Translations under genes and position numbers: made by a program
Assembly (NCBI GenBank): GCA_964573185.1
Contig: CAZNIQ010000030.1
Location: 1-5,989, forward strand
Origin: Candidatus Woesearchaeota archaeon
Lineage (GTDB): Archaea > Nanobdellota > Nanobdellia > Nanobdellales > CAZNIQ01
DNA: 5,989 nucleotides
Direction of reading: 5' to 3'
The notes under the pieces: model-generated
The model's database searches: none
What the model saw: only the letters and a program-made list of their open reading frames with translations
Told to the model about the DNA's origin: nothing
Part shown: in pieces, positions 1 through 5,989 of the stretch
How positions within the stretch are numbered: position 1 is the stretch's first letter
Layout of the letters: each line of letters begins with the position of its first letter

Positions 1-1
1 A

Positions 2-154
2 TTTGAAGAATTTAAAGAAAAATATGTTGAAAATGGAATAATCTACGACCGAATAAAAGAAATAAAAATTGTTAAATCGAATTACAACAAATTATATGAT
101 ATAGGATTAGAGAGCTATCATAATTTTGTTGCAAATGGTGTTGTAGTGCATAAC
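2..154 (+). mobile_element. C-terminal ~51 residues of an intein inserted in rtcB (splicing blocks F/G). The splice junction lies between Asn (152-154) and Cys+1 (155-157).
   Basis: Translation is FEEFKEKYVENGIIYDRIKEIKIVKSNYNKLYDIGLESYHNFVANGVVVHN|CGVRV. The terminal His-Asn followed by Cys, and the preceding YDIxxE..HNFVANG pattern, are the canonical intein C-terminal blocks. RtcB homology resumes exactly at the Cys. Confidence 0.88.
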
Positions 155-1309
155 TGTGGTGTACGTGTTATAAGAACAAATCTAAGAGTAGAAGATGTTA
201 AACCAAAATTAATGGAACTCGTTAATGAAATATTCAGAAATGTTCCTGCTGGAGTGGGTGAAACCGGAAAAGTCCATCTTTCTTTTTCAGAATTGGATAA
301 AGTTTTACAGGAAGGTGCAAAGTGGGCTGTGGAGAATGGATATGGCTGGGAAGACGATTTAGGAAGAATAGAATCGTATGGACATTTAGAAGATGCTGAT
401 CCAGATGCGGTATCAGTTACTGCTAAAAGAAGAGGCGCTCCTCAGTTAGGAACTCTAGGTTCAGGAAATCATTTCTTAGAAATTCAAGTAGTAGATAAGA
501 TATATAATCCAGAAGTTGCAAAAGCCTTTGGAATTGAAGAGGGGGGACAAGTAGTTGTAATGGTTCATACAGGTTCAAGAGGATTAGGACATCAAGTTGC
601 TTCTGATTATATAAGAGAATTCGAAAGAAGATTTAGGGATATCGTTAGAAAATTACCTGATAGAGAATTGGTTTATGCTCCTTGGGGAACAAAGGAAGCA
701 GAAAGATATTGGGGTGCTATGTGTGCTGCAGCAAATTATGCTTGGGCTAACAGACAAATGATAACACACTGGGTTAGAGAATCGTTTGAGAAAGTCTTTA
801 GGACATCTGCAGATCAGTTAGGAATGGAAATAGTATATGATGTTGCACATAACATTGCAAAGATAGAAGAACATAAAGTAAATGGTCAGAAGAAAAAAGT
901 AATTGTTCATAGGAAAGGTGCGACAAGAGCTTTTCCACCAGGGCATCCAGAACTAATTTCTAGGTACAGAAAAGTAGGACAACCAATAATCATACCGGGT
1001 TCAATGGGAACAGCATCATATATCTTGGTAGGTACCGAAAAAGCTATGGAAATTTCATTCGGTTCTACTGCTCACGGAGCTGGAAGACAATTATCTAGAG
1101 CCGAAGCAAAAAGAAGATACAGATATCAGGAAGTTATTAATAGGATGAGGCAACAAGGAATTGTTGTTAAGTCGGCAACAAGGGATGGGGTAGTAGAAGA
1201 AGTACCAGAGGCTTATAAGAACGTTGATGAAGTTGTAAGAGTTTCACATGAATTGGGAATTGGAAAATTAGTAGTTAGACTAAGACCTATAGCAGTTATA
1301 AAGGGTTGA
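2..1309 (+). CDS. rtcB: RNA-splicing ligase RtcB (3'-phosphate/5'-hydroxyl tRNA ligase). 5'-partial: the frame is open from the window edge. It comprises the intein C-terminal segment (2-154) plus the C-extein (155-1309).
   Basis: The frame-2 translation from 155 (CGVRVIRTNL...GAPQLGTLGSGNHFLEIQVVDKIY...VMVHTGSRGLGHQVASDY...ANRQMITHWVRESF...IVHRKGATRAFPPGH...IIIPGSMGTASYIL...FGSTAHGAGR...EEVPEAYKNVDEVV...RLRPIAVIKG*) is collinear with Pyrococcus horikoshii RtcB as I recall it. That includes the GSTxHGAG motif carrying the guanylylated His (codon 1073-1075). The GTG at 146 used by the ORF track is internal, not a start, because the frame stays open to position 2. Confidence 0.95.
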   Translation, partial: FEEFKEKYVENGIIYDRIKEIKIVKSNYNKLYDIGLESYHNFVANGVVVHNCGVRVIRTNLRVEDVKPKLMELVNEIFRNVPAGVGETGKVHLSFSELDKVLQEGAKWAVENGYGWEDDLGRIESYGHLEDADPDAVSVTAKRRGAPQLGTLGSGNHFLEIQVVDKIYNPEVAKAFGIEEGGQVVVMVHTGSRGLGHQVASDYIREFERRFRDIVRKLPDRELVYAPWGTKEAERYWGAMCAAANYAWANRQMITHWVRESFEKVFRTSADQLGMEIVYDVAHNIAKIEEHKVNGQKKKVIVHRKGATRAFPPGHPELISRYRKVGQPIIIPGSMGTASYILVGTEKAMEISFGSTAHGAGRQLSRAEAKRRYRYQEVINRMRQQGIVVKSATRDGVVEEVPEAYKNVDEVVRVSHELGIGKLVVRLRPIAVIKG

Positions 1310-1321
1310 CTTCTTACTGTG

Positions 1322-1327
1322 TTTTTT
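1322..1327 (+). terminator. Oligo-T tract (T6), a candidate archaeal intrinsic terminator for rtcB
   Basis: gtgTTTTTTaat lies 13 nt after the rtcB stop codon (1307-1309). Archaeal RNA polymerase terminates at oligo-T runs. The assignment rests on position and composition only. Confidence 0.4.
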
Positions 1328-1342
1328 AATTTAACTTAGATG

Positions 1343-1356
1343 ACAAAATTTATATA
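1343..1356 (+). promoter_or_regulatory. BRE/TATA promoter for tyrS
   Basis: acaaaaTTTATATA has a near-consensus archaeal TATA octamer (1349-1356) preceded by a purine-rich BRE-like stretch. Standard -26 spacing predicts a transcription start near 1379-1381. Confidence 0.55.
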
Positions 1357-1402
1357 AGTTTAGGTTGATATAAAATCCTTATGTCCTATCGGTATAATAG
1401 AT

Positions 1403-2389
1403 GAGATTAAACGAGGTTTTGTAGAGATCATAACTGAGAAAGAGTTTATAGAATTAATAAACGGTAGTAAGTTTAGATTTTATTGGGGAATAGCACCAAC
1501 AGGCCCAATTCACATTGGATATTTTATACCGGTAGTTAAATTTATAGATTTGTTAAAAATTGGAGGAGAAGGAATTATTTTAATAGCAGATTGGCATGCC
1601 TACCTAGATGATAGAAAAACGCCATGGGAGGAAATGGAATTAAGATCAAAATATTATAAATTAGTATTGGAAAGCTTATTAAAACAATTTATTGACTTAG
1701 ATAAGGTAAAATTCGTTTTTGGACACGAATTTCAGAGAAAACCAGAATATATAGAAGATTTAATAAAACTCTCTGGAATGGTTACTGTTAAAAGAGCCAT
1801 TAGAGCAGCCTCAGAGGTAGTAAGAATAAAGAATAATCCTCACGTATCAGAATTAATTTATCCATTAATGCAAGTTTTAGATGTAAAGCACTTAGGTGTT
1901 GATTTAGCAATCGGAGGAATAGATCAAAGACATATTTATGCATTAGGTAGAGAAGTTCTTCCAAAAATAGGATATAAACCTGGAATCTACGCATTTACAC
2001 CTTTACTGACATCTCTAAAAGGAAGAGGAAAAATGTCTGCCTCAATACCAGAGTCTACTATAACTGTACACGATAGTCCAGAGACTTTAAAAGAGAAGGT
2101 AGAAAAAGCATTCTGTCCTTTAGATAAAAAGAACAATCCCATATTAGATATATACAAATACCTTATATTTCCATTATTAGGAAAAATAGAAATAGGTGGG
2201 AAATACTATGAAAAATACGAAAGTTTGGAGAATGATTTTCTAAAAGGAACGTTGCATCCACTGAACTTAAAAAGAGCACTATCAGAATATTTAAATATAA
2301 TATTGGATCCTATCAGAAAAGAATTGCAAAGAAAGGAATTCGTAAAAGAAGTTGTTAATAGATATAGAAGATTGGGTTATAAAATATAG
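1403..2389 (+). CDS. tyrS: Tyrosyl-tRNA synthetase, archaeal type. The 5' end is unresolved: homology starts at about 1403 and the frame is open from 1364. The first canonical in-frame start is the TTG at 1550 used by the ORF track, which is too far downstream.
   Basis: Frame 2 from 1403 reads EIKRGFVEIITEKEFIELINGSKFRFYWGIAPTGPIHIGYFIPVVKFIDLLKIGGEGIILIADWHAYL... This is collinear with Methanocaldococcus jannaschii TyrRS from memory ([62 protein letters not shown]). The HIGH motif appears as HIGY (1511-1522) and KMSKS as KMSAS. The conserved YPLMQVLDVKHLGVDLAIGGIDQR block and the Tyr-binding Tyr/Asp positions are present. Confidence 0.9.
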   Translation, partial: EIKRGFVEIITEKEFIELINGSKFRFYWGIAPTGPIHIGYFIPVVKFIDLLKIGGEGIILIADWHAYLDDRKTPWEEMELRSKYYKLVLESLLKQFIDLDKVKFVFGHEFQRKPEYIEDLIKLSGMVTVKRAIRAASEVVRIKNNPHVSELIYPLMQVLDVKHLGVDLAIGGIDQRHIYALGREVLPKIGYKPGIYAFTPLLTSLKGRGKMSASIPESTITVHDSPETLKEKVEKAFCPLDKKNNPILDIYKYLIFPLLGKIEIGGKYYEKYESLENDFLKGTLHPLNLKRALSEYLNIILDPIRKELQRKEFVKEVVNRYRRLGYKI

Positions 2390-2402
2390 TTTTTTGTTTT
2401 TT
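2390..2402 (+). terminator. Tandem oligo-T tracts (T6-g-T6) immediately after the tyrS stop codon
   Basis: tagTTTTTTgTTTTTTac directly follows the TAG at 2387-2389 and looks like an archaeal terminator. It may be leaky, because the next gene starts only 19 nt further on. Confidence 0.45.
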
Positions 2403-2420
2403 ACTTTTATAAGTACTTCA

Positions 2421-2747
2421 ATGGGTGTTATCTCACTTGAGGATTTAAAGAAAATTGATTTAAGAGTAGGAAAGATTATTGAAGTAGAAGAACATCCTAA
2501 TGCAGATAAACTATATGTTTTGAAAGTAGATTTAGGAAATGAGATTAGAACTATTGTAGCAGGACTAAAACCATATTACTCTAAAGAAGAATTGAAAGGA
2601 AAATATGTAGTAATTGTTGCAAATTTAGAGCCCAAGAAATTAAGAGGAATAGAATCTCAAGGTATGCTTCTAGCCGCTGACGATGGAAAAACTGTGGCCA
2701 TACTAACAGTAGACAGGCCTGTAAAACCTGGAGCAAAAATATATTAA
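2421..2747 (+). CDS. Stand-alone tRNA-binding protein, Trbp111 / MetRS beta-subunit / EMAP-II-like OB fold (108 aa)
   Basis: MGVISLEDLKKIDLRVGKIIEVEEHPNADKLYVLKVDLGNEIRTIVAGLKPYYSKEELKGKYVVIVANLEPKKLRGIESQGMLLAADDG...VKPGAKIY aligns end to end with Aquifex aeolicus Trbp111 as recalled (..DFLKVDLRVAKV...[57 protein letters not shown]...). The start is trimmed from the track's 2352 to ATG 2421, because 2352-2389 overlaps tyrS and the extension encodes non-homologous hydrophobic residues. Confidence 0.9.
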   Translation: MGVISLEDLKKIDLRVGKIIEVEEHPNADKLYVLKVDLGNEIRTIVAGLKPYYSKEELKGKYVVIVANLEPKKLRGIESQGMLLAADDGKTVAILTVDRPVKPGAKIY

Positions 2748-3007
2748 GCAAAATGTTTTTCCAAATGTAAAACCGCTTCGGAGATTTCTTCTAAGTGCTC
2801 CCTAACATATTCTTTCCATTCTTTTAGTATTTCAATCACATCATGTGTGCTCTGTGCTCTTTTAATTTTATTTTCAAATTCACCAGCTTTCTTAATAATA
2901 TCTTTAATTCTATTTAAAAGTAGATTCCCAACCTTTTCAATAATTATCCTTTCAGATTCTATCTCTTTTAAAGCTTCTTTAATTTCTTCTAAAAGTTTCT
3001 TACGCAT
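2744..3007 (-). CDS. Hypothetical small all-helical, Lys/Glu-rich protein (87 aa)
   Basis: This is the only long ORF covering this stretch. An 87-codon open frame is unlikely by chance in stop-rich AT-rich DNA. The amphipathic heptad-like sequence suggests a helical bundle or coiled coil. I recognise no family. It starts 16 nt after the upstream ORF, so they are probably co-transcribed. Confidence 0.6.
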   Translation of the reverse strand: MRKKLLEEIKEALKEIESERIIIEKVGNLLLNRIKDIIKKAGEFENKIKRAQSTHDVIEILKEWKEYVREHLEEISEAVLHLEKHFA

Positions 3008-3023
3008 AAAATAAAAATAAAGA

Positions 3024-3335
3024 TTATAAGGAGACTTCTATTTGTTCTTTTACTTCCTGGGTTGGTTCCCAGACCTTTAATTCTTCTACTCTCGCTTTTA
3101 AGGGTCTGTCGTTATCGTCTAATTCTATTACAACTTTTCCTGTAATCAATTTTCCTGTCCCAATTTTATCTTCAATTGCATATCCTAACCTCTGTACTAA
3201 TCTAGAGAATTCCCTCCTCCATCTTTCTAATACAGCTCTATCCTTTGCAGCCATTGCTCCCCATAGATACCTTACAAAGCTAATTCCAACAGGGTTTACT
3301 GGTCTTACAATTTCTATTTCAATTGTCTTGGTCAT
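3024..3335 (-). CDS. Hypothetical protein (103 aa), predicted beta-alpha-beta3 pattern with a Trp/Arg-rich helix (YLWGAMAAKDRAVLERWRREFSRLVQRLGY)
   Basis: Clean ATG-to-stop ORF with non-low-complexity, globular-looking sequence. A TATA-like octamer sits about 25 nt upstream of the ATG. I recognise no family from memory. Confidence 0.7.
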   Translation of the reverse strand: MTKTIEIEIVRPVNPVGISFVRYLWGAMAAKDRAVLERWRREFSRLVQRLGYAIEDKIGTGKLITGKVVIELDDNDRPLKARVEELKVWEPTQEVKEQIEVSL

Positions 3336-3356
3336 AAATTTATTTTTATTTTGGAC

Positions 3357-3364
3357 TATAAAAA
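3357..3364 (-). promoter_or_regulatory. TATA-like box (TTTTTATA on the minus strand) for the 103-aa ORF, implying a leaderless or near-leaderless mRNA
   Basis: The octamer centre is about 25 nt upstream of the ATG at 3335. Caveat: TATA-like words are easy to find in AT-rich spacers. Confidence 0.4.
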
Positions 3365-3367
3365 TTT

Positions 3368-3419
3368 TGGTGATGAAGGATAGCGGTACTGAACATGATG
3401 AAGTGTTACTCTACTGATC
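3368..3419 (+). ncRNA. Box C/D sRNA (2'-O-methylation guide) with complete C, D', C' and D boxes and two 12-nt guides
   Basis: Read directly from the sequence. C box GUGAUGA is at 3370-3376. Guide 1 AGGAUAGCGGUA is at 3377-3388. D' box CUGA is at 3389-3392. A short spacer follows, then C' box (A)UGAUGA at 3395-3401. Guide 2 AGUGUUACUCUA is at 3402-3413. D box CUGA is at 3414-3417. The total core of about 48 nt and the exact 12-nt spacers are the hallmark archaeal architecture. A TATA-like TTTATTTTTA at 3339-3348 is centred about 26 nt upstream of the C box. Confidence 0.85.
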
Positions 3420-4806
3420 AGATTATTATGCTTAATCTTTTCAATTCAAGATATAACTCTTTTAGAAACTCTTCTAATTTTTCTTTTGGAATAGAAGCTC
3501 CTGCAGCAATATCATGACCGCCACCAACACCCCCCACTTTCAATGCTGCTTTTTCTACAGCCTTTCCTAAATCGCTATCATTTTTATTTACTAATCTTAT
3601 AGAAATCTTTATCGTTCCATCTTCATCTGCAGCAACACCTATAATTCTTTTATCTTTAATCCTAAATGATAGTATAGAAGCAACAGGACTAGTTAAAGTG
3701 GGTCTCAAATTTTTTTCAAAATAAAAAATTAAAATATCCTTATAAACTATTTTCTTAACATTTTCAATATTTTCAAGAGCTTTTAAAATTTCTTTTTTAT
3801 ATTCTAATAAGATATCCAGAGCTTGATCCTTATACTTTTCATCTCCAAGAACAGACGCAATACCAACTGATGGTTTACCCATACGTCCGGTTGCATTTAA
3901 AATATAAGCTATTTCCCTCAGATCTTTAAAGAAAGGATGACTAGAATTCTTTAATAAATAGATATATCCAATAACGTCTTCAGCATTTGGAATATTATAC
4001 TTCATTCTTTTCAGTATAATTGCAGTTATTAGCTTCTTTATCTGTTCTTCATTGAGATCAGAATACTTTATCCAATCCCCTCCTTTTTTCAAAGGAATTC
4101 CTATTTCTTGTAAAAATTGAAGAGCACCTGTTTCAGAACCAGTAACCTCCGGAATGTATATTTCAGTAGAATATTCTAGAACTTTATGCAAAGGTCTTGT
4201 ATATAACCCAAACATTCTTAATCCCTTTTTAACTTCAATTATTCCATTCTCCTGTAATTCTTCTAAAATTTTTTTGTTTAATCCTCTAAATCCTTTTTTA
4301 TCTTCTTGTATATCTCCTATAGCACCAACTAAAGCTAGCCATCCGTAATCTAAAATCTCGTAACTTAAATTTTTCAATAAAAGATATGTTACGCCAGAAG
4401 AAGAAATTTCTTTTGATCCGTCTATTTTGAATATCCTTGGATTTATTTGGAATATTTTACCTATTTTCTTTTCCTTGGAAACTAATTGATGATGGTCTAT
4501 TATAAATGTAGGTATGTATGAAAAGTACTTTCTTAATTCTTCAATGTATCCGCTACCCATATCTAAAAAAATAAGCATATCTTTTTTTACTGAAAGAATA
4601 TCATCAATAGCTTTCTTATCCAAATAATGAAAGAATTTTAATTGAACGATCTTATCTTGATCATATAAATATTTTAACATCAAAGCTGCAGAAGAGAGAC
4701 CATCCGCATCAATATGAGAAACGATTAATATTCTTTTAGCTAAATCAACATAATGTTGAAATTCTTCTGAAACTTCTCTTAAGTATTCCAAAAAAGCATC
4801 TTCCAT
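3418..4806 (-). CDS. recJ: RecJ-like DHH/DHHA1 phosphoesterase (archaeal RecJ/Cdc45 homologue, GAN-like), 462 aa
   Basis: All DHH-family motifs are intact. They are VSHIDADGLSS (DxD), FLDMGSG, IIDHHQ (DHH codons 4489-4497) and the C-terminal DHHA1 GGGHDIAAGA (His codon 3514-3516). Length and domain order match archaeal GAN/RecJ proteins. Confidence 0.9.
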   Translation of the reverse strand: MEDAFLEYLREVSEEFQHYVDLAKRILIVSHIDADGLSSAALMLKYLYDQDKIVQLKFFHYLDKKAIDDILSVKKDMLIFLDMGSGYIEELRKYFSYIPTFIIDHHQLVSKEKKIGKIFQINPRIFKIDGSKEISSSGVTYLLLKNLSYEILDYGWLALVGAIGDIQEDKKGFRGLNKKILEELQENGIIEVKKGLRMFGLYTRPLHKVLEYSTEIYIPEVTGSETGALQFLQEIGIPLKKGGDWIKYSDLNEEQIKKLITAIILKRMKYNIPNAEDVIGYIYLLKNSSHPFFKDLREIAYILNATGRMGKPSVGIASVLGDEKYKDQALDILLEYKKEILKALENIENVKKIVYKDILIFYFEKNLRPTLTSPVASILSFRIKDKRIIGVAADEDGTIKISIRLVNKNDSDLGKAVEKAALKVGGVGGGHDIAAGASIPKEKLEEFLKELYLELKRLSIII

Positions 4807-4827
4807 TCAAAAAATTAAAATTTAAAG

Positions 4828-4835
4828 TTTAAAAA
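4828..4835 (-). promoter_or_regulatory. TATA-like box (TTTTTAAA on the minus strand) about 25 nt upstream of the recJ ATG. T5 runs just after the uS15 stop codon could also act as a terminator.
   Basis: The 36-nt spacer reads, on the minus strand, TTTTTCATTTTTAAACTTTAAATTTTAATTTTTTGA-ATG. The spacing fits a leaderless start. Co-transcription with rps15 cannot be excluded. Confidence 0.3.
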
Positions 4836-4842
4836 TGAAAAA

Positions 4843-5244
4843 TTAAGTAGAACCGTAAATCTTTGCTATTTCGTCGTTGAATTCCCAATAAGCAGGTAGC
4901 TTACCAACTCTTTTATAATATTTTACTAAACTCCTTATCTTTCCCTCTATTGCCTCCAAATTCTTTTTATTTTTCATATCTTTTCTATGAACTTCTAAAT
5001 GCTTTTTAACTCTCCAATACTTCTTAATTAAATACAACAAATCCTCCGGAATTTCCGGAGCAACCCCATGTTCTTCTAGAATCTGTAATATAGATTTCCC
5101 TGTAATTGCTCTAACATCTGGTATTCCATATTGATCCCTCAAAATTAATCCTATCTTTGAAGGAGTATATCCTTCCTTTGCTAATCTAACGACTAACTGC
5201 TCAACTTCTTCAGGTTTATAAGGAACCCACTTATATTTCTCCAT
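4843..5244 (-). CDS. rps15: 30S ribosomal protein uS15 (S15P/S13e), 133 aa, lacking the usual N-terminal basic tail
   Basis: [116 protein letters not shown] is collinear with archaeal S15P and eukaryotic S13e as recalled (..LRDQYGIP.V...[17 protein letters not shown]...RKHLE...KD....L.LIESKIRRL.KYYK..GKLP..W). Confidence 0.92.
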
Positions 5245-5265
5245 TAAAGAACTAAAGAAAATATG

Positions 5266-5277
5266 TTTTTAAGGTTG
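5266..5277 (-). promoter_or_regulatory. Promoter-like element CAACCTTAAAAA (minus strand), copy 1, about 25 nt upstream of the uS15 ATG
   Basis: The TTAAAAA core is centred near 5269 and the ATG A is at 5244. This is the archaeal TATA-to-start spacing, implying a leaderless rps15 mRNA. The core 10-mer AACCTTAAAA recurs at 5346-5355. Confidence 0.4.
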
Positions 5278-5323
5278 CCGACCGGGGTTCATCGTACCCC
5301 TTTCAGGATCTCGCCCTGGGAAC
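5273..5323 (-). ncRNA. Unclassified GC-rich structured island, a candidate small RNA. Strand is tentative and the element is not a recognisable tRNA or canonical C/D sRNA.
   Basis: The 51 nt contain 32 G+C (63%), against about 30% in the surroundings. There are two hairpins. Hairpin 1 is GGGGT (5284-5288) paired with ACCCC (5296-5300) around a 7-nt loop. Hairpin 2 is CAGG (5304-5307) paired with CCTG (5315-5318) around a 7-nt loop. The flanks GTT (5274-5276) and AAC (5321-5323) can close a three-way junction. A copy of the AACCTTAAAA promoter-like motif is centred about 26 nt upstream of the minus-strand 5' edge (G at 5323). GC islands mark RNA genes in AT-rich thermophile genomes. Confidence 0.4.
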
Positions 5324-5331
5324 AAAACATT

Positions 5332-5339
5332 AATTTATC
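5332..5339 (+). promoter_or_regulatory. TATA-like box AATTTATC about 25 nt upstream of ATG 5360
   Basis: The spacing is consistent with a leaderless mRNA for the plus-strand ORF. The match is weak and the context is AT-rich. Confidence 0.3.
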
Positions 5340-5344
5340 TTAAA

Positions 5345-5356
5345 CTTTTAAGGTTT
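5345..5356 (-). promoter_or_regulatory. Promoter-like element AAACCTTAAAAG (minus strand), copy 2, about 26 nt upstream of the GC-rich island
   Basis: It shares an exact 10-nt core (plus strand ttttaaggtt, 5346-5355) with copy 1 (5267-5276). The distance to the island edge at 5323 equals the distance from copy 1 to the rps15 ATG. Confidence 0.35.
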
Positions 5357-5359
5357 TTA

Positions 5360-5989
5360 ATGAAAATAATAATTAATCCTTTAAGGGATTTTGAAGCTGC
5401 TGTGATCTTAAGAGCACTGTATTATGCAACAGGATTAGAAAATGTAGAAATTTATGTAACTAAAGTAAAAAATATTTTATCTTTTGCAAGATACTCAAGA
5501 GTTCCTGTATATGTGATTAAAAATAAAGTTAAATTTGAAAAACCCAAAATAAAAGGTATAATTTTAGATCCATATGCTGATAAAGAATTAGATTTCATAC
5601 CAGAAATACTAATAATAGATTTCATAGGAGAATATTCGGGAAAAAGATACAAAGTGTTAGGAACGTCCCTACTACATTATGAAGCTATAGCTTTTATCTA
5701 TAAGTTCTTTTTAAGAAAAAGAGAAATTCAAATTGATATTGAAAATGAAATAAATAGAGATTTAATTTATTTTGCTAGAAAGCTTTTGGAAGGGATAAGG
5801 GATATCGATAATTACCCTTATATATCACCGAGATTGATAATTTTTGCTTTAAGACATATTGAAAAGAAGTATAATATATTGGTAGATTATAGAAAAGTTA
5901 ACTTAAAGATAGATAATGAAAATGGAGAAATTATAATGGAAATTTTGATAGATTTCTTTGACAGAAAGCTGAATAAAGTGAAGGAAGAT
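5360..5989 (+). CDS. Hypothetical protein, 3'-partial (210 codons open to the window edge), absent from the supplied ORF track
   Basis: I translated frame 2 by hand from ATG 5360 and found no stop through 5989. The sequence is MKIIINPLRDFEAAVILRALYYATGLENVEIYVTKVKNILSFARYSRVPVYVIKNKVKFEKPKIKGIILDPYADKELDFIPEILIIDFIGEYSGKRYKVLGTSLLHYEAIAFIYKFFLRKREIQIDIENEINRDLIYFARKLLEGIRDIDNYPYISPRLIIFALRHIEKKYNILVDYRKVNLKIDNENGEIIMEILIDFFDRKLNKVKED. A 630-nt open frame in about 30% GC DNA is very unlikely by chance. I recognise no family. Confidence 0.8.
   Translation, partial: MKIIINPLRDFEAAVILRALYYATGLENVEIYVTKVKNILSFARYSRVPVYVIKNKVKFEKPKIKGIILDPYADKELDFIPEILIIDFIGEYSGKRYKVLGTSLLHYEAIAFIYKFFLRKREIQIDIENEINRDLIYFARKLLEGIRDIDNYPYISPRLIIFALRHIEKKYNILVDYRKVNLKIDNENGEIIMEILIDFFDRKLNKVKED

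Follow-up and report, generated by a model that had tools for sequence, protein, structure and literature searches.

A predicted double-guide box C/D sRNA with 16S rRNA targets in a Nanoarchaeales genome

The spacer between recJ and the gene for a 103-aa protein carries on its plus strand what we take, with a probability of about 0.9, to be a canonical archaeal double-guide box C/D sRNA with predicted targets at G29 and G97 of 16S rRNA (N. equitans numbering). The spacer lies in the window, which is the whole stretch of 5989 nt analysed, and the host is a Nanoarchaeales MAG of the same order as Nanoarchaeum (594 kb, 37 contigs, 89% complete). It is alone in its family among the genomes compared, and no cultured or closely related representative of the family was present among the genomes searched. 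The sRNA gene is real but ordinary, with about fifty of its kind in the genome. It contributes a guide that had not been annotated and predicts 16S methylation at two sites; the sRNA repertoire is more telling than the single gene.

Architecture of the unit and the host sRNA repertoire

The unit sits in an 82-nt gap between the stop codon of recJ and the start of the 103-aa gene, both on the minus strand. An earlier note on this DNA had described a complete box C/D unit with perfect boxes and two 12-nt guides, and this was confirmed base by base. All four boxes match the consensus, with terminal C (RUGAUGA) and D (CUGA) boxes together with the internal D'/C' boxes and guides of about 12 nt that mark an archaeal box C/D methylation-guide sRNA. 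The features of the locus are as follows.

3024..3335, minus strand: 103-aa gene, probable NEQ026 orthologue with a ThermoDBP-like predicted fold; divergent neighbour
3339..3344, plus strand: probable sRNA TATA box, TTTATT, 31 nt upstream of box C; assigned from position
3357..3369, minus strand: probable TATA box TTTATA (3362-3357) and BRE-like stretch of the 103-aa gene; assigned from position
3370..3376, plus strand: box C, GUGAUGA; from the base-by-base listing
3377..3388, plus strand: D' guide, 12 nt; core complementary to 16S rRNA 26-34/35; Gm predicted at G29
3389..3392, plus strand: box D', CUGA; read from the sequence
3393-3394, plus strand: linker AC, 2 nt, between D' and C'; read from the sequence
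3395..3401, plus strand: box C', AUGAUGA, 2 nt 3' of box D'; read from the sequence
3402..3413, plus strand: D guide, 12 nt; core complementary to 16S rRNA 95-103; Gm predicted at G97
3414..3417, plus strand: box D, CUGA; directly adjoins the recJ stop codon of the opposite strand
3418-3420, minus strand: recJ stop codon, TGA; adjoins box D
3418..4806, minus strand: recJ, RecJ/DHH-family nuclease gene, 462 aa; convergent neighbour

Three further assemblies of this species have exactly the same 120 nt around the locus (overall identity 99.7-99.9%), showing that the unit is not an assembly artefact. The locus is also contained in SRR7968109 and in assembly ERZ27262635. A strict four-box pattern found 46 loci in the 594-kb host genome (47 matches, one locus being counted twice), whereas the same pattern gave no unit in any of 12 third-order Markov genomes; thus the unit is not a product of chance. 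With a slightly looser four-box pattern, about 53 sRNA units were obtained.

The Rfam scan proposed in the earlier note did return archaeal C/D families, although every score was below the gathering score. The best match over the whole unit was sR5 (RF01304; 28.3 bits, E=0.0014, gathering score 40), and sR1 (RF01152) scored 19.1 bits against a gathering score of 45. Both matched via the box sequences and their spacing, their guides differ from those of the studied sRNA, and membership of either family was rejected on both grounds. The predicted fold of the RNA on its own was weak (z=0.51, no stable fold). Together, the low Rfam scores and the weak fold are what might be expected from a copy that had fallen silent or decayed, or from a pattern arisen by chance. 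However, a weak fold is expected here, since archaeal C/D sRNAs are stabilised by proteins, and terminal stems are missing from the N. equitans sRNAs (PMC3491384) as well as from the studied one. With four perfect boxes out of four, targets for both guides, a TATA box at the modal distance and a chance count of zero, such a reading is extremely improbable, and a functional guide sRNA is strongly preferred.

We then compared repertoires using one identical strict pattern. It detected 41 units in the host, 15 in G027, another genome of the same class, zero to seven in the 19 genomes of a third family and five in N. equitans, a figure that undercounts the latter, as 26 box C/D sRNAs were found there by RNA-seq (PMC3491384). 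A fair statement is that the host has about twice the sRNA count of N. equitans, with more uniform boxes. Some 50 near-perfect C/D genes in 594 kb suggest a strongly heat-adapted symbiont in which rRNA methylation was kept or expanded despite genome reduction. The sRNAs of N. equitans (PMC3491384), which belongs to the same order, share with the studied one the compact C-D'-C'-D layout with guides of about 12 nt, the absence of a terminal stem and genes wedged against or overlapping protein genes; they differ in number (26 compared with 46-53 units), and none with G29/G97 guides was found among them.

Two further loci were observed in the host genome. At G000:C1:14077-14172, two sRNA genes lie tail to tail with zero gap, and their D boxes form a palindrome. 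At G000:C4:8446-8505, a GC-rich 56-nt hairpin with a 7-bp GC closing stem and a T-loop-like word stands in AT-rich intergenic DNA; it received no ARAGORN call and may be half of a tRNA or a small RNA of another kind.

Predicted targets on 16S rRNA

In archaeal C/D sRNPs, L7Ae binds the kink-turn and the k-loop, followed by Nop5 and fibrillarin, each guide pairs with pre-16S rRNA, and methylation falls on the target nucleotide that faces the fifth guide position upstream of box D or D'. Genes for all three proteins are encoded by the host (fibrillarin, E=3.6e-93; Nop5, E=1.4e-64; L7Ae, E=6.3e-31). Position -5 is a C in both guides of the studied sRNA and a G is therefore targeted in each case, as the earlier note had calculated. 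Because no 16S or 23S rRNA was found in the host assembly by Rfam 16S and 23S searches and blastn, the targets were placed by the N+5 rule on the rRNAs of relatives from other families. One of these relatives (G002) is N. equitans itself, the start of its 16S being equal to the N. equitans row of the alignment in PMC4644070 and its sRNA coordinates matching the published NeqsR02, 10 and 11. Another relative, G016, holds a second, divergent 16S (G016:C35:2284-3762; L004) that is unlike Nanoarchaeales 16S and probably mis-binned.

The D' guide forms 10 Watson-Crick pairs at 16S nt 26-35 in G004, G009 and G015, and nine plus one G-U pair in N. equitans, with G29 as the predicted site; in our own alignment this nucleotide falls in helix 3 at about E. 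coli G35. The D guide forms nine pairs at nt 95-103, with G97 (column 101 of the alignment in PMC4644070; E. coli G117) as the predicted site, and the target word is present in 12 of the 14 same-order 16S sequences. Both sites were the best over 16S and 23S in the relatives. On the relatives' 16S, each guide thus has at least nine contiguous pairs with a Watson-Crick pair at N+5 (9-10 bp for G29 and 9 bp for G97). The 12-nt targets of the earlier note named the correct G, but overstated the complementarity: the outer one or two guide positions are unpaired in the relatives' 16S and the core is 9-10 nt rather than the full 12. Its suggestion that SSU rRNA is a likely substrate of the D guide gains support from the 9 bp at G97 in Nanoarchaeales 16S, and the D' target, which it had left unplaced, is 16S G29, 68 nt upstream of the D-guide site. 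With both predicted targets in one rRNA and 68 nt apart (N. equitans numbering), the pair fits the double-guide definition of PMC4644070, which asks for two targets in the same rRNA no more than 100 nt apart.

To judge these matches, we used shuffled guides. Shuffled single guides reached 9 bp in 0.7-3.8% of trials (four genomes), whereas shuffled guide pairs with both sites within 100 nt were obtained in none of 3000 trials in each of the four genomes. For all 108 host guides, 31 matches of at least 9 bp were found on N. equitans rRNA, compared with a shuffled mean of 7.5 and a maximum of 12. Other classes of target were rejected: at most 6-7 bp were formed with the host's own tRNA genes and 5S, and the best 23S site of the D guide in the relatives had 6-8 bp.

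Two further host sRNAs overlap the same 16S words, one on contig C22 with predicted target C28 and one on contig C13 with predicted target A102, suggesting that both words are present in the host's own 16S. The C22 sRNA (G000:C22:6474-6522, minus strand; L061) has nearly the same D' guide, moved by one base so that it addresses 16S C28, and its D guide matches 16S G473. At a distance of 30 nt a third sRNA runs divergently from it, and fibrillarin is encoded about 560 nt from the C22 sRNA.

The D guide is the weaker of the two, and nine pairs is also the lower bound used in PMC4644070. The predicted duplex energy is -13.9 kcal/mol for the D guide compared with -16.7 to -18.7 kcal/mol for the D' guide, and 16S G101 (the G97 column) is absent from the target table of 489 sRNAs from seven archaea (PMC4644070 supplement), in which 16S G29 occurs once (T. 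tenax) and C28 twice. Given the unassembled host rRNA, the sRNA could be real with only the D' guide methylating (at G29), the 9-bp D guide helping binding or folding or having a better site in the host's own 23S or 16S. We consider this quite unlikely, since no position in 16S or 23S of the same-order genomes suits the D guide better than G97, which is also within 100 nt of the other target; moreover, the D guide of an independent four-box sRNA in G027 points to this G, with 11 matching letters.

Methylation by both guides is preferred, and the following course of events would apply. The sRNA would be transcribed on the plus strand from its own TATA box (3339-3344) and its transcript trimmed to about 52-58 nt. 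L7Ae would bind at the C/D kink-turn and the C'/D' k-loop, and Nop5-fibrillarin would be recruited. Pairing of the D' guide with pre-16S rRNA nt 26-35 would lead to 2'-O-methylation of G29, and pairing of the D guide with nt 95-103 to that of G97. It is plausible that binding at two sites 68 nt apart may aid folding of the nascent 5' domain at high temperature.

Related guides in other archaea

The closest known likeness to the D' guide is in sR4/sR104 of Thermoproteus tenax (PMC4644070), with which it shares the core GAUAGCGGU and the predicted target 16S G29. The T. tenax sRNA differs in that its D guide has no predicted target and its boxes are degenerate; the shared core of 9 nt is too short to tell ancestry from convergence. 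Guides for the adjacent C28 are found in Methanopyrus sR31, Ignicoccus sR92, the host C22 sRNA and the sRNAs of G015 and G018. They address the same helix-3 hotspot, a named site of concentrated methylation (PMC7994747), and carry the same core word as the studied D' guide, but with the register shifted by one nucleotide and other second guides as partners. In the G015 and G018 sRNAs, the C28 guide is in the D position and has another partner.

A pattern containing both guides found nothing in the GTDB collection, and the exact unit was found once in the JGI metagenomes, in the same species. The D guide is present in one of 400 other genomes of the class. Among the genomes searched, none outside the host species has both guides in one RNA. 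Matches in G021, G039 and G040 lack the boxes and were dismissed as chance. Roughly half of the sRNAs in archaea are double guides whose two targets lie no more than 100 nt apart, and exact sites and guide pairs turn over (PMC4644070; PMC6009581). The absence elsewhere of the G29 plus G97 pair fits this known shuffling of guides around conserved hotspots.

Gene neighbourhood and promoters

On the recJ side, box D (3414-3417) directly abuts the recJ stop codon (3418-3420), just as the earlier note had it. On the other side, the TTTATA at 3362-3357 precedes by 27 nt the start codon (ATG) of the 103-aa gene, which we take as leaderless, and covers the expected sRNA start. Genome-wide, TATA peaks were found at -31 to -28 from box C for sRNA genes and at -30 to -27 from the ATG for protein genes, the latter indicating that host mRNAs are mostly leaderless. 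From their positions, the promoters of the sRNA and the 103-aa gene appear to be interlocked, each lying over the other's expected start. The overlap between the sRNA promoter region and the divergent TATA box pointed out in the earlier note is hence correct as geometry (TTTATT at 3339-3344; TTTATA at 3362-3357). recJ and the 103-aa gene each have a TATA-like element of their own. A scan of the locus for bacterial promoters and terminators found nothing, its models being bacterial and not apt for archaea.

The earlier note was also right that no oligo-T run follows recJ before that TATA box: the first T run after the stop codon is a T5 at 3364-3360, which is part of the TATA-like element of the 103-aa gene. 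Read-through from recJ, producing RNA antisense to the sRNA, is therefore possible. In Pyrobaculum, sRNAs antisense to gene 3' ends have been described, and antisense reads at sRNA loci amount to 9.3% on average in P. calidifontis (PMC6009581). These antisense reads, the absence of a T run from the end of recJ to the following TATA box and the complete overlap of the two promoters would be in keeping with a unit that, besides guiding, regulates its neighbours, either because antisense read-through from recJ titrates the sRNA or because the interlocked sRNA and 103-aa promoters compete. However, the same layouts recur at many unrelated host genes, which points to genome compaction. A convergent ORF ends within 8 nt of 10 of the 53 host sRNAs (six exactly; ORF calls were crude), a divergent start codon lies 26-41 nt upstream of 16 of the 53, and the commonest spacing of divergent protein gene pairs is 30-39 nt (18 of 98). 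Nor is the arrangement kept in relatives: no sRNA follows recJ in 19 same-order loci (one of which ends at a contig end, and N. equitans is not among them), and none is within 1.5 kb of the 103-aa orthologues, all of these relatives being from other families. Regulation of the neighbours is thus unlikely, and we read the layout as compaction and sRNA mobility, not as a regulatory device. More generally, divergent genes in the host are typically 26-41 nt apart, so that each TATA box covers the start site of the opposite gene.

The 103-aa protein shares 82% identity with a 102-aa N. equitans protein whose gene is at 25.2 kb, two genes beyond a dehydrogenase-like one. These features fit NEQ026, of which it is probably the orthologue. 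NEQ026 (102 aa) has no known function and is among the six most abundant proteins of N. equitans (PMC3491384, PMC3149612). Of the 20 same-order genomes, 16 contain the gene, some of them together with paralogues; G027 has it as well. Searches of Pfam and of PDB sequences found nothing, and Foldseek gave no match at E<=0.001. For the confident AlphaFold model (pLDDT 93.7), the nearest structures were HutP and three members of the ThermoDBP family (Z 6.6-7.2, rmsd 3.1-5.1 A, 84-97 residues aligned), and the Atlas likewise points to a ThermoDBP-like fold; with Z under 8, this predicted fold is only a lead. Such a ThermoDBP/HutP-like nucleic-acid-binding fold would argue against the amino-acid-uptake guess made for NEQ026 (PMC3491384).

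In a further reading, the sRNA would be coupled to its neighbours, being co-regulated with the 103-aa gene through the interlocked promoters or served by the 103-aa protein acting on C/D sRNPs, with recJ read-through tuning it by antisense pairing. We regard such coupling as very unlikely. As ThermoDBP-RPs bind C/D sRNAs non-specifically in vitro (PMC4041433), the proximity of the two genes does not argue for a link between the sRNA and the 103-aa protein.

Two other features were seen in the surroundings of these genes. In genus g2 of the third family, a conserved four-box sRNA lies about 2.4 kb upstream of the recJ stop (L084-L096); its D' guide is AT-rich and variable, its D guide is conserved, and it is unrelated to the studied sRNA. 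In the host, RtcB (window:2-157; L071:4633-7512) is split by an intein with a LAGLIDADG domain and is 959 aa long in the longer assembly.

Follow-up and report, generated by a model that had tools for sequence, protein, structure and literature searches.

The window, by which we mean the whole 5,989-nt stretch of DNA analysed here, belongs to a nanoarchaeal-type genome and has a GC content of 31%. It encodes RtcB (with an intein in the full gene), a TyrRS/TrpRS-type synthetase, a tRNA-binding protein, two small ORFs, a RecJ/Cdc45-like DHH protein, the ribosomal protein uS15 and an ORF that diverges from the uS15 gene. The rps15 gene lies on the minus strand at positions 4843 to 5244 and encodes a protein of 133 aa, which matched the Pfam families Ribosomal_S13_N (6.9e-16) and Ribosomal_S15 (1.8e-12). 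The divergent ORF occupies the plus strand from 5360 to 5989 and runs past the window end; it is 264-265 aa long in the relatives L002 and L084. A Pfam search of this ORF gave no match. Its AlphaFold model (pLDDT 82.7) showed a SPOUT-like RNA methyltransferase fold with a C-terminal beta domain, and the best Foldseek matches were TrmJ, TrmL and YibK (probability ~1, TM ~0.5). The family of the ORF is small, with members named Nanopusillaceae and Aenigmatarchaeota. The nearest named relatives of both the S15 protein and the divergent ORF were found in Nanoarchaeota, Nanopusillaceae and other DPANN archaea.

Between these two genes lies a GC-rich island (GGTTGCCGACCGGGGTTCATCGTACCCCTTTCAGGATCTCGCCCTGGGAAC) at positions 5273 to 5323, to which no strand can be assigned unambiguously. 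Direct reading confirmed the composition given in an earlier sequence-only reading of this DNA, namely 32 G+C in 51 nt, and the island is identical in L001 and L003. In 50-nt windows, the GC fraction is 0.60 at the island versus 0.12-0.40 around it, and the island is the sole non-coding block of the window with at least 55% GC. This GC content is exceptional for non-coding DNA of the lineage, whose other GC-rich intergenic blocks are all RNA genes (tRNAs, tRNA halves or an H/ACA sRNA).

The sequence-only reading had also described two hairpins with 7-nt loops and flanks able to pair. Both hairpins appeared in the minimum-energy fold, and GTT at 5274-5276 can indeed pair with AAC at 5321-5323. 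Hairpin 1 (5284-5300) joins GGGGT (5284-5288) to ACCCC (5296-5300) and, owing to its palindromic arms, can form on either strand. Hairpin 2 (5301-5321, plus strand) joins CAGG (5304-5307) to CCTG (5315-5318); it reaches 7 bp on the plus strand through two G-U pairs but only 4 bp on the minus strand. The loops read UCAUCGU and AUCUCGC or their complements. The minimum free energy is -17.8 kcal/mol on the plus strand and -13.5 kcal/mol on the minus strand. The shuffled sequences averaged -16.3 and -15.8 kcal/mol, respectively, and fold z values of -0.52 (plus) and +0.74 (minus) place both strands inside the shuffle distribution. The hairpins are what any sequence of like composition would form, and the strand ambiguity noticed in the earlier reading remains.

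The duplicated 10-mer and the predicted promoters

The exact pair of 10-mers reported earlier was found again at 5267-5276 (copy 1, minus strand, AACCTTAAAA) and at 5346-5355 (copy 2, minus strand; 4 nt away from the ATG of the divergent ORF). The window holds no third copy. The repeat is only mildly unusual. It appeared in 1-2% of shuffles, and ~5% of the natural 115-nt windows of the contig have a repeat of at least 10 nt.

We surveyed the promoters of 33 genes heading a spacer on three related contigs. In 22 of the 33, a hexamer resembling box A begins between 31 and 25 nt ahead of the ATG, with a peak at -30 to -27, and none of these genes showed a Shine-Dalgarno motif. Taken together, the hexamer peak and the missing Shine-Dalgarno motifs indicate a leaderless architecture. 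The peak agrees with the box A of Nanoarchaeum equitans, which is located at -26/-27 (PMC3491384).

On the minus strand, exactly 22 nt follow each copy of the 10-mer before the rps15 ATG (A5244, copy 1) or G5323 (copy 2) is reached, and TTAAAA begins at -28 from both positions. Accordingly, the tandem-promoter spacing that the sequence-only reading had given as approximate is exact. An AT-rich hexamer ~26-28 nt before a purine start, as in archaeal box A/TATA promoters, is thus present at both A5244 and G5323, and both are predicted promoters. Considering that TTAAAA of copy 1 begins at -28 from the rps15 ATG, we regard copy 1 as the BRE-proximal part and box A of a leaderless rps15 promoter; direct reading found no Shine-Dalgarno sequence ahead of this ATG. 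Since the copy 1 promoter lies between the island and the ATG, the island would be located outside the main rps15 mRNA.

Copy 2 is a putative second box A, and its exact -28 position relative to G5323 suggests that the island may be transcribed. A T-tract (TTTTCTTT) at 5254-5261 on the minus strand, 12 nt beyond the island, is a possible archaeal oligo-T terminator for a transcript from G5323; T-stretch terminators have been described in Nanoarchaeum (PMC3491384). The AT-rich segment between the island and copy 2 (5324-5345) has TTAATT on the plus strand at 5330-5335. This hexamer is likely the box A of the divergent ORF, being located at -30 from the ATG at 5360 and inside the -30 to -27 peak.

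The spacer in related genomes

The orthologous spacers were obtained by exact look-up of the S15 protein and its closest homologues and were aligned with MAFFT, and the comparison covers only three informative lineages. The same sequence is present at 99.7-99.9% identity in three assemblies, namely the window, L001/L091 (ENA) and L003 (JGI). L002, with 89.6% DNA identity and an identical S15 protein, has GCCATCGGCAACC at the island position, and 38 nt (about 5283-5320) including both hairpins are missing. It keeps both 10-mers (copy 2 at 10/10), and 5324-5345 is identical at 21 of 22 nt. Between the window and L002, the AT-rich parts of the spacer are 97-100% identical versus 89.6% for the genes, which indicates that the flanks are constrained and the core is not.

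In L084/L085, the S15 protein is 87% identical and the gene order is the same (ORF<- ->S15->DHH), but the island block is wholly absent. Their spacer is 37 nt long (CAT AAAGAAATCTTAAAAACGTAATTACTTAAGTTTTTAG ATG) and contains a single 10-mer (AATCTTAAAA), which is separated by 5 nt from the start of the ORF and by 22 nt from that of S15. The alignment leaves a 78-nt gap in L084/L085, and the window accordingly has 78-79 extra nt, bounded by the 10-nt direct repeat. The S15-proximal 32 nt of the window (5245-5276) are orthologous to the L084 spacer (p<0.0005), with copy 1 corresponding to the single L084 10-mer at the same 22-nt distance from the ATG. The similarity between 5324-5345 and the L084 spacer was not significant (p=0.32). 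Copy 2 and the box A of the ORF interleave in exactly the manner of the two L084 promoters, and copy 2 resembles an earlier rps15 box A kept in place, now pointing at the island.

Other relatives have different contents at this position. L086, with an S15 protein of 83% identity, has a tRNA 5' exon at the spacer position, and L087-L090 (72% identity) have a different upstream gene and an AT-rich spacer. Scans with S15 of GTDB genomes and JGI metagenomes gave no more close relatives, the best matches other than the contig itself being 66% and 64% identical, and a search of the divergent-ORF family gave no additional close-relative alleles.

These comparisons speak against the headline proposals of the sequence-only reading, a small RNA or a uS15 leader. 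L002 has lost both stems and L084/L085 lack the entire block, an outcome that the reading had itself named as decisive against its proposal. Its third suggestion, a small insertion bracketed by the repeated 10-mer, holds up: the single 10-mer of L084 is flanked on both sides as expected, and the window is longer by 78-79 nt. A deletion in L084 fits equally. With the outgroups used, an insertion with duplication in the window lineage looks the same as a loss of the sequence between the repeats in the lineage of L084, and the two cannot be told apart.

Known RNA families and elements

Rfam searches of both strands at E<=10, with the whole window and with 126 nt alone, returned no family on the island, so the Rfam check proposed earlier was negative, and ARAGORN found nothing there. 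As positive controls, the same searches find the C/D sRNA at 3367-3418 (matching sR5) and an H/ACA hairpin in a relative. For fragments, however, a negative outcome carries little weight, since an evident 33-nt tRNA exon in another part of the contig was likewise missed. A tRNA, tRNA half or permuted tRNA was rejected, as manual arm placement also failed on both strands. Pairing of a split-tRNA leader and trailer, examined with the tRNA-Gln halves of the contig only, gave 7 contiguous bp, where a leader or trailer would be complementary to its partner over 12-16 nt, and an alignment score of p=0.16. We also rejected a partner or relic of the insertion in this tRNA-Gln; the common words are GCCGACC, AAAGGGGT and GGGGTAC-ATG, but the gapped alignment was not significant (p=0.16).

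The sequence-only reading had pointed to CUGA followed by ACGAUGA on the minus strand as a possible K-loop that could bind L7Ae. Both motifs are present, but CUGA is the complement of 5303-5306 and not of 5304-5307, and its separation from ACGAUGA is 7 nt and not 8. The order of CUGA and CGAUGA (complement of 5289-5294) is D'->C', as in the C'/D' K-loop of box C/D RNAs. Unlike such K-loops, however, the island has CGAUGA 8 nt from CUGA and within a stable hairpin loop, and its spacer is GC-rich and 7-9 nt long versus 2-4 nt in the genuine C/D sRNAs of the genome, whose boxes are canonical and canonically ordered. The terminal C box (RUGAUGA) and D box (CUGA) are absent on both strands, the minus strand beginning with GUUCCCAG and ending with GGCAACC, and no C/D model matched the island at E<=10. 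The pair is a candidate K-loop that has these two motifs as its only basis. For H/ACA RNAs, neither strand showed the nesting of lower stem, pocket and upper stem, the closest ACA lies 3-8 nt away from a stem, and no H/ACA model matched the island. A degenerate H/ACA or C/D sRNA was accordingly ruled out on architecture.

As a side observation, the control for the H/ACA search is itself an H/ACA sRNA, located at L084 13086-13141 (Rfam HgcF-like, E=1.4e-4; fold z -4.3). It shares the words ACGAUGA and CCGGUCGGC with the island, and both abut the CCTTAAAAA box A of a neighbour gene. In contrast to this sRNA, the island lacks the nested stem, pocket and stem, the tandem G-A K-loop and a stem-adjacent ACA, and its z is ~0 versus -4.3.

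With respect to mobile elements, the window resembles target-site-duplication or filler insertions in its ~79 extra nt, its exact 10-nt direct repeat and the single 'empty' site with both flanks in L084. Unlike these insertions, it has no terminal inverted repeats, transposase or other copies, and the repeat is only mildly improbable in AT-rich DNA. A transposable element or MITE would have terminal inverted repeats, but the 69-nt insert begins and ends with sequences (GTTTAAG... / ...GGTCGGC) that do not form such a pair. No second island copy was found in 443 kb of fetched loci or in phage, plasmid or IMG/VR viral collections. A foreign origin was rejected, since the phage, plasmid and IMG/VR searches yielded chance matches only. 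An orphan CRISPR repeat was also set aside; the ends of GTTCCCAGGGCGAGATCCTGAAAG are CRISPR-like, but it occurs once and gave no CRISPR-DR match.

Several other candidates were considered and discarded. The island does not look like a leftover of the N-terminal uS15 coding sequence that is missing here: the three minus-strand frames show nothing like MARMHARRKGKSGSKKPP, and the spacers are AT-rich in other genomes whose uS15 is likewise without the N-terminus. The micro-ORF MNPGRQP has only 7 codons and no Shine-Dalgarno sequence. A putative ORB box of a replication origin (TTCC...GAAA GGGGT) was set aside as well; there is one copy, the spacing is wrong, orc1/cdc6 is not nearby and the motif is absent in relatives. 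A tandem duplication of the whole ancestral spacer was rejected, as duplication can be demonstrated only for the 10-mer and for the 4 nt next to the ORF, and 5324-5345 is unlike the ancestor (p=0.32).

Explanations for the island

Considering that close relatives lack part or all of the ~79-base stretch, the GC-rich block is most likely a dispensable strain-level insertion, and neither a conserved sRNA nor a regulatory leader of S15. In more specific terms, we give about an even chance to the island being the passenger GC-rich core of a non-conserved indel in the divergent promoter region, perhaps transcribed from the duplicated box A and with no conserved function of its own. The locus would then represent a strain-level indel polymorphism in the compact divergent promoter region of rps15 and the SPOUT-like methyltransferase gene. 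The extra ~79 bases comprise one more 10-nt copy of the rps15 box A, a 22-nt AT-rich piece, which now bears the methyltransferase box A, and a 47-nt GC-rich block. Judging from the promoter motifs, the window would have two separated promoters, and L084, the nearest relative that shares the gene order, two interleaved ones in its 37-nt spacer. Copy 1 would continue to drive the leaderless rps15. Copy 2 would stay beside the ATG of the other gene and, being directed into the island, would probably give a short non-coding transcript from G5323, which could end at the T-tract at 5254-5261 or read through into rps15. The GC-rich core itself appears to have no conserved role. However, a block of 63% GC that starts exactly at a predicted transcription start is suspicious, given that the other such blocks of the lineage are RNA genes. 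Also, the direction of the change is ambiguous, because loss of the sequence between two 10-mers on the way to L084 would yield the same picture, and no donor of the GC-rich block was found in 443 kb of loci, phages, plasmids and IMG/VR.

Alternatively, the island could be a young, lineage-restricted sRNA gene on the minus strand, with the copy 2 promoter, a 5' end at G5323 and the T-tract as terminator. Its product would be a GC-rich RNA, 51 to ~70 nt long, in which the CUGA/CGAUGA pair could be a binding site of L7Ae. We consider such a gene unlikely, and we are equally doubtful of its fuller version, in which an sRNA gene newly born after duplication of the rps15 box A and confined to this strain cluster might recruit L7Ae, and transcription through the rps15 promoter could modulate S15 synthesis. 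The exact promoter spacing and purine start, the conservation of copy 2 at 10/10 in L002 and the RNA genes in all remaining GC-rich intergenic blocks of the lineage argue for it. The architecture also resembles that of nanoarchaeal small-RNA genes (the tRNA halves, H/ACA and some C/D sRNAs of N. equitans), with box A ~26-28 nt upstream, a purine start, ~50 nt of GC-rich sequence and a T-stretch (PMC3491384). Unlike those genes, the island has no tRNA arms, leader or trailer partner, or well-placed C/D or ACA boxes, and it is not conserved even at 89.6% DNA identity: L002 lacks both hairpins and the CUGA/CGAUGA pair, and L084 lacks everything. Moreover, the minus-strand fold is poorer than the shuffles (z +0.74), terminal C/D boxes, a stem-adjacent ACA box and a family match are all absent, and no second copy was found in the 443 kb of loci, the phages, the plasmids or the viral contigs. 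Should such a gene exist, it would be an uncommon case of an archaeal sRNA gene of very recent origin, seen beside its ancestral state.

The block could also have been recruited as filler DNA from a decayed fragment of another GC-rich gene or element, such as a piece of a tRNA or split tRNA, an H/ACA hairpin or an end of the element that splits tRNA-Gln. The 11-mer GACCGGGGTTC equals positions 45-56 of the tRNA-Gln on the same contig (T-arm region), GGGGTACGATG matches the Gln exon/intervening-sequence junction at 10/11, and CCGGTCGGC and ACGATGA are common to the island and the L084 H/ACA sRNA. In ~75 kb of DNA from the lineage, there are only five occurrences of the heptamer GCCGACC/GGTCGGC, all of them in RNA-like islands; GCCGACC is present in the island, the tRNA-Gln junction helix, the L086 trailer and the L084 H/ACA RNA. 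When scored against shuffles, however, these similarities fall to chance level (p=0.024 for the best local match with the tRNA set, p=0.16 for the Gln insertion ends). The D-arm, T-loop (UUCRANY) and acceptor pairing could not be placed on either strand, the order and strand of the motifs differ from the H/ACA RNA, and the island has no H/ACA model match where the L084 element matches HgcF (E=1.4e-4). A decayed fragment is accordingly quite improbable.

Two further explanations place the island in an mRNA leader or an operator. On the plus strand, a 5' leader of ~79 nt with both hairpins would precede the methyltransferase mRNA, transcribed from a relic box CTAAAG (5252-5257) with a start near 5281, or the palindromes would act as an operator between the divergent promoters. 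The plus strand does fold better (-17.8 versus -13.5 kcal/mol, with the two G-U pairs), 5245-5276 is orthologous to the L084 region bearing the box A of the methyltransferase gene, and AAGGT at 5349-5353, 5 nt before the ATG at 5360, resembles a Shine-Dalgarno sequence (AAGGU). We nevertheless hold a plus-strand leader or operator to be very unlikely, since a leaderless start is already provided for by TTAATT, a box A in good position at -30, the relic box has no TTAA core, the plus-strand fold is no better than shuffles (z -0.52), L002 lost the hairpins but kept the gene, and AAGGT is absent in L084. The sequence-only reading had instead proposed a structured rps15 5' leader, bound by uS15 for self-repression as an archaeal counterpart of the bacterial rpsO leader. 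Like rpsO (S15) leaders, the island lies upstream of the S15 gene and can adopt a multi-helix fold, possibly a three-way junction, and a read-through transcript from copy 2 would include it. Apart from this position and fold, nothing favours such a leader. Unlike rpsO leaders, the island lies upstream of the rps15 promoter and outside the mRNA, the box A of rps15 being located between island and ATG, and the gene fits the leaderless pattern, with no Shine-Dalgarno before its ATG. The element is missing or truncated beside identical and 87% identical uS15 proteins, and no Rfam ribosomal-leader model matched the island. Contradicted by both the promoter geometry and the relatives, a uS15-bound leader is extremely improbable and close to refuted.

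Returning to the passenger indel, the locus would document how a 37-nt interleaved divergent promoter can be pulled apart by a short insertion and promoter duplication. If this reading is right, the locus serves chiefly as a caution: a GC-rich intergenic block in an AT-rich hyperthermophile genome hints strongly at an RNA gene, yet the island fails the conservation, structure and family tests.

Separately from the island, the tRNA-Gln(UUG) of the same contig, ~5 kb outside the window, is interrupted at 32/33. Its 5' exon is located at L091 3426-3394 and its 3' exon at 2304-2265, both on the minus strand. The exons are 1,089 nt apart, and between them lies a 331-aa ORF without a homologue in 5.8 billion proteins, so that no mobile-element family could be defined for it. 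When joined, the exons match the intact tRNA-Gln of L087 at 73/73 positions. Their flanks form a 16-bp helix beside a 4-bp helix bounded by two 3-nt bulges, which is a bulge-helix-bulge site, and the 3' half has its own TATAAA ~26 nt upstream. This tRNA-Gln resembles the 'recently split' tRNAs (PMC3218864); it adds another case to the debate over the origins of split tRNAs and is of more general interest than the island.

An interrupted tRNA gene and a probable second one

On the contig of the window, we identified a tRNA-Gln(UUG) in two exons, which neither ARAGORN nor Rfam detected. The exons lie on the minus strand at 3426-3394 and 2304-2265 of L091, an ENA assembly that carries the window sequence; window coordinates are obtained by subtracting 8451, and the tRNA is thus located about 5 kb beyond the window. 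The interruption falls at position 32/33, and the 1,089 nt of intervening DNA encode an orphan ORF of 331 aa (P0130), for which a homologue search found none. The flanks of the exons pair into a 16-bp leader/trailer helix and make up a bulge-helix-bulge site. Once joined, the exons are identical at 73 of 73 positions to the intact tRNA-Gln of L087, a relative with a 72% identical S15. A separate TATAAA box precedes the 3' half. We see two readings of this gene: a tRNA that was split recently, or one that carries a giant ORF-bearing intron.

A tRNA 5' exon, GGGCCGGTAGCTCAGCCTGGAAGAGCGCCGGTC, was also found with its trailer at 25-70 (minus strand) of L086, a relative in which it sits immediately upstream of an rps15 whose protein is 83% identical, and in divergent orientation to that gene. 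The exon is followed by the GC-rich trailer CCGCCGACCGCCG and then by AT-rich DNA up to the contig end. This element has the word GCCGACC in common with the tRNA-Gln junction, and it looks like a second interrupted tRNA, broken just past the 5' strand of the anticodon stem.

Guide sRNAs and their tRNA neighbours

In L084, a relative with the same gene order, an H/ACA guide sRNA with a single hairpin is located at 13086-13141 on the plus strand (Rfam HgcF, E=1.4e-4; fold z=-4.3). Its lower stem counts 7 bp and its upper stem 9 bp, with a pocket between the two, and it also has the K-loop GAACGAUGA and an ACA box. On one side it is bordered by the promoter of the NFACT gene and on the other by a tRNA-Ile with the anticodon UAU (13178-13269, plus strand), which contains an 18-nt canonical intron. 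tRNA-Ile(UAU) is a rare isoacceptor that has been reported in Nanoarchaeum.

The window itself carries a box C/D sRNA at 3367-3418 on the plus strand (Rfam sR5, 28 bits, E=0.0014), in which all four boxes (C, D', C' and D) are canonical. Its counterpart in L084 (610-663) has a nearly identical first guide. Four further C/D-box candidates occur on the contig of the window, at L001 8162-8216 and 9574-9628 (both minus strand), L091 about 3460-3515 and L177 about 15570-15625 (both plus strand). Directly downstream of one of the four lies tRNA-Ser(CGA), and the two possibly form a dicistronic sRNA-tRNA unit. One of the four overlaps the called start of a GATase-like gene beside the 5' half of tRNA-Gln.

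Protein genes and the flanks of the island

The uS15 of the window (4843-5244, minus strand; 133 aa) begins with MEKYKWVPY. The other archaeal uS15 proteins examined have a basic segment, MARMHARRKGKSGSKKPP, at the N-terminus, which is missing from this protein and from those of its close relatives (130-132 aa). Upstream of rps15, a 7-bp inverted repeat, ATGTTTT/AAAACAT (5264-5270 and 5324-5330), flanks the GC-rich island on both sides and is also kept in L002, a relative with 89.6% DNA identity. This bracket may be incidental, because one of its arms overlaps the rps15 promoter region.

The divergent ORF (5360-5989, plus strand), which is found at full length in L002 (572-1366) and L084 (9166-9963), belongs to a small family confined to DPANN archaea. 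In its confident structure model (pLDDT 82.7), the match to SPOUT RNA methyltransferases (TrmJ, TrmL and YibK) covers 150-170 residues at the N-terminus, and a beta-rich C-terminal domain follows.

The TyrRS/TrpRS-type ORF (1364-2389, plus strand) has a reading frame open from 1364. Because its HIGH-type motif PTGPIHIGY (1496-1522) precedes the first ATG, GTG or TTG (TTG 1550), the true start must be a non-canonical codon (ATA or ATC near 1370-1397), or the sequence contains an error.

At 1-1309 (plus strand), the window holds only the C-terminal part of an RtcB tRNA ligase gene, which encodes 959 aa in all (L001 4633-7512) and bears an intein that includes a homing-endonuclease domain of the LAGLIDADG type.
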